A DNA stretch of 64,000 nt from positions 96,001 to 160,000 of the forward strand of contig CAWFQK010000002.1 in assembly GCA_963817955.1 (NCBI GenBank). Direction: 5' to 3'. Shown here in pieces: positions 1 to 64,000 of the stretch (positions are counted from its first letter, which is position 1; every line of letters starts with the position of its first letter). The notes beneath the pieces are model-generated. The model saw nothing but the letters and a program-made list of their open reading frames with translations, made no database searches and was not told the origin of the DNA. This DNA comes from an uncultured Gemmatimonadaceae bacterium (GTDB taxonomy: Bacteria > Gemmatimonadota > Gemmatimonadetes > Gemmatimonadales > Gemmatimonadaceae). The position numbers were made by a program, and so were the translations under genes.

Positions 1-307
1 GGTCGGAGGCGAATCCGGGCCCCTGCCCCTGCTCGTGCACCTCGAGCCCTGCAGCTTGGCGGAACAGCTCCCAGGGTGAATTGGCCGGCGTCCTTGCCAG
101 ATTCAAGGTGTCGATATGCGCCACCGTGAGGGGTTCACTGCGCTCCACCGGCGTCGCGGTGATGGTCACCTGATTGAGGCGCGCCGCCTTCCGCAGCGTA
201 TCACGCTTGGCCGTATCGGGTCGGACGTGCGTGGTGTCCTGCGCGGGCAACGAGAACGGCAACGCCACGCAGCCGATGGCGAGCGCGATCCAAGAGATCA
301 TACGCAT
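1..307 (-). CDS. TonB-dependent receptor, N-terminal part (runs off window start)
   Basis: Manual translation from ATG 307: MRMISWIALAIGCVALPFSLPAQDTT...LNQVTITATPVERSEP...TPANSPWELFRQAAGLEVHEQGQGPGFASD. Signal peptide, TonB-box-like VTITAT and plug-domain start; GGAG upstream. Confidence 0.75.
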   Translation of the reverse strand, partial: MRMISWIALAIGCVALPFSLPAQDTTHVRPDTAKRDTLRKAARLNQVTITATPVERSEPLTVAHIDTLNLARTPANSPWELFRQAAGLEVHEQGQGPGFASD

Positions 308-318
308 TGTGAGAACGT

Positions 319-442
319 CTCCACGTCGAGGGTACGGTGGAGGCATGTCGCACTCCACCGGCGACGGCGGCCTGGTGGCACGCCATCCGTCCGCGGCCTC
401 CGCGTGGCGGCAGCGGCGGCGCGGTCCTGCTCAGACGTGGAG
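319..442 (-). promoter_or_regulatory. Putative anti-SD/SD pairing between upstream ORF end and receptor RBS
   Basis: On the mRNA, CUCCACGUC (last codons of the upstream ORF, 442-434) is exactly complementary to GACGUGGAG (327-319), which contains the receptor SD. An extra 8-bp stem lies at 335-360. Confidence 0.45.
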
Positions 443-844
443 TGGTGGAGGACCGTTCGGGTAGGGAAGGATGACGTCCGGAGCTGCTGGCCGAAGGCCA
501 TGCGTCGCTGGCGCGGCAAGCGCCACCACGGTGATCTCGGGCGCCACCGGAAGCGTCGGCGACCGGGCAACATCTACTCCGACCGGGATGCTCCCGCAAC
601 ACGGGCAGCAGCACTGATGCGATCCATGATCGGCGGGTGGGGGCCCGTGCCCGCCGGGTGCACTCGCATCATCGTGTCCGCTCACCGCGGGCATCCCCGC
701 CATCGCCGCCATGCCGTCCATCAGCATCGCGGACCCCATGGTGCGCATGGGGCACCCATCCGACGGCATGACGCTCATGCTCGCCATCAGGAAACATGGC
801 CCGACCAGGCCGGTCACGATTCGCTGCCACAGTCGGCGTTGCAT
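431..844 (-). CDS. DUF2946-like (CutF/CruR-type) leader protein
   Basis: Signal-like N-terminus, Met/His-rich middle, HQCCCPCC cysteine cluster and C-terminal PYPNGPPP; directly upstream of a TonB-dependent receptor. Confidence 0.6.
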   Translation of the reverse strand: MQRRLWQRIVTGLVGPCFLMASMSVMPSDGCPMRTMGSAMLMDGMAAMAGMPAVSGHDDASAPGGHGPPPADHGSHQCCCPCCGSIPVGVDVARSPTLPVAPEITVVALAAPATHGLRPAAPDVILPYPNGPPPLHV

Positions 845-895
845 ATGCGATAATGTAGCGCGTCTCCCGGACGGCGTCATTCGCGGCGCGCACGA

Positions 896-1675
896 CTACA
901 AACGAAGCAATTGCTCCCGCAAGACCCTTCCCCTGATACGGCTCACCTGATGTTGCGAGCCGTTCTGCAGCACCGCGACGTATGTTCCGCCCGGCATCGG
1001 CGTGACCTTCTGGATCATCGCGAGATTGAGCAGCGTGCCGCGGGAGATGCGGACGAACTGCGCCGGATCGAGTCGCGCCTCGAGGTCCTTGAGTCGGTAC
1101 GTGATCGTGTGCCGATCACCCGCTCTGGTGGTGAGATGAAGCAGCTCACCGTCCGCGGCGACCGAGACGATCTGATCGACCGGCACGAGGAAGATGTCGT
1201 CCTTCTTCCGGACCGGTATCCGTCGCAGGAAGCTCGGCGGCTGCATCAACGCGTAGTCGCTCGTCGCGGCGCGAACCCGATCGACGTCACCAGGACGCAA
1301 GTCGGCGCGCTCGAGGCGTTCGATCGCACGATTGATCGTGGCGCGAAGACGCGCCGGTTCAACCGGCTTGAGCAAATAGTCGACAGCATTCAGCTCGAAT
1401 GCGCGCACGGCGTATTCGTCGTAGGCCGTGACGAACGCGACGAGCGGCATCTTCTCTCGCCGAACGAGGCGAACGACGCCGAGCCCGTCCAGTTCGGGCA
1501 TCTGGAGATCGAGCAGGGCGAGGTCGGGCATGACGGACTCGATGAGCTCCACCGCCTCCGCACCACTCCCCGCCTCACCAACGAGCTCCACGCCCTCGAA
1601 CTCGCTCAACAAGTTGCTCAAGAACGCGCGCGCGGGGCGCTCGTCGTCAGCGACGATGACTCGAATACGACTCAT
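896..1675 (-). CDS. LytTR-family response regulator
   Basis: Receiver motifs IVADDE, LLDLQMP, FVTAYDEYA and DYLLKP; C-terminal LytTR (LKDLEARLDPAQFVRISRGTLLN). Start could be 1699. Confidence 0.93.
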   Translation of the reverse strand: MSRIRVIVADDERPARAFLSNLLSEFEGVELVGEAGSGAEAVELIESVMPDLALLDLQMPELDGLGVVRLVRREKMPLVAFVTAYDEYAVRAFELNAVDYLLKPVEPARLRATINRAIERLERADLRPGDVDRVRAATSDYALMQPPSFLRRIPVRKKDDIFLVPVDQIVSVAADGELLHLTTRAGDRHTITYRLKDLEARLDPAQFVRISRGTLLNLAMIQKVTPMPGGTYVAVLQNGSQHQVSRIRGRVLREQLLRL

Positions 1676-1743
1676 CCTGGTTGCCGGGGTGGGTGGCATG
1701 CCCCGGAGGATAGGCACTTCTACGGCGAGCGCCTCCGGCCACT

Positions 1744-1796
1744 AACGAATGGTCGCTTCGGACGGTCGACAGTGCCAGTAGGGCCAATGAATGGTC
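1744..1796 (-). promoter_or_regulatory. Possible LytTR-type direct repeats
   Basis: GACCATTCATT and GACCATTCGTT on the minus strand, 42 bp apart, between kinase and regulator. Confidence 0.35.
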
Positions 1797-1808
1797 AGAC
1801 CTGATTCT

Positions 1809-3743
1809 TCAAACGGATACCGCGCCCGTACGATCTGTCCACGGCAGGCACACTTCCACCGTGGTGCCGCCGCCCGCCGTCTCACGCACCGTGAACGCCG
1901 CGGCGGCGCCGTAGTAATGCCGGAGGCGATCGCTCACGCTCCTCAATCCGACTCCCGCGCCCGGATCGGATGACGCGGCGCCCATGCCGACGCCCGTGTC
2001 CTCGACGAGGATTCTCAGGTATCCCAGCTCGTCGCCCGGCACGACATCGCGTTCCGCGAATACGCGTACTGCACCACCGCGCCGAAGCGGGGCGATGCCG
2101 TGCTTCACAGCGTTTTCGACGAGCGGCTGGAGCAAGAGCGGCGGCAGTCGTGCGCAACGAAGGTCGTCGGGCACATCGATGATCACGTCGAGCCGTTCCT
2201 GAAATCGTTCGCGTTCAATCGCCAGGTACGCTTCGACGATCTCCAATTCCTCCCGCAGCGACACAAATTGACCGTTCGTTCGCCGGAGCACCGCACGGAG
2301 AAGTCCAGTCAATCGATAGAGCGTGGCGACGGCCCGCTCTGGATCGGCACGCATCAGGTGCCCGAGCGTATTGAGCGCATTGAAGAGAAAATGGGGATTG
2401 AGTTGTGCGCGCAGCGCGCTCAGTTCGGCTTCGGTCGCCTGCCGGCGCATCTCGTCGTCATGCCGCACTCGCTCGCGACGCTCGGCTTCGACTCGGATTC
2501 CGTCGAGACGTCGTCCCACCGTCGCCGCGACGTGCTCGATCATTGCCAGATCGTCGGACAGGAACGTCCGTCCGCCCTGCAATTCGTCGATCTCCACCTG
2601 ATAGGCCTGTTCGGCTGCCGTGGGAATCGTGACGGTTGCACGGCATCGACGTGCATCGAGAGTGATCTCGGGATGTTGGGCGACAGCACCATCGTCCAGT
2701 GGTCGCCACGTCACCTTCGATGCACCGAATGCCGATGCCAGCATGTCGCACGCTGCCCCGAGCACCTCGTCGACAGACCCGGTGTCGGACAGACGGCCCA
2801 CCAGCGTCGCACGCAATTGGCGATAGTCCGCACGCTGAAGGACCACGCGGTCGACGAAAGTGAACACGCGTCGCTGAATCCAGGGAAACGCCAATGCGGT
2901 AGCGGTCCACACCCCAAGCAGGACACCTGTGGTGACGAGGTACGAGTCGCGATCCGCGATGCGGGACGCGATCGCATGCGGGTCGACGAGTGGCGCCACG
3001 ACGGTAGCATACAACAGTGCGACGATGGCAACGAGTGCGACGATCGCAAGGGCGCGCTTCAGGAAGAGATCGGCGAACGCAAATCGATAGTCCTGGTAGA
3101 GAATCGCGAGCACGAGCGGAAGCGACGCGTGGTGGCCGACCAACTCCATTGGCCACGGGTCCGTGTCGACGAGTCCAGGATGGCGACTCAAGTGGAGCGC
3201 GGACACCGCAAATGCGGCAAGGGCTATGGCCGTGATGGTGCGTGGAAAGCCCGGCTTGCCTCGTTCGATCACGGCAAGAGCCGCGAGGACCAGCGCGTAC
3301 GTGAGCGTAAGGAGAAGCAGGCCGACGGACGAGAGCAGTTCGCCATGCGCGGCGGCAACAGCATTGAGCACTCCGGCGGTCGCGCTTCCCGCGTAGGCAA
3401 CGGACACGAGCCATGCATGTTCGCGTGTCGCGGCGCGATTGCGAGTGGAGTGCACGACGACGGCGGGAAGAAAACCGAGCGCCGTATAAGCGATGGCACC
3501 GACCCACGGCAACGGCTCGCCCCAGCCGAAATCGCGAACCGCATAGACGAACATGGCGCCCGCGTTCCAGACCGTACCGAGCAGCGCGGTGAAAAGCGGA
3601 AGGCGATCGGCGCGACTCTGTTTACCGCTCCCGAGCACATAGCTCAGACGCCGGCGCGTCATCACCGCCAGCATCACGTACAGAATGATGCCGGTGGCGA
3701 AGCCGGCGAGGTGAATCAAGGCGGTGAGATCGCGCGCGCTCAT
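1809..3743 (-). CDS. LytS-family membrane sensor histidine kinase
   Basis: Multi-TM N-terminus; LRAQLNPHFLFNALN, LLQPLVENAVKHG, VEDTGVG and GVGL boxes. Confidence 0.93.
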   Translation of the reverse strand: MSARDLTALIHLAGFATGIILYVMLAVMTRRRLSYVLGSGKQSRADRLPLFTALLGTVWNAGAMFVYAVRDFGWGEPLPWVGAIAYTALGFLPAVVVHSTRNRAATREHAWLVSVAYAGSATAGVLNAVAAAHGELLSSVGLLLLTLTYALVLAALAVIERGKPGFPRTITAIALAAFAVSALHLSRHPGLVDTDPWPMELVGHHASLPLVLAILYQDYRFAFADLFLKRALAIVALVAIVALLYATVVAPLVDPHAIASRIADRDSYLVTTGVLLGVWTATALAFPWIQRRVFTFVDRVVLQRADYRQLRATLVGRLSDTGSVDEVLGAACDMLASAFGASKVTWRPLDDGAVAQHPEITLDARRCRATVTIPTAAEQAYQVEIDELQGGRTFLSDDLAMIEHVAATVGRRLDGIRVEAERRERVRHDDEMRRQATEAELSALRAQLNPHFLFNALNTLGHLMRADPERAVATLYRLTGLLRAVLRRTNGQFVSLREELEIVEAYLAIERERFQERLDVIIDVPDDLRCARLPPLLLQPLVENAVKHGIAPLRRGGAVRVFAERDVVPGDELGYLRILVEDTGVGMGAASSDPGAGVGLRSVSDRLRHYYGAAAAFTVRETAGGGTTVEVCLPWTDRTGAVSV

Positions 3744-3750
3744 CGGCGGC

Positions 3751-5310
3751 TCAGCAGTCGGGGGGCGCGACGGTCTTCCCTGTCAATCGCGCCAGGTTCG
3801 TCTTGGCCGCTTCGTTGCCGGCCGCCGCCCCCTTTCGATACCACGACACCGCCTGGTCAATGTCCTTCGTAACGCCCTGCCCAGCTTCATACATCACACC
3901 AAGGTTGTACATCCCTTTCGCATCTCCTGCATCGGCAGCCTTCCTGTACCATGCTACGGCCTGTACGTCGTCCTTGGTGACTCCCTCGCCGTTCTCGTAA
4001 AGCGATCCGATGTTGAGCATCGAGACGGTGTTCCCGATTTCGGCCGCTTTGCGGTACCACTGCACTGCCTGTGCATAGTCCCTGGTGACACCCTCTCCAT
4101 TTTGGTACACCCAACCCAGATGATTCATCGCCGGTCCGTTACCAGCGTCCGAGAGTTCCTGGTAATACAACATTGACAATGAATAATTCTTGGCGGCGTT
4201 CGTGCCGCGCTCTGCTGTCTTGAGCGCGTCCTTCGGGTTTCCGCCTGACGCGAGCCGTATGAGGCCAATCGCGCAAATGGCGTCGCCGTCATTTGGCTGG
4301 AGTCGCAGCGCTGTGTTGAATTCCACCTCAGCTTCCGCGGGTTTGCCTTCCGCGCGCAGGATCCTACCCAACCCGTCGTGCGACGCGTAGTCATTCGCAT
4401 CCAGTTGCAGTGCAGCCGCGTACTCCGCCTTCGCTCCCTCCAGGTTCAGGTCGCGCCGTATAGCCCATTCCCCAAGGCCACGGTACGCCGCCGCAATCTG
4501 TCCGGCCAGCTTCGGGTCGAGGCGGGCAGCCTCCGCATATTCCTCGGTCGCCTCGTCCGTCTTTTTCGCCCGCTCGGCCGCTTGCTTGTAGGAGTCCGCA
4601 ATCTCTGCCTGCAATGTCCCATCGAGGCGAAGGGCCTCGGCGTACTCCACCTTGGCCGCTGCCGTTTTGTGCTGGGCCAGCAGCAGATCGCCGTAGTGCT
4701 CGCGTGCGCCACCGTACGCGGCGTTCAGACGAATCGCCTCGAGCAGTTCCTTTTCCCCTGCAACCGCGTCGTCGCGACCGAGCACCACGCCGAGCACGTC
4801 GTGCGAGAGCCAGAGAGCCGGATCGGCAGCGATAGCCTTCCGCGCCCAGACCGTTGCATTCGGGTAGTCCGACTGGTCGTAGTACACCTCCGCCAGCATC
4901 GCCATTCTCTGAGCAGTCGGCTGCATCTGATTGGCGACGGAAAATTCCCGGACGGCATCGGCCCATCCCTGCCGCTGCATCGAAGCGATGCCAGCGTCGG
5001 TGTGTTCCTGCGCAGTCAGGTTGAACGCTTTGCCTGCCAGACCGCGATCGAATGACGCGAAGAACAGGTTGAAATCGAACGACTCGTCGACCGTCGCAGG
5101 GACGTCCGCGTAGATACCATCGGCCCTGTTTCCGGCCCCCTGCGGACCCGACATCCATCCATAGAAGTGCACAGTGCCTTCGACCATCGCCTTGACCTGC
5201 TCGACGGTATGGCCTTCGACGATGTGCTTGTCCTCATGGGTGACGTCGGGTCCGGACAGCGGCGCAACGGCGACCAGCGAAACGAGAGAGAGGGCGACGA
5301 GGGTACGCAT
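3751..5310 (-). CDS. Secreted TPR and SEL1-repeat protein
   Basis: Signal peptide, TPR-like helices and three SEL1 repeats (LGxxYxNGEGVTxDxxQAVxWYRKAA). Confidence 0.85.
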   Translation of the reverse strand: MRTLVALSLVSLVAVAPLSGPDVTHEDKHIVEGHTVEQVKAMVEGTVHFYGWMSGPQGAGNRADGIYADVPATVDESFDFNLFFASFDRGLAGKAFNLTAQEHTDAGIASMQRQGWADAVREFSVANQMQPTAQRMAMLAEVYYDQSDYPNATVWARKAIAADPALWLSHDVLGVVLGRDDAVAGEKELLEAIRLNAAYGGAREHYGDLLLAQHKTAAAKVEYAEALRLDGTLQAEIADSYKQAAERAKKTDEATEEYAEAARLDPKLAGQIAAAYRGLGEWAIRRDLNLEGAKAEYAAALQLDANDYASHDGLGRILRAEGKPAEAEVEFNTALRLQPNDGDAICAIGLIRLASGGNPKDALKTAERGTNAAKNYSLSMLYYQELSDAGNGPAMNHLGWVYQNGEGVTRDYAQAVQWYRKAAEIGNTVSMLNIGSLYENGEGVTKDDVQAVAWYRKAADAGDAKGMYNLGVMYEAGQGVTKDIDQAVSWYRKGAAAGNEAAKTNLARLTGKTVAPPDC

Positions 5311-5447
5311 GTCGGCCGGCCTCATTGGATGCGGCACGGCCGTGGGGGCCGGCCTTTGTTTCGTTCACGTAGCAGGGAGAGACTCGGAAGATACTACGCC
5401 GAAACAAAGTCGCCGGAACCCCACTTCAGTCGCGTGGCGAAAGGCTC

Positions 5448-5942
5448 TCAGCGAGTCTTCGCGCGACTGATCGAGTACACGTACGCGGCGACAGACTTGA
5501 CCTGGTCTGCCGTCAAACTTGCGCCACCCTTGGGCAGCATAGGGGCGGTGTAAGGCGGCGTCGGCGTCGGCATTCCAGTCGTGACACGCTGCTGTATGAA
5601 ATCGTAGGAGCCGTCGCCGGTCAGCCACTTGCCACTCACGAGCGACGGCGCGAGCGGTCCGCCGTTCGCGTCCGGACCATGACACGTCTGACACAGCCCG
5701 CCGGCCGCGAGTCCGTGAAATATGCTATCGCCTTCCGCAAGCGCCGCCGCAGCTACGCCCGTAGGCGCGGCACCGGGCGTAGGACTCGGGAGTCCGGCGG
5801 CCGCCGCGCCTACGACCGGAGCGGACGCGACCGGTGGCTCCGCTGCTGTGCTGCCACCGGAGGGTGCCTTCTCACCGCCACCTTTACAGCCGCCAACGAC
5901 GAGACAAATGACGACCGCGGCTGTTACAGATGGGCAACGCAT
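5448..5942 (-). CDS. Monoheme c-type cytochrome lipoprotein
   Basis: Lipobox-like VVGGC, Pro/Ala linker, CQTCHG heme motif and distal Met (APMLPKGG). Confidence 0.85.
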   Translation of the reverse strand: MRCPSVTAAVVICLVVGGCKGGGEKAPSGGSTAAEPPVASAPVVGAAAAGLPSPTPGAAPTGVAAAALAEGDSIFHGLAAGGLCQTCHGPDANGGPLAPSLVSGKWLTGDGSYDFIQQRVTTGMPTPTPPYTAPMLPKGGASLTADQVKSVAAYVYSISRAKTR

Positions 5943-6103
5943 GTGTCCGCTCACTGAGTTGAGCATGGGGGTCTCGCATGAAGTAGGTGGGTATCGCATG
6001 AAGTCGCTTGCCGCGCACGCAGATTATGTACCACACCAGGATCCGACTGGATGGCTCTCCGATCAGCGGAGTTGGCGCGGCGAACATCGCGACTTCGACA
6101 GGG

Positions 6104-6122
6104 GTAGCATTGGCTGCTATAC
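6104..6122 (+). promoter_or_regulatory. Palindromic TA operator
   Basis: TAGCA-ttggc-TGCTA inverted repeat overlapping a TATACT -10-like hexamer just before ATG 6130. Confidence 0.4.
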
Positions 6123-6129
6123 TTCGCGC

Positions 6130-6195
6130 ATGGCCAAACTTGCGGCTGCACCTAGTCCACGAGTCTTCATCAATGGCGAAAGCGACAAACGTTAG
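6130..6195 (+). pseudogene. Collapsed HigB/RelE-type toxin remnant (21 codons)
   Basis: MAKLAAAPSPRVF-INGESDKR* sits in the toxin position and overlaps the antitoxin start. RVF resembles RelE/HigB N-termini; the core is missing. Confidence 0.45.
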
Positions 6196-6631
6196 CAGGA
6201 ACACCAGGAGGACTGGTGCGAAGGTTGCCGGGGCCGCGGGTGGCAAGGTCCGCGGCCTCAAAGCGCGTAAGGCCAACGGCGACGTAGCGAAGCCTCGTGG
6301 GGTCGCGGAGAAGACGGCACGCAGATACAAGGGCGACCTTTTCGAGGCGATCCACTCCAGTGCATCGGACCTCCACTCGATCGGAGCGATCGGCAAGCAG
6401 ACGATGCGCGAGTACGATGAGCTCTGCATCGAACCCCCGAAGGAGATCTCCGCCCGCAACATCAAGGCGCTTCGCGAGAGTCTCAACATGAGCCAGCCGA
6501 TCTTCGCGCGTCGGATCTACGTCAGCCCGAGCACGGTGGCGAAGTGGGAATCAGGAGCCAACAAGCCCAGCGGGATCGCCCTCAAGTACCTCAACGTCCT
6601 CAAGCGGCTGGGGGCCGAGGCGCTCGACTGA
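6173..6631 (+). CDS. higA: HigA-like XRE/HTH antitoxin
   Basis: AIHSSASDLHSIGAIGKQTMREYDELC followed by HTH IKALRESLNMSQPIFA...VAKWESGANKPSG. Confidence 0.82.
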   Translation: MAKATNVSRNTRRTGAKVAGAAGGKVRGLKARKANGDVAKPRGVAEKTARRYKGDLFEAIHSSASDLHSIGAIGKQTMREYDELCIEPPKEISARNIKALRESLNMSQPIFARRIYVSPSTVAKWESGANKPSGIALKYLNVLKRLGAEALD

Positions 6632-6699
6632 ACCTCCGGCTTTTCCACAGCCCCAGGAACCATCAATTCGCCCACTCATTTCCACGAAGACTCTTCAGG

Positions 6700-6745
6700 A
6701 AGAGCGCACGACCGGACTCGAACCCGTGACGTCCAGCTTGGAAGC
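6700..6745 (-). repeat. att-like copy of the tRNA-Gly(CCC) 3' half
   Basis: Aligns to 31027-31073 with 4 mismatches and 1 gap; 25-nt exact core 6717-6741 = 31044-31068. Confidence 0.8.
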
Positions 6746-6759
6746 ATGGATGTCGCTCG

Positions 6760-8434
6760 TCACTCCGCCCGGAGCGCCTCCAGGGGATCAATGCGCGACG
6801 CGCGCCGGGCAGGCACGGCACTGGCCACGCCCGCGACGACACCGATCAGTGCGAGCAGCATCCCCTCGCGCAGAACCAGTCCGAGCACACCAAGCGGCGC
6901 GGCGCCGAGTGCCAGCCTGAGCCCCAACTCCCGCGTGCGCAGCGAGACGACGTAGGCGATCACACCGTACAGTCCGATCGCGCCGAGGACCAACGTGATC
7001 GCGGCAGCCGCCGCGAGCGTCAGGAGCACGAAGCGCGTGCGCGCGGTCGCACGGCTCAGCGCCTCGGTGAGCGGTTCGAGACCGTACACCGGCACGCTCG
7101 CATCCATCGCTCGAATCTCACGTCGCACCGACGCGGACAGCGCAGCCGGATCGCCGCGCGTGCGCAGCACGAAGCTCGCCACGGGCGGTGTGAACGGTGC
7201 AAGTGAGTCCGGCACCGACGGGTCGGCGATGCTGAGCGGCAGATACGTCTGACCGATTGCGGGTGCCTCGACCGACGTATCGCGCACGCTCTCGACGACG
7301 CCGATGATGGACGACCAGCGGTTGGCGAGCACCCGCACCCGCTGCCCGATCGCCGCGCGGCCGGTGGGATCGTTCCAGTACTTCTCCGCAAACGCGCGGC
7401 TCACGATCACGTTGTTCGCGTCGGTCGGATCAGAGGCGCCCGTGAAGAGCCGGCCGGCGAGCAGCGTGATGTGCATCGCGCGGAAATAGCCTGCGCTCGC
7501 CATGGTGAACGGGTACAACGGAGACGAGCACCGTGAACGCGGCCGTCACCGCATCGATGTGCACCGACGCGAGCCGCGGGAAATTCGATGGCCCGTAGCG
7601 CACCAGCATCGCTGTCACGGCGATCGCGAACGCGATGCCGAGCACCGCGGCGGCCTTGGACTGAGCGAGCAACTGGGTGGTCGGGAGCGTCGGAAAGAGA
7701 TCCGGGAACGACTCCGGCAGTCTCAGCAGCAGCTTGTTGAGCTCCGCTTGTGCGGCTTCGGCCGTCGCGCCAGGCGCGAGTTGGGCGATGCCGCCGAGGT
7801 TGAAGCTGCCGGCGTGCGGCGTCAGCGAGTCGAGCTGCAGCGGCCGCCAGAGCTGCGTCGTGGAGACGGGCGAGTGGAATCCGGGCGGCATCACGCCGAT
7901 GATGCGATAGGTCTCGCCGTTGATCCGCGCGTCCCGGTCGAGAATGTTCTTATCCGCGCCGTATCGGCGGCGCCACAGATCGTCGCTGATCAACGCAACG
8001 TGCGTGTTCGGCCGCTCATCTGCCGAGACGAAGCCGCGCCCGCGCGCCGGCGACACGCCGAGCGTGGTCATCATGTTCGCCGAGACGTCCGCGGCGCTGA
8101 CACGCTCCGCTTCGGTGCTTCCGTTCACGTCGGCGAGATTGAGCGACAGCGGCACGTACGCCGCGATCAAGGCGAGCTTGTGGCTGGTGTGTCGGTAATG
8201 ATAGAAGGTGCCGAGCGACAGGCCGGCATCGGGAATGCCGATGCCAATCAGCGATTGCCGGAGCACGACGAGGCGATCGGCATTTCCGTATGGCAGCGGC
8301 CGAAGCAGCACGGCGTTCACGACGCTGAAGGCCGCGGCGGTTGCACCGATGCCTAAGCCGAGCGTGAGGACCGCGGCTGCCGTGAAGAGGGGCGTGCGAG
8401 CGAGTGAGCGGATGACTGGTCGAAACGCGGTCAT
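6760..8434 (-). pseudogene. ADOP/MacB-like duplicated permease with internal deletions
   Basis: Typical N-terminus (LTLGLGIGATAAAFSVVNAVLLRPLPY) and C-terminus ([17 protein letters not shown]) in ~1.67 kb versus 2.43 kb for the paralog at 24024; frame change near 7510. Confidence 0.8.
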
Positions 8435-8869
8435 CACGAGATGCTCTTGCAGGATTAGGATGCGACCTGAATTCGTTTGGGGCAATCGGCTCAGAAAGTC
8501 AATGTAGTGAATGCCGGGGATTCCGGGTACGCACTCACTGATCGTCTTGTGTCACTATCGCGGGTTCACAGATTGTCCTGCGCATTGTTCGAGTACAGCG
8601 GGAGCAAGTCGATGCGGCCGATGTTGGTGCGATGGTACTATGGTAGTAAATGCCACCCAGGTTGCCGCGATTTCTCTGGGTGCGCCAGCCGTCGGCGCAT
8701 AGGACGTGCCCCTGAGAAGTCCTTGGCGCTCGCTGGCGATTAGAGACCATCCCCGTCACAAGGAGTACGTCTTCTTTCAGCCGTTCGTGTCATGGGAACT
8801 GGCAATGACGTTCACTAACCTCAGTGAACTCAACATCCCGTTCACACGCACACAGGTTTGGAGAAGAGT

Positions 8870-10354
8870 ATGTATCGATTCACAAAACGTGCACTGCTGA
8901 TCACAGGCCTCGGCCTGGCTGCGGTGACGACGCAATCGTGCGATGTGCACGGCATCAGCGACGCCGGAACGTTGTCGGCGATCGTCGTTTCGCCAAATCC
9001 GCAAAGCCTACAAGTCAACGCCACACAGCAATTCACCGCGGTAGGCACTGACTTCGCCGACGCCAAGGTCGCCATCTCGCCCGTGTGGTCGGTCGTGAGC
9101 GGCGGCGGCACGATCAGCGCGGCCGGGTTGTTCACCGCCGGCACCGTTCCAGGGACCTACGCGAGCACCGTCATGGCGACGAGCGGCAGCAAGACTGCGA
9201 CGGCGACCATCGTCGTCACGGTCGGGCCGCTCGCCACGATCGTCGTAACGCCGAATCCGGATTCGGTCTTACAAGGCGGCACGCAGCAGTTCGTCGCAGT
9301 CGGCAAGGACGCCGCCGGGAATGCCGTTCAGTTCACGCCGACCTGGTCGGTCGTGGCGAACGGCGGCTCGATCAGCGGCACCGGATTGTTCACTGCCGGC
9401 GCCAGCGCGGGCACGTTCACGAACACGATTCAGGCGAGCAACAGCTCGATCAAGGGCAACGCCACGGTCGTCGTGACGGTAGCGCCGGTAGTCGCAACAA
9501 TCACCGTGACACCAAACCCCGCAGTCATGCTGACCAGCGGGACCCAGCAGTTCGCTGCCGTGGCACGTGACGGCAGCGGCAATGTTCTTCCGCTGTCGCC
9601 GACGTGGGCAGTCGTCGCAGGCGGCGGGTCGATCAACGCGAGTTCCGGCGTGTTCACTGCCGGCAACGCGACAGGCACGTTCACCAATACAATTCGCGCC
9701 ACCGGCGGCGGCCAGACTGGCTTTGCCACTGTCACCATCAACTCGATCCCGGCCTCGCCGTTCATCGATCTGGGAAGCGCCGCAGTCAATGGCATCATGG
9801 CGGGCACCGCGGTTTCCTGCACTGGCTCGGCGTCGACGATCAACGCCAACGTCAGCATCAGCCCGGGGAGCACGATCACCGGACCCTGCACGATCACCGG
9901 CGTGACCCACCTGAACGATGCAACCGCGATCGCCGATCAGGTGGCGCTCACGGCGGCGTACAACATCGCGGCCGGCAAGGCGTGCGGCACGGCGATCACC
10001 ACCGACCTCGGTGGAACGACCATGGGCGCCGGCGTCTACTGCGGCGGCGCGCTGGGCGTGACGGGCCCCCTCACCTTGGACGGCGGCGGCGATCCGAATG
10101 CCACGTTCCTCTTCCAGGCCACGAGCTCGTTGACCGTTGCGGGTAGCGTGGTGCTGATCAATGGCGCGCAGGCGAAGAACGTGTACTGGCAGGTGGGCAG
10201 CTCCGCCACGCTCGGTACGGCGTCTTCGTTCAAGGGGAACATCCTTGCGCTCACCTCGGTCACGCTGGTGACCGGAACGACCCTCGAAGGCCGAGCGCTG
10301 GCGCGGAACGGTGCGGTCTCGGCCGGAACGGGCAGCGTCATCACACTGCCATAA
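8870..10354 (+). CDS. Ice-binding (DUF3494) lipoprotein with three Ig-like repeats
   Basis: TTQSC lipobox; three ~87-aa repeats (IxVxPNP...TQQFxAV); C-terminal GAQAKNVYWQVGSSATLGT...GNILALTSVTL...GRALARNGAV. Confidence 0.9.
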   Translation: MYRFTKRALLITGLGLAAVTTQSCDVHGISDAGTLSAIVVSPNPQSLQVNATQQFTAVGTDFADAKVAISPVWSVVSGGGTISAAGLFTAGTVPGTYASTVMATSGSKTATATIVVTVGPLATIVVTPNPDSVLQGGTQQFVAVGKDAAGNAVQFTPTWSVVANGGSISGTGLFTAGASAGTFTNTIQASNSSIKGNATVVVTVAPVVATITVTPNPAVMLTSGTQQFAAVARDGSGNVLPLSPTWAVVAGGGSINASSGVFTAGNATGTFTNTIRATGGGQTGFATVTINSIPASPFIDLGSAAVNGIMAGTAVSCTGSASTINANVSISPGSTITGPCTITGVTHLNDATAIADQVALTAAYNIAAGKACGTAITTDLGGTTMGAGVYCGGALGVTGPLTLDGGGDPNATFLFQATSSLTVAGSVVLINGAQAKNVYWQVGSSATLGTASSFKGNILALTSVTLVTGTTLEGRALARNGAVSAGTGSVITLP

Positions 10355-10366
10355 CGTTCGTGCGAC

Positions 10367-10400
10367 GCCGCGGTGGAGACCGGGCGGTCTCCACCGCGGC
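10367..10400 (+). terminator. 15-bp perfect hairpin between ice-binding and OmpA genes
   Basis: GCCGCGGTGGAGACC-gggc-GGTCTCCACCGCGGC; no U-tract, so possibly an mRNA stabiliser. Confidence 0.5.
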
Positions 10401-10439
10401 CACCGCCCCGACGCAATCACATTCGACAGAGAAATTCAC

Positions 10440-11513
10440 ATGTCATATACGATTCATAAGATTCCGGCCGTGAGCCTTGCGGCGTTGCTGTTCGCGGTGC
10501 CGGCCATGGCACAGCAGCGAGGCACGATCGAGTTTGGCGCGTTCGGCAGCGGCGCGTCGTTCGACAACAGTCTGAGCCTGAAGACCGGGTTTGGCGGCGG
10601 CGGCCGGGTCGGCGCGTTTCTCGATCCGCGCTGGTCGCTCGAGTTCGAGGACGCCGAGATGCGCGCCACGCGCCCCAACGGCCTGCTCGACGTCAACGTG
10701 GGCTTGTTGTCCAGCCGGATCGTCGCCGTACCGGTGAAGGCGGGTCGATTCTCGCTCCTGCTTGGGGTCGGCGGCGCCGTCTCCACGGAAACGAATTTCA
10801 TGCACAGCTACGGAGTCGACGGACTGGCCGGCGTCAAGCTCGCCTTGAGCAACAACGCGGCATTGCGCGTCGATGGCGTGTACGACTGGTTGGCCAACGA
10901 GAAGTGGAAGACGTATCGCAGCGTTCGCGTGGGCCTGAGTCTCTATCGTCGGCCGTCGCGCGAGACGATCACCCGCGTCGAGACGCGCACGGTGACGGCC
11001 GACGCCGCGCCGATGATGGTGCACGAGGATTCCGTGAGTGCTGGTGAGACCCGTCGCTTGCGCGACCGCGAGGCCGCCCTGCGTTCACTGCGCGACTCGC
11101 TGCGAAACAATTCACCCCACGTCGCGGCGCCGACCACGACGGCGCGGTCGATGGAAACGATGCAGGCCGCGATTCACTTCGCGTTCGACAAGGCCGTGCT
11201 TGCCGATTCGGCAAAGGTGATTCTGGACGACAAGATTCCGGTGTTCCGCGCGAACCCGGCGATGACGATCGTGATGGTCGGGTACACGGACATCAAGGGA
11301 ACTGACGCGTACAACATGGCGCTCGGCGAGCGGCGCGCCGAGGCGACGCGGGCGTACATCGTGGCGCAGGGCATCGACGCGGGCCGTGTGCTGCTCGAGT
11401 CAAAGGGCGAGCGAGCCCAACTTCCGAACTCGTCGGGTGCCGCCGGCGAGGCATCCAACCGCCGCGTGGTCTTCCGTCTGCTCATGACGCCTGACGTGAT
11501 CGTCAAGCCGTAG
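10440..11513 (+). CDS. OmpA-family outer membrane protein
   Basis: Signal peptide, beta-barrel-like N-half, OmpA_C motif GYTDIKGTDAYNMALGERRA...NRRV. Confidence 0.9.
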   Translation: MSYTIHKIPAVSLAALLFAVPAMAQQRGTIEFGAFGSGASFDNSLSLKTGFGGGGRVGAFLDPRWSLEFEDAEMRATRPNGLLDVNVGLLSSRIVAVPVKAGRFSLLLGVGGAVSTETNFMHSYGVDGLAGVKLALSNNAALRVDGVYDWLANEKWKTYRSVRVGLSLYRRPSRETITRVETRTVTADAAPMMVHEDSVSAGETRRLRDREAALRSLRDSLRNNSPHVAAPTTTARSMETMQAAIHFAFDKAVLADSAKVILDDKIPVFRANPAMTIVMVGYTDIKGTDAYNMALGERRAEATRAYIVAQGIDAGRVLLESKGERAQLPNSSGAAGEASNRRVVFRLLMTPDVIVKP

Positions 11514-11582
11514 TCGCCGTTCATCTGCGATGACGATGCGTCTCGGCATGAACTGGCATTAACCAATCGTGCTACGGGATGT

Positions 11583-11622
11583 GCGAAGGGGTGGGTGACG
11601 ACGCCGTCACCCACCCCTTCGC
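11583..11622 (+). terminator. 18-bp perfect hairpin after ompA
   Basis: GCGAAGGGGTGGGTGACG-acgc-CGTCACCCACCCCTTCGC. Confidence 0.55.
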
Positions 11623-11770
11623 GCCGCGCCGCGGGCCAACGCGTCATCGCACGATTGGAGTAGGTGAAAGATCACCCAGTGGGGCGATGGTTGCGCGATG
11701 CCGTGTCGGGTACTCTCCAGTTCGTAACCTGACTGCTGGGTACGACTTCTCGAATCCCGGAGGGATTCTC

Positions 11771-12190
11771 ATGTTGCTCCATCGTCTCGTCATCACCTCC
11801 CTGGTCGCCCTCTCCGCCACGGCGAATTGGGCGCCACTCGCCGCTCAAAGCGCGACGCAGGACACCACTGGGAGCAACGTGCGCGTCGTTTCCGCTCCGC
11901 CAAGTCCTTCCACGCCGTCGATCGAACTCACGAATGCACCGTCGATCGAGCGCACCGTATTCTTGGCTCCAGCCTGGACGCGCACACAGCCCGATGCGCG
12001 GCAGCTTGTTCCCACGGCGGCCGTGTCTCGAGCGGTTGAATCGTCCGCAGGCTCTCGCAGCCCCGCAATGATGATCGTGGGCGGCGCGGGGTTGATCGTG
12101 GGGGCGCTGATCGGCGGCCAAGCGGGAACGATCATCATGGTCGGCGGCGGCCTCGTCGGGCTCGTTGGCCTGTGGAACTACTTGAAGTGA
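11771..12190 (+). CDS. Secreted protein with C-terminal Gly-rich TM hairpin
   Basis: Signal peptide; MMIVGGAGLIVGALIGGQAGTIIMVGGGLVGLVGLW; GGAGG upstream. Confidence 0.65.
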   Translation: MLLHRLVITSLVALSATANWAPLAAQSATQDTTGSNVRVVSAPPSPSTPSIELTNAPSIERTVFLAPAWTRTQPDARQLVPTAAVSRAVESSAGSRSPAMMIVGGAGLIVGALIGGQAGTIIMVGGGLVGLVGLWNYLK

Positions 12191-12225
12191 CCAATCACAC
12201 TGTTTTGTCCGCGCGGCGGAACAAC

Positions 12226-13005
12226 ATGTTGAAATCCATTCGGACGAGTATGTTGGCGTTAGCGGCCGTTGCGTGCAGCACCGGCGCCGCGAAGGAAGTG
12301 ACGCAACAGGGTGCGAGCGCGGGGAGCCTGGCAGGGACTGAGAGTCTCACCGAAGGAACTCGGGCAAGCAGCGCGAGTCCCACGGCGGGGACTCGGGCGA
12401 AGAGCGCGAGTTCGACCGAGGGGAGCCGTGCAAGGAGCGCGAGTTCCAACGCGAGTTCCACCGCGAGTTCCACCGCGCGGACTCTCGCGGCCGGAACGCG
12501 GATCGACGCCACGACTCAGGATGCGTTGTCCTCGCGCATCAACCATTCGGGTGACGTAATGCGGGCCGTCATCGGCTCCGAGATGAAGGATTCGCGGGGT
12601 CGCGTCGTCGTTCCCGCAGGTTCGAACGTCACGCTCACCGTCGACCACATTGATCCCGGCAACGACCAGAATCAGCCGGATGGGCGACTGTCGCTCGTCG
12701 TCACTTCGGTCACCATCGACGGCCGGATCGTTCCCATCACTGCCCGTCTCGATCCGGTCGCGCATCAGATGATCGGCCGCGGCATCACGAAGGACGAGGC
12801 CGAGCGGATCGGCGCGGGCACGGCCATCGGCGCGCTTGCGGGGCGATTGATCGGCAAGAACACCAAGAGCACCGTAGTAGGCGGAGCAGTCGGCGCCGTC
12901 GCGGGAACAGCGGTGGCGGTGCGGTATGCCTACCGGGACATTGTCGTGCCCGCCGGTACGCCGATCACGTTCAGGCTGACGAAAGGGCTCGTGGCCGCAA
13001 AGTAA
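12226..13005 (+). CDS. Lipoprotein with Ser/Ala repeats and glycine-zipper C-terminus
   Basis: AAVAC lipobox; beta-rich domain (VPAGSNVTLTV); IGAGTAIGALAGRLIG...GGAVGAVAG. Confidence 0.7.
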   Translation: MLKSIRTSMLALAAVACSTGAAKEVTQQGASAGSLAGTESLTEGTRASSASPTAGTRAKSASSTEGSRARSASSNASSTASSTARTLAAGTRIDATTQDALSSRINHSGDVMRAVIGSEMKDSRGRVVVPAGSNVTLTVDHIDPGNDQNQPDGRLSLVVTSVTIDGRIVPITARLDPVAHQMIGRGITKDEAERIGAGTAIGALAGRLIGKNTKSTVVGGAVGAVAGTAVAVRYAYRDIVVPAGTPITFRLTKGLVAAK

Positions 13006-13113
13006 GACACCGCTGCGGGGCGCGGAACGGCAACTGGCCGGCAAGTTGGGGCCGGTGTATCTTTGGTGTTCGGATCCGCGCACACGGTGGTTGTACGCTG
13101 TACAAGGTGGCTG

Positions 13114-13782
13114 ATGACGTCGATGATTTCTCCTGGTGGCGATCGCACGATTAGGGTGGCGGTCGTCGACGACAATCGACTGGTGCGTGACGCATTGGCC
13201 AGGATGCTGAGCGTCGTTCCCGACCTGATCGTCGGTGCCGCGGCCGTCGCCGACCCGGCGTTCATGGAGCAAATGAGGCCGGATGTCGTGCTCCTCGACG
13301 TTGGATTGGCCGACGATGACAGCTTGAATGTGGCGACGGCGCTCGCGGAGAGGTTTCCGTCCGCGAAGATCATCGTGATGGATCTACTCCCGATGAGCGA
13401 CGACATCGTGCAGTTCGTCAATGCAGGTGTGTGCGGTTTCATGCTCAAGGACGCCACCTTCGACGAATTCGTCGCCACGATCCGGTGCGTTGCCGGCGGC
13501 GACAAAGTGTTGCCGGCCCGCATGACGCAGTCGCTCTTCTCGCAAATCGCACTGTTCGTCGACACGTCCGAACCCGCCCGGATCATTGACGAAGTGCGCA
13601 TGACCAAACGCGAGCGCGAGGTGATCGAGCTGATTGGCGATGGCTTGAGCAACAAGGAGATCGCGCAGCGGCTCAACATCGCGGCGCACACCGTGAAGAG
13701 CCACGTGCGGAACGTCATGGACAAACTGGCGCTTCACAGTCGCTTGCAGATCGCGGCGTACGTCCGTCGAGACGGAGCGTGA
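13114..13782 (+). CDS. NarL/LuxR-family response regulator
   Basis: VAVVDDNRL and VVLLDV receiver; MTKREREVIELIGDGLSNKEIAQRLNIAAHTVKSHV HTH. Confidence 0.92.
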   Translation: MTSMISPGGDRTIRVAVVDDNRLVRDALARMLSVVPDLIVGAAAVADPAFMEQMRPDVVLLDVGLADDDSLNVATALAERFPSAKIIVMDLLPMSDDIVQFVNAGVCGFMLKDATFDEFVATIRCVAGGDKVLPARMTQSLFSQIALFVDTSEPARIIDEVRMTKREREVIELIGDGLSNKEIAQRLNIAAHTVKSHVRNVMDKLALHSRLQIAAYVRRDGA

Positions 13783-13828
13783 CGACGTTTGGCTGGCTGA
13801 CGTTAGCCTCGAAAGCATCGCCAAGCGC

Positions 13829-14296
13829 TTATGGCCGAACCGGTGACACGTCGACGATTTCAAGCCAGTAGCGGCCGAGCACGTTCATCGCGTCGAGCAA
13901 CCCTGAGAACGTCACCGGTTTGGTGACGAAGGCATTCACTCCGAGCTGATAGCTCTCGACGACGTCCGCCTCGAGCCGCGACGTCGTGAGAATCATCAAG
14001 GGGATGTCGGCGAGGGCCGGGTCGCCCTTGATCCGCTCGAGCACCTCGCGCCCGTCCATCCGTAGCATCTCGAGATCGAGCAGAATCAGCCCCGGGCGCG
14101 GCGCGGCCCCCGTTTCGCCGGCGTACGCGCCGCGTTGGTGCAGATAGTCGAGCAGCTGCCCGCCATCCTCGACGAATCGGAGTTCGTTGACGATGTGCGC
14201 GCCCTCGAGCGCCTGCTGCATGAGCAGTCGGTCACCATCATCGTCGTCACAGATCAGAATCGTGATCGGGAACTTGTGCCTGTCCTGCATCAGCAT
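13829..14296 (-). CDS. Single-domain response regulator (Rcp1-like)
   Basis: ILICDDDDGD, PRPGLILLDLEM, ILTTS and FVTKPV. Confidence 0.88.
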   Translation of the reverse strand: MLMQDRHKFPITILICDDDDGDRLLMQQALEGAHIVNELRFVEDGGQLLDYLHQRGAYAGETGAAPRPGLILLDLEMLRMDGREVLERIKGDPALADIPLMILTTSRLEADVVESYQLGVNAFVTKPVTFSGLLDAMNVLGRYWLEIVDVSPVRP

Positions 14297-14526
14297 GGTA
14301 CGTACTCCGCGTCCGCGTGCGCGGCGGGCCCGGCCGACCCCGCATCGGCCTTCCCTTCGGTCTTCGCCGTGGCGGTATGAACGTCTGTGACATCGTGATC
14401 GCACATCATATGATGCAGCGTAGGATTCGCCGAAGGCCGGCGCAATCGCACGAACGGGCTAGGCCTCCCGCTCCTCACGCTCCTCACGCGATGGCGGGTT
14501 CGGCGCCGGCCGGATGGTGATACGTG

Positions 14527-15063
14527 TCACGGGAAAAGCTGCGCGACGGTGGCCGTCGGCAGGTACAGTCCTTGAGCCACGTCGGCGAAAGCGATAAAAC
14601 CGTACGGCTTGTAGAATCGCTCCGCGTCCTCGTCGAGCGCGTGAACGATGATGAGCGCACTTCCCACTTGTTGTGCAGCGACGTACGCACGCTTGATCGC
14701 GTCGAACAGAAGCATGCCGCCAACACCGCGTCCTTGCAGCGTCGTCGAGACCGCCAATCGCCCGATGAGCGTTCCCGAGATGACCCGGTGTTTCGAGATA
14801 CGGAGCTTCTTCACAATGTCCGACGGAATGGCTCCGAGCTCCACGCTCGTCGAGCTCAGCGAGTAGTAGCCTTGGATCGTTCGTTGATCCGTCTCATCGA
14901 TGAGAACGAACGTGATCGTCGAGAGTCCCTTCGCGTCGGGAGTGTCACGGTCGCGCAGATAGTTGTCGAGGGACGGCGTTCCGCACGTAAACGCCGCTCG
15001 ATCGTGATGCGATGCGAGCGGCGTCGTGATGAACTGCGAAGTTGGATTGGAAGGCGAGGTCAC
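14527..15063 (-). CDS. GNAT acetyltransferase toxin (TacT/AtaT-like)
   Basis: HDRAAFTCGTPSLDNYL, GYYSL, LIGRLAV...QGRGVG and FYKPYGF; downstream of DUF1778. Confidence 0.9.
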   Translation of the reverse strand: MTSPSNPTSQFITTPLASHHDRAAFTCGTPSLDNYLRDRDTPDAKGLSTITFVLIDETDQRTIQGYYSLSSTSVELGAIPSDIVKKLRISKHRVISGTLIGRLAVSTTLQGRGVGGMLLFDAIKRAYVAAQQVGSALIIVHALDEDAERFYKPYGFIAFADVAQGLYLPTATVAQLFP

Positions 15064-15081
15064 GAACGCGTTATGGCCGAC

Positions 15082-15471
15082 TCATCGTGCCAGTCCTCCA
15101 GCAGACCGCCGTTTGAGCTCGCGCGCGTGCGAAGCCGCCGCGCGCACCAGGGCTGCGTTGGGTTCGGGCGGAGAAAGCAACGCGCTGATCAACGCCTTCT
15201 GATCGCGCCTCGACAGACGAATGAGTCGCTGCCGACGAAGCACGGCTTTCGCTCGCGCACGCGCGGCTTGGATCACGAACGTCGATACGCTGACGCCTTG
15301 CATGCCGGCGACTTTCGCCAGAAGGACTTGATCGGCCGGCGTGATTCGCGCGTTCAATCGCTCGCTCCGCGCGAGACGCGGGCGATTCGCTTCCTCCTCA
15401 TGCACCTCGGCGACGTTGGAACTCCGCTTTGATGCCTTGCCTGTTGTCTTACGAATCGCGGCCTGCCGCAT
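15082..15471 (-). CDS. DUF1778 RHH antitoxin (TacA-like)
   Basis: RSERLNARIT...GVSVSTFVIQAA...IRLSRRDQKALISALLSPPEPNAAL. Confidence 0.88.
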   Translation of the reverse strand: MRQAAIRKTTGKASKRSSNVAEVHEEEANRPRLARSERLNARITPADQVLLAKVAGMQGVSVSTFVIQAARARAKAVLRRQRLIRLSRRDQKALISALLSPPEPNAALVRAAASHARELKRRSAGGLAR

Positions 15472-15516
15472 GGCGACCTCCAGAGGAAATGAGCCGAGAT
15501 CGGCCGACCCTGGAAA

Positions 15517-15537
15517 TGTACGTCAATTGTGAGTACA
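15517..15537 (-). promoter_or_regulatory. Palindromic operator of DUF1778-GNAT operon
   Basis: TGTAC-gtCAATTGtga-GTACA ~45 bp upstream of the antitoxin start. Confidence 0.55.
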
Positions 15538-15571
15538 CCTCAAGAAGGCATCCCGTTCCGGTCCACCATCC

Positions 15572-15632
15572 GTCGGCCATCGACGCCGAAGGCCGGAATT
15601 TCATCGCCGACATACGCGAAGGCGATCTGTGG
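15572..15632 (+). pseudogene. ~60-bp fragment resembling oxalate decarboxylase (bicupin)
   Basis: Reads SAIDAEGRNFIADIREGDLW, matching the recalled cupin segment ..VDxxGRxFIxDVxxGDLW; no flanking gene body. Confidence 0.5.
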
Positions 15633-15759
15633 ATCGCCTGCCCACGATGATTGAGTTCGCATCCAGCCCTGCTGGCTGTGCCGTACACCCATGGCGAAAC
15701 GATCATCTTCGGCATCATCGTTGCGATCCTCTGACACCACACGGCGGCATCCTCAGCAA

Positions 15760-16623
15760 ATGCATCTGACCGACGCGCAGACGAGCGCACTGGAAGCGAC
15801 GGCGAACGAGATTCGCCAGGCGATCATCGAGATGCTGCTCGCCGCCGGATCGGGCCACACCGCGGGTCCACTCGGCATGGCGGACGTGTTCACCGTGCTC
15901 TACTTCCACACCCTTCGCCACGATCCGAAGAATCCCACCTGGGAGGATCGCGACCGGCTCGTGCTGTCGAACGGTCACATCTGTCCCGTACTCTACGCCA
16001 CGATGGCGTTCGCCGGCTACTTCCCCAAGGAGGAGCTGAAGACGCTGCGCAAATTCGGCTCGCGCCTGCAAGGTCATCCACATCGCGAGTTCTTGCCGGC
16101 ACTCGAGACGAGTTCGGGTCCGCTCGGCGAAGGGCTCTCGCAGGCAGTCGGCATGGCGATCGCCGATCGAATGGATCACGCCGACGGCCGCCGACGCATC
16201 TATTGCCTCATGTCCGACGGCGAGCTCGAGGAAGGCCAAACGTGGGAGGCAGCGATGCTCGCCGGCAAACATGCCCTGCACAACCTCGTCGCGCTCATCG
16301 ACCGGAACAACATTCAGATAGACGGCTTCACCGAACACGTCATGCCGCTCGAGCCACTCGCCGACAAGTGGCGCGCGTGGAACTGGCACGTGCTCGAGAT
16401 CGACGGTCACGACATGCAAGCGATCACCGCAGCCTTCGATGAGGCGAAGAGCATCTTTGAAAAGCCGACAGTCATCATCGCGCACACGATTCCGGGTAAA
16501 GGGGTCGCGGAATTCGAGCGCGACTTCCACTGGCATGGCAAGCCGCCGGACGCCGAGCTCGGGGCCACCGCGCTACGCGAATTGCGCTCGCTCGGCGGCG
16601 CCATCCGCAGTGAAGCCGACTAG
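15760..16623 (+). CDS. Transketolase, N-terminal subunit
   Basis: GSGHTAG, DRLVLSNGH, LQGHP, SGPLGEGL and TPP motif SDGELEEGQTWEA...DRNN. Confidence 0.93.
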   Translation: MHLTDAQTSALEATANEIRQAIIEMLLAAGSGHTAGPLGMADVFTVLYFHTLRHDPKNPTWEDRDRLVLSNGHICPVLYATMAFAGYFPKEELKTLRKFGSRLQGHPHREFLPALETSSGPLGEGLSQAVGMAIADRMDHADGRRRIYCLMSDGELEEGQTWEAAMLAGKHALHNLVALIDRNNIQIDGFTEHVMPLEPLADKWRAWNWHVLEIDGHDMQAITAAFDEAKSIFEKPTVIIAHTIPGKGVAEFERDFHWHGKPPDAELGATALRELRSLGGAIRSEAD

Positions 16624-16656
16624 CGGCGCCGTCGCCGACGCGCCGTCTTCGTCATC

Positions 16657-17646
16657 ATGCTCGACCCAGCCCAACACCTGAATCCGAAGATCTTCGACGT
16701 CGACGTCGAACAGGTCGCGATTCGTCACGGTTTCGGCGAAGGTCTCGTGCTCGCCGGCGAAGCCGACGCGCGCGTCGTCGTGCTCTCCGGCGATCTCACC
16801 GACAGCGCCAAGGCGGAAGCGTTCAAGAAGAGGTTTCCCGATCGCTTCGTCGAGCTGGGGGTCGCGGAGCAGAACATGGCGTCGGTGGCGAGCGGCATGG
16901 CCGCCATGGGGAAGATTCCATTCATCACCTCGTACGCGATGTTCAGCCCGGGACGCAACTGGGAACAGGTGCGTACGACGATCGCGTACAACAATCGTCC
17001 GGTGAAGATCGCGGGCTCGCACGCGGGCGTGTCCGTCGGACCGGATGGCGGCACGCATCAGGCCATTGAGGACATCGCGATCACGCGCGTGGTGCCGCGC
17101 ATCATGGTGATCTGCCCGTGCGACGCCATCGAGGCGCGCAAGGCGACGGTCGCCGCCGTGTCGACCGGCACTCCGGTGTACCTCCGGCTCGCGCGCGAGA
17201 AGACGCCGGTGATCACGACCGACGATTCACCGTTCGAGATCGGGCGCGCACAGGTGATCTGGAGGTCCGATGCACCGCGGGCAGGACTCATCGCCACGGG
17301 CGCGCTGCTGCACAATGCGCTGCTCGCCGCCCGTACACTGAGCGAACACGGCATCGATGTGGATGTGATGAACCTCTCGACGATCAAGCCGCTCGACGAG
17401 GAAGCGATCGTCGCGTTCGCGCGTCGCACGCGCCGCATCGTATCGGTCGAGGAACATCAGATCCGCGGCGGCATGGGCTCGGCCGTCGCGGAATGTCTTG
17501 CGAAGCACCATCCCGTGCCGATGCACTTCATTGGCGTCGACGATCAATTCGGCCAGTCGGGAACGCCGGAAGAGCTCATCGAGCATTACGGCATGGGGCG
17601 TGCGGCGATCGTACGCGCCGTCACCACGATGTCCCGCGCCAGCTGA
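16657..17646 (+). CDS. Transketolase, C-terminal subunit
   Basis: GVAEQNM, VGPDGGTHQAIED, YLRLAR, TIKPLD and VEEHQIRGGMGSAV. Confidence 0.93.
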   Translation: MLDPAQHLNPKIFDVDVEQVAIRHGFGEGLVLAGEADARVVVLSGDLTDSAKAEAFKKRFPDRFVELGVAEQNMASVASGMAAMGKIPFITSYAMFSPGRNWEQVRTTIAYNNRPVKIAGSHAGVSVGPDGGTHQAIEDIAITRVVPRIMVICPCDAIEARKATVAAVSTGTPVYLRLAREKTPVITTDDSPFEIGRAQVIWRSDAPRAGLIATGALLHNALLAARTLSEHGIDVDVMNLSTIKPLDEEAIVAFARRTRRIVSVEEHQIRGGMGSAVAECLAKHHPVPMHFIGVDDQFGQSGTPEELIEHYGMGRAAIVRAVTTMSRAS

Positions 17647-17659
17647 ACGCTTCTCGCTC

Positions 17660-19006
17660 ATGCCCGGCGACGATCGACGCCTGCTCGAGGACCTCTACCA
17701 CGCCGCCGTCGCCGGAGTGAATCCTGCCCGCGCCGTCTCGGCAGCGTTGGCAAGCGACAAGTCACGCAATCGTCCTGCGCCCTGGGTCCTCGCGCTCGGC
17801 AAAGCCGGGATGCGGATGTGCCGCGCCGCGATCGAGCACATCGAGTCGAGCGGGCGTGCGCTTCCTGGTGCACTGGTCGTGACGACCGATGACCACGAAA
17901 CACCGAGTGCTGGCGTCGAGGTCGTGCACGGCGATCATCCGGTCCCTGGTCCCGGGTCGTTCACCGCAGCCGAGCACATAGCAGCCTTCGTCGATCGCGT
18001 GTCAGCGGGCGACGCAGTACTCGTGCTTCTTTCCGGCGGCACGTCGAGTCTCGTCGCGGCGCCCGCGCGGGGAATTTCGGCACCGGAGATCACTCGCCTT
18101 TTCCAGAGCTTGCTCGGCTCCGGTGCCGACATCACCGCGTCGAACGCAATCCGCAAGCGATTCTCACGCTGGGCGGCGGGCCGCCTCGCGGTCGCGCTCG
18201 CGGAGCGCGGCGCCGCGCGTGTGCGCTGTCTGATCGTTTCGGATGTCATCGGTGACGATCCGGCGGTGATCGCATCGGGTCCGTGCGTCGCCGATCCGCT
18301 CACGGCCGAAGAGGTCCTGCGTCTCGTCGAGCGACGCGGATTGCAATCGTATCTCGCGCCATCTCTCTTGACGCATCTCGAGGCGGTTGTTCGTGGCGAG
18401 CTCCCCGAGACACCGAAGCCCGACAACCCCGCGTTCCGCCTGGTGACGTGCGAGATCATCCTCGGCAATCGGACCGCGCGCGATTGCGCGGCGGCACGCG
18501 CACACGAGATGGGACTGACACCGGTCAAGGTCGTCGACCAGGCGATTCAGGACGACGCGGCACGCACCGGCGAGCGACTCGTCAACGAACTGGTGCAGTT
18601 TCGCGAAGCCAGACTCCAGGAACACGACCAGCGCGCGGCAGCGGGCTGCATCATCTGGGGTGGTGAGACGACCGTGCACCTCGATCCGCAATCTCCGCCG
18701 GGCGGGCGGTGTCAGGAGCTCGCGTTGGCCGCGGCGCGTGCGCTCGATGCGCTGGGACAACGCGCGCATGGCATCTCGCTGATCGCCGCCGGAACCGATG
18801 GGCGCGACGGGCCTACCAATGCAGCGGGCGCCGTCGTCAACGCAAGCACATGGCGGGCGATTTCCGATGCTGCACGCGATCCCGCTCGCGACCTGGCGAA
18901 CCACGAGTCGCATGCATCGCTCGAATCGGTGGGCGCGCTGCTCCGTTCGGAATTGACGGGAACCAACGTGGGCGACGTCGTCATCGGTCTCGTCAGCGGG
19001 CGATGA
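17660..19006 (+). CDS. Glycerate 2-kinase (DUF4147/MOFRL)
   Basis: GKAG, HPVP, LLSGGTSSL, SDVIGDD..IASGP, GGETTV, GGRCQE, GTDGRDG and TGTNVGD. Confidence 0.92.
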   Translation: MPGDDRRLLEDLYHAAVAGVNPARAVSAALASDKSRNRPAPWVLALGKAGMRMCRAAIEHIESSGRALPGALVVTTDDHETPSAGVEVVHGDHPVPGPGSFTAAEHIAAFVDRVSAGDAVLVLLSGGTSSLVAAPARGISAPEITRLFQSLLGSGADITASNAIRKRFSRWAAGRLAVALAERGAARVRCLIVSDVIGDDPAVIASGPCVADPLTAEEVLRLVERRGLQSYLAPSLLTHLEAVVRGELPETPKPDNPAFRLVTCEIILGNRTARDCAAARAHEMGLTPVKVVDQAIQDDAARTGERLVNELVQFREARLQEHDQRAAAGCIIWGGETTVHLDPQSPPGGRCQELALAAARALDALGQRAHGISLIAAGTDGRDGPTNAAGAVVNASTWRAISDAARDPARDLANHESHASLESVGALLRSELTGTNVGDVVIGLVSGR

Positions 19007-19009
19007 CTT

Positions 19010-19206
19010 CGCACGGGATCGACTGCCAGCATGACCGGATCAAACCCGGAAAGTGCATACGCCTGTTCGTAGAGAACGGCGGCGCGCGCGTGATCGCCCG
19101 TCGAGTCGGCGGCGGCAGCGCGAACCATGGCGTCGGCGAATCCCTGGCCGCTGGCGGCGCAGATCGGGGCGCAGACGAGTGCGACGGCAAGCCAGCGGTA
19201 CTTCAC
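19010..19206 (-). pseudogene. N-terminal stub of a secreted protein
   Basis: GTG overlaps the upstream stop; KYRWLAVALVCAPICAASGQ signal plus one TPR-like helix, then runs into the convergent kinase gene. Confidence 0.4.
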
Positions 19207-19682
19207 GACTCTGCCGGGGAGGAAGCGAAGCGCACACCCTGCCGCCACGCGCGCACCATGCTCGCGCTCATCACAACGATCGTAAGCAGCAGCCAGGATT
19301 GCAGCACAACATGATTGGCATCCGGGGGGAGATGCATCCCGCGCCACGGCAACCACTGCACGGTCTGCGCGAAATTGGCCGCGTAGATTCGTTGCCATGC
19401 CGGGGACGCGCCGCTGACATACGGCAGCCAAAAGCTCGTGACTTGGAGACCCAGCCACAGTGTATAGAGCAGCACCACAACGCCGATCCCAACCCGCCAC
19501 CGGCGTAGCGCGGCTACGATACCACAGACCATGAGGATGCCCAAGGCAACATCGAGCTCCGGTTGGCCGTTTCCGTGACGAACGTCATTCCATGGAAAGA
19601 GGTCAACCCACTCAACCATTTCGAGATATACGCATAGCAGGATCTGAGTGATCGCGGACCCAACGTCAGCGCTTCGATTCAT
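19203..19682 (-). CDS. Hypothetical membrane protein
   Basis: About four hydrophobic segments; WVDLFPWND and LPPDANHVVLQ motifs. Confidence 0.7.
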   Translation of the reverse strand: MNRSADVGSAITQILLCVYLEMVEWVDLFPWNDVRHGNGQPELDVALGILMVCGIVAALRRWRVGIGVVVLLYTLWLGLQVTSFWLPYVSGASPAWQRIYAANFAQTVQWLPWRGMHLPPDANHVVLQSWLLLTIVVMSASMVRAWRQGVRFASSPAES

Positions 19683-20273
19683 CGCACAAGACTCCGGTTG
19701 AGAAACGCGACGACTCTCGGCCACGAATCGCTTTGCGCATGGGCATTGTGCCGGGCGCCGCCGCCGATCACGCCACGTCGGAGGCAGACTACCGCGCCAC
19801 GCTCGGCGCCCGATTTCCACTCAAGGTGCTCACGATTGAGCGCAGATTCAATAGGTACGCGCCGCGCCGCCCTCCGGAACATTCTCGACGACCATGAACT
19901 TGGACGGTGAATCCTCGTGGATCACCGACAACGTGCTATCGGCACGTTTCGGATTGAACACCAGTTGGGTCGTCGGGTCGAAACAGTTCATATCGGCGCG
20001 GCTCGGGACGCGGACGCGCGATACGACGCTTCCGTCGTCTGCGTTCACCACGACGACCTCGGTGTCGCACGCCATGAAGACGCGACGCGTCTGCGTGTCC
20101 ATCGTGAGCCCCTGGGCGCGACCGCAGCCGGGAATGTCCATTCGCGGCATCTCGAGATCGTGCAGAATCAGCCCCGGGCGTGGCGCGGCCCCTGTTTCGC
20201 CGGCGTACGCGCGCCCGATGATCGTTCCCGAGATAACCCGGTGTTTCGAGATACGGAGCTTCTTCACGATCAT
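19679..20273 (-). pseudogene. Mosaic of four gene fragments (GNAT, receiver, YncE-like propeller, acyl-CoA thioesterase C-terminus)
   Basis: 20212-20270 matches 14759-14817 (56/59 nt); 20136-20212 matches 14054-14130 (71/77 nt); then a propeller-like segment and GG..NAHAQSDSWPRVVAFL. Confidence 0.8.
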
Positions 20274-20322
20274 CCGTCAGGCCCCAACGTCCTCTCGTAT
20301 TGTCCCATCTCAGTATTCCGTC

Positions 20323-20373
20323 TTGCACCTAGCCAGACTAGCCAATAGACTGGTATCTAGCCAGACTGGCTAG
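20323..20373 (+). promoter_or_regulatory. Sigma70 promoter with operator repeats for phd-vapC
   Basis: TTGCAC-17-TAGACT; CTAGCCAGAC repeated; perfect palindrome CTAGCCAG-A-CTGGCTAG at 20357-20373. Confidence 0.65.
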
Positions 20374-20403
20374 GCAGGCCATTGGTACGGGCCGGAGGGC
20401 ACG

Positions 20404-20670
20404 ATGACGACATGGACGCTCGAAAAGGCCAAGAACCAGCTCTCTGAAGTCGTCCGCCGTGCGTTGGCGCATGAGCCCCAGCTCGTGACACGCGGTCGTC
20501 ATGACGCCGTCGTCGTGTTGGCCAAAGAGGACTACGAGCGGCTCGTCATGCCGACCGGCATCGTGGACTTCCTGCGGAATTCTCCCGCAGCCGCCGCGGT
20601 CGCCGCCGGTGACTTGCCCGAGGATGCATTCGAGCGGCACCAGGATCTGCCGCGTAACGTCGACCTGTAA
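20404..20670 (+). CDS. Phd/YefM antitoxin
   Basis: WTLEKAKNQLSEVVRRA...PQLVTRGRHDAVVVL; GGAGG RBS. Confidence 0.9.
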   Translation: MTTWTLEKAKNQLSEVVRRALAHEPQLVTRGRHDAVVVLAKEDYERLVMPTGIVDFLRNSPAAAAVAAGDLPEDAFERHQDLPRNVDL

Positions 20671-20690
20671 CGCGTTCGGGATCGCGACCC

Positions 20691-21110
20691 GTGCGATATT
20701 TGCTCGATACCAACGTCATCTCGGAGCCGTTCAAACGGACCCCCGAGCGGCGAGTGGTGGACTGGCTCAACGATCAATCTCCGCTCGACCTGTACCTCTG
20801 CGTGTTGACGCTCGGCGAACTGACGATGGGGTTTGAGCTCGCACCGGCGGGAAAGCGGCGAGACGACTTACAGAACTGGGTTACTCAGGATGTGCCCCGC
20901 CACTTCGTCGGCAGGCTTTTGTCGATCGATGATGAAATCGCCCGCGAGTGGGGACGAATGTCCGCTCAAGGTCGGGCGACGGGTCGAGAACTTCCGGCGA
21001 CGGACGGACTGCTGCTCGCAACGGCGCGCGTTCACGATCTCACGTTCGTAACGCGGAATGAACGCGACTGCGCCGGACGCGGCGTCGATGTTCTGAATCC
21101 GTGGACGTAA
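20691..21110 (+). CDS. vapC: PIN-domain toxin
   Basis: YLLDTNVISE, TLGEL, DGLLLATA, VTRNERD and NPW. Confidence 0.92.
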   Translation: MRYLLDTNVISEPFKRTPERRVVDWLNDQSPLDLYLCVLTLGELTMGFELAPAGKRRDDLQNWVTQDVPRHFVGRLLSIDDEIAREWGRMSAQGRATGRELPATDGLLLATARVHDLTFVTRNERDCAGRGVDVLNPWT

Positions 21111-21163
21111 GAGCGCAGGACGACGCTGCGGTTCATGACGCCGGTAGAACGCGTGCCGCCGTT

Positions 21164-21179
21164 CGTCCAGCTTGGGAAG
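21164..21179 (-). repeat. Second att-like tRNA-Gly fragment
   Basis: CGTCCAGCTTGGGAAG is identical to 31057-31072 (anticodon loop and 3' stem), same orientation, intergenic. Confidence 0.6.
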
Positions 21180-21207
21180 GAGGCCGGTCTATGGCAATCG
21201 GGCGCCG

Positions 21208-22121
21208 TCATGATTTGCTCGACTTCATTTCGTCGATGCGCCGGTTGATGGAATCAGGCACGAACATGTCATCCGAGCACTGCGCGATCTCGGCCGCCTC
21301 GCGCCACGCCTGCGTGAGCAGCGCGAGCTCGCCTTCCATCGCGCGCCGCTCGCTCTCTTCAGGCGCCGCCATCTCCAACGCGAGTCGAACGTCGGTCGGC
21401 AGCATCCGGAGCGGCACCCCGTACTTGAGATTGCCCAGGCGGGTGTCGGCAGGATCGGGGTCGTGTACGGTCATATAGCCACCGGACAACGGGGAGATCC
21501 AGTCTCGACGGGACTCAGCGACCGAGCGCGCGGAAGGTCCGGCAAAGCGTAGGAAGAGCTGCCGCGTGTCCGGCGTATCCTCGAGCATTTGCACTGCCGC
21601 GCTCACGGTTTTCGACCGAGCCCCGCCGGCATTGAGGGCCGGCAGCAGCTTGCCCACCGCGACCAGCGCGTCGCGTCCGCGCAACTCGGCGGTATGCTCG
21701 GTGGCATGCTCGACATCGCGAATCACTATCTCGTTCGTGCGGATGCGCGCTCGTGCCGTGCGTCGCCGGAGCTCGCAGGGCACGTTCAGCTGCCAGTCAT
21801 CCTCGATGCGCACGAGCCTGACGTCCTCGAGGTGAGAGCCTCGGACCAGCACCGGCAAGTCACAGCCGGGAATGCGCACGCGGGTGCGGGCGCGACGTCG
21901 GTCGATGCGCGGAGCCGCGTTGCGTGGAACCGCCGCTCACATTCCTCGATCGCTTCCCACCGCTCCTCGATCGGCGTCAGGTTCCAGCGCTTGCACTTCC
22001 CACACACCACCCAGAGCCGCCCGTGCGCCGCGTCGAACGCGACGCGTCGGCCCACTGAGCACTGCTCAATGGTTTCGTTCTTTCCCAGGTTCGCGTAGCA
22101 CCAGATGCAGGCGGAATACAC
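21208..22121 (-). pseudogene. Zn-ribbon hypothetical protein, split by deletion or frameshift near 21890
   Basis: N-part CIWC...CGKCKRWNL (22121-21786); C-part ending EESERRAMEGELALLTQAWREAAEIA in another frame. Confidence 0.65.
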
Positions 22122-22360
22122 GGAACGGAATCAATGGCCCATCCGGCTGTTGTGATAGAGTGCAGATCGATTTGCAGCGTTGCCCAGGGCAGCTTCGGAG
22201 ACCCTCCGCCATCGCCGAAGCCGATACGCTGCTGACGGTGCCCAACACGCTCCCCGTCGAATACAATGCACATGTCAGTGAATCGATCCTCACGCACGTC
22301 GCGCCCGCGCTCCGCTGGCGACAGACCTGCTGAGCCAGCGACTGCCTCCCCCATTTCTGC

Positions 22361-23991
22361 GTGACTCTCCTCTCGCTCTCCAACGTCGGCATCTCCTTCG
22401 GGGCGACAGAACTCTTCAAGAACATCACCTTCACCGTCGCCGAGCACGAGCGATGGGGCATCATCGGCCGGAACGGGGCGGGCAAACGTCGATCTTCAAC
22501 GTCATCACCGGCGATCTCGAGCCCACGGTGGGGAGCGTCGCGCGCAAGCCCGGGCTCCGGCACGCGTTGCTCGACCAGCACCGCGCATTCGAAGGCGCCA
22601 CGACGGTCTGGGAAGCTGGTGCGGCTGCATGGCGCGATGTGATCGCACTCGAGAAACGCATTGCCGGGCAGGCGATCGAATTGGGCGAGCTGGGCGAACG
22701 CGTCTCCGACGCGTTCCTCGAACGATTCGGCCACGATCAGGAGCGCTTCGCCGACCTCGGCGGCTACATCTATCACGCTCGCGTCGATGCGGTGCTGCAG
22801 GGCTTGGGCTTCGACGCCGAGGAGTCCAAGACACGGCTCGTTTCGACGCTCTCGGGTGGAGAGCGCGGCCGCGTCGGGCTGGCGGCGCAACTCATCGCGC
22901 CCGCCGACTTGCTACTGCTCGACGAACCGACCAACCATCTCGACCTCGACACGACGACGTGGCTTCAGGAATGGCTCAAGGAGGCCGACGAAACGGTCAT
23001 CAGTCGTCTCGCACGATCGCGCTTTCATGGACGCCATCTGCACGAACATCCTGCACATCGAAAGCGCGTACGAGCGAATCGCTACAAGGGCAACTACAGC
23101 CAGTTCGTGCCGCAGCGTGCCGAGCGACGGCTCACGCGCGAGCGGGAGATGGAGAAGCAGCGCGCGTACGTAAAGAAGGAAGAGGAGTACATTCGTCGGA
23201 ACATCGCGGGCGTCAACTCCTTTCAGGCGAAGGGTAAACGAAAGCGGCTGGAGCGGCTGCCGCGTCTTGCGCCGCCGCTGGGAGATCCCGCGGCGATGGA
23301 CGCTCACGTTCGAGATGGCCGAACGCGGCGGCGACCAGGTGGTCGCCGATGAAGGATCTGACCGTGTCGACGTGCCCGGCCGAGTTCTCGTGGACGACTT
23401 CACCGCGGTGTTGCGACGGAACGATTTCGTCGCGTTGATCGGACCGAATGGCGCGGGCAAGTCATCGTTCATCTCGACGATCCTTGGCGACCGCGCAGCG
23501 GCGAGTGGCGAGGTAAAGATCGGCGCATCGATCACCGCCGCGTGGTTTCGGCAGGACCTGTCAGCGACCTCCCTCTGCGGAAGACGATGTATCGGCGCAT
23601 CCAGGATCAGCGGCCGACGTGGAATCGCGGCCAGATGCAGAATCGTCTTGGTGCGTTTGGGTTCAGCGGCGACGAAGTCAACGCGAGATCGGCACGTTGA
23701 GCGGAGGGGAGCGGGCGCGCGTTGCGCTCGCACTCATGACACTCGCGAAAGCCAATCTCCTCATCCTCGACGAGCCGACAAACCACCTCGACGTCGAGAA
23801 CATCGAAGTGCTCGAAGACGCGCTGGAGGACTACGATGGCTACGGTGCTGCTGGTGAGTCACGACCGGGCCTTTCTGCGCGAGGTTGCGACGCGCGTCTG
23901 GGCATTCGATGGCGCGCAACTACGGGATTTCGATGGGCCGTTCGTCGAATGGGAGGCAGACCGCGCACGTCGCGCGGCGAAGGCGAAATAA
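22361..23991 (+). pseudogene. ABC-F family ATPase with multiple frameshifts (or sequencing errors)
   Basis: [36 protein letters not shown] and [10 protein letters not shown] spread over several frames. Confidence 0.85.
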
Positions 23992-24023
23992 TGAAAACGC
24001 TGCGTGACCGGCAGCTGCTCGGT

Positions 24024-26453
24024 TCAGCTCCGCAGTATGATCAGCGGATCGACCCGAGTTGCGCGAAAAGCCGGTCTTGCGCAGGCAACCACGACGACGG
24101 CGACCAGAACGGCTTCAGCGCTCAGCAGAGACATCCAGCCCAGGTCTTGCACCCCAAAGACTGACGATCTCATGGCGCGAACCACCAACAGGGAGAGAAG
24201 GAGACCGAGCGTCGATCCCACAATCAGCATGACGATCCCTTCGCGAAGGATCGGTCGGGCGACCTCTGTCACGTTTGCACCAAGTGCTCGACGGAGAGCG
24301 AGCTCGTGTCCTCGTTCGACCAATGCAGTGCTGACGATGCCAAAGAGGCCAATGGCGGCGAGGAGCAGCTCGAATGCTCCGCACGCCGCGAGAACCCACC
24401 CAAGAAACGCCTGCCTGCTTTGGAACAACGCGAGGTCGTCACCGACCCGATGGATCGGAGTGAATTTCGCGGTGGGCGCGACTGAGCGCAGCTCGCGTGC
24501 GATGGCCAACTCCGCGTTTCGAGAAGCCAGCGACCGCACCAGCAAGTGCGAGCCAGGCGCCGCAGCGTCGGAGCTCAGCACCATTAAAGATCCATTGTTC
24601 TGGATCTGCGGATCGTTCGGCGACAGGGTGAAAGGTCGGATCACGCCGATGATCGTGACTTGCGTCGCTGACGGCCTCGAACCACCCAGGCTGATGCGAT
24701 GGCCAACGATCTGACCACCCGGCAATAAGCGCCTTGCCAATACCTCATCGACGACAGCCACTTGACCGTCAGGATCTCCAGGGGCGAATGCTCGTCCCGC
24801 GACGAATTGCGTCCTGAGTACCGACGTCAGTTGCGGCGACACCACGTCATAGTTCGTCTGCGCAATCTCACGACCGGCGATGCCGATACGCTCGCCCGCT
24901 AGCCGCGTGCTGAACTGGAACCCGGCGGCTTGTGTCGTGGGCGACGATGCAACGGCGCTCAGCATTTGCTGATTCTGTTCGAGCGTTGCTTGGTAGGTTT
25001 GCTCGTCGGCCTGCGAAACAGGCCCAGTCGGAAGCTCGCGGCGCCCAACGGGCGGCCGCGCAACCCTTCCGAACTGATTCACCGTGGTCTGATACAGGCC
25101 CTCGAAATCCACGGCGAGGTGCGGGTCGCTTGCGTGCCGTAGGGAGCCAAAGACCGCGGAGGTTGCTACGACGAACGCCAATGAGATCGCCAGCTCGACG
25201 GCAAGGAATGCCCGATACCCAAACTTGCGTCTGCCGATCACGGTACTGCTCAAGTCCCGCAGTGGCTCGACAAGGTCGACCCGAGATCCCAATATTGCCG
25301 GCACAGCGCCGATGAAGGCGACGCTCGCGACGACGAGGGCGAGCCCGAACCCGAAGACTCGTGCGCTCAACGTCGGCTGACGAAAGAAGATCTGAAGCGC
25401 GGCCGGCATCCGGTCGTTGATGAGCCAAACAGACCAGACCGTGAACAGGTACGCCAGGAGCGTCCCGATTGCGACGATGATCATCCATTCGACGAGCAGC
25501 GTCATGATCAGCTGAGGTCGCGTCGCACCGAGCGAAGCACGCAGGGCCAACTCTCCGCGCCTGCGCGTCGCACGGACAATACTGAGACTGGCAAGGTTGC
25601 AGCACGCGAGCAGGACGACGATTGCCGACGCGATCGTGAGAAGGACCTGAGGGACCGCTGCGCCGTTCTGTGCGGCTTGTAGCGGAACGACAAGCGCCTC
25701 GGGACGTCGATCCACCGTCGGACGAACGCGACCTGCCAACCCCACCAGGCGCGCTCCGAGCACGTTCAAGTTTGCTTGCAGTTGCGGTCGACTGAGTCCA
25801 GGCCGAACGCGAACGTATCCCCTCACCGACTCGGTGCTATCGAGCGGCGCGTTCCGGCGGTGCAGTACCCAGGCTTCGGCCGCGACAGCGCCGGCGAACG
25901 CGCGCGGCGCGACACCGATGACGTGAAAAAGCGTGTCATTCAGGCGAAGCACGCAGCCGCCGGGGGTTGGACGTGTTTCACACTCCCGTTGCCAGAGACT
26001 CTCACCGATCACAATGGCATTGTCGGCGGCCGATGAATCGGCGGATACGAAGAACCGACCCGACCGCGGCGTGACACCCAGGACTTGAAAGAAATTGACT
26101 CCGACGTGTGCCAGCTCGGCGAGCCGTTGTTCCGTTTGCGTCTGCAGCAGTCGCGGGCCTTCCCACGCTTCGAAGGCAAAGCCGGATACCCCAGGAGTAC
26201 CGTCAACCAAGGACTGCAGCACTTCGGGTGCGACAACGAGTCCATGCTGACGATGGTCGACAAATGCTATCGTGTACAGATCGCGGGGCTGCGCGAACGG
26301 CGCTCGTGGATGAAGCACCGAATCGAGAACCGCGTACATCGTTCCGCTAATGGCAAGCGCAAGCCCAAGCGTGAGTGCAGCGGCGATGGCAAAGACCGGA
26401 TGCCGCCTCAAGTGCCGGGCGGCGAGTCGGAGCTCTCTTGCAAGACCGCGCAT
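24024..26453 (-). CDS. ADOP/MacB-like duplicated ABC permease
   Basis: 809 aa; [39 protein letters not shown] and [10 protein letters not shown]; no adjacent cognate ATPase. Confidence 0.9.
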
Positions 26454-26501
26454 GCCATTCTCCCACGAGAGAATTGTTAATTGTGCGCACCGATGCCGCC
26501 A

Positions 26502-26598
26502 TCGGAACTAATACATAGGACCACACTCATCGTCGGACATATTGGCCCTTGCGCTGACCCCCCAATTTCGGAACTAATATATAGGACTACGATCATCG
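26502..26598. repeat. 31-bp direct repeat pair, 66-bp period
   Basis: TCGGAACTAATACATAGGACCACACTCATCG (26502) and TCGGAACTAATATATAGGACTACGATCATCG (26568). Confidence 0.75.
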
Positions 26599-26609
26599 CA
26601 CAACGCGCG

Positions 26610-27706
26610 GCTGCCGAGACGGGATCGATCGCGGCAAGATCGAATGCGATCGTGGCGAGACGGGATCGATCGTGGCGAGCTGGAAGTCGATCGTGGCGAG
26701 AGGGGATCGATCGTGGCGAGAGGGAATGCGAATGTGGCGAGATGGAATGCGAGCGTGGCGAGACGGGATTCGATCGTGTCGAGATGGGATATCGGGTGAG
26801 ATGGAATGCGATCGTGTCGAGATGGGATTCGATCGTGTCGAGATGGGATCCTAACGCGGCGAGATGGCATCGCAACGCGTCAAGCAGGGATCGTCGCGCG
26901 CCAAGATCGGATCGCAACGCGCCAAGCAGGGATCGTCGCCTGCTCAGACGGAATCCCAACAGATCAAGCAAGGATCGTTGCGCGTCGAGACGGAATCGCA
27001 ACGGATCAAGCAGGGATCGTTGCGCGTCGAGACGGAATCGTAACGCGGCGAGCAAGGATCCCAGCGCGGTGAGCCAGGATCCTCGCGTGCCGAGCAGGCA
27101 TCGCAACTTGCCGAGGAGGGATGCGATCGCGTCGAGATCGCATCGCATCGCCGCGAGACGGCTCTCTTGCGTGCAGAGACGGCACCCCAACTCGCCGAGA
27201 CACAATCGGAGCGCATCGAGCTGAGCATCCCAACTCGTCGAGACACAATCGGAGCGCGGCGAGACGGCACTCCAACTCGTCGAGACACAATCGGAGCGCG
27301 GCGAGACGGCACTCCAACTCGTCGAGACACAATCGGAGCGCGGCGAGACGGCACTCCAACTCGTCGAGACACAATCGGAGCGCGGCGAGACGGCACTCCG
27401 GCGCGTCGAGCTGGAATCCGAACTCGCCGAGACGCAATCGGAGTGCGGCGAGAGAGCACTCCAACTCGTCGAGCTGGGATCGTAACTCGTCGAGCGGGCA
27501 CCCCAACGCCTTGAGACGGGATCCCAACGCCTCGAGCTGCCACGCCACCTCGCTGAGGCGGCCCCCCAACTCTCCGAGACGACACCTCACCTCGCTGAGG
27601 CGGCACCCCAACTCTCTGAGACGACACCCCAATTCTCCGAGACGATATCGCAACTCCTCAAGACCACAGCGCAACTCCCCAAGACCACACCGCAACCGCT
27701 CGAGGC
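26610..27706. repeat. Degenerate 21-bp-period tandem array (~50 units) including 4 x 42 bp perfect repeat
   Basis: GAG/AAG anchor recurs about every 21 nt; exact 42-mer at 27231, 27273, 27315 and 27357; minus strand reads L-x-x-L-x-x-x heptads. Confidence 0.9.
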
Positions 27707-27791
27707 GGATGTTCCCGTTTTTCGACCCCGGCGCGTCGGGCGCCCATCGGGGGGCAGGTCCATTTCGGCGCCCCGTTGGCCGGAAGGCCAC

Positions 27792-28175
27792 ATGAAATAC
27801 AACGAAGGCAGTAGGCTGGAAGCGCTCCGCCGCATCGACGACGCGACTGCTCGCCGCGGCGGCGGCGATGGGCGAGGCCGCGGCGCGCCACGTGGCGGTG
27901 TTCACGGCCAACGGGCTCCCGGCGGATTTCATCGCGCGGTTGGAGGCGTCCGCGCAGGCGCTTCAGACCGCCATTGACGGGCGAGCGGCGCAAACCGGGG
28001 TCCGAAGCGGGGCGACGGCATCCCTGACGTCAGCATCTGCGCTCACGCGCGCGCGGCACAAGCGGACGCCACCACGCAGGACACTACGCAAGGCACGACG
28101 CAGGGCACGACGGCGGCGCCAGCAACGCCGCCTGCAGCATCACCCCCTCCAGCACCGCAGTTGCCGGCGGTGTAA
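27792..28175 (+). pseudogene. Collapsed helical hypothetical protein next to the array
   Basis: GGAAGG RBS; MKYNEGSRLEALRR, then LLAAAAAMGEAAARHVAVFTANGLPADFIARLEA, then ADATTQDTTQG...PQLPAV* in shifting frames; hairpin at 28210-28241. Confidence 0.55.
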
Positions 28176-28243
28176 CACGCCGCACCGGTAGTTCACACTC
28201 CGCAGTAGACGCGAACGGCCGCCCGAGGGCAGCCGTTCGCGTT

Positions 28244-28324
28244 CGAAAGTGGCGGGTCGATGACATCGGGCGTTTCATGATCTTCATTGGCCCAATCAGC
28301 TCCATCTTCGACATCTGCACCTTC
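28244..28324 (+). pseudogene. ~80-bp fragment of Mg2+ P-type ATPase (MgtA-like)
   Basis: RKWRVDDIGRFMIFIGPISSIFDICTF matches the recalled MgtA segment RFMxxxGPxSSIFD. Confidence 0.65.
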
Positions 28325-28458
28325 TCGCCGCGCGTGCATCACGCTCGCTTTGCGCGCCGCCATCCGATCGAAGCCTCCGCAGGTCCACTCGACTGCCGCG
28401 ATTCGACCGGTGGTGGAGCGACGAGCATTCGCCGCTGCACGGCGTGGTACGTTTCGCC

Positions 28459-28905
28459 ATGTCTATCCAACGGAATTCGGCAAACACCGCACTCTGCTGT
28501 CGTTCGTGCACGGCGATCGCATATTTGCTTCTCGCGTTTGCCGCGCTCCCAGTCCAAAGCTGCGTCACAGGTACCTTCATTCATGTTGAGCCCGGGTCGA
28601 CCGCAGATTCACTGGTATTTCGAGTCGGGGGTGAAGCTGCCGGCTCGAGTCCCCCGGCGATCATCTATGGATTCAGTGTCGTTCGATGCGGCACCGAAGT
28701 CTCTTTCTGGACAATCGCCTCGGACGGGACACGACGGTTTCCGGATCTGATCGTGTTCGGACAAGTCGTTCCGGGATATCCCCCACGCACGGGACCGCTG
28801 CGGTTGGTACCTGGCTGCTATGATGCGGTGGCAACCGGCGCACGGCCGCTCAGGTTCGATGTCGGTACGAAGCGAGACGTCGTCGAACGTGCAGTCCGAC
28901 CTTGA
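28459..28905 (+). CDS. Hypothetical exported protein, possible lipoprotein
   Basis: Hydrophobic stretch ending PVQSC, then a beta-rich domain; start uncertain. Confidence 0.5.
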   Translation: MSIQRNSANTALCCRSCTAIAYLLLAFAALPVQSCVTGTFIHVEPGSTADSLVFRVGGEAAGSSPPAIIYGFSVVRCGTEVSFWTIASDGTRRFPDLIVFGQVVPGYPPRTGPLRLVPGCYDAVATGARPLRFDVGTKRDVVERAVRP

Positions 28906-29061
28906 GCCGGCCCGTTGCGACTACTGGGATCGTGGCCGCCAGCGCGATCAAACCAGCCCTAGCCGAGGACGCGACCGTAGTCGCTCGTCCACAACGGAGC
29001 AATGCCACGACGTTCCCTGGATGTTTGGCATCGACGCGTGCCGCGCGTACTGGAGCATTCT

Positions 29062-29652
29062 ATGAGCGTGAGGCACGTCCTTATCGCGTGCGCAGCGTGC
29101 ACCGCTGCTCTTCTTGTCGACTATTGGGCGTACGTCCATGTCGTTGACCTAAGCGTCTATGACCATGACTGGGGCCGACTGCTTCGCGCCGTTGGTTTTT
29201 GGCCCACGTGGGCCGTAGCGGCGCTTGCCCTATGGTTGAACGATCGAAGCACCGTTCACGATGCGCGACGGCGCGCGCTACTTCTTGCCGCTTCGCCGGG
29301 CATCGCGGGCCTCATCGCCGAATCGCTCAAACTCGTTTTTCGGCGCGAACGACCCGACGCGGGCAACGGCCACTACGTGTTTCGCGCATTCGCTGACCAT
29401 CCCTTCTCATCCGCAGGGATTGGCTCACCCAGCAGCCACGCCGCGGTGGCGTTCGGCGGTGCCGCAATGCTGTCATTCCTGTTCCCTCGCACGCGATGGG
29501 TCTGGCTCGCGCTCGCTGCTGGATGCGGTGTGACTCGTGTGCTCGCACGCGCGCATTTCGCGAGCGACGTCGTGGTCGGGGCACTGGTCGGCTTGGCAAC
29601 GGCAACGTGGCTCCGACGTCGCGGATCATCCGTCGCGATCGAGGCCATCTAA
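29062..29652 (+). CDS. PAP2-family phosphatase
   Basis: KLVFRRERP, PSSH and TRVLARAHFASDV motifs. Confidence 0.88.
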   Translation: MSVRHVLIACAACTAALLVDYWAYVHVVDLSVYDHDWGRLLRAVGFWPTWAVAALALWLNDRSTVHDARRRALLLAASPGIAGLIAESLKLVFRRERPDAGNGHYVFRAFADHPFSSAGIGSPSSHAAVAFGGAAMLSFLFPRTRWVWLALAAGCGVTRVLARAHFASDVVVGALVGLATATWLRRRGSSVAIEAI

Positions 29653-29733
29653 TCTAAGTTGCTCGCAGGGCGCGATCCCGGCGCCCTGCGAGCGCGATGC
29701 CATTAGGAGGATTTGCCTTACGATGAACCACCG

Positions 29734-29874
29734 CTATCGTTTCTGGGCTGTCTGGGCCGAGGCCGATGCCGACGCGTTTTGGGTGTGTTGCTTCTTCGTG
29801 TGTTGATCGAGCTCCTGTTGAGAATCCAAGTGCGCGCCACATATGCGGCAGTCGAATTCATGTGGGTGTGCCAT
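29734..29874 (-). CDS. 46-aa single C2H2 zinc-finger protein
   Basis: FDCRICGAHLDSQQELDQHTKKQH; strong RBS AGGAGAAGGACG-ATG. Confidence 0.7.
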   Translation of the reverse strand: MAHPHEFDCRICGAHLDSQQELDQHTKKQHTQNASASASAQTAQKR

Positions 29875-30062
29875 CGTCCTTCTCCTCAGGCTGGGGCCGG
29901 TACAACACATCTCGCCCAAGATGTATCGTGCGCCGGCCGTCGTCTGTGAAAGCCGCATCATGTTCGGCACAGAACCAGCGGTGAAACGCCGCGTGCGGCG
30001 CGCGGCAGGAACGATTAGATACGAGATTCGCCAACGTATCTCCTTTTCATATCACCGACCGC

Positions 30063-30509
30063 ATGAATAATTCGTCGTCTCCATCCACCATCCGCGCCGC
30101 GCTAGACGGTGACGCTGCAGATCGCGTCGCCGTTTGGACCTCCGTGACGTGCGCCGTCCATTGCGCCTTGATGCCCCTCGTTCTGCCTCTACTCCCTTAT
30201 GCGTTGGGCGGCGTCGTGGGACAAGGTACCGAGCAGGTGTTTCGTGGTGCCGCTTTCGTGCTCGGTGTCTTGAGCCTCGGCCACTCTTATCGGGTTGTAC
30301 ACCGCCAATGGACGCCGCTCTTGCTGTTCGCCGCAGGAATGGCGCTGCTGTTCTTGGCCGCGACGCAGACCGCGATGCATCGCGGCCGCGAGATTGCGCT
30401 CGTGCTGATCGGCGCTTCGACTATCATCTCGGCGCACGTACACAATCTCCGGCTGCGTCGTGACCGGCGAGGTGCCGGCACCTGTGGCTGCGCCTGCCAC
30501 GAGGAGTAG
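30063..30509 (+). CDS. MerC-domain membrane protein
   Basis: DRVAVWTSVTCAVHCALMP, four TMs, AHVHN and a CGCACH tail. Confidence 0.85.
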   Translation: MNNSSSPSTIRAALDGDAADRVAVWTSVTCAVHCALMPLVLPLLPYALGGVVGQGTEQVFRGAAFVLGVLSLGHSYRVVHRQWTPLLLFAAGMALLFLAATQTAMHRGREIALVLIGASTIISAHVHNLRLRRDRRGAGTCGCACHEE

Positions 30510-30650
30510 GTCCTCGTGTACGCAGAGTTCACGCAAACAAAACGCCCAGGCTAGGCCCAACACTCTTCACTTGCGGACGATCCGGATCAGAATACGGACT
30601 TGGTGGACCCGCCGTGGACCGTACCCGATTCACGCCTAGATTGTGGCCAT

Positions 30651-30704
30651 CGACGACACGAGCAGGAGGTCCGTGATGCCTGGAAGCGCCACTTTGGCCG
30701 TTGA
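30651..30704 (+). pseudogene. C-terminal stub of DUF4160-type partner gene
   Basis: RRHEQEVRDAWKRHFGR* overlaps the DUF2442 start, as in DUF4160-DUF2442 pairs; upstream body absent. Confidence 0.5.
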
Positions 30705-30948
30705 GATCACGCACGTGTCACGGCACGGGTTCTGGCTTCTCCTCGACAACGAGGAGTTGCTCTTGTCGTTTGCGGATTTCCCGTGGTTTCGCCAAGCAAC
30801 GATTGACCAACTCCTGAACGTCGAGCGCCCGACCCCGGACCATTTGTATTGGCCGCAGCTCGACGTTGATCTCTCAGTTCGATCCGTGCGAGATCCGTCG
30901 GCGTTTCCCCTGGTCGCGCGAGTCAGGCGCGTTGCTGAAGGCGGCTGA
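30676..30948 (+). CDS. DUF2442 protein (putative antitoxin)
   Basis: VEITHVSRHGFWLL...FPWFRQAT...HLYWPQLDVDLSV. Confidence 0.85.
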   Translation: MPGSATLAVEITHVSRHGFWLLLDNEELLLSFADFPWFRQATIDQLLNVERPTPDHLYWPQLDVDLSVRSVRDPSAFPLVARVRRVAEGG

Positions 30949-30979
30949 CGACCCACCACGCCACGGTCGCATAACACAA

Positions 30980-31012
30980 GAGCGCCGGCCGATCTACGAT
31001 CGGCCGGCGCTC
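30980..31012. terminator. 15-bp hairpin between DUF2442 and tRNA-Gly
   Basis: GAGCGCCGGCCGATC-tac-GATCGGCCGGCGCTC between convergent genes. Confidence 0.6.
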
Positions 31013-31029
31013 GAACCGGGTAGCAAAAG

Positions 31030-31101
<72 letters not shown>

Positions 31102-31109
31102 GTACTGTG

Positions 31110-31138
31110 AACATATCGCCGCAATCCCACCGGAGCAA
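31110..31138 (-). promoter_or_regulatory. Sigma70-like promoter for tRNA-Gly
   Basis: TTGCTC-17-TATGTT. Confidence 0.55.
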
Positions 31139-31427
31139 CACGCCCCGGCTAACACGGGCCCGACTGAAGCGTCTAGATATCGGCATATCGGCACCTGTGG
31201 AGCTCATCGTGAAATGATCGACCAGCGGTATCCTGGCGGCTGCCGAGTGCCAACGACAAGATCGTGCTCGTGTCGATCGGTATGTCGAATTGTCCGCCAG
31301 ATCGGCCGGATCGCGCGCGCTCAAGATCCGGTATCCGAATCTCCAACAGGTCTTCTGCCATTCATCTTGTATGACATGACAACGGCGCCCAATGGCGCCG
31401 TTGTCATCTGCGCGGCCAGCCGGCCCA

Positions 31428-32078
31428 TCACGGCATCGTTTCTGGCGCGGTCAGTGCGACGGCGCGCTGCCCTGCCGTCTCGATCACGAACACCACGCGT
31501 CGATTGAGCTCGGCACCCGGCTGATCGTGCGACGCCCCGGGCGCGACGAGCCGCGTCTTGCCATAGCCGATAGACGACACTTGGTCCTGCGGCAGCCCCT
31601 GGGCAATCAGATACTGACGCACGGCATCGGCGCGCCGGCGAGAGAGGTCGAGATTGTACCGCGCACTGCCGGCCGGATCGGCAAATCCTTCGATGGTCAC
31701 CTTCGATTGCGGATAGTACCGCCGCGCGATCCGGGCGAATCGCTGCAGCGATGCGACGTCCTGGTCGCGTACGGCGGCAGCGTTGAACGCGAAGTTCACG
31801 GGCATTGCGAAGTGGAGTCCGTCTTCCATGGCCGTGATCTTTGCGCCGAACTCGGTCTTCATGGCCTCGAGATCCGTGCGCAACGCCTGCACGTCGCCGC
31901 GCACGCCGCCGAGCTCCTGGCGCAGTGCACTGTCGGTGGCGACACGCTCGGCGCGTTCGCTGGCGATGGCAGAGGCATTGGCGTCGTTGGCACGACGCAG
32001 TTGTTTCGGCGTGACGCATCCAACGGCGAGCACGACGGCGGCAGCACCGAGGACGAAGGACCGGCGAGGGACAATCAT
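31428..32078 (-). CDS. OmpA-family lipoprotein
   Basis: LAVGC lipobox, coiled coil and IEGFADPAGSARYNLDLSRRRA...NRRV. Confidence 0.9.
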   Translation of the reverse strand: MIVPRRSFVLGAAAVVLAVGCVTPKQLRRANDANASAIASERAERVATDSALRQELGGVRGDVQALRTDLEAMKTEFGAKITAMEDGLHFAMPVNFAFNAAAVRDQDVASLQRFARIARRYYPQSKVTIEGFADPAGSARYNLDLSRRRADAVRQYLIAQGLPQDQVSSIGYGKTRLVAPGASHDQPGAELNRRVVFVIETAGQRAVALTAPETMP

Positions 32079-32252
32079 ACGTCGACTCCTGTGAAGATGT
32101 GGGCGGTTCTCTCCGCAGGCGGTGGTGCAAGATCCGAGCACGAAATCACATTTGTGATATTCGTCACGGCGCCGAGATGGTCCGGGTCACACGGCGCGGC
32201 GCGGGCCGGCTTCGTGAGCACGCTGGGATTCTGCGTGGACCAGCGTGGAATA

Positions 32253-32291
32253 GAAAACGCCCCGCAGTGGTCTGAAGACCACGCGGGGCGT
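32253..32291 (-). terminator. Rho-independent terminator of tRNA operon
   Basis: ACGCCCCGCGTGGTC-ttca-GACCACTGCGGGGCGT followed by TTTC. Confidence 0.7.
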
Positions 32292-32307
32292 GCGCTGTTA
32301 CACACAG

Positions 32308-32379
32308 AGCCAGCGGTCAGGATTGAACTGACGACCGCTCGATTACGAATCGAGTGCTCTACCACTGAGCTACGCTGGC
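32308..32379 (-). tRNA. tRNA-Thr(CGT)
   Basis: GCCAGCG acceptor; CTCGA-TT-CGT-AA-TCGAG. Confidence 0.95.
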
Positions 32380-32392
32380 CAACGTTCAGGGA

Positions 32393-32474
32393 TGCCCTGG
32401 CGCGGACTCGAACCGCGACGCCTTGCGGCACCACCCCCTCAAGATGGCGTGTCTACCAATTTCACCACCAGGGC
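32393..32474 (-). tRNA. tRNA-Leu(GAG)
   Basis: GCCCTGG acceptor; CCATC-TT-GAG-GG-GGTGG; long variable arm. Confidence 0.95.
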
Positions 32475-32564
32475 CCAACCAACCACCAGCAAATTGCTAT
32501 TTGATATTCGGAATAAGCCGCTATTACCGACTCTCGAATCGCGTTCACTGCCGGCTGTCCTACA

Positions 32565-32639
32565 CGGGGACGACGGGGTTCGAACCCGCGACCTCTCGAG
32601 TGACAGTCGAGTGCTCTAACCAAACTGAGCTACGTCCCC
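32565..32639 (-). tRNA. tRNA-Asp(GTC)
   Basis: GGGGACG acceptor; CTCGA-CT-GTC-AC-TCGAG. Confidence 0.95.
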
Positions 32640-32717
32640 AACACTCCCACAAAACAACCATACTGCCCTGCATCCTGCCCAGCGAACACCCAACGCCCTA
32701 CCCTGACCCGTTCACAG

Positions 32718-32789
32718 TAGCCCGTAGGGGAATCGAACCCCTCTCTGCACCGTGAAAGGGTGCCGTCCTAACCGATAGACGAACGGGCC
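32718..32789 (-). tRNA. tRNA-Glu(TTC)
   Basis: GGCCCGT acceptor; GCACC-CT-TTC-AC-GGTGC. Confidence 0.95.
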
Positions 32790-32824
32790 CAGGAACCAAC
32801 AATCCTAATCGATCGTGCTGCAAA

Positions 32825-32897
32825 TAGCGGTAACGGGATTCGAACCCGTGTTTGGGCCTTGAGAGGGCCCCGTCCTAGTCCCCTAGACGATACCGCC
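32825..32897 (-). tRNA. tRNA-Glu(CTC)
   Basis: GGCGGTA acceptor; GGGCC-CT-CTC-AA-GGCCC. Confidence 0.95.
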
Positions 32898-32942
32898 GTT
32901 GGCTTGCTCCATCCTCTTTCCCCTTCCTTTGTCAAGCAGATG

Positions 32943-33015
32943 CAGGCCGGGAGGGACTTGAACCCCCAACCGCTGGTTTTGGAGACCAGTGCTCTACCAA
33001 TTGAGCTACCGACCT
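32943..33015 (-). tRNA. tRNA-Trp(CCA)
   Basis: AGGTCGG acceptor; CTGGT-CT-CCA-AA-ACCAG. Confidence 0.95.
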
Positions 33016-33033
33016 AGAATTGCAGTCGTTCAG

Positions 33034-33108
33034 GGTGACTGACGGGAATTGAACCCGCAACCCCCGGTGCCACAGACCGGTGCTCTAACCGATTGAGCTA
33101 CAGTCACC
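33034..33108 (-). tRNA. tRNA-His(GTG)
   Basis: G-1 plus GTGACTG acceptor; CCGGT-CT-GTG-GC-ACCGG. Confidence 0.95.
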
Positions 33109-33169
33109 ATGGACGGTACCGCGCACCTGCCGCGGAACCCTCTCTACGCCTTGCGGCGTAGAGACTTGC

Positions 33170-33198
33170 ATTTTAACCAGACGGCTCTGTCGTATCAA
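33170..33198 (-). promoter_or_regulatory. Sigma70 promoter of tRNA operon
   Basis: TTGATA-17-TAAAAT, followed by a leader hairpin at 33141-33164. Confidence 0.7.
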
Positions 33199-33225
33199 CC
33201 CGACGACCGGCGCCAATCTGCCGAG

Positions 33226-33789
33226 CTACTTCGCGCGCTCCTGATATTCGCCCGTCGCCGGATTGACCTTCACCTTGTCACCAGTGCCGACGAACTCCGG
33301 GACGTTGATCGTCACGCCGTTCTCGAGCTTCGCTGGTTTGGACGAGGCCGTCTTCGTCGCCGTCTTCATGACCGGCGCGGTGTCCACCACTTCGAGCACC
33401 AGCGAATTCGGCATCTTGATGCCCACCGGACGCCCGTCAAAGTACTCGGCCTGGATCTTCATTCCCGGCTGCATCCACTGCGCGTTGTCGCCCAGCATCT
33501 CGTCGTCCATCTCGAGCTGGTCGTAGTTCTCCGTATTCATGAAGTGGTACGTGTCACCACCCTGATACAGGAACTCGAGGTCATGTGTTTCCATCGACGC
33601 CGGATCGATGGAGTCGGCGGCGCGGAAACGATGCTCGAAGCTCGAACCGTTTCGCAGATTCTTGAGCTTCGCCTGCACCATTGCCCGCAGATTGCCGGGC
33701 GTGTGGTGGCGGAACTCGACCACGCGGCATGGCTCGCCCTCGAAGACGATGACCATTCCGCGACGGATCTGAGTTGCCGGGATTGCCAT
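33226..33789 (-). CDS. efp: Elongation factor P
   Basis: 187 aa; EFLYQGGDTYHFMNTENYDQ, KPAKLENG, VPEFVGTGDKVKVN and GEYQERA. Confidence 0.96.
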   Translation of the reverse strand: MAIPATQIRRGMVIVFEGEPCRVVEFRHHTPGNLRAMVQAKLKNLRNGSSFEHRFRAADSIDPASMETHDLEFLYQGGDTYHFMNTENYDQLEMDDEMLGDNAQWMQPGMKIQAEYFDGRPVGIKMPNSLVLEVVDTAPVMKTATKTASSKPAKLENGVTINVPEFVGTGDKVKVNPATGEYQERAK

Positions 33790-33833
33790 AAGGATCAGCC
33801 TAGTTCGTTGGTTGTAAACGCAGACAGCCTTTG

Positions 33834-33862
33834 AACTTATGCAGGATGCCTACCAACGTCAA
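33834..33862 (-). promoter_or_regulatory. Sigma70 promoter of efp
   Basis: TTGACG-17-TAAGTT. Confidence 0.65.
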
Positions 33863-33900
33863 GCTGGACCAGTCCCGTATCCCGTGTCCCCCGCCCCGTC

Positions 33901-34614
33901 CTACTTCCTCAACACCGGCTCCATCGCCTTCCATAGGTTGTCCGCCACGATCCGCTCGCCGGCGTAGTTCGGGTGAACCCCGTCCGCCTGGTTGAGCTCG
34001 CGATGGCCGGCGACGCCTGCCAGCAGGAACGGCAACAGCGTCACGTGCTTCTCCCTGGCTACCGTCGGGTACACGGCGTGAAAGGCGGCTGCATACTTTG
34101 GCCCGAGGTTCGGAAGCGCCTCCATCTGCACCAACAGCACGCGCACGTCGGGACGCGCCGCCTTGATCCTATCCAGCGCCGCCTCGAGGTTGCTGCGCAG
34201 CGCCGCCGGCGGAACTCCGCGTAATCCGTCGTTCGCTCCGGTCTCCAGCACCAGCACGTCGAACGTGCCCTTGAGCAGCCAATCGAGGCGGTCCAGCAGG
34301 CCCGCCGACGTCTCACCGCTCACGCCCGCGTTCACGACATCGTACCGGAACCCAGCAGAATCGAGCTTCCGCTGAATCAGCATTGGATAGGCGCTATCTG
34401 GCTCGAGGCCTAGCCCTGCGGTGAGGCTGGTGCCCACGAAGAGAATCGTCGGACGTGCCGCGCGCGCCGAGGGCCGCAACTGACTCCCTCTAGATTGCGT
34501 AGTAGCAGAGACACGGCTCGAATCGACGCTCCGCCCAGCTTGCTCTTGCTTGGCGCAGCCGGCAAGCGCGCCTGCCACGAGCAGCACGCAGACCGATGTC
34601 CATCGCACGCTCAT
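33901..34614 (-). CDS. tesA: SGNH arylesterase/thioesterase lipoprotein (TesA-like)
   Basis: LAGC lipobox; GTSLTAG, NAGVSGETS, GANDGLRG and DGVHPN. Confidence 0.88.
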   Translation of the reverse strand: MSVRWTSVCVLLVAGALAGCAKQEQAGRSVDSSRVSATTQSRGSQLRPSARAARPTILFVGTSLTAGLGLEPDSAYPMLIQRKLDSAGFRYDVVNAGVSGETSAGLLDRLDWLLKGTFDVLVLETGANDGLRGVPPAALRSNLEAALDRIKAARPDVRVLLVQMEALPNLGPKYAAAFHAVYPTVAREKHVTLLPFLLAGVAGHRELNQADGVHPNYAGERIVADNLWKAMEPVLRK

Positions 34615-34645
34615 TGTCCATCGCCCTTCGCCATTCGCCATTCGC

Positions 34646-35329
34646 ATGCTCATTGCCCGAGACTTGTCCAAGGAATATCGCAGCGGGGAGAATAGGCTCA
34701 CGGTGCTGCGCGACGTGTCGTTCAGCATTCCACAGGGCACCTTCGTCGCCATCGTCGGCCCGTCTGGCAGCGGCAAGACAACGCTGCTCGGACTGCTGGC
34801 CGGACTCGATACCCCGACGCGCGGCCAAGTGTTACTCGGCGACTCCGATCTCACGTCGATGGACGAAGACCAGCGTGCGCGGCTGCGCGGCGAACAGGTG
34901 GGGTTCGTCTTTCAGAGTTTCCAGTTGATCTCCACGCTCACCGCCCTGGAGAACGTACAGGTTCCGCTCGAGCTGCGCGGCGACCGTGGCGCCAGGGAGC
35001 GCGCGGCGGAATTGCTCGACCGCGTCGGACTTGGCGACCGCTTGCATCATTTCCCCACACAGCTCTCTGGCGGCGAACAACAGCGCGTCGCCATCGCGCG
35101 TGCCTTCGCCAACGCCCCACGCATTCTCTTCGCTGACGAACCGACCGGCAATCTCGACAGCGACACGGGCTCACACGTCATTGAATTGCTCGAGACGCTG
35201 AACCGCGAATCGAATACGACCGTCATCCTGGTGACGCACGATCCGGCGCTCGCCGCGCGGACACAGCGCATCATCCGCCTGAGCGACGGCCGCGTCATCT
35301 CCGACACCGAAACCGAGCGCGCGGCCTGA
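34646..35329 (+). CDS. ybbA: ABC transporter ATP-binding protein (YbbA-like)
   Basis: GPSGSGKT, LSGGEQQRV and ADEPTGNLD; divergent from tesA. Confidence 0.88.
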   Translation: MLIARDLSKEYRSGENRLTVLRDVSFSIPQGTFVAIVGPSGSGKTTLLGLLAGLDTPTRGQVLLGDSDLTSMDEDQRARLRGEQVGFVFQSFQLISTLTALENVQVPLELRGDRGARERAAELLDRVGLGDRLHHFPTQLSGGEQQRVAIARAFANAPRILFADEPTGNLDSDTGSHVIELLETLNRESNTTVILVTHDPALAARTQRIIRLSDGRVISDTETERAA

Positions 35330-37917
35330 TGGCCATGCGACAGTTGTTCGATCTCGCATGGCGCGAGAGCCGCACGGCGAGACGCCGGCTTCTGCTCTAC
35401 ATGTCGTCGATATCGCTCGGCGTCGGCGCCCTCGTGGCCATCGATTCGTTCTCCGAGAACGTCATCCAGTCGGTCCACGAGCAGTCGCGGGCGCTCATGG
35501 GCGGCGACGTGATGGCGCACCGCAATGCACCGGCTACGGCGGCAGTGGACTCTCTCGTCGATTCCCTGGCGCGCAGCGGTGCGCCCTCCGCACGGTCCGT
35601 GAATTTCATGTCGATGGCGCTCATGCCGCGCACCGGAGGAACACGACTCGTGCAGGTGCACGCGGTGAGCGCCGGCTATCCATTCTATGGACAGATCGTC
35701 ACCGATCCGGCTCCGGCGTGGCGGAACCTGCAATCGGGGCACAACATTGCCGTCGATCCGTCGCTGCTCGTGTCGCTCAACGCCAACGTCGGCGATACAG
35801 TGGCGCTCGGCGTCGCGAAGTTCGTCATCAGCGGCACACTCATCAGTGTGCCGGGCGACGTCGGCATTACCGCGGCAATCGGACCGCGCGTCTATATCCC
35901 CGAGCGATTTGTCGGCGAGACCGGACTGCTCGTCTTCGGCAGCCGCGCGGAATATGAGACGTTGTTCAAGCTGCCGCCCACCATCACCGCCGACCTGTTT
36001 GTCGCCCGCTACTCGCGTCGGCTCATGCTAGGAACCACGGGGTCAGTGCGTGCAGCCGGCTACAACGAGTCGAGGCTGGCCAGCGCCATCGATCAACTGC
36101 ACGACTATCTCGCCGTCGTCGGGCTCGTCGCGTTGTTGCTCGGCGGAATCGGCGTCGCGAGCGGCGTGCATGCATTCGTCATGCGCAAGATCGACCCGGT
36201 CGCGATCCTGCGCTGCCTTGGCGCCACGAGCTGGCAGGTGCTCACCATCTACACCGTGCAGGCAGCGGTGATGGGATTCATTGGGGCGCTGGGTGGCGTG
36301 GTGCTCGGCGTCGGCATTCAGTTTCTGATGCCGTACGCATTCAAGGATTTCCTGCCGGTGGACGTCAACGTGCGACTCGCTCCGCCGGCAATTCTGTTGG
36401 GATTGGGCGTTGGCGTATGGGTCGCGCTGCTCTTCTCACTGCGTCCGCTCGTCGCACTGCGCCGCGTCTCGCCCCTCCAGGCGCTACGTCGCGAGCCGGA
36501 TGCCGACGCCCTCAAGCGGTCGCGACGCGATCCCCTGCGTCTGCTCGTCACCCTGGCCATTGTCGCGAGCGTGTTCGCGCTGGGATTGAGCCGCGCGAAC
36601 ACGTTCGCACGCGGACTGGGCTTTACCGCGGCAATAGGCGGCGCGATCGGCATTCTGTGGCTGAGCGCCGCGCTGCTCTCGTGGATTGCGAGACGCAGCC
36701 TGCGCCCATCCTGGTCGTTCCCGCTGCGTCAGGGAATTGCCAGCTTGTATCGCCCGGGCAATCAGACGCGCGCCGTGGTGCTGGCGCTCGGCTTTGGCGT
36801 GTTCCTCATTGGCACGCTGTACCAGGTGCAGCACAACATTCTTCGCTCTCTCGACGTGCGACTTGGCGAAGCCCGTTCGAACGTCGTGTTCTTCGACGTG
36901 CAGGAGAGTCAGCGCGCCGGCATCGACTCAGTCGTGCGTGCCGGGCACAACGAATTGATCGACGAGACGGCGATCGTGCCCATGCGCATCGCGTCGATCA
37001 ATGGCAAAGCGGTCAGCGACATCCTCGCCGAAGCGCAGCGCTCGCGCGGGAGCACGCGCGGTGGCCGGGGAGGGGGGGACCGCGGCCGCCGCGGCGGTCC
37101 CTGGGCATTGCGGCGGGAGTTTCGGTCGACGTATCGCGATACTCTCACTGAATCCGAGCGGCTCGTTGCCGGCACGTGGTTCACGCATCGCGCCGACGGC
37201 CTCGGGCAGGTGTCGCTCGATTCGAGTGTCGCCGGCGAGCTCGGCGTGAAACTGCGTGATACGATCACGTGGAACGTGCAGGGCGTGCTCATCCCGACCG
37301 TGGTGACGAGCCTGCGCGAGATCAAGTGGCAGAGCTTTTCGCCGAACTTCTTCGCCGTGTTCGATCCGGCCTCGCTGGCGCAGGCACCAAAGCAATTTGC
37401 CATTCTGGTCCACGCGCCGACGCCGACCGCGATCGCGCATCTGCAGCGCGACGTCGTCGCGCGTTACCCGAGCGTCTCCAGCCTTGATCTCACGTTCATA
37501 CAGCAGACCGTGACGAACGTGCTCGGCAAGGTGACAATGGCCGTGCGCTTCCTCGCCCTCATCAGCCTGGCACTGGCAATTCCGGTGCTCTTCAGCGCGG
37601 TGGCGGCGACGCGTCGTGAGCGGCTGCGCGAGGGCGTGCTACTCAAGACATTGGGCGCGACCCGACGACAGATCACCCGCATCATGCTGGCCGAGTACAC
37701 GCTGCTCGGCGCACTCGGCGCACTCACGGGTGTGCTGCTGTCGACGTTGGCCGGGTGGGCCTTGATGCACTGGATCTTCCGTTCGGCCTTCGTCCCGGCG
37801 ATCGCGCCGTCGGCGATCGTCGCATTGGCGATGATCGGTCTCGCGGTGGCCATCGGGCTGCTCACCGGGCGCGACGTGTTCGCCGAAACGCCGATGGCAG
37901 CCCTGCGGGAGAACTAG
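35329..37917 (+). CDS. ybbP: ABC transporter permease (YbbP-like)
   Basis: 862 aa with two FtsX-like halves; YPFYG and ILRCLGA; coupled to the ATPase. Confidence 0.88.
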   Translation: MAMRQLFDLAWRESRTARRRLLLYMSSISLGVGALVAIDSFSENVIQSVHEQSRALMGGDVMAHRNAPATAAVDSLVDSLARSGAPSARSVNFMSMALMPRTGGTRLVQVHAVSAGYPFYGQIVTDPAPAWRNLQSGHNIAVDPSLLVSLNANVGDTVALGVAKFVISGTLISVPGDVGITAAIGPRVYIPERFVGETGLLVFGSRAEYETLFKLPPTITADLFVARYSRRLMLGTTGSVRAAGYNESRLASAIDQLHDYLAVVGLVALLLGGIGVASGVHAFVMRKIDPVAILRCLGATSWQVLTIYTVQAAVMGFIGALGGVVLGVGIQFLMPYAFKDFLPVDVNVRLAPPAILLGLGVGVWVALLFSLRPLVALRRVSPLQALRREPDADALKRSRRDPLRLLVTLAIVASVFALGLSRANTFARGLGFTAAIGGAIGILWLSAALLSWIARRSLRPSWSFPLRQGIASLYRPGNQTRAVVLALGFGVFLIGTLYQVQHNILRSLDVRLGEARSNVVFFDVQESQRAGIDSVVRAGHNELIDETAIVPMRIASINGKAVSDILAEAQRSRGSTRGGRGGGDRGRRGGPWALRREFRSTYRDTLTESERLVAGTWFTHRADGLGQVSLDSSVAGELGVKLRDTITWNVQGVLIPTVVTSLREIKWQSFSPNFFAVFDPASLAQAPKQFAILVHAPTPTAIAHLQRDVVARYPSVSSLDLTFIQQTVTNVLGKVTMAVRFLALISLALAIPVLFSAVAATRRERLREGVLLKTLGATRRQITRIMLAEYTLLGALGALTGVLLSTLAGWALMHWIFRSAFVPAIAPSAIVALAMIGLAVAIGLLTGRDVFAETPMAALREN

Positions 37918-38205
37918 CGGGAGAACTCGCGGGAGATCTCGTGCGAGAACGCGGCGGGTTTCACACCCGGCGTCTGCGCGTTTGCGGATACGCGCGCGGC
38001 GCAGGCAAGGAACAGCCCGGTCGTGAACGCAAGGAAGGCGCGCTGCAGAAACTTCTTGTCGAGATGCATTTAAGGCGGGAAACTGCGGAGACTGGAACGG
38101 AGGCGAGAAACGGTAGGAAGGGCGTCGCGTGACCGGGATCCGTATGAGAAGGACGACCAGCCGGCCGCTTTGGCAAACTACTCGGGGTCGCAGCCGTTCG
38201 CGTCG

Positions 38206-39462
38206 TTAGCGAACGAGCGGCTCGTCCACGCGCACGGGCACCGAGATGGCATAATTCTCTGTCCCGTCGCCTCGCTGGCCAGACAGGCCAAGCCCCCAGC
38301 AGTACAGATTGCCGCGTGTGGTCACGCCGCACGAGTGGCTTCCAAAGCCTGTGCTGATTTCCGTGAATTGTTCGCGGCCGAAGACTGGAAATGGCTTCGT
38401 GCTGCAGGGCAACCGCTGGTCGCCACAGCTTTCGGTGAGCAGCGACGGCGAGACGCCGAGCTGCCCGAAGCTGTCGTCGCCCCAGCAGTACGCCGCCCCA
38501 CTCGTGACAATTCCGCAGCTCTGAGCGATGCCCGAGCTCACCTGCAGGAACTCGAGATCCGTAGCGACCCGCAGCGGAGTGGTGCTGCCATCCTGCGTGC
38601 CGGTGCCCATCTGGCCCCGCGGGTTTGCTTCCCAGCAATAGGCAAAGCCCGAGCGATCTGTGCCGCAGGTGGCGAACGTGCCGACGCTCACCGAGGCCAT
38701 CGATGGCGCGCCTGGAACGAGCTGCGGCGTAGACTGCACGCGCGTGTTCTCGAGGCCATCTCGATCATCCGTCCACACCGCGCCCCAGCAGTACACCGTA
38801 CCGGTGGTCGTTCGGGCACAGGTACGCTGTTGGCCGGCACTCACCGTGGCGATCGGCGCCGCGATGGACACGCGTACGATGCCGCCACTACTCGTCAGCG
38901 TGCCGACTCCGAGCTGACCACGGTCGTTGCCCCCCCAACAGAATACCACTCCGTCGGTGCGGACGGCGCAGGTGTGCGTGGCGCCAGCGCTGATCTGTGC
39001 CCATCCCAGGGCGCCGGGTACGCGCACGAGCGTCGGTCCACCAATGGCGAAGTCGGCCACTTGGCCCTGGTCGTTGGCGCCCCAGCAGTACGCTTCACGG
39101 GACGCCGTGATCGCACAGGTGTGTCTCGCACCAGCACTGATGGCGGCGAATTGCACCCCCGGCTGCACCGCCGCGGGCCGAATGCTGCACCCGAACTTCG
39201 CGTCCCCCGTGCCGCAAGTCGTGTCGAAACGCGCCACCCCAAGCTGGCCGAATCGGTTGTCGCCCCAGCAATATGCGGCTCCGTTGGACTTGATGCCGCA
39301 TGTGTGATCGCCGCCGACGGACGCAACGGCCCAGTCGTCCTGTCCGGCGTCATCGAGCACGGCAAAGCTCCGCACGGATGTCGTAGGTTCAGTACAGGCA
39401 ACGATCGCCAGCAAGCTGACGCCGGCCCATAGCTCGCGCAGGTTCAGATGAGGACGGACCAT
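38206..39462 (-). CDS. RCC1-repeat lipoprotein
   Basis: IVAC lipobox; about seven HTCxxxxxGxAYCWGxNxxGQLG repeats. Confidence 0.9.
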   Translation of the reverse strand: MVRPHLNLRELWAGVSLLAIVACTEPTTSVRSFAVLDDAGQDDWAVASVGGDHTCGIKSNGAAYCWGDNRFGQLGVARFDTTCGTGDAKFGCSIRPAAVQPGVQFAAISAGARHTCAITASREAYCWGANDQGQVADFAIGGPTLVRVPGALGWAQISAGATHTCAVRTDGVVFCWGGNDRGQLGVGTLTSSGGIVRVSIAAPIATVSAGQQRTCARTTTGTVYCWGAVWTDDRDGLENTRVQSTPQLVPGAPSMASVSVGTFATCGTDRSGFAYCWEANPRGQMGTGTQDGSTTPLRVATDLEFLQVSSGIAQSCGIVTSGAAYCWGDDSFGQLGVSPSLLTESCGDQRLPCSTKPFPVFGREQFTEISTGFGSHSCGVTTRGNLYCWGLGLSGQRGDGTENYAISVPVRVDEPLVR

Positions 39463-39582
39463 CGTGGAACAAGTTAGCAAGAGAAAGCGATTCGCCGCCG
39501 CGCTGATCTTCGGCATTGTCCTGACAACGATCGAACTGGGAATCCTGGTCTGGATGACGAACTGCTGAGTGGGAAGGCAATA

Positions 39583-39644
39583 GAGACACGAGACACGAGA
39601 CACGAGACACGAGACACGAGACAGGGACACGGGACACGGGACAC
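39583..39644. repeat. 7-bp tandem repeat
   Basis: GAGACAC x5, GAGACA, GGGACAC x3 in a divergent intergenic region. Confidence 0.9.
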
Positions 39645-39694
39645 GGGAAGCTCATTAATTCAGTCGTTTCCGACGCGGGCCGATACTGGAGTCC

Positions 39695-40978
39695 ATGGAG
39701 ATACTCGTCGCGCGCCAACCGGTGTTCGATCGACAGGAGCAGCTCTACGGCTACGACCTGGTACTTCGGCGCCCAGGCCAGGGCGCTGGGCAACCACTCC
39801 CGGAACAGTTGGTCGCCGATGCCTTTCTCGGCATCGGTATCGATCAGGTCGCGGCCGGACACCGGGCCATCATCACCGTCGATCGAGACATGTTGGTGAG
39901 TGGCGCCGTGCGCCTCCTGCCTGCTGAACGGGTCGTGCTGCAGGTTGCTGGCCGGCCCGGGATTGACGACCAACTACTCCAGGCTTGCGACCAGCTCGTG
40001 TGGAGCGGCTACCGTTTCTCCATTGCGACCGATAGACCAGAAGAGTTGTCGGAGGAATTGCTGCGGCTGGCCGAGATCGTGAAAGTGGACGTCCCCGCCA
40101 CGGATGCGACCATGCTCCCCGACCTCGCGGCGTGGCTCCGGAGCTTCGAGGTGCGACTGCTCGGAGTCCATGTGGGCCACCGCGTCGAACGGGACAGGTG
40201 CACCGGCCTCGGTTTCGAGCTGTTCGAGGGCTATCGCTTCGCGGCTCCGGAGATGCTCGCACGCCGCGACCTCCCGGTCGAGCACATTCTCACCTTTCGG
40301 CTCCTCAAGATGGTGCGCGATCCGCAGACGTCGGACGCTGAAATCGAGGGAGTGTTGCGCCGCGATGTGGCTTTGTCCTACAAGCTCCTGCGCATGGTCA
40401 ACTCGGCTGCGGTCGGCGGGCGAGACATCTGGTCGATCGGGCACGCACTGCGCCTGCTCGGTCGCGAGCAGGTATCCAGGTGGCTCGGCCTCCTGCTGGT
40501 GACGGACGGTGCGCACGATGGAGTACGGGCAGAGCTCATGCACCTGGCGCTGGTTCGCGCACGCATGTGCGAGCTCCTGGCCGAAGCCTCGGGCATCCCG
40601 CGCGCGCGCGGTCCGCTCTTCCTCGTCGGCATGCTGTCGCTGCTCGATCAGTTGCTCGAGACACCAATGAAGCTGCTGGTGGATTCCATGGAACTGGCGC
40701 CGGACGTGCGCGTCGCACTGCTGCACCGGCAGGACTACTACGGCTCGGTGCTCGGTCTGGTGGAGGCATACGAACAAGGGTGGTGGGACCACGTGGACTC
40801 CCTCGCCGCGTCCGTGGGGGTCGTTCCGGTGGTCCTCGCGCCGTTGTACCTCGACGCGATCACCTGGGCGACGGCACACATCCCGCGCTCGACCGAGAAC
40901 GCACCGACTCGCCCGCATGCGGCGCCCGCCGCGCCTGTCGCGCGCGCCGGCGGGAGTCGGATTCTACGCCGCGGCTAG
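39695..40978 (+). CDS. EAL-like plus HDOD domain protein
   Basis: VARQPVFD..YDLVLR (degenerate EAL), DVALSYKLLRMVNSA, RARMCELLA and FLVGMLSLLD. Confidence 0.88.
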   Translation: MEILVARQPVFDRQEQLYGYDLVLRRPGQGAGQPLPEQLVADAFLGIGIDQVAAGHRAIITVDRDMLVSGAVRLLPAERVVLQVAGRPGIDDQLLQACDQLVWSGYRFSIATDRPEELSEELLRLAEIVKVDVPATDATMLPDLAAWLRSFEVRLLGVHVGHRVERDRCTGLGFELFEGYRFAAPEMLARRDLPVEHILTFRLLKMVRDPQTSDAEIEGVLRRDVALSYKLLRMVNSAAVGGRDIWSIGHALRLLGREQVSRWLGLLLVTDGAHDGVRAELMHLALVRARMCELLAEASGIPRARGPLFLVGMLSLLDQLLETPMKLLVDSMELAPDVRVALLHRQDYYGSVLGLVEAYEQGWWDHVDSLAASVGVVPVVLAPLYLDAITWATAHIPRSTENAPTRPHAAPAAPVARAGGSRILRRG

Positions 40979-41063
40979 CCGGCCCTCGAACCATCTAGCG
41001 AGTTGCACTGTCGAAGACAGCGTCAGGCAGCTATCGTCGCACACACACTATCAACGTGGTGCG

Positions 41064-42128
41064 ATGATGAGACGCCTACTCGCCGCAATTCTGTCGTGCG
41101 GCGTGGCCGCGGCTGGCCACGCCCAGAGCTTTCGGGGCAACGACTATATCGCCAAGAACTTCAAGTTCGAGAGCGGAGAAACGCTTCCCGAGCTACGCCT
41201 GCACTACATCACCCTCGGCCAGCCGCGGAAGGACGCGGCCGGCGTGGTGCGCAACGCCGTGATCGTGGTGCATGGCACCACCGGTTCCGGCAACGCATTC
41301 ACCAGCCGGACGTTCGCCGGGGAGTTGTTCGGCCCCGGACAGATCCTGGATACGGCGAAATATTTCGTCGTCCTTCCCGACGCGATCGGACATGGCAAGT
41401 CGAGTAAGCCAAGCGATGGCATGCATGCGCATTTTCCCAAGTACACGTACACCGACATGGTGGACGCGCAGCACGAACTGCTCACGAAAGGCCTGGGGGT
41501 CAACCACCTGCGACTCGCGATGGGCACGTCGATGGGCTGCATGCACGCGTGGGTGTGGGGCGAACGGTATCCGAGTTTCGTGGATGGCCTCGTGCCGCTT
41601 GCCTGTGCGCCGACTCAGATCGCCGGCCGAAACCGTATGATCCGCACGATGCTCATGGACTTCATTCGCAACGATCCCGGGTACGCTGCGGGCGACTACA
41701 CGTCGCAGCCGGCGGGACTCCGTCCGGCAATGGGGATGTTGTTCCTCATGACGTCAGCGCCGAAAGTGCAGAACCGTCAGGCGCCGACACGCGACAAGGC
41801 AGATTCGGTCATCCGGGCGTATCTCGACCAGGCCGTGCGCACCCATGACGCCAACGACGTCGTGTACGCCTTCGATGCCTCGCGCAACTACGACCCGTCC
41901 ACAGACCTCGAGAAGATCACAGCGCACGTGCTGGCAATCAATTCAGCCGACGACTTCGTCAATCCGCCGGAACTCGGGTTCATGGAGCAGCTCATGCCGC
42001 GCGTGAAGCACGGGCAGTATGTTCTGCTTCCGATCACGGAGCAGACCCGAGGACACGGCACGCATTCGCTCCCGGCGGTCTGGAAGAATCATCTCGCCGA
42101 ATTCCTTCAATCGTTGCCCCAGCAGTAA
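41064..42128 (+). CDS. Secreted alpha/beta hydrolase, homoserine acetyltransferase-like
   Basis: HGTTGSG, GTSMGCM nucleophile elbow, NSADD and GHGTH; signal peptide. Confidence 0.85.
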   Translation: MMRRLLAAILSCGVAAAGHAQSFRGNDYIAKNFKFESGETLPELRLHYITLGQPRKDAAGVVRNAVIVVHGTTGSGNAFTSRTFAGELFGPGQILDTAKYFVVLPDAIGHGKSSKPSDGMHAHFPKYTYTDMVDAQHELLTKGLGVNHLRLAMGTSMGCMHAWVWGERYPSFVDGLVPLACAPTQIAGRNRMIRTMLMDFIRNDPGYAAGDYTSQPAGLRPAMGMLFLMTSAPKVQNRQAPTRDKADSVIRAYLDQAVRTHDANDVVYAFDASRNYDPSTDLEKITAHVLAINSADDFVNPPELGFMEQLMPRVKHGQYVLLPITEQTRGHGTHSLPAVWKNHLAEFLQSLPQQ

Positions 42129-42146
42129 GACCTTTCACGGCATCTC

Positions 42147-43076
42147 ATGCGCTCTTTCCGCCACGCCGTTCTCTGCGCCTCGCTCGCGGCCCCTGCCCTG
42201 CTTGGGGCGCAGTCCTCCACCTATGCGCCATTCGTGCTGACGATCCCGGCGAGTGTGCGTGCGCTCTCGATGGGCAACGTCGGTGTCGTCAGTCGTGACG
42301 ATGACGTGCTGTTCTACAATCCCGCGCAGCTTGCGATCGCACGCGGAATGAGCATGTCGGCGGAGCGGTTCTCACCGACGACCCTCACCGGCGCCCTGTC
42401 GTCGGTCACACGCCTCGCAACGGGCGGGATCGCCGTTGGCGCCATCGTCGCGGACTTCGCTGCGCCACCAGGCTATCCGGTCGACCGCAGTACCGTGTTC
42501 AGCACCGGTCCGGCCCATGGCACGAGCACGGGCCTGGTGGTGGGAGCGGCGCAAGTGATCAAGAATTTTCGGATAGGCGCCGCGGCGAAGTACGTTGAAG
42601 ACCGCGTCGACACCGTTCGCAACGGCCGGGCGGCGTTCGACCTGGGACTCGGCCGAGACTTCTTCGGCTACTCGTTCGGACTGGCCGTGCAGAATATCGG
42701 ATCGTCGTACACCCCGCCGCAACCGATTCCCTCGTTCGGGACGCCAATACCGCTGTCGAACGTTCGCATGCCGCTGCGCACGACATTCGGCGTTGGCCAC
42801 AGCACGTCAGCGGGACCGTTCGACATCGCGGCCACGGCCGCGGCATCGCTGATTCGTGTCGACTTCTTCAGTCCCGCCGCCGGGGCCGAGATCGGATACA
42901 GTTGGCTCGATGGCTACAACATCCTGCTGCGCGCTGGCGTCCGCCGCCCCGCGCCGGGAGAAGGCTCGATCACCGCGGGCGCCGGTTTCGTCATGGATCG
43001 CTTGTCGATCGATTACGCGATCGAGGCGGCCACGGGGTCACACATCGCACACCGACTCGGCTTTCGTATTCGCTAA
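42147..43076 (+). CDS. PorV/PorQ-like outer membrane beta-barrel
   Basis: PASVRALSMGN...LFYNPAQLA, GLAVQNIG and IDYA...HRLGFRIR. Confidence 0.7.
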   Translation: MRSFRHAVLCASLAAPALLGAQSSTYAPFVLTIPASVRALSMGNVGVVSRDDDVLFYNPAQLAIARGMSMSAERFSPTTLTGALSSVTRLATGGIAVGAIVADFAAPPGYPVDRSTVFSTGPAHGTSTGLVVGAAQVIKNFRIGAAAKYVEDRVDTVRNGRAAFDLGLGRDFFGYSFGLAVQNIGSSYTPPQPIPSFGTPIPLSNVRMPLRTTFGVGHSTSAGPFDIAATAAASLIRVDFFSPAAGAEIGYSWLDGYNILLRAGVRRPAPGEGSITAGAGFVMDRLSIDYAIEAATGSHIAHRLGFRIR

Positions 43077-45022
43077 TGTCTGCTCATACTCCCATGCGAC
43101 GTCTTTCATTCGCTGCCATCGCCGTCGTCCTCGCCGGCGCCTGTACGCAGGCGCTCAAGTTGACGAAGGACGACTCCCCAACTGTCCTGTCGCACCAGCT
43201 CATCACCGCGTCCAATCCCGGCGAACCGGGCAGCTATGCGGTGAAGATGCTGTACTACGGCAGCGGCACCGACAAGCGACGCGCCGAGTTCCGTGACTCC
43301 GTCACGATCAAGACCAAGGCGGTCGATGTGTCGCCGTTCGTGTCGGCGGAGCCTGCCATGGCCAAGGCCCGCGAGAAGGACTGGGGGTTCGGCCTGAAAC
43401 AATCGCCGATCAACGGCCGGGTGTGGTATCCGGTAGGAGAGGGACCGTTCCCGCTCGTGTTGATCGTGCACGGCAATCACAACCCCCTGGACTACTCCGA
43501 TCCGGGCTATCGCTACCTGGGCGAACTGCTGGCGTCACGCGGCTTCATATTGGCGTCCGTTGATGAAAACTTCATCAATGGCAACCTGCGTGGCGAGAGC
43601 GACGGCCGGGCCTGGCTGCTTCTCAAGCATCTCCAGGACTGGAAGCGGTGGAACGATAGCGTCGGCAGCCCATTCTACCACAAGGTGGACATGAGCAACA
43701 TCGCGCTCATGGGACATTCGCGCGGCGGCGAGGCGGTCGGCATTGCCGCGGCCTTCAACCGGCTGAGCCACTACCCCGACGATGCGAACGTGAAGTTCAA
43801 CTTCAACTTTGCCATCAAGTCGGTGTTCGCGATTGCACCGGTGGACGGGCAGTACAAGCCAGCGGGGGTGTGGACGCCAATCGAGAACGTGAACTACATG
43901 GTGATCCACGGCTCGCACGACGGCGACGTCTCGTCGTTCAACGGACTGCGGACCTTTCAGCGGATCAGGTTCACCGACGGCAAGCCGTGGTTCAAGACGG
44001 CCTGGTACGTGTACCGCGCCAATCACGGACAGTGGAATACCGTATGGGGCAATACGGACGGCGGACCGCGGAGCGGCCGGTATCTCGACCTGCGCGGCCT
44101 CATCACGCCGGACGAACAGCGCCAGTTCAGCAAGGTCGTGATCAGCGCATTTCTCGAGGCGACGCTGCACGGCAAGGCCGAGTACTTGCCAATGTTCCGC
44201 GACCATCGGGTGGCCGGGGCGTGGCTGCCGAAGACCATGTACATCACCCGCTTTCAGGAAGCCGGATTCAAGCCGCTCGCCACATTCGACGAAGACGTGG
44301 ACGTCACCACCGGCTCCGTGCCAGGCGTGACGATCAGTGGCGACAGTCTCGCAACCTGGAAGGAAAACGCGCTCACCCTGCGCAGCGGCCAGAATGATCC
44401 GATCAACACCAACGCGGTCACACTCGGCTGGAACAATCACATTCGCGGCGACGACACCACCAAGATCGGGAAGCCGGCGTCGTACACGATTGCGCTGAGC
44501 GACTCACTCGTCACCGCATTGAACGTCAGCCGGGCATCGTCGATCTACCTGTCGCTCGCGCCGACCGATGCGAAACCCGGACCGCGCGCTCCGGCGCGGG
44601 ATACGACGAAGAAGGACAGTACGGCCAAGGACGCGAAAGCGAAGCCGCCGGCCAAGAAGCCGGATGCGAAGGCGGGGAAGGACTCGACACCGGTCGATCT
44701 CACCGTCGAGGTGACTGACGCCGGTGGCCACGTCGCACGCCTGCCGCTCAGCCGATTCGGTGTGCCGCGGCGCCCGCTCGAGATACATATCCTCCGGCGG
44801 CGCGACGAGGAACAGCAGCGATTCCCGACGCAATTCGAGATGGTATTGCAGACATATGTAATGCCTTTGACCGACTTCGAGCGAGCAGCGCCTGGTTTCG
44901 ATGCAGCGCACCTCCGCTCGATCCGGCTCGTCTTCGACCGGCTCGTGGCGGGCACCGTGGTGGTCGACGACGTCGGTATCTCGTCGTCTACGGCACCTTT
45001 TGTCGCAGTCAGCGAGCCCTGA
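43076..45022 (+). CDS. Alpha/beta hydrolase lipoprotein
   Basis: LAGAC lipobox; GPFPLVLIVHGNH, GHSRGG, HGSHDGDV and ANHGQWN. Confidence 0.85.
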   Translation: MSAHTPMRRLSFAAIAVVLAGACTQALKLTKDDSPTVLSHQLITASNPGEPGSYAVKMLYYGSGTDKRRAEFRDSVTIKTKAVDVSPFVSAEPAMAKAREKDWGFGLKQSPINGRVWYPVGEGPFPLVLIVHGNHNPLDYSDPGYRYLGELLASRGFILASVDENFINGNLRGESDGRAWLLLKHLQDWKRWNDSVGSPFYHKVDMSNIALMGHSRGGEAVGIAAAFNRLSHYPDDANVKFNFNFAIKSVFAIAPVDGQYKPAGVWTPIENVNYMVIHGSHDGDVSSFNGLRTFQRIRFTDGKPWFKTAWYVYRANHGQWNTVWGNTDGGPRSGRYLDLRGLITPDEQRQFSKVVISAFLEATLHGKAEYLPMFRDHRVAGAWLPKTMYITRFQEAGFKPLATFDEDVDVTTGSVPGVTISGDSLATWKENALTLRSGQNDPINTNAVTLGWNNHIRGDDTTKIGKPASYTIALSDSLVTALNVSRASSIYLSLAPTDAKPGPRAPARDTTKKDSTAKDAKAKPPAKKPDAKAGKDSTPVDLTVEVTDAGGHVARLPLSRFGVPRRPLEIHILRRRDEEQQRFPTQFEMVLQTYVMPLTDFERAAPGFDAAHLRSIRLVFDRLVAGTVVVDDVGISSSTAPFVAVSEP

Positions 45023-45445
45023 TCAGCGAGCCCTGATCGGCGCCGCGCCGATCAGGGCTCGCACGCGGTTCAACAAGACGTCCGCTGTAAACGGCTTGGG
45101 AAGAATGACATCGGGATCGTTCAACGTGCTGCGAATCGCTTCCTCATCCATATATCCGGAGATGAGGAGGAGCGGCGATCCTGGTTGGACGCGGCGGAAA
45201 TGCGCTGCCAGCTCGATGCCATTCATGCGCGGCATCTTGATGTCGCTGATCAGCAGATCGACCGGCTCCGGCAACTGGCGCAACGCCTCGAGCGCATCCA
45301 CACCGTCGCATCCTTCGAACACCCGATAGCCGGCTTGGACGAGGATGCGCGCGGTGAGCTCACGTACGCCTTCGTTGTCATCCACGATGAGTATCGTGTT
45401 GCCGGTAGGCGACCGCATGACGGGCCCGTCGATAGCAAACGGCAT
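45023..45445 (-). CDS. Single-domain response regulator
   Basis: ILIVDD, LLISDIKMP, ISGY and LPKPF. Confidence 0.88.
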   Translation of the reverse strand: MPFAIDGPVMRSPTGNTILIVDDNEGVRELTARILVQAGYRVFEGCDGVDALEALRQLPEPVDLLISDIKMPRMNGIELAAHFRRVQPGSPLLLISGYMDEEAIRSTLNDPDVILPKPFTADVLLNRVRALIGAAPIRAR

Positions 45446-45680
45446 CACTGTCGCTCCCCGCAATGGTTCAGCTCGAAAAAAATGAAGTCTTCGTTCGCGC
45501 CAGTGGCACTCCGCACGCTCTCATAGAGAAGGAACGGCGCGTTGAGGTCGGGTTCACGATGGTGTGACGAAATCGGCACGCGGAAGATACGGGACTGCAC
45601 AGCTTGTCGCTACGAGAAGAAGCAATATACGTTCGTCCATATGCCCGCGTCGCGCGTCGGTTCGGGGGAGGTGTGGGCGC

Positions 45681-47411
45681 GTGTTGACTCACGGTACGAT
45701 TGCACTGTTCGCGATCGCCCAGCTACAGATGCCGGCCGTTGGCGCCCCTGCCCCGTCACCTACCATGACGCCGGCGGATTCGGACAGGATCGTACGCTCC
45801 GTGAGGTCGGCGCAATCCGATTTCGAATCCTTCCGGCGCATGCGCCTTCCTGTCGGCGACGGCGCCATCGACCGTTGCGACATGCGGATCGGGCGGTACT
45901 GCTACTGGCGCGGCGACGATGAAGACGATGTAGACGATGATGCGCCCCCGCCCGAAGCGCCTGCCATTCGCGAGCGGCGCGATGCGCTGATCCGAACGCT
46001 CGATATCAGTTCGCGCGCACTGTCGGGAGACGCTTGGATCGCCGGGCAATACGTACGGTATCTCGTGGAGGCCGAGCGGTTCGACGACGCACTGCGTTAT
46101 GCCCGTACCACATGTGCGGCGGGCCAGAGCTGGTGTGCCGCGCTCGCAGGATATGCCGCGCATCGCGGCGGTCTGTTCGCCGTGGCCGATTCCGCCTATT
46201 CGTCCGCGCTGCACGCAATGTCGGACGCCGAGCGGTGCCGCTGGCTCGACATGCGTGACCTGTTCGATGACGAACTGGCAAATCGATTTGCGCAACTCGA
46301 CTGCGCGCACCGAATCGTGTTTGCCACGCGTGTGTTGAGGCTCGGCGCGCCTCTCTACGCGGTGAGTGCGACCGATTTGCTCACCGAACACCTGTCGCGG
46401 GTGGTGCGTGCTCACATCGCCGAACGTGCCGCGACGCCAGATGGCGAGGCCTGGGCTGATGACGAGCGCGAAGTCATGCTGCGTTACGGCTGGCCACGTT
46501 GGTATTCGCGAACGCAGCCGGACTTCGGATCGCAGATTCGCCCGTCGATCACTGGCCACGATGCCGGGCGTGCGTACGACTTCTTGCCGACGCTGCCGGT
46601 TGTCGATCACCTGGGAAGCGCAGGGCCGCAAGACTGGCACCTGGACGATCCACGAGCCACGACCGGATACGCGCCGGCGTACGCGCACACGATCCACGAG
46701 TTGCCGCATCAGATCGCCCGGTTCAGGCGCGGCGATTCAATCATCGTCGCAGCCGCCTGGGATGCGCGCCAGGACACGACGATGCTCGGCCACAGCATCG
46801 ATGCGGCGCTGGTGGTTGTCGGCGCCGACGCGACGTCCGCCGCGATCGCGCGACGGACGACCAGCGAGCCTCGTGGAAGAATCGCCGTCGCCGCGCCCAT
46901 CGACTCCGGGTTGGTGAGCTTGGAGCTCCTCGCGCCGCAGGACCGCCGCGCCGCCCGAGCGCGTCTCGGCATTCCACCGCGTACGACCGGCCGCGTCTCA
47001 ATCTCCGATTTACTACTGTACTCATGGACTCCTGGCCCGCCCGCAACGCTGACCCGCGTGTGCGACAGCATGCTGGCGACCGACGCCGTGCCGCTCACGC
47101 GTCCACTCGGCGTGTACTGGGAGACGTATGGATTGCGTTCGCCCGGCGCCCCCGTACAGTTCGCCGTGACAGTGGAGGAAACCGATGTCGGCTGGATACG
47201 GCGCGCTGCCGAGCGGCTACGGCTTGCCGATCCATCGAGAGGCCTGCGCATCCAATGGGAGGAAGTACCGCAGCAGATCGAAGGCATCGCAGCTCGAGGC
47301 ATCCGGATCGACCTGTCACGACTTCGTCACGGCCGCTACACGCTGCAGGTGAGCGCGACTGCCCCAGGGGAACCGACCGTCGTGTCCACGCGGCAGATCG
47401 AAGTACCGTGA
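45681..47411 (+). CDS. Hypothetical exported protein
   Basis: Long ORF with natural composition (CDMRIGRYCYW, LRYGWP, C-terminal Ig-like GRYTLQV); start uncertain. Confidence 0.7.
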   Translation: MLTHGTIALFAIAQLQMPAVGAPAPSPTMTPADSDRIVRSVRSAQSDFESFRRMRLPVGDGAIDRCDMRIGRYCYWRGDDEDDVDDDAPPPEAPAIRERRDALIRTLDISSRALSGDAWIAGQYVRYLVEAERFDDALRYARTTCAAGQSWCAALAGYAAHRGGLFAVADSAYSSALHAMSDAERCRWLDMRDLFDDELANRFAQLDCAHRIVFATRVLRLGAPLYAVSATDLLTEHLSRVVRAHIAERAATPDGEAWADDEREVMLRYGWPRWYSRTQPDFGSQIRPSITGHDAGRAYDFLPTLPVVDHLGSAGPQDWHLDDPRATTGYAPAYAHTIHELPHQIARFRRGDSIIVAAAWDARQDTTMLGHSIDAALVVVGADATSAAIARRTTSEPRGRIAVAAPIDSGLVSLELLAPQDRRAARARLGIPPRTTGRVSISDLLLYSWTPGPPATLTRVCDSMLATDAVPLTRPLGVYWETYGLRSPGAPVQFAVTVEETDVGWIRRAAERLRLADPSRGLRIQWEEVPQQIEGIAARGIRIDLSRLRHGRYTLQVSATAPGEPTVVSTRQIEVP

Positions 47412-47632
47412 TCTGCTCGCAGTGCGCGCCGTAGTCGCACGAGAAGCCGGCAGCGCCGGAAACGGAACGCAGCAGATCGGACCACCGCCACGTAATTCCA
47501 TTTGGTGACCTGGGATCTCGAACAATCTTCGAGCCATGAGATTTCCGGCACACCTGTCGTCCGCGACGACATGACGCGTTCGCCACTGCACGACCCTGTC
47601 GCGCGTTGGTCTCCCCTTAGCTTCCTTCTCTC

Positions 47633-48148
47633 ATGGGCACCAATTTAATGCAGCCCTCCGCCACTGTTGCCCGGCCCGTCGAACGTTCGATGACTGCCGT
47701 ACGCAACATCGTGCGCGCCCTGCGCATCAACACGCGCGCGATCGAACTACAGATGGGGATCAGCCTGGCGCAGCTCTTCGTGCTTCAACAGCTCGCCGAG
47801 CGCCCTGCCGACTCGCTGAACGAGCTCGCCGAGCGCACCGCCACGCATCAGAGCTCTGTGTCCGTGGTTGTGCGCCGGTTAGTGGAGCGCGGTTACGTGT
47901 CGCGCACGGCCGCGGCCGCTGACAAGCGGCGCATCGAGATTGCCGTGACGCCGACCGGACGCGAACTGCTCGCCGGCGCGCCGACGACGATCCAGACACA
48001 GCTCGTCATGGGAATGGAAATCCTGGCACTGGACGATCAGCGGACCCTCGCCGACCTGCTGGAACAGTGGTTGCGCGCTTCCAATATCGATGTCACGGCT
48101 CCGCAGATGTTCGGAGAAGACGAGGGGGCGAACGGCGGAGCAGCGTAG
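47633..48148 (+). CDS. MarR-family regulator
   Basis: SLAQLFVL, LNELAERT..HQSSVSVVVRRLVERGYV and DKRR...TPTG. Confidence 0.9.
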   Translation: MGTNLMQPSATVARPVERSMTAVRNIVRALRINTRAIELQMGISLAQLFVLQQLAERPADSLNELAERTATHQSSVSVVVRRLVERGYVSRTAAAADKRRIEIAVTPTGRELLAGAPTTIQTQLVMGMEILALDDQRTLADLLEQWLRASNIDVTAPQMFGEDEGANGGAA

Positions 48149-48203
48149 GGTTGCTTTGACGCACCCTGTGCTATAGGAACAATCGTTCCACTCCGCGAGG
48201 ATG

Positions 48204-48377
48204 TCAGCTGCCCACGATTTCGAGTAGGCCGTCGTCGACCTTCGAGAGTTCCTCATCCGACACTCTCGCCAGTCGACGGCCGATTCGCTCCGTGGCCAGC
48301 GTCCGATGGGCGGATCGTGATCCACGAGTCGGATCACGATCCGCCCATCGGATTTCGCCTCTCAGTATTCTGGCCAC
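48204..48377 (-). pseudogene. mazF: MazF/PemK toxin with central deletion
   Basis: ARILRGEIRWADRDPTRG joined via SRSAH to RTLATERIGRRL...GLLEIVGS; 57 aa, lacking the RP motif region. Confidence 0.75.
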
Positions 48378-48520
48378 GAGCCTGCGTCGGTAGAGAATCC
48401 CTCTTCGGCAAGCGCTTTTTCCGCGCGCGGATCCAGCTTCGACGCCTCCCGAGCGAGCCACGTGCGAGCGAGGCGCGCGAGCTTTTCTGCTACGGCAGCC
48501 TCGAGGGCATGCGCATCACT
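48362..48520 (-). pseudogene. Antitoxin C-terminal half (RHH N-terminus missing)
   Basis: LEAAVAEKLARL...KLDPRAEKALAEEG...WPEY* overlapping the mazF start; no in-frame start nearby. Confidence 0.65.
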
Positions 48521-48533
48521 TCGAGGGCCGGAA

Positions 48534-48826
48534 CAGCTTTTGAACGGTAGAGGTCGCAGAGAACTGCAGGAGAACTGCAGAGAACTGCAAATGAGAACTG
48601 CAAAAAGAAAACTGTAAGCGTACGGAAGAGGGAAGCGCGTATCGGTGGAATGAACCGTGATTGCCGAGTCCACAATCATTCCGCCGATATCGCTGATGAT
48701 CCCGACCTGGGCGATACCATCGGCGCGTCACGACGGCATCATCATCCAAGACTTCCAGGCGAGACAATCCTTCACGGTCCTCTGCAGTTCTCTTGCAGTT
48801 CTCTGCGACCTCTGCGTTAAAAGCTG
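48534..48826. mobile_element. ~290-bp element with ~47-bp imperfect terminal inverted repeats
   Basis: AGAGGTCGCAGAGAACTGCAGGAGAACTGCAGAG (48549-48582) against the reverse complement of 48780-48813 shows 1 mismatch; outer CAGCTTTT also shared; inner 13-bp stem. Confidence 0.5.
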
Positions 48827-48840
48827 GTCTGTCGGTCGCA

Positions 48841-48867
48841 GAGATCCTTCGCTTCGCTCAGGATGAC
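48841..48867. repeat. REP-like palindromic repeat
   Basis: GAGATCCTTCGCTTCGCTCAGGATGAC, recognised from memory as a widespread REP-like unit. Confidence 0.55.
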
Positions 48868-48943
48868 AGGCCTTCGCTCAGAAGGTCGACGAGCGAACAC
48901 CACGCTTGCGGCCATCCGCAAGAGCGGCCTTACCGTCCAACGT

Positions 48944-50305
48944 TCACCGCTCCCAATGTCGCTGGCGCGCGATCTCGATCCCCGACACGCACGTCGTCAG
49001 CCACAGGAGACCCGCCGCGAGCCCCGCGCTTGCGTCGCTCACGAAGTGCTGGCCAAGGTACAGCCGCGCGACGATGATCGACCCCACCAGCGCTGTCGTG
49101 ACCGTGACGATGAGAGTGCGCCAAGCCGGCGATCGAACGAACGAGAACAGCAGATACGCGAGCATGCCGTATCCCACGAGCACGCCCAGCGCGTGCCCGC
49201 TGGCCAGGCCGGTAGTCCATTGGAGAAGCACAATGTCCGCGAAGGGCAGCTCTGACCGCCGTACGACGAATCGCAATGCGGCGTCGAGCAGCGATCCACC
49301 AATGAACGCTGCACACCAGCCGGCGAGGACGAGTCCTTCCCTGCGCACAGCGTAGACGAGCGCGCCGCCGAACAGCAGCAACGTCATGGCACCGCGACCA
49401 CCCAGGCTGCTCAGAAACGCGAACGCCGCGAGCGCGCCGGGCGCCACGGACTGATGCAGCCGCGATGCGACGCCCACGTCGAAGCGGGTGAGCGGCGAGG
49501 TGTCTATCAGGCCTTCCGTGATCGACGCAAAGATGCCGATCACCGCGAGACTCACACCGAATCCAATCGCCAGGTGCAGCACGAGGTACTCGCCCTGCGC
49601 AAAACGACCGGTGATGAACCGCCACACCCGCGGATGCCGCGAGTGCAGGCGGCTCATGCGCGGCGTGGCCGATGCGCGCGCCCACCGGCGGTCGAGTTCG
49701 GCAAGCACACTCGTTCGGTTTCGCGCAAACCAGCGCCACGCGAACACGACTCCGGCAACCAGCGCGATGAGGAGCGCAAGAATGAGACTGACGCGCCCAA
49801 TGTAATGGACCAGTCGCGGCAGGTTGCGTCCGAAGGCGTATCCAAGAATGCTGAACGACAACGCCCAGACCGCGCCACCCACCGCGTTGTACAGCGCAAA
49901 AACGCGGATTGGCATTCCCGACATGCCGGCGAAGATGCCGACGAAGCTGCGCACGAACGCCACGAACCGTCCGAGCAACACGGTTTTCGCGCCGTGCTGG
50001 GCGAAGAAGCGATGCGTCCGCTCCATCCGCTCTTCGGTCACCATGATCCAACGCCCGTGGCGTGCAATGAGCGCAGTACCACCACGCGCTCCAATCCAGT
50101 ACCCAGTCTGGCCGCCGGCGATGGTTCCAATGCAACCGGCGATTATGACCCCGACGATCGACAGCGTGCCGCGGCCGGCGAGCGCCGCGGCAGTGACCAG
50201 CGCGGTTTCACCGGGAATCGGCACGCCTGCGCCTTCGACGAGCAGAAAGATCGCAACCAATACATAGCCATAATGGGATACCCACTGGCTAACGACGTCG
50301 AGCAT
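48944..50305 (-). CDS. DedA-PAP2 fusion membrane protein
   Basis: EGAGVPIPGE and GRFVAFVRSF DedA domain; ASGHA and ARLYLGQHFVSD PAP2 domain. Confidence 0.9.
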   Translation of the reverse strand: MLDVVSQWVSHYGYVLVAIFLLVEGAGVPIPGETALVTAAALAGRGTLSIVGVIIAGCIGTIAGGQTGYWIGARGGTALIARHGRWIMVTEERMERTHRFFAQHGAKTVLLGRFVAFVRSFVGIFAGMSGMPIRVFALYNAVGGAVWALSFSILGYAFGRNLPRLVHYIGRVSLILALLIALVAGVVFAWRWFARNRTSVLAELDRRWARASATPRMSRLHSRHPRVWRFITGRFAQGEYLVLHLAIGFGVSLAVIGIFASITEGLIDTSPLTRFDVGVASRLHQSVAPGALAAFAFLSSLGGRGAMTLLLFGGALVYAVRREGLVLAGWCAAFIGGSLLDAALRFVVRRSELPFADIVLLQWTTGLASGHALGVLVGYGMLAYLLFSFVRSPAWRTLIVTVTTALVGSIIVARLYLGQHFVSDASAGLAAGLLWLTTCVSGIEIARQRHWER

Positions 50306-50462
50306 CCGTGTATCACTGATCGGGGTGGGCCGCTGGCCGGGAGCACGGTGCCACGGCCACTAGGAAAGCTCGGTTGCCCGACGCCACGCCACAAGCGCCG
50401 TCTTCCTCCACGACCCCGGAGGTACGATCCTTCAATGACCTTCTCTCACCACGGCGAACGAT

Positions 50463-51038
50463 ATGGCGACTCTCACGCTTGATCCAGCAACGACGGCGCT
50501 CGTCGTCATCGACCTTCAGCGTGGCATCGCGGGCATGCCGACGGTACCGCACGCCGCGGCAGACGTCATTGCGCGTTCGGTGCAGCTCGCAGGCGCCTTC
50601 CGCGCGAAAGGCGCACTGGTGGTGCTCGTTCGCGTGGACCCCGGTCCATCGGGCGAGCTTATGCCGAGCGGGATCACCGACATCGAACGGCCGCGTATTT
50701 CGCCGCCCCCGGGGTGGACGGATATCGTGCCGGAGCTCGGTCCGCAGTCAGGGGACGTCGTCGTGACGAAGCATCAGCCGGGTGCGTTCTACGCCACCGA
50801 TCTCGAAGTCCAGCTCCGCCGGCGCGGCATACAGACGATCGTCCTCTGCGGCGTCGCCACGAACGTTGGCGTCGAAGCGACGGCCCGTGTGGGCTTCGAA
50901 CACGGGTACAATCTGGTGTTCGCGGCAGACGCCATGGCGGCGCGCGACGCGGAGCTGCACACGATGAGCACCACCAGGTTCTTCCCCACGATCGGCCGCG
51001 TGCGGACCGCCGAGGAGATCGTGGCAGCGCTTACCTGA
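50463..51038 (+). CDS. Isochorismatase-family hydrolase
   Basis: TALVVIDLQRG, VTKHQPGAFYATDL and GVATNVGVEATAR. Confidence 0.9.
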   Translation: MATLTLDPATTALVVIDLQRGIAGMPTVPHAAADVIARSVQLAGAFRAKGALVVLVRVDPGPSGELMPSGITDIERPRISPPPGWTDIVPELGPQSGDVVVTKHQPGAFYATDLEVQLRRRGIQTIVLCGVATNVGVEATARVGFEHGYNLVFAADAMAARDAELHTMSTTRFFPTIGRVRTAEEIVAALT

Positions 51039-51040
51039 TC

Positions 51041-54000
51041 TTACTCGGCGAGACGGTAGCCGCGGCCGCGGATGGTCACGAGGAGCGACGGCACGAGGAA
51101 CAACGTGATCGGTGTGGAGAGCGCCAGTCCGCCGATCACCGCGAGCGCGAGCGGACGCTGCATGTCGCTGCCCGCACCGATACCGAGCGCCAATGGCAAC
51201 AGGCCGAACAACGTACAGAGCGTCGTCATGAGAATTGGTCGCAGGCGAATGCGCGCCGCTTCGCGGAGCGCCGGTTCCAGGGTCAGGCCGTCGTCGCGCA
51301 TGAGATGCCGCGTGAAGTCGAGTAGAATGATGCCGTTCTTCACGATGAGCCCCACGAGCAGTATCAGTCCCATGAACGATGACACATTGAGCGGAGTGCC
51401 GGTAATGACGAGCAACCCGATCGCGCCAACGAACGACAGCGGCGCCGCGAGCAGCACTACCAGCGGCTCGATGAACGACTGGAACTGAATCACCATCACC
51501 GCAATGACGCTGGCGCCGGCCAACGCCAGCACGAGAAGGAGTGCTTTGAACGCTTCTTGTTGGCTGGCATACTGGCCGCCGATCTCGAGGCGAATCCCCG
51601 GCGGCGGCGGCATCGATGCGAGCACTGCCTTCACATCCTTCATCACGGCACTGAGCGAACGGTCGCCGAGGTCCCCCGTCGCGCGAATCATCTGCTGCTG
51701 GTTCTCTCGCAGAAGCTCGGAACGCGTGTCTGCCGGGTGGAACGTCGCCAGGGCGCCGAGCGGCACCGTGACGTGCGTTTGCGGCGAGAAGATGGGAACG
51801 GCACCGAGGAGTCGCGGGTCGAAGCGCACGGAATCGGGAGCGCGCGTTCGCACGGCAACGGAGCGGTCTTCCAATCGTACCTCTCCGGCCGGCACGCCAA
51901 TCAATGCTCCGCTCAATTGATCGGCCACCTGAACGGGCGTGAGGCCGACGCGATTGGCCTCTGCCTGGTTGATCGTCATCTCCAGTTCGGCGCTCGGCTC
52001 GCTCACGCCGTTGTAGTAGTCCTCGATCCCGTCAATCTTGGACAGCTTTGGCTCGAGGGTCCGGGCATACGCCTCCAGCCCGTTCAGGTCGGGGCCGAAC
52101 AGCTTGATCTCCACCGGCCGCGCCGCGCCGGCCAGGTCGTTGATGACGTCGGAGAGAATCTGCACAAACTCGATGCGCAGCCGCGGCACGGCCGACTGCA
52201 CCTTAGTCCTGACGTCAGCGATCACTTGGAAGGTGGACCGGCCGCGCTCGCGTTCTGGTTGTAGACGCGCCACCATGTCGCCGCGGTTCTGCTCCGTGGC
52301 GAACAAACCAAGCTCCGCGCCCGTACGGCGCGAAATTCCGGTGATCTCCGGCGTATTGAGCAGGGTGTCCTCGACGATGTGGACCTGCCGGTCCGTCTCG
52401 GCGAGGGCGGTGCCGCCAGGGCTCCAGTAGTCGAGCACGAACGCGCCTTCGTCGATCTCCGGTAGAAATCCGGTCGGCGCAATGCGCTGCATGATCACGC
52501 CGGCCACCAAGAGTACCGCGACAACCGGAATGAGCCACCGCGAATGACGGAGTGCCGCTCCGAGAGCGCGTGCATATCGTTCGGACAACGAATCGATCGC
52601 CCGACCAAGGCGCGCCAGCAGGCCTGGCGACGCGGCGGTGCTCGGCGCCTCGTCGGCAACATCCTCGGTGCGCAGAAAGCGCTCGCTGAGCAGCGGGATG
52701 ATCGTGAGCGCCACGATGAGCGACACGAGCACGGCGATCGTGAGGGTGATCGACAGCGCCTTGAAGAACTGTCCCTCGACGCCGGTGAGCAAGCCGAGCG
52801 GCAGGAACACCACTACGGTCGTGATGGTGGACGTCGTCACCGGCCAGATCAATTCCTGAACGGCATCGCGGATGGCCAAGCGGCGGTCAGGCTGCAAGTG
52901 AGCGTGCCTGACGATATTCTCGGTGATCACCACGGCATCGTCGATCACGAGCCCGATGGCGATCGCCATCGCCCCCAGCGTCATCAGGTTGAACGTCTGT
53001 CCCATCATCGACATGACGAACACCGTGATCGCCATCGTGATCGGAATGGACGACGCACTGATGGCCGTAATGCGAGCGTGGCGGAGAAAGAGCAGCAGGA
53101 TGATGACGGCGAGCGCGGCACCGATGAGCATCGCGTCGCGCACCGACCTGACCGCGTCACGCACCAGCGCCGCCTGATCGTAGACCGCCTTGAGCGTGAT
53201 GCCCGGCGGCAAGGTCTTGCGCAGCGACGCTGCGATCGCTGCGACACTGTCGGCGATCGCGACGCTGTTGCCGCCAGGTTGGCGCGAGATGTTGATCAGG
53301 GCGGCTGGCCGGCCGTCACCGGCCACGATCCGTACGTGGTCCTCCGTGCCGGAGACGACACGCGCCAGATCCTCGACACGCAAACCGTGTCCGACGACGA
53401 TCTTCGCGATGTCGTCCGGCGAATGCGCCTCTGTTGTCGTGACGATCAGATACTGCCTGTAATCCTCCGGCATGCGCCCAACGGCATCGACCGTCGTGGA
53501 GGCACTGATTGCCGCAGCCAGATCGGCGTAGGTGAGTTGCTGGGCCGCGAGTTGCCCGGATCCGCAATGACCTCCACCTCGCGGACGTCGCTGCCCTGGA
53601 CGTCTACGCGGCCGACGCCCGGCACCCGTGAAATGAGCGGCTTGATCTGATAGCGGGCCAAATCGTAGAGCGTCGCCGGGTCGCCGCCCTCGAGGTTGTA
53701 TGAAAGAATTGGAAACAGCGACGGCGTCAGCCGCTCCACCTCGAGTCCGACGTCGGCCGGCAACGTGCTCCGGACCTGGTTGATGCGCGCCTGGACCTGT
53801 TGCAGCGCGACGACCATGTCCGTCTTCGGCGCAAACGTGATGTTGGTCTCGCTCCCGCCACGAATGGAGCGCGACTGCACGCGGGTGACGCCGGGAACGA
53901 TGCTGACGGCTTCCTCGATCGGCCGCGTCACGCCGAACAGCACTTGCCGCGCGCCGAGTGAACTGCCCTCCGCCACCACGGTAATGCGCGAGAACTCGAG

Positions 54001-54129
54001 CTCGGGATAAATGGCCGACGGCAGGACCAGTGCCGCGTAGATGCCAGCGACGCTGGCGACGGTGATGATGAGATAGACGAACCGTCGCTGCGCGGCGAGG
54101 ACCCCGAATAGTCCGCCGGAGCCGCTCAC
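51041..54129 (-). CDS. RND efflux permease (CusA/AcrB superfamily) with one -1 frameshift near 53553
   Basis: N-part 54129-53555 and C-part in another frame; GLVIDDAVVITEN, KNGIILLD and RLRPILMT. Confidence 0.88.
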
Positions 54130-55235
54130 GGCTTGGCCGCCTTTCCCGGCGCAGCTGGAGGCGCCGCCGGTACCAACGGCATGATGCGCGCACTGTCCTG
54201 CACCGCATACGCGCCGTGTGTCACGATCTTTTCTCCGGCGTGCAATCCTTCGGCAATCTCGGCCGTGCTCGTCGTCTTGCCGCCCACTGTGACCTCGCGT
54301 TCATGCGCGATGCCCGTTGGATCGACGACGAAGACCTTGTACTTCTCGCCCTCCGGCACGAGCGCCTCGAGCGGAATGACGATCGCCGAGGGCAGACTCG
54401 TCACCGCGATCGCGCCGAAGATCGTTTCGCCAATGCGTAATCGACGGCGTGTCGTCGGCGCTTGTACACGCACCGCAATGCTGCGCGTGACCGAGTCCAC
54501 CATTCCGGAAACGCCCACAACGGTTCCAACGCCCAGTGGCTCACCGTTCGCCGACTGACCGGCACTGAGCGTGACCTTCGCATGCGGTTGCACGCGGCCC
54601 GCGTCGGACGGTGTGACGCTCAACAGCACGTCGAGCGCACTGGGGTCGGAAATCTCGACGAGCGGCTGGGCCGGATCGACCGATGCACCGAGCGTGGCCG
54701 ACATGTGTGTCACGACGCCGTTGATTGGAGAACGCAGCACGGCGAGCTGCGATGCTCGGCGTGCTGCGTTCTCGTCCGCCCGCGCTCTGGCTACGTCAGC
54801 CGCCGCCGTCTCCGCGTCCTTGCGAGGGACGATCCCTTCATCCGCCAACCGTTGCTGCCGTTCATTCGCCCGCTCGGCAGCCGCCAACGCGGCGGCCGCG
54901 GTACGCAGCGCTGCGTCGAATGGCGCTTGATCGAGCTCGACGAGCGCCTCACCCGCCTGCACAGGCTGTCCGGTGGCCGCGAGCACCGTCGCGATCCGAC
55001 CGGCCGCCGGCGCGCTGAGTGTCGCAACGTGCCCGGCACGCGCAACGACGTTGCCGATTGCGCCAACCGTTTCAGTGAAGGGCTGTGGCGTCACCACCAG
55101 CGTGGTCGCCGTGACCGCTGCAGCAGGCGCGGACTCTGACTCGACGTCCTTGTCCTTCCGGCACGATGCCGCGACCACCAGTACGCTCACGAGACCGATG
55201 CGTGAGAGAATGTCAGACATGATTCTTCGAGTCAT
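54126..55235 (-). CDS. RND periplasmic adaptor (MFP) lipoprotein
   Basis: AASC lipobox, LRSPINGVV and IPLEALV...VFVV. Confidence 0.9.
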   Translation of the reverse strand: MTRRIMSDILSRIGLVSVLVVAASCRKDKDVESESAPAAAVTATTLVVTPQPFTETVGAIGNVVARAGHVATLSAPAAGRIATVLAATGQPVQAGEALVELDQAPFDAALRTAAAALAAAERANERQQRLADEGIVPRKDAETAAADVARARADENAARRASQLAVLRSPINGVVTHMSATLGASVDPAQPLVEISDPSALDVLLSVTPSDAGRVQPHAKVTLSAGQSANGEPLGVGTVVGVSGMVDSVTRSIAVRVQAPTTRRRLRIGETIFGAIAVTSLPSAIVIPLEALVPEGEKYKVFVVDPTGIAHEREVTVGGKTTSTAEIAEGLHAGEKIVTHGAYAVQDSARIMPLVPAAPPAAPGKAAKP

Positions 55236-56431
55236 GGCGAGGTAACCGGCGCGGGCGTGAGCGCGAGCACACGCAACTCTGCTGTAGCGATCCAGGCATT
55301 CGTGAGATCATCGATGTATTGGCCGAGCACGTCGCGGGCATTGCGTTGCGCCTCGAGCACGTTGGGCAGCGCCGACGCACCCTCGCGATACGCAACGAGC
55401 GCCATGGCTTGCACGCGATTGGCACTCACGACGAGCTGCCGGTCGCGCACAACTTTGGCGAGCGCATTCTCGCGCTCGCGCAAGGCGTGCGCGGTCTCGT
55501 TGCGCGCCTCCACCCGTGCGACCGTGAGCTCCGCCGCGGCGCGCGAACGCTCTGCTTCAGCCTGAGCAATCGCACCACGATTGCGGTCGAACAACGGCAA
55601 TCCGATGCCGATGCCGAACGTCGGCAACAGCCCGGGCTGGCTCGGGTCGCGATTCTCAACTCCGATCGAGACGAACGGCGACGTCCAGATCGACCGCCGC
55701 TGCAACTGTGCGCTCAGCGTCGCCGATTCGAGCGATAGACTCGCTGCGGCTTCGCTCACGGTCGTCTGACCCGGCAGGTCCGCCGCGGGTGGTTCGGCCA
55801 GCGAATCGGTGGCGCGTATCTCGACCCGGTCAGACGTCATTCCCAGAACAGCCTGAAGGTCGAGCAGGGCCGAAATCCAGGTGAGCGAATCGGCGGCAGC
55901 GAGATTGGCCTGCTGCCCTGCATTCACGCGGGCGAGCTCGACGTCCATGTCGCTCGCATCGCCAGCGTCGCGCCGACGCTCCACCATGTGCAGGAGGCTG
56001 TCCGCGTCGAGCGCGTTGCGCCTCGACAGCGCCAATCGCTCGCGCGCGGCAAGGGCGTGGCTGTAGGTGGTATCAGCGTCGAGCGCAATGACGGCACGCG
56101 CGAACTGGAATCGCAACTGTGCCGCCTGGAATCCGAGCTGCGCGGCGCGGACGCGCGGCTGCCGGATCCACGGCAAGTCGATCGGGATGTCGGCGCTGAC
56201 ATGATAGTTCGGCACCGACTTGCTGTAGCTCGCCGCGAGCGCTGGGTTGGGCGCTGCCCGCGCCACGGTCAGCCCGGCGCTGGCAACCGCCGTGTCGGCG
56301 CGCGCCACACCCAAACGGGCTCCGCGCTCCAGCGCGGTCTGGACGGCATTGGTCCGTGTCAACGGAATTTGCGCGACGGCGGGCGCAGCAACGGCCACGC
56401 ATGCCACGACCAGGGCAATGCGAATGCGCAT
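55232..56431 (-). CDS. TolC-family outer membrane channel
   Basis: Signal peptide; LPLFDRNRGAI and AYREGA...VLEAQR. Confidence 0.9.
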   Translation of the reverse strand: MRIRIALVVACVAVAAPAVAQIPLTRTNAVQTALERGARLGVARADTAVASAGLTVARAAPNPALAASYSKSVPNYHVSADIPIDLPWIRQPRVRAAQLGFQAAQLRFQFARAVIALDADTTYSHALAARERLALSRRNALDADSLLHMVERRRDAGDASDMDVELARVNAGQQANLAAADSLTWISALLDLQAVLGMTSDRVEIRATDSLAEPPAADLPGQTTVSEAAASLSLESATLSAQLQRRSIWTSPFVSIGVENRDPSQPGLLPTFGIGIGLPLFDRNRGAIAQAEAERSRAAAELTVARVEARNETAHALRERENALAKVVRDRQLVVSANRVQAMALVAYREGASALPNVLEAQRNARDVLGQYIDDLTNAWIATAELRVLALTPAPVTSP

Positions 56432-56478
56432 GACCTCGAGGATCTGCAGGGAGATGCTAAGGCTATCGAAGGTACCTG

Positions 56479-57804
56479 TCAGGAAGATGACAGGCTGGTG
56501 AGCGGCGGGATGAGGGGAAATTGAACGCTGACCCTGGTGCCCTGTCCAGGTTGCGATCGAATCCGGATTGCCGCCGTGTGCTCTTCTGCGATCCATTCTG
56601 CTATGGAAAGGCCCAATCCGGCTCCCTCGGACACTGCACCCTCGGCCGCGCCTCGCTTGCGGGACGGATCTCCGCGATAGAAGCGCTCGAACACGTGCGG
56701 GAGCTGCTCCGGGCCAATGCCGATACCGTTGTCGCTCACCGTCAACATGGCACTGGGCCCCTCGCGCCGTACGTCGACCCGCACGACACCCCCCGATGAT
56801 GTGTACTTGATCGCGTTGTCGAGCAGGATCATGACGAGCTGCCGCAACAACAGGGCGTCGGCCCGCACCGGAGCTTCTTCGAACGATTCCACCTCGACGC
56901 GCACACCACGGCGCTCACCAACGATGCGTAGCGCGTCAGCCGCATCGAGCGTCACATCGTCGAGAAACACGCGCTGCAGATCGAGCGGCCGTTCGCCGGC
57001 GTCGGCGCGCGCGAGCATCAGGAGATCTTCGACGATGCGCCCCAGGCGGCCCGTCTCGCGTTCCACGCTTCGAAGCGCCGCGATGTAGTGTTCCGGCTCA
57101 CGACGACGTTGAAGCGCGACATCCGCCTGGCTGCGAACCACGGTGAGCGGTGTACGAAGTTCATGCGCGGCGTCGGCCATGAACCGACGCATATGCGCAA
57201 TGGCCCGCTCGACCGGCGCAGTGGATTGTCTCGCCAGGAGCCATCCGCCGCCCGCCACGAGCACGACGGCAACGAGCGCCGCCAGACCGAACCAGGCGAT
57301 GAGGGCCGCATACTTGTCCTCGAGCTCGATCTCATCCGCGGCCGCAACGGCGACCAACGCCGGCCTCGCTCGCACCGCGAATCGCTGTGCATACACGCGC
57401 AATACACGATCGGAGCCAATGGCACGCGTGGCGTGCACCTGTCCGGTCTGCCCGGCGGCACGCGCCAATCGCTCGATCCAGTCTGGAGCTGGCCCACCGA
57501 CCGGCCGGCCAAGCGTGTCGGTGAGGTACAGCGTACGGTCGGGAATGCGGATGCCGCTCGACAAATCGAACGGGCGATCATTCGACGCTGCCTGCGCGCG
57601 AACGGCCCGCACCAACGCCGATGACGCATCGCGTAGCGAGGCATCGAGATCGCGGTCGTACTGCCGCGTGATCGCCGCGAACATCCCCACGCCGAGTAGC
57701 GCGAGGATGGCGAAGAATGTCGCGCTGTACCATGCCGTGAGGCGCAGGCGAAGGCGGTGCAGCGACTGTGGAAGGGTCGCCCGAGGGATCCCGCGGTGAG
57801 TCAC
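56479..57804 (-). CDS. Sensor histidine kinase
   Basis: ADAAHELRTPL, LLDNAIKY, DNGIG, FERFYR and GAGLGL. Confidence 0.92.
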   Translation of the reverse strand: MTHRGIPRATLPQSLHRLRLRLTAWYSATFFAILALLGVGMFAAITRQYDRDLDASLRDASSALVRAVRAQAASNDRPFDLSSGIRIPDRTLYLTDTLGRPVGGPAPDWIERLARAAGQTGQVHATRAIGSDRVLRVYAQRFAVRARPALVAVAAADEIELEDKYAALIAWFGLAALVAVVLVAGGGWLLARQSTAPVERAIAHMRRFMADAAHELRTPLTVVRSQADVALQRRREPEHYIAALRSVERETGRLGRIVEDLLMLARADAGERPLDLQRVFLDDVTLDAADALRIVGERRGVRVEVESFEEAPVRADALLLRQLVMILLDNAIKYTSSGGVVRVDVRREGPSAMLTVSDNGIGIGPEQLPHVFERFYRGDPSRKRGAAEGAVSEGAGLGLSIAEWIAEEHTAAIRIRSQPGQGTRVSVQFPLIPPLTSLSSS

Positions 57805-58469
57805 TTACCGAGGCGGTAGCCAGCGCCGCGCAGCGTCTGAATGAGCCTCACAGTCTGCCCTTCATCCACCTTTCTCCGTAGCCGGCGCACGAGCACCTCG
57901 AGCACGTTGGTGAACGGATCGTGGTTCTCGTCCCACACGTGTGCCGTGATGGCGGCGCGGTCCACGACCTGGTCGTGATGGATCACCAGGCATTCGAGCA
58001 ACGCGTACTCTTTTGCCGTCAGCTCGATCTCGCGCCCGGCGCGCGTCACACGGTGCGCACGAAGATCAACGGCCAGATCGGCGACCACAACCGTCTCGGG
58101 AAGCGGCGTCGGACGGCGACGCCCCAGGGCGCGTAACCGCGCAACCAATTCGCGAAAGGCAAATGGCTTGGTGAGATAATCGTCAGCGCCGGCGTCGAGC
58201 CCCTGCACACGATCGTCCACCGCGTCGCGCGCGGTGAGCATCAGCACCGGCGCTCCAACCCCGCGCGACCGAATGGCCCGGCAGAGGTCGAACCCGCTAC
58301 CCCCCGGCAGCATGACGTCGAGTATGATCACGTCGAATGTGCCGAGCACGGCACGGGACCGACCACCGGCGAACGCATGTTCGACGACGATCTGTAGTCC
58401 CTCCTCGCTCAGTCCGCTCGCGATGACAGTGGCGAGCTCGGCATCGTCTTCGACGAGCAGGACGCGCAC
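57801..58469 (-). CDS. OmpR-family response regulator
   Basis: LLVEDD, ILDVMLP, DYLTKPF and IQTLRGAGY. Confidence 0.93.
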   Translation of the reverse strand: MRVLLVEDDAELATVIASGLSEEGLQIVVEHAFAGGRSRAVLGTFDVIILDVMLPGGSGFDLCRAIRSRGVGAPVLMLTARDAVDDRVQGLDAGADDYLTKPFAFRELVARLRALGRRRPTPLPETVVVADLAVDLRAHRVTRAGREIELTAKEYALLECLVIHHDQVVDRAAITAHVWDENHDPFTNVLEVLVRRLRRKVDEGQTVRLIQTLRGAGYRLGK

Positions 58470-58850
58470 TCAGGGCTTTTTCGTTGGCTTCGGCTTGGCG
58501 GGCTTCGCCTCGGCGGCCGATTCCTTCTTCTCGGCGGCCGCGGATTCGTGCTCGTGAGCGACCACCTTCCCGGTGACCGCATCGACGTTCACTTCCTCGG
58601 TGCCAGTCTTGCCTGCGACCTTGAGTTCGTATGAATAGATCAGCTTTCCCTTCTCCCGCTCGATCTCCACGCCTTGGATCGTGCCCTTGGGCACGCGTTT
58701 CTGGGCCGTGGCGGCGGCGATCTCTTCGGTGATCTTGACCTGCTTCATGAGCGAATCCGGCAGATCACGCTTATAGGTGGCCTGCGCATGCGCGGCGGGA
58801 ACGGCGACGAACATGGCGGCGAATCCAGCAACGAGCGATGTGTATTTCAT
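58470..58850 (-). CDS. PepSY-domain secreted protein
   Basis: Signal peptide; EIEREKGKLIYSYEL...VDAVTGKV; GGAGGT RBS. Confidence 0.85.
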   Translation of the reverse strand: MKYTSLVAGFAAMFVAVPAAHAQATYKRDLPDSLMKQVKITEEIAAATAQKRVPKGTIQGVEIEREKGKLIYSYELKVAGKTGTEEVNVDAVTGKVVAHEHESAAAEKKESAAEAKPAKPKPTKKP

Positions 58851-58885
58851 GATACCTCCTGGAGAAACAAACAAGAGTACGCGAT

Positions 58886-59716
58886 TCACGGAGTAAATGA
58901 AAATCCCAGGTTTGCTCCGCCGCCGGGTGCAGGCGACGCCTGCACGCCAAGGAGCAGGCGATCCACATAATTGCCGGGGTGTCCGTGATTGTATCGTACG
59001 ATCTTGATACCGCTGAACGTGCCAATCGCCGCCCCAAGCACCACGTCACTCGCCCAGTGCGCATTGTTGTACATGCGCGACAAGCCGACCAGCGTCGCGC
59101 CCCCGTACATCACCGGCGCCACGATCCAGGTCTGATGCGGCCACCACCGTTGCGATTCGCTCGTGACGACGGACGCGGCGGCAAATGCAGCCGACGTGTG
59201 GCCCGACGGGAATGAGGAGTAGCCGCCGGCCGAGCCAAACCCGCGCCCGAACTTGAAATCATGCGGGTTCGTGTCTACTGACACGTACGGTCTCGCTCGG
59301 CCCGCGAGACCTTTGACGAACGTCGTTGCCGTAGCCGACAACAATATTGCTTCCGACCCGTGCAAGCCGAGGTCGGCAACGGGCTTCCAGTTTGCGAGGC
59401 GCCCAACCCCATACATCGACACTCCAATGACCACCGATCCCGGGTCGGCAAAATACTGGAGGCCGCGCGACGCGTTCTTGAAGAAGTGATTGGCCTGCGT
59501 CGTCGAATCCTGCAGTCGCTTCGCGAACGAACGATCGAGCGGGAACATGGCCACGGTCAGCACGGAGAACCCACCAGCCAGAGCCGCATCGCGCCAAGTG
59601 AACAGCGTCTTTGCCGCGTGCACACTGTCGTTGGGCATTGGTGTCTGCGCAGATAAAGCCGGCACACCTGCGGCCAGAACGAGAGCAGCAACGGAGACGC
59701 GGAATCGGTGTGACAT
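58886..59716 (-). CDS. PAP2-family phosphatase
   Basis: KGLAGRARP, SFPSGH and SRMYNNAHWASDV. Confidence 0.9.
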   Translation of the reverse strand: MSHRFRVSVAALVLAAGVPALSAQTPMPNDSVHAAKTLFTWRDAALAGGFSVLTVAMFPLDRSFAKRLQDSTTQANHFFKNASRGLQYFADPGSVVIGVSMYGVGRLANWKPVADLGLHGSEAILLSATATTFVKGLAGRARPYVSVDTNPHDFKFGRGFGSAGGYSSFPSGHTSAAFAAASVVTSESQRWWPHQTWIVAPVMYGGATLVGLSRMYNNAHWASDVVLGAAIGTFSGIKIVRYNHGHPGNYVDRLLLGVQASPAPGGGANLGFSFTP

Positions 59717-59883
59717 GATGGTAGTCAACTGGGGCCTCGACGATCGAATGTTTCCAGCGCGTGTGTTGCGCAGCGGTTTGACGCCGCGAGGCACGCCGGC
59801 ACGTCAAGTCTCGATGGCTTTGCAACTGACGGTCCAGTGTTTGCGGCGAGACGCGTCACTCTTCTTCATGGAGCCGTACCTAT

Positions 59884-60501
59884 ATGGCACGCAGCGATCT
59901 CAAGGGCAAACGGGTTGCGATTCTCGCGACGGATGGCGTCGAACTGGCTACGCTCACCGAGCCACGCAAAGCGCTCGATGACGCCGGAGCCAAGACGATC
60001 TTGGTATCACCGAAAGATAAGAAGATAAAAGGCTGGGACAGCGATCACTGGGGCGACGAGTTACGGGTTGACCAACCGCTGAATACGGCGCGCGCCGACG
60101 ACTTCGACGCATTGCTCCTCCCGGGTGGGCTCATGAGCCCCGACCAACTCCGTCAGGACAAGCGGGCGGTCGATTTCGTCAAGAATATTTTCCAGGCCGG
60201 GAAGCCGGTCGCCTCGATCTGCCATGGCGCGTGGCTGCTCGTCGAATCCGGCTCAGTGAAGGGTCGCACGATGACGTCGTATCCGTCGTTGCACACCGAC
60301 ATCAAGAATGCCGGCGGCGATTGGGTCGACCGCGAAGTGGTCACGGACATGGGGCTCGTGACGAGCCGCACACCTGATGACGTTCAGGCCTTCAACAGCA
60401 AGATGATCGAGGAGTTCGCCGAGGGAGTGCACACCGGCCGGCAAGCAGAGGCAAGCACGACGAAACGGCGCGAATCGCTGGGATTCGAGTCCAGAGAGTA
60501 A
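59884..60501 (+). CDS. DJ-1/PfpI-family protein
   Basis: VAILATDGVE, LLLPGG, ICHGAW and VTSRTPDD. Confidence 0.92.
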   Translation: MARSDLKGKRVAILATDGVELATLTEPRKALDDAGAKTILVSPKDKKIKGWDSDHWGDELRVDQPLNTARADDFDALLLPGGLMSPDQLRQDKRAVDFVKNIFQAGKPVASICHGAWLLVESGSVKGRTMTSYPSLHTDIKNAGGDWVDREVVTDMGLVTSRTPDDVQAFNSKMIEEFAEGVHTGRQAEASTTKRRESLGFESRE

Positions 60502-60522
60502 TACCGAGGAACCCTTACGGCC

Positions 60523-60551
60523 GTGCGGCCCGCGCGTTGCGCGGGCCGCAC
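60523..60551. terminator. 13-bp hairpin between convergent genes
   Basis: GTGCGGCCCGCGC-gtt-GCGCGGGCCGCAC. Confidence 0.55.
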
Positions 60552-60580
60552 ACATTCCCTTCTCCTCGACAGCCGCCGTG

Positions 60581-63500
60581 CTACAGAGACGCGGGCTCCG
60601 GCTGGTGGCCGCCCGGCAGACGCGCATCCGGCGGCAGCGCGACGCCCGCCGTCTGCTGGTCCTTGGCTCGGCGACGAGAGAGCCACTGCTGCCACTCGTC
60701 GAGATACGTATAGAACACCGGCGTCACGTACAGGGTGACGAGCTGCGAGAAGGCGAGACCACCGACGACCGCCACACCAAGTGGCCGGCGCGTCGATGCG
60801 CCGGCGCCCCACCCGACCGCGATCGGCACGGCGCCCATCAACGCCGCCATCGTCGTCATCATGATCGGGCGGAAACGCACGCTCGCCGCTTCGAGGATCG
60901 CCTCGGTCGGCGAGCGGTTGCCATCGCGCTGTGCTTCGATCGCGAAGTCGATCATCATGATCGCGTTCTTCTCCACGATGCCGATCAGCATGATGATACC
61001 CACGAAGCCGTAGATATCGAGATCCAGCCCGCACAGGATGAGCGTCACGAGCGCGCCGAACGCCGCGAACGGCAAGCCAGTGAGAATGGTGATCGGATGA
61101 ATGAAACTCTCATAGAGCACGCCGAGGATCACGTAGATCACGAACACGGCGAGGAGCATGAGCAGCAGCAAGCCTTGCTGCGTCGTCACGAAGGCGTCCG
61201 CGATGCCTGAGAAGCTTGCGACCACCGTACTCGGCAACACCTCGGAGCTCACCTGCTGTACCTGCTTGAGCGCCGTACCGAGCGATACGCCCGGCGCGAG
61301 GTTGAAGGACACCGTCACCGAGGGAAGCTGGCCGGAGTGGTTCACCGTCACCGGACCCACCGTGTAGCGGAACTTGGCGACGGTACTCAACGGCACGAGC
61401 GGACCGCGTGTCGAGCGCACCCAGAGCTTGCCGAGCGCCGAGACGTCGGACTGAAACTCTGGCAGCAACTCCATCACGACCCAGTACTCGTTGGTCGACG
61501 TGTAGATGGTCGACACCTGGCGCTGGCCGAACGCGTCGTAGAGCGTGTTCTCGATCTCGCTCGCCGACACGCCGAGTTGGCCCGCCTGCTCGCGGTCGAT
61601 GTCCACGGTCACCTGCGGATTCTCGATCAACAGATCGCTCGTGACGTCCGTGAGCGACGGAAGCACCCGAAGACGGCGCTCCAACTCGCGCGCGGCCGCG
61701 TTGAGGCCGTTGATGTCGCCGCTCTGCAGCGTGTACTGATAGAGGCTCTTCGAGGCAAGACCACCGATCGAGATCGCCGGCGGGTTCTGAATGAATGTGG
61801 CGATGTTTGGAACGCCTTGGACCGCTTTGGTGAGATCGCGCGCAATATCGTCGGCGCTGCGTTTGCGCTCGGTAATCGGCTTGAGGTCGATCGTGAGCTG
61901 GCCTTGATTGGCGGCCGCCGACGTACCGACCGACGACGTCACGGAGCGCACATCAGCGTCCTTGCGAACGATCTCGGCTACTTCCTGCTGGTGCTCCACG
62001 AGCGCATCGAACGAGACACCTTCGGCGGCTTCCGTAATCGCGAGGAGCTGTCCCGTGTCGTCCGTGGGAAACAGGCCCTTTGGCGTGGACCAGAACAGGT
62101 ACCCCGTGGCGAGGAGAATCATCGCCGAGAAGGCGAGCGTGAGCGGCCGGCGCTTCATGACCCAGGCGAGCGAGCGCTCGTACACCCCGAGCCAGGCGTC
62201 GTAGAACCGCTCCGTGGCGTTGTAGAGGCGACCGTGGCTCATGCCGTGATCCGACTTCAGGAAGCGGCTCGAGAGCATTGGCGTGAGCGTCAGCGACACG
62301 AAGCCGGACACGAGAATCGCCACGCCAATCGTCACGGCGAACTCGTGGAACAGCTTGCCGATGATGCCGCCCATGAACAAGAACGGAATGAACACGGCGG
62401 CCAGCGACATCGTCATCGAGAGAATCGTAAAGCCAACCTCGGAGGCGCCGTCGATGGCCGCTTCCATTTTTGACTTTCCCATTTCCATGTGTCGCACGAT
62501 GTTCTCGAGCATCACAATGGCGTCGTCGACCACGAAGCCCACGGCGAGCGTGAGCGCCATGAGCGACAGGTTGTCGAGGCTGTAGTGCAGGAGATACATC
62601 ACCGAGAACGTGGCGATGATCGACATCGGAAGCGCCAGACTCGGAATGATCGTCGCCGAGAAATTGCGCAGGAACAGAAAGATCACGAGCACGACGAGGA
62701 CGAGTGTCAACTCGAGCGTGAACGTGACGTCGTCGACCGATGCCTGGATCGTCGTCGAACGATCGTACAGCGTCGTCACCTTGATGGCGGGCGGGATGTC
62801 GGCGGTCAGTTTTTCGAGCGCCGCTTTCACGCGATTCGCCACGTCCACCGTGTTCGTGCCCGGCTGGCGCTGAATGGCCAGGACGATGGAGCGGGAGCCG
62901 TTGTACCAGCTCGCCGTCTTGTTGTTCTGTACGTCGTCGGTGATCCGGCCGATCTCGTCGAGATGCACGGGCGCGCCGTTGCGGTACGCCACGATCAGGT
63001 CGCTGAATTGCGCCGCGTTGTCGAGCTGCCCGGTGGCCTGAATGGTCAGCGCCTTCCGCTCTCCATACAGCACGCCCGTCGGCATGTTGACGTTCTGCGA
63101 CGTCACGGACGAGACGATGTCCTCCAGGGCAATGCCGCGCGTAGCGAGCTGGCCCGGGTCGAGCTGCAGGCGCACGGCGTACTTCTGGGCGCCGAACACC
63201 TGCACTTGCGACACACCGCTGACCATCGAGAGGCGCTGGGCCAGCGTGGTTTCGCCAAATTCGTCGAGCTTCGACAACGGGACTTCCGCCGACGTGAGCG
63301 CCAGCGTCAAGATCGGCGCGTCGGCGGGATTCGTCTTCTGATACGACGGTGGAATGATGCCCTGCGGCAGGCTGCGGCTCGTCTGGGCAATCGATGCCTG
63401 CACGTCCTGGGACGCGGCGTCGATGTTCCGGTCGAGCGCAAACTGGATGACGATCTGCGTGAGCCCGAGGCTCGACGTCGACGTCATGTTGTCGATGCCG

Positions 63501-63724
63501 GCGATCGTCGAGAAGGACTTCTCGAGCGGCGTGGCGACCGTTGCCGCCATCGTCTGCGGGCTCGTGCCCGGCAGCGTGGCGCTCACCGTGATCGTCGGAA
63601 AATCGACGTTCGGAAGATCGCTCACCGGCAACTGCCGGTACGCCACGATTCCGAATACGAGAATGGCAATCATGACGAGCGTCGTCATGACAGGGCGTTT
63701 GATGAACAGCGTGGTGAACTGCAT
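60581..63724 (-). CDS. RND efflux permease (MdtB/MdtC-like)
   Basis: 1047 aa; FIKRPVMTTL, LPNVDFPTI, GFVVDDAIVMLENI and RFRPIMMTT. Confidence 0.93.
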   Translation of the reverse strand: MQFTTLFIKRPVMTTLVMIAILVFGIVAYRQLPVSDLPNVDFPTITVSATLPGTSPQTMAATVATPLEKSFSTIAGIDNMTSTSSLGLTQIVIQFALDRNIDAASQDVQASIAQTSRSLPQGIIPPSYQKTNPADAPILTLALTSAEVPLSKLDEFGETTLAQRLSMVSGVSQVQVFGAQKYAVRLQLDPGQLATRGIALEDIVSSVTSQNVNMPTGVLYGERKALTIQATGQLDNAAQFSDLIVAYRNGAPVHLDEIGRITDDVQNNKTASWYNGSRSIVLAIQRQPGTNTVDVANRVKAALEKLTADIPPAIKVTTLYDRSTTIQASVDDVTFTLELTLVLVVLVIFLFLRNFSATIIPSLALPMSIIATFSVMYLLHYSLDNLSLMALTLAVGFVVDDAIVMLENIVRHMEMGKSKMEAAIDGASEVGFTILSMTMSLAAVFIPFLFMGGIIGKLFHEFAVTIGVAILVSGFVSLTLTPMLSSRFLKSDHGMSHGRLYNATERFYDAWLGVYERSLAWVMKRRPLTLAFSAMILLATGYLFWSTPKGLFPTDDTGQLLAITEAAEGVSFDALVEHQQEVAEIVRKDADVRSVTSSVGTSAAANQGQLTIDLKPITERKRSADDIARDLTKAVQGVPNIATFIQNPPAISIGGLASKSLYQYTLQSGDINGLNAAARELERRLRVLPSLTDVTSDLLIENPQVTVDIDREQAGQLGVSASEIENTLYDAFGQRQVSTIYTSTNEYWVVMELLPEFQSDVSALGKLWVRSTRGPLVPLSTVAKFRYTVGPVTVNHSGQLPSVTVSFNLAPGVSLGTALKQVQQVSSEVLPSTVVASFSGIADAFVTTQQGLLLLMLLAVFVIYVILGVLYESFIHPITILTGLPFAAFGALVTLILCGLDLDIYGFVGIIMLIGIVEKNAIMMIDFAIEAQRDGNRSPTEAILEAASVRFRPIMMTTMAALMGAVPIAVGWGAGASTRRPLGVAVVGGLAFSQLVTLYVTPVFYTYLDEWQQWLSRRRAKDQQTAGVALPPDARLPGGHQPEPASL

Positions 63725-63726
63725 TG

Positions 63727-63790
63727 TTACTGGTTGCTGGTTACTGGTGACTGTTTACTGGTGTCGCGTGTCCCGTTGTCCCGTGTCCCG
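63727..63790. repeat. Degenerate 7-bp repeats between RND genes
   Basis: TTACTGG-like x5 then TGTCCCG-like x4. Confidence 0.65.
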
Positions 63791-63793
63791 CTA

Positions 63794-64000
63794 TCAGTCG
63801 CCCGCCACCGGCTCGGGAACCTGACTCACGACTCGACCGTGCGCGCGCCGGCCGAGCCACGCCTGTAGATCGTCGAAATACGTGTAGAAGACCGGCGTCA
63901 CATAGAGCGTGACGACTTGACTGAACGCGAGCCCGCCCACAACGGCAATGCCGAGCGGGCGGCGCGACGCAGCACTGGCACCCACGCCGATGGCGATGGG
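63794..64000 (-). CDS. Second MdtB/C-like RND permease, C-terminus only
   Basis: RRPLGIAVVGGLAFSQVVTLYVTPVFYTYFD is paralogous to the end of the 60581 gene. Confidence 0.88.
   Translation of the reverse strand, partial: PIAIGVGASAASRRPLGIAVVGGLAFSQVVTLYVTPVFYTYFDDLQAWLGRRAHGRVVSQVPEPVAGD

Follow-up and report, generated by a model that had tools for sequence, protein, structure and literature searches.

A drifting 21-nucleotide array in a multicopy Gemmatimonadaceae gene cassette reads best as a non-coding leader

What is a kilobase of 21-nt repeats, drifting in sequence from unit to unit and reading as leucine heptads on its minus strand, doing directly upstream of a small gene in an uncultured soil bacterium of the Gemmatimonadaceae? 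The original prediction, made on the 64,000-nt stretch of DNA analyzed here (the window), described about 50 degenerate units and proposed either a hypervariable coiled-coil gene or a non-coding array acting with the gene at 27792. The array is confirmed, as is its drift: profile-chained segmentation places 51 units of 21 nt on the plus strand at 26611–27702 (1.1 kb), and Tandem Repeats Finder (TRF), one of the proposed checks, reports overlapping rows of period 21, 42 and 63 over 26615–27696. When the array is printed as 21-nt rows, a CGAGA core is kept in all of them. Spacings between units were 21 nt in 45 cases, 20 nt in 3, and 18 nt and 22 nt in 1 case each, while a second segmentation run gave 44/4/1/1; the approximately 5–6 phase slips lie at 26658–26799 and at 27198/27220, where register slips had been predicted (near 27220 and below 26800). 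The fraction of matching bases was 0.58 at a lag of 21, 0.63 at 42 and 0.52 at 63, as against 0.23–0.28 at background lags of 7, 14, 20, 22, 28 and 35, so that the period stands far above background with no 7-nt sub-period. A recent 42-nt expansion at 27241–27408 (plus strand; TRF and the 21-nt row print) had been described as four perfect copies, which overstated it, as we found three exact 42-mers (starting at 27241, 27283 and 27325) followed by a diverged fourth of which half is exact, for about 147 identical bases, and TRF scores the block as 5.6 copies with 92% matches. CRISPR arrays have conserved repeats of 23–50 nt with unique spacers of similar length between them; here the units abut head to tail without spacers, and the array is, as predicted, not CRISPR-like.

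Rather than a stand-alone repeat system, the array is one part of a cassette that comprises, in order, a promoter-like box, the 21-nt array, a pseudoknot-like motif, a Shine-Dalgarno site, a gene of about 250 codons and a hairpin. About 19 paralogous cassettes of 1.7 kb occur in this 4.5-Mb genome, as 8 near-full-length copies and about 10 more consisting of box plus array, with arrays of 1.1–1.5 kb (0.3–1.8 kb is the range covered by the explanation that we favor below); one paralog carries its array downstream of the gene. The 146-nt box has 22 matches in the genome at 84–100% identity, with 21-nt periodicity behind it in 20 of 21 extracted loci, and no matches in 8 genomes of the same genus. 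In the window the plus-strand box, recognized by similarity, is truncated to 26533–26612, lacking its first ~70 nt, and it is preceded by a partial duplicate of its own −10-like part (26502–26538, plus strand, an 84% match to box positions 106–142). It contains a promoter-like pair, CTGACC (26554–26559) and TATATA (26578–26583), separated by 18 nt. Every box cassette has such a motif just 5′ of its array; judged by eye, it immediately precedes the array in all 6 loci inspected from this genome and in 7 of 14 loci from relatives. A consensus scan of 26300–28400 found no sigma-70 promoter and no canonical terminator, and we regard the box as a putative promoter from its conservation, its 18-nt spacer and its match to consensus at 4 of 6 positions in each element. 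The cassette closes with a GC-rich terminal hairpin (28211–28240, plus strand), which has a 14-bp stem and no T-run in intact copies, and homology of the window copy to its paralogs stops near 28244. The cassette ends are defined. Of the hallmarks of an insertion sequence or MITE, namely terminal inverted repeats, a target-site duplication or a transposase, neither inverted termini nor a transposase open reading frame was seen within the 1.7 kb.

The gene that follows the array in the window is a remnant (27792–28175, plus strand), delimited by comparison with its paralogs and by the family definition. Deletions of 272 nt and 127 nt have broken it, with a stop codon in the frame-shifted middle part, and it carries a 24-nt in-frame insertion; by this comparison it is a pseudogene, and the window cassette is a decayed copy. 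Only 3 of the 14 cassette genes examined are intact, and one frameshifting deletion is common to three cassette copies, indicating that the cassette spread even with a dead gene. The family to which the gene belongs is large and unnamed, with 4,727 cluster representatives, and occurs in two families of one Gemmatimonadota order. Its proteins, of about 250 residues, have a basic, all-helical core (in all 11 members examined, the pI is 9.7–11.7 and the net charge +5 to +22) and a disordered Pro/Thr tail; an AlphaFold model (pLDDT 85.6) has two helices of about 55 residues, each, by our arithmetic, roughly as long as 21 bp of DNA. Sequence profiles from Pfam, PHROGs and the PDB gave no match for the family protein, and Foldseek against the PDB and BFVD returned nothing at E ≤ 0.001. 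The best score in a wide VIA-align fold search was Z 9.6 (LemA), among generic helical bundles, the neighbors in the ESM Atlas were unnamed clusters of hypothetical proteins, and a word-indexed protein search returned only the copies in this genome.

Between array and gene, where 40–90 nt separate the array end from the start codon, lies a motif resembling an H-type pseudoknot, in which a hairpin (S1) has a loop that would pair with a segment beyond a U-rich linker. Across loci, S1 is a GC-rich stem of 6–14 bp, its loop of 9–13 nt pairs with the downstream segment, and the linker is 9–14 nt long. For comparison, an attenuator built as an intrinsic terminator has a GC-rich stem, a short loop and a run of T, and the consensus scan saw no terminator in the window copy. 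The window copy, weakened, lies at 27726–27773 on the plus strand, where the pattern search finds an S1 of 6 bp and an S2 of 7 bp and the covariance model scores 31.7 bits (C2:123730–123773). The arrangement was found in 26 of 37 loci, compared with a mean of 3.6 and a maximum of 6 in 20 shuffles. In 20 sequences that were themselves chosen by the pseudoknot pattern search, both partners change in 8 of 12 pairs, with 31 compensatory cells versus 10.3 in shuffles (0 of 500 shuffles). A whole-genome search with the covariance model produced 14 matches, all of them at cassettes, and a search of 150 genomes of the family produced 13, of which 10 sit 20–70 nt upstream of a family gene; 6 of these 10 were outside the training set. 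For 15 loci mostly from the second family, the model gave weak matches (E 0.11–0.92). Rfam models matched only at chance level, far below gathering scores, and never on the array or the knot, in searches of the window region with a cut-off of E ≤ 1 and of 17 related loci with a cut-off of E ≤ 0.1. Immediately before the ATG, a small hairpin (27777–27790, plus strand, from the sequence) contains the Shine-Dalgarno site GGAAGG (27782–27787), and GGAGG or GGAAGG is kept 5–6 nt ahead of the ATG in the paralogs.

Focusing on relatives, we asked where periodicity lies around other members of the gene family, as the original prediction had suggested. Periodicity was detected upstream of the gene in 18 of 28 loci, leaving 10 without an array at the threshold used, as compared with 1 of 29 gene bodies and 1 of 25 downstream flanks. 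For a second sample, analyzed by an unbiased scan of periods 6–65, the best upstream period was 21, 42 or 63 in 14 of 15 loci; downstream, a single locus of 15 had 21 as its best period and none had 42 or 63. The unit sequences of these relatives are unrelated to one another. Across two families, period and position are conserved in these scans, and unit sequence is not. The predicted partnership of a non-coding array with the gene at 27792 is borne out to the extent that array and gene are linked in about 19 cassettes and in two bacterial families, and overall the original interpretation is partly supported. No matching description of such arrays was found in Rfam, Pfam or a full-text literature search.

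We consider it somewhat better than an even chance that, within a conserved cassette of promoter-like box, array, pseudoknot-like motif and gene, the array serves as a repetitive 5′ leader that does not code for protein. Transcription would start at the box, making the array part of the mRNA leader. The most likely mechanism, which we put forward tentatively, is that the period-locked array forms a platform for binding: copies of a protein that covers a fixed stretch of about 21 nt would assemble on it side by side. The candidate binder would be the cassette gene's own protein, which is basic and rod-like, and its assembly, together with the pseudoknot, would control read-through or translation of that gene. 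Slippage would shift the number of units in steps of 21 or 42 nt, so that sequence drifts and phase is kept. Pieces recovered from three soil-metagenome DNA runs were 70–345 nt long and several came from paralogous cassettes, making polymorphism in unit number inseparable from paralogy.

The arrays themselves are reticent about a binding partner. No sequence motif is shared among them, the unit consensus differing from locus to locus, and no consistent RNA structure was found across 18 arrays (mean z −1.08 sense and −0.89 antisense, with the sense strand less structured than the antisense in 9 of 18); the arrays thus give no positive sign of what would be bound. For the window array, z was −0.87 on the plus strand and −5.04 on the minus strand. 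A structured repeat RNA was dropped as a candidate, as neither strand is consistently structured across the 18 arrays, and so was the idea that some units are CsrA-type GGA sites, which holds for part of the window array only. A more far-reaching version of the platform, which we judge rather unlikely, is a self-addressed nucleoprotein system in which the product would polymerize head to tail as a filament on its own mRNA leader (or on the DNA), with one protomer or dimer per 21-nt unit. In this scheme the array would be a ruler of the cassette's own, measuring the filament and nucleating it, the array of each paralog would co-evolve with its own protein, and read-through or translation would be tied to filament assembly by way of the pseudoknot. 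If true, this would be a cis-templated protein assembly of a kind not described in bacteria.

The strongest competitor to a leader with a function is one without. The array may be a functionless or selfish minisatellite, prone to slippage, tolerated in a long leader and copied with the cassette, its period reflecting a mutational bias of the lineage; we regard this as unlikely. For the paralogous cassettes C4_1542898 and C4_246241, the array differs at 83 of 933 nt (8.9%) and the gene at 25 of 690 nt (3.6%), so that the array evolves about 2.5 times faster, and paralogous arrays differ in unit number by steps of 21, 42, 63 and 84 nt, as a minisatellite would. Most copies in this genome are decayed, those with the shared dead gene have still multiplied, and the 5′ box is peculiar to this genome. 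Among the 43 strong 21-periodic arrays in the genome, 21 have a family gene or its remnant next to them (and lie upstream of it in 20 cases), and 22 have no family gene within 1.5 kb; a 7-nt microsatellite, moreover, matches the genome at more than 200 places. The 21-nt period may thus partly reflect a lineage-wide mutational habit. Of the 22 gene-less arrays, 17 are not box cassettes and show neither box motif nor knot, and on these features they form a different class. Set against a minisatellite, however, position and period are kept upstream of the gene across two families despite unrelated units, and gene bodies and downstream flanks lack them. Copies with an intact gene are in strict phase (41 of 41 and 49 of 49 spacings are 21 nt), whereas decayed copies slip, as in the window array and in C4_765636 (11 slips). 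Mutational bias alone also leaves unexplained why the array abuts the pseudoknot within 40–90 nt.

Slightly less probable still is that the array acts as double-stranded DNA, offering sites phased by two helical turns upstream of the real promoter that proteins would occupy cooperatively along the same face of the helix, in the manner of operator, iteron and centromere arrays. The exact 21-bp period that stays in phase despite sequence drift, the basic core of the protein, the lack of strand-specific RNA structure and the weakness of the base skews (of 27 arrays, 19 have a positive AT skew and 19 a negative GC skew) would all suit such a reading. However, the sole conserved promoter-like motif precedes the array instead of following it, the gap between array and start codon is taken up by a covarying RNA-type pseudoknot and a Shine-Dalgarno site, and neither dyad symmetry nor a common site was seen in the units.

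The leucine heptads raise the remaining question of coding. In the unit-phased minus frame of the window array, the LxxLxxx pattern noted originally is present, with Leu at position a in 49 of 50 units and at d in 30 of 50, and so is the richness in Cys and Arg, which account for 22 and 49 of 350 residues. This frame is open over the whole array in C4_1542898, a cassette with an intact gene, an antisense frame is stop-free in 11 of 26 arrays, and Pfam coiled-coil models match below their cut-offs (Crescentin rod, 29 bits versus 100; DUF7310, 30 versus 40). Nevertheless, the codons do not behave as codons. A coding repeat should conserve position 2 more than position 1, and both well above position 3, with variety among synonymous codons; within-unit information at positions 1, 2 and 3 is instead 7.5, 5.5 and 6.5, the third exceeding the second, and conservation therefore does not follow codon structure as a gene would require. 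The Leu codon at a is fixed as CTC or CTT in 48 of 50 units (CTC 40, CTT 8, CTG 1 of 49), compared with CTG 36, CTC 32, CTT 18 and TTG 16 in a neighboring permease gene, and Cys makes up 6.3% of residues versus 0.7% in the neighboring gene. Substitutions between arrays are flat over codon positions in all six frames, both across 7 paralog pairs and in the C4_1542898/C4_246241 pair (13/17/20 in its stop-free minus frame), whereas 15 of the 20 single-difference codons in the gene of that pair differ at position 3 (15 synonymous versus 5 non-synonymous changes), a pattern that shows clear purifying selection on the downstream gene. Every frame of the window array contains 1–6 stops, leaving no open frame across it. 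Taken together with the 1- and 2-nt indels between paralogs, the phase slips, the 11 of 26 arrays closed by stops in all six frames, unit translations that are unrelated between loci, a start that would have to lie within the family gene, which runs the other way, and a minus frame for which no start codon or ribosome site was found (as originally noted), these data make a minus-strand gene for a hypervariable leucine-zipper-like coiled coil, broken by sequencing errors or recent decay, very improbable, and by these codon comparisons the heptad reading is a by-product. An in-frame N-terminal extension of the cassette gene through the array was likewise rejected, upstream open frames reaching just 88–165 residues and a sense frame being stop-free in 5 of 26 arrays.

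Parts of this architecture have counterparts elsewhere. Plasmid R1 parC/ParR, F sopC/SopB and the heptads of the omega repressor place fixed-period direct repeats just upstream of the gene for a small binding protein; such operator, iteron and centromere arrays can be bound cooperatively and autoregulate, with a repeat sequence peculiar to each system. Those arrays have 4–12 units, reside on plasmids or phages, and work as duplex DNA at or near the promoter, through proteins with known DNA-binding folds such as RHH, HTH or Rep, whereas the arrays here have 20–70 units, occur many times on the chromosome, follow a promoter-like motif and go with a protein without a recognizable DNA-binding domain. 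The Csr/Rsm sponge RNAs (CsrB, RsmZ) are non-coding RNAs of many repeated protein-binding units; each is made from a small gene of its own, and its GGA motifs sit in the loops of irregularly spaced hairpins. Here, by comparison, there is no shared motif and no consistent structure, the period is strict, and the array would be fused to an mRNA. Minisatellites that encode heptad coiled coils share the 21-nt period, heptad-like translations and slippage in unit number, but no coding signature was found in any frame of our arrays. In Beggiatoaceae, Cyanobacteria and some Bacteroidetes, direct repeats of the heptamer TAACTGA precede start codons, with up to 43 copies in some genomes (PMC4679880). 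The unit in that system is one fixed 7-nt word at all loci, a few nucleotides from the start codons of unrelated genes. The arrays here, by contrast, have a 21-nt unit without a 7-nt sub-period and a sequence private to each locus, reach 50–70 units, are tied to one protein family, and have a pseudoknot motif between array and start codon.

If the favored reading is true, at least two Gemmatimonadota families spend up to about 1% of the genome on such cassettes, and selection preserves the period of a repeat, not its sequence, beside a single uncharacterized family of thousands of proteins. The covarying pseudoknot would be a new candidate RNA motif, absent from Rfam. The reading would account for the heptad-like phantom open reading frames and the contig breaks that recur in these genomes, and annotators should not call Leu/Arg/Cys heptad frames genes. 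For these bacteria it would point to a way of controlling genes or assembling nucleoprotein in which spacing is read and not sequence.

Profile-chained segmentation divided the array (window 26611–27702, + strand) into 51 units separated by 45 spacings of 21 nt, 3 of 20, 1 of 18 and 1 of 22 (44/4/1/1 in a repeat run). Tandem Repeats Finder returned overlapping rows of period 21, 42 and 63 across 26615–27696 of the window, and when set out at 21 nt every row contained a CGAGA core with the remaining bases drifting, confirming both the 21-nt array and its position in the original prediction. At lags of 21, 42 and 63 nt the self-match fraction reached 0.58, 0.63 and 0.52, respectively, and at lags 7, 14, 20, 22, 28 and 35 only 0.23–0.28. 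Phase slips were grouped at 26658–26799 and 27198–27220, in agreement with the register slips claimed below 26800 and near 27220. A recent 42-nt block had been described as a perfect fourfold expansion; its copies are indeed exact, but only three are whole (27241, 27283 and 27325) and the fourth is a half copy.

Searching the 4.53-Mb assembly of the window's own genome with positions 26480–27790 gave 28 matches, 8 of them colinear over almost the entire query at 72–91% identity and about 10 further ones confined to its first ~200 nt; homology between copies spans window 26533 to ~28244. The repeated element is a cassette opening with a low-GC, highly conserved 5′ box (22 own-genome matches, 84–100% over up to 146 nt), followed on its 3′ side by the array, a conserved spacer of ~85 nt, a plus-strand gene beginning MKY.. 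that is preceded by a GGAGG or GGAAGG ribosome site, and a hairpin with a 14-bp stem beyond which the copies diverge. Behind a box, 20 of 21 extracted loci had 21-nt periodicity over 0.3–1.8 kb. The box was carried by 0 of 8 same-genus genomes, that is, it is private to this genome.

Most cassettes of this genome are decayed: among 14 genes read from the start codon, 3 are intact (252–257 aa) and 1 nearly so, the rest having ACG starts, frameshifts or deletions. Compared with its closest intact paralog, the window gene (remnant at 27792, + strand) is missing 272 nt and 127 nt, carries a 24-nt in-frame insertion and has a stop codon in its frame-shifted middle segment; the box of this copy lacks its first ~70 nt and has a partial duplicate of its AT-rich part. 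The break after ~17 codons recurs in two other copies, which we read as the same first deletion in all three, in which case the cassette would have kept multiplying after the gene had died. To the left of the window cassette lies an 809-aa duplicated permease of MacB/FtsX type (24024–26453, − strand; Pfam MacB_PCD and FtsX), whose start codon is 80 nt from the start of the truncated box. Several cassettes adjoin, on either side, a ~100-nt dispersed repeat holding ...CACAACTCACGACTCAC...GACCGGCG... (downstream of C4:244194 and C4:587529, upstream of C2:997319, C4:660453 and C4:1205762 in the own assembly, G000), which may be relevant to how cassettes were copied. At locus L015 (G000:C1:440973–442472), two family paralogs in tandem follow one box, a short array of repeats and the pseudoknot-like motif, the second gene having no array of its own.

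The proposal that the array acts with the adjacent gene was supported by linkage in three samples. A lag-21 scan of the own genome found 76 regions, 43 of them strong; 21 of these 43 adjoin a family gene or remnant, 20 on its upstream side. Sampling one locus from each of 29 other genomes in the window's family showed a 21-periodic stretch upstream in 18/28, in the gene body in 1/29 and downstream in 1/25. When every period from 6 to 65 was scanned at 15 further loci, mostly from a second family of the order, the best upstream period was 21, 42 or 63 in 14, while the best downstream period was 21 in one and 42 or 63 in none. Unit consensus sequences differed completely from locus to locus. Copies with intact genes keep strict phase (spacings of 21 in 41/41 and 49/49); decayed copies slip, 5–6 times in the window and 11 times in the paralogous copy C4_765636. 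What is conserved, judging from these comparisons, is the period, phase, position and orientation of the arrays. Several relatives' contigs begin a few bases from the start of a family gene (for example G149:C44:4-747, G149:C15:44-748, G047:C76:351-1097 and G162:C824:7-615, all in draft genomes), which fits arrays breaking assemblies; should such breaks be a regular effect of upstream arrays in short-read assembly, linkage may have been undercounted.

Against any functional reading stand the 10 of 28 relatives' loci without an array at the threshold used, the decay of most own-genome cassettes, and a full-length family paralog (L081, G000:C5:176601-177932) whose 21-periodic stretch lies downstream, not upstream, and is traversed by a 234-aa minus-strand open frame. 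The same holds for 22 of the 43 strong own-genome arrays, which lie more than 1.5 kb from any family gene. Seventeen of these are not box cassettes: they lack box and pseudoknot motif, have other unit sequences and lie between ordinary genes (examples of the 22 are C4:1663744-1664628, C5:41503-42368, C4:30267-31006, C7:126273-127196, C4:492087-492826 and C3:118220-119043 in G000). A tolerated or selfish minisatellite, the reading to which such arrays would lend themselves, is nonetheless rather unlikely beside the locked period and position. A heptanucleotide microsatellite, (GGGACAC)n, occurs at window 39625–39644 and at over 100 other sites of G000 (214 genomic pattern matches with at most one mismatch, 0 for the reversed control), often directly upstream of the 5′ box; in front of another family locus the run is (CGTGTCT)n. 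Some weak lag-21 signals are due to the heptanucleotide.

A phased array acting as duplex DNA, for which the strict phase of the intact copies would be suited, is unlikely. No motif is common to arrays of different loci. Their base skews are weak. Arrays of the operator, iteron or centromere kind, like the sponge RNAs of the Csr/Rsm systems, have single features in common with the array but differ from it in copy number, in layout, in motif or in the fold of the protein.

A hypervariable coiled-coil gene on the minus strand is highly improbable and was rejected, although the LxxLxxx pattern itself is real, with Leu at position 'a' in 49/50 units of the unit-phased minus frame (Cys makes up 22/350 residues). 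Across seven paralog pairs compared in all six frames, array substitutions fell evenly on codon positions 1, 2 and 3 (counts such as 4/5/4, 16/14/19 and 13/17/20), and gaps of 1, 2 and 4 nt occurred alongside those of 21, 42, 63 and 84 nt. The cassette gene of the same pairs, used as control, had position 3 changed in 15/20 single-difference codons (15 synonymous versus 5 non-synonymous), in a pair diverged by 8.9% in the array versus 3.6% in the gene, and in 57/88 for a more distant pair. Conservation did not follow codon structure: summed information over codon positions 1/2/3 of the Leu frame was 7.5/5.5/6.5 bits, and the 'a' leucines were CTC 40 times, CTT 8 and CTG 1 (CTG 36, CTC 32, CTT 18 and TTG 16 in the adjoining permease gene), which together indicate constraint on the nucleotides GAG rather than on leucine. 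Among 26 arrays from the own genome and relatives, a stop-free sense frame occurred in only 5 and an antisense one in 11, and in 11 every one of the six frames was closed by stops. Translated as heptads, different arrays give 'proteins' that bear no relation to each other. The array is thus predicted to be non-coding.

Between array and ribosome site lies S1, a hairpin of variable sequence whose loop (consensus GGRYGCS) can pair with a stretch 9–14 nt past the hairpin, an arrangement with the predicted topology of an H-type pseudoknot; the window copy is weakened (27726–27773). A blind pattern search of the 115 nt before the start codon, with both stems at least 6 bp, found it in 26/37 loci; 20 shuffles yielded 3.6 on average and never more than 6. 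In 20 aligned sequences picked by this search, so that percent pairing is partly by construction, 8/12 pairs changed on both sides, compensatory cells numbered 31 versus 10.3 in shuffles (0/500), and partners shifted by 1–3 columns paired at only 27–60%. With a covariance model of S1 and the conserved arms, a search of the complete own genome at E≤1 hit 14 sites; every one belongs to a cassette, and roughly half had not been used for training. In 150 genomes of the family the model hit 13 sites, 10 of them 20–70 nt upstream of a family gene (six untrained; the three others unplaced). The 15 further loci gave only weak matches, and no Rfam family matches the motif. Sequence comparison thus supports an association wider than that of array and gene: a conserved cassette that includes a new RNA motif.

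The intact product had no sequence match in Pfam, PHROG or PDB. Searched against 1.84 billion cluster representatives, an 11-member profile retrieved 4,727 at E≤0.001 (942 at E≤1e-30), mostly 230–260 aa, aligned from residue 1 and recorded as 'hypothetical protein', one record being Gemmatimonadaceae. The gene occurs, often in several copies, in 46/301 genomes and 16/77 genera of the window's family (counting one unpublished genome, G270), and in 57/301 genomes of a phylum-wide sample (counting unpublished G353): 6/69 in the window's family, 50/125 in the second family and 0/106 in ten other families. Many of the second-family matches (among them loci L084–L098) contain a single in-frame TGA within the part aligned to the profile; an alignment running on into the leader or a true start codon lying later could, among other causes, account for it. 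AlphaFold predicts, confidently (pLDDT 85.6), an all-helical protein that has two helices of ~55 residues and a tail that is disordered and rich in Pro and Thr; fold searches returned generic helical bundles only (best VIA, Z 9.6), Foldseek giving nothing at E≤0.001. All 11 members have a basic folded core (pI 9.7–11.7).

A consensus scan of window 26300–28400 found no canonical promoter or terminator. The box contains CTGACC and, after 18 nt, TATATA-GG; by eye, TTGACA or TTGCGC followed by TA.A..AG.GG lies directly upstream of the array start at other own-genome family loci and 7/14 relatives' loci, and the −10-like word recurs at two unrelated own-genome sites, preceded there at the usual distance by a −35 word, TTGACA or TTGAGA. 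The array ends 40–90 nt ahead of the start codon, leaving no room for a further promoter before the pseudoknot, so, given the promoter-like motif upstream, we place the array by inference in the transcribed leader of the gene, the weakest link of this anatomy.

Full-text literature searches turned up no account of arrays with a locked period that belong to one gene family. The nearest published analogue found is a set of direct repeats of the heptamer TAACTGA, which precede start codons in Beggiatoaceae, Cyanobacteria and Bacteroidetes (PMC4679880); they share with the array their location and suspected post-transcriptional role but are a single fixed 7-nt word at unrelated genes. Neither strand is consistently structured (mean folding z −1.08 sense and −0.89 antisense over 18 arrays; −0.87 plus and −5.04 minus for the window array). 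A mechanism that responds to spacing and not to sequence would most simply consist of protein molecules of fixed footprint assembling next to one another, and the basic, rod-like cassette product, a putative binder, is the obvious candidate; its long helices would measure ~80 Å by arithmetic, roughly the length of 21 bp. Such a platform is a possibility we hold tentatively, and we lean towards the broader view that the array would serve as a non-coding, transcribed, cis-acting leader of its cassette.
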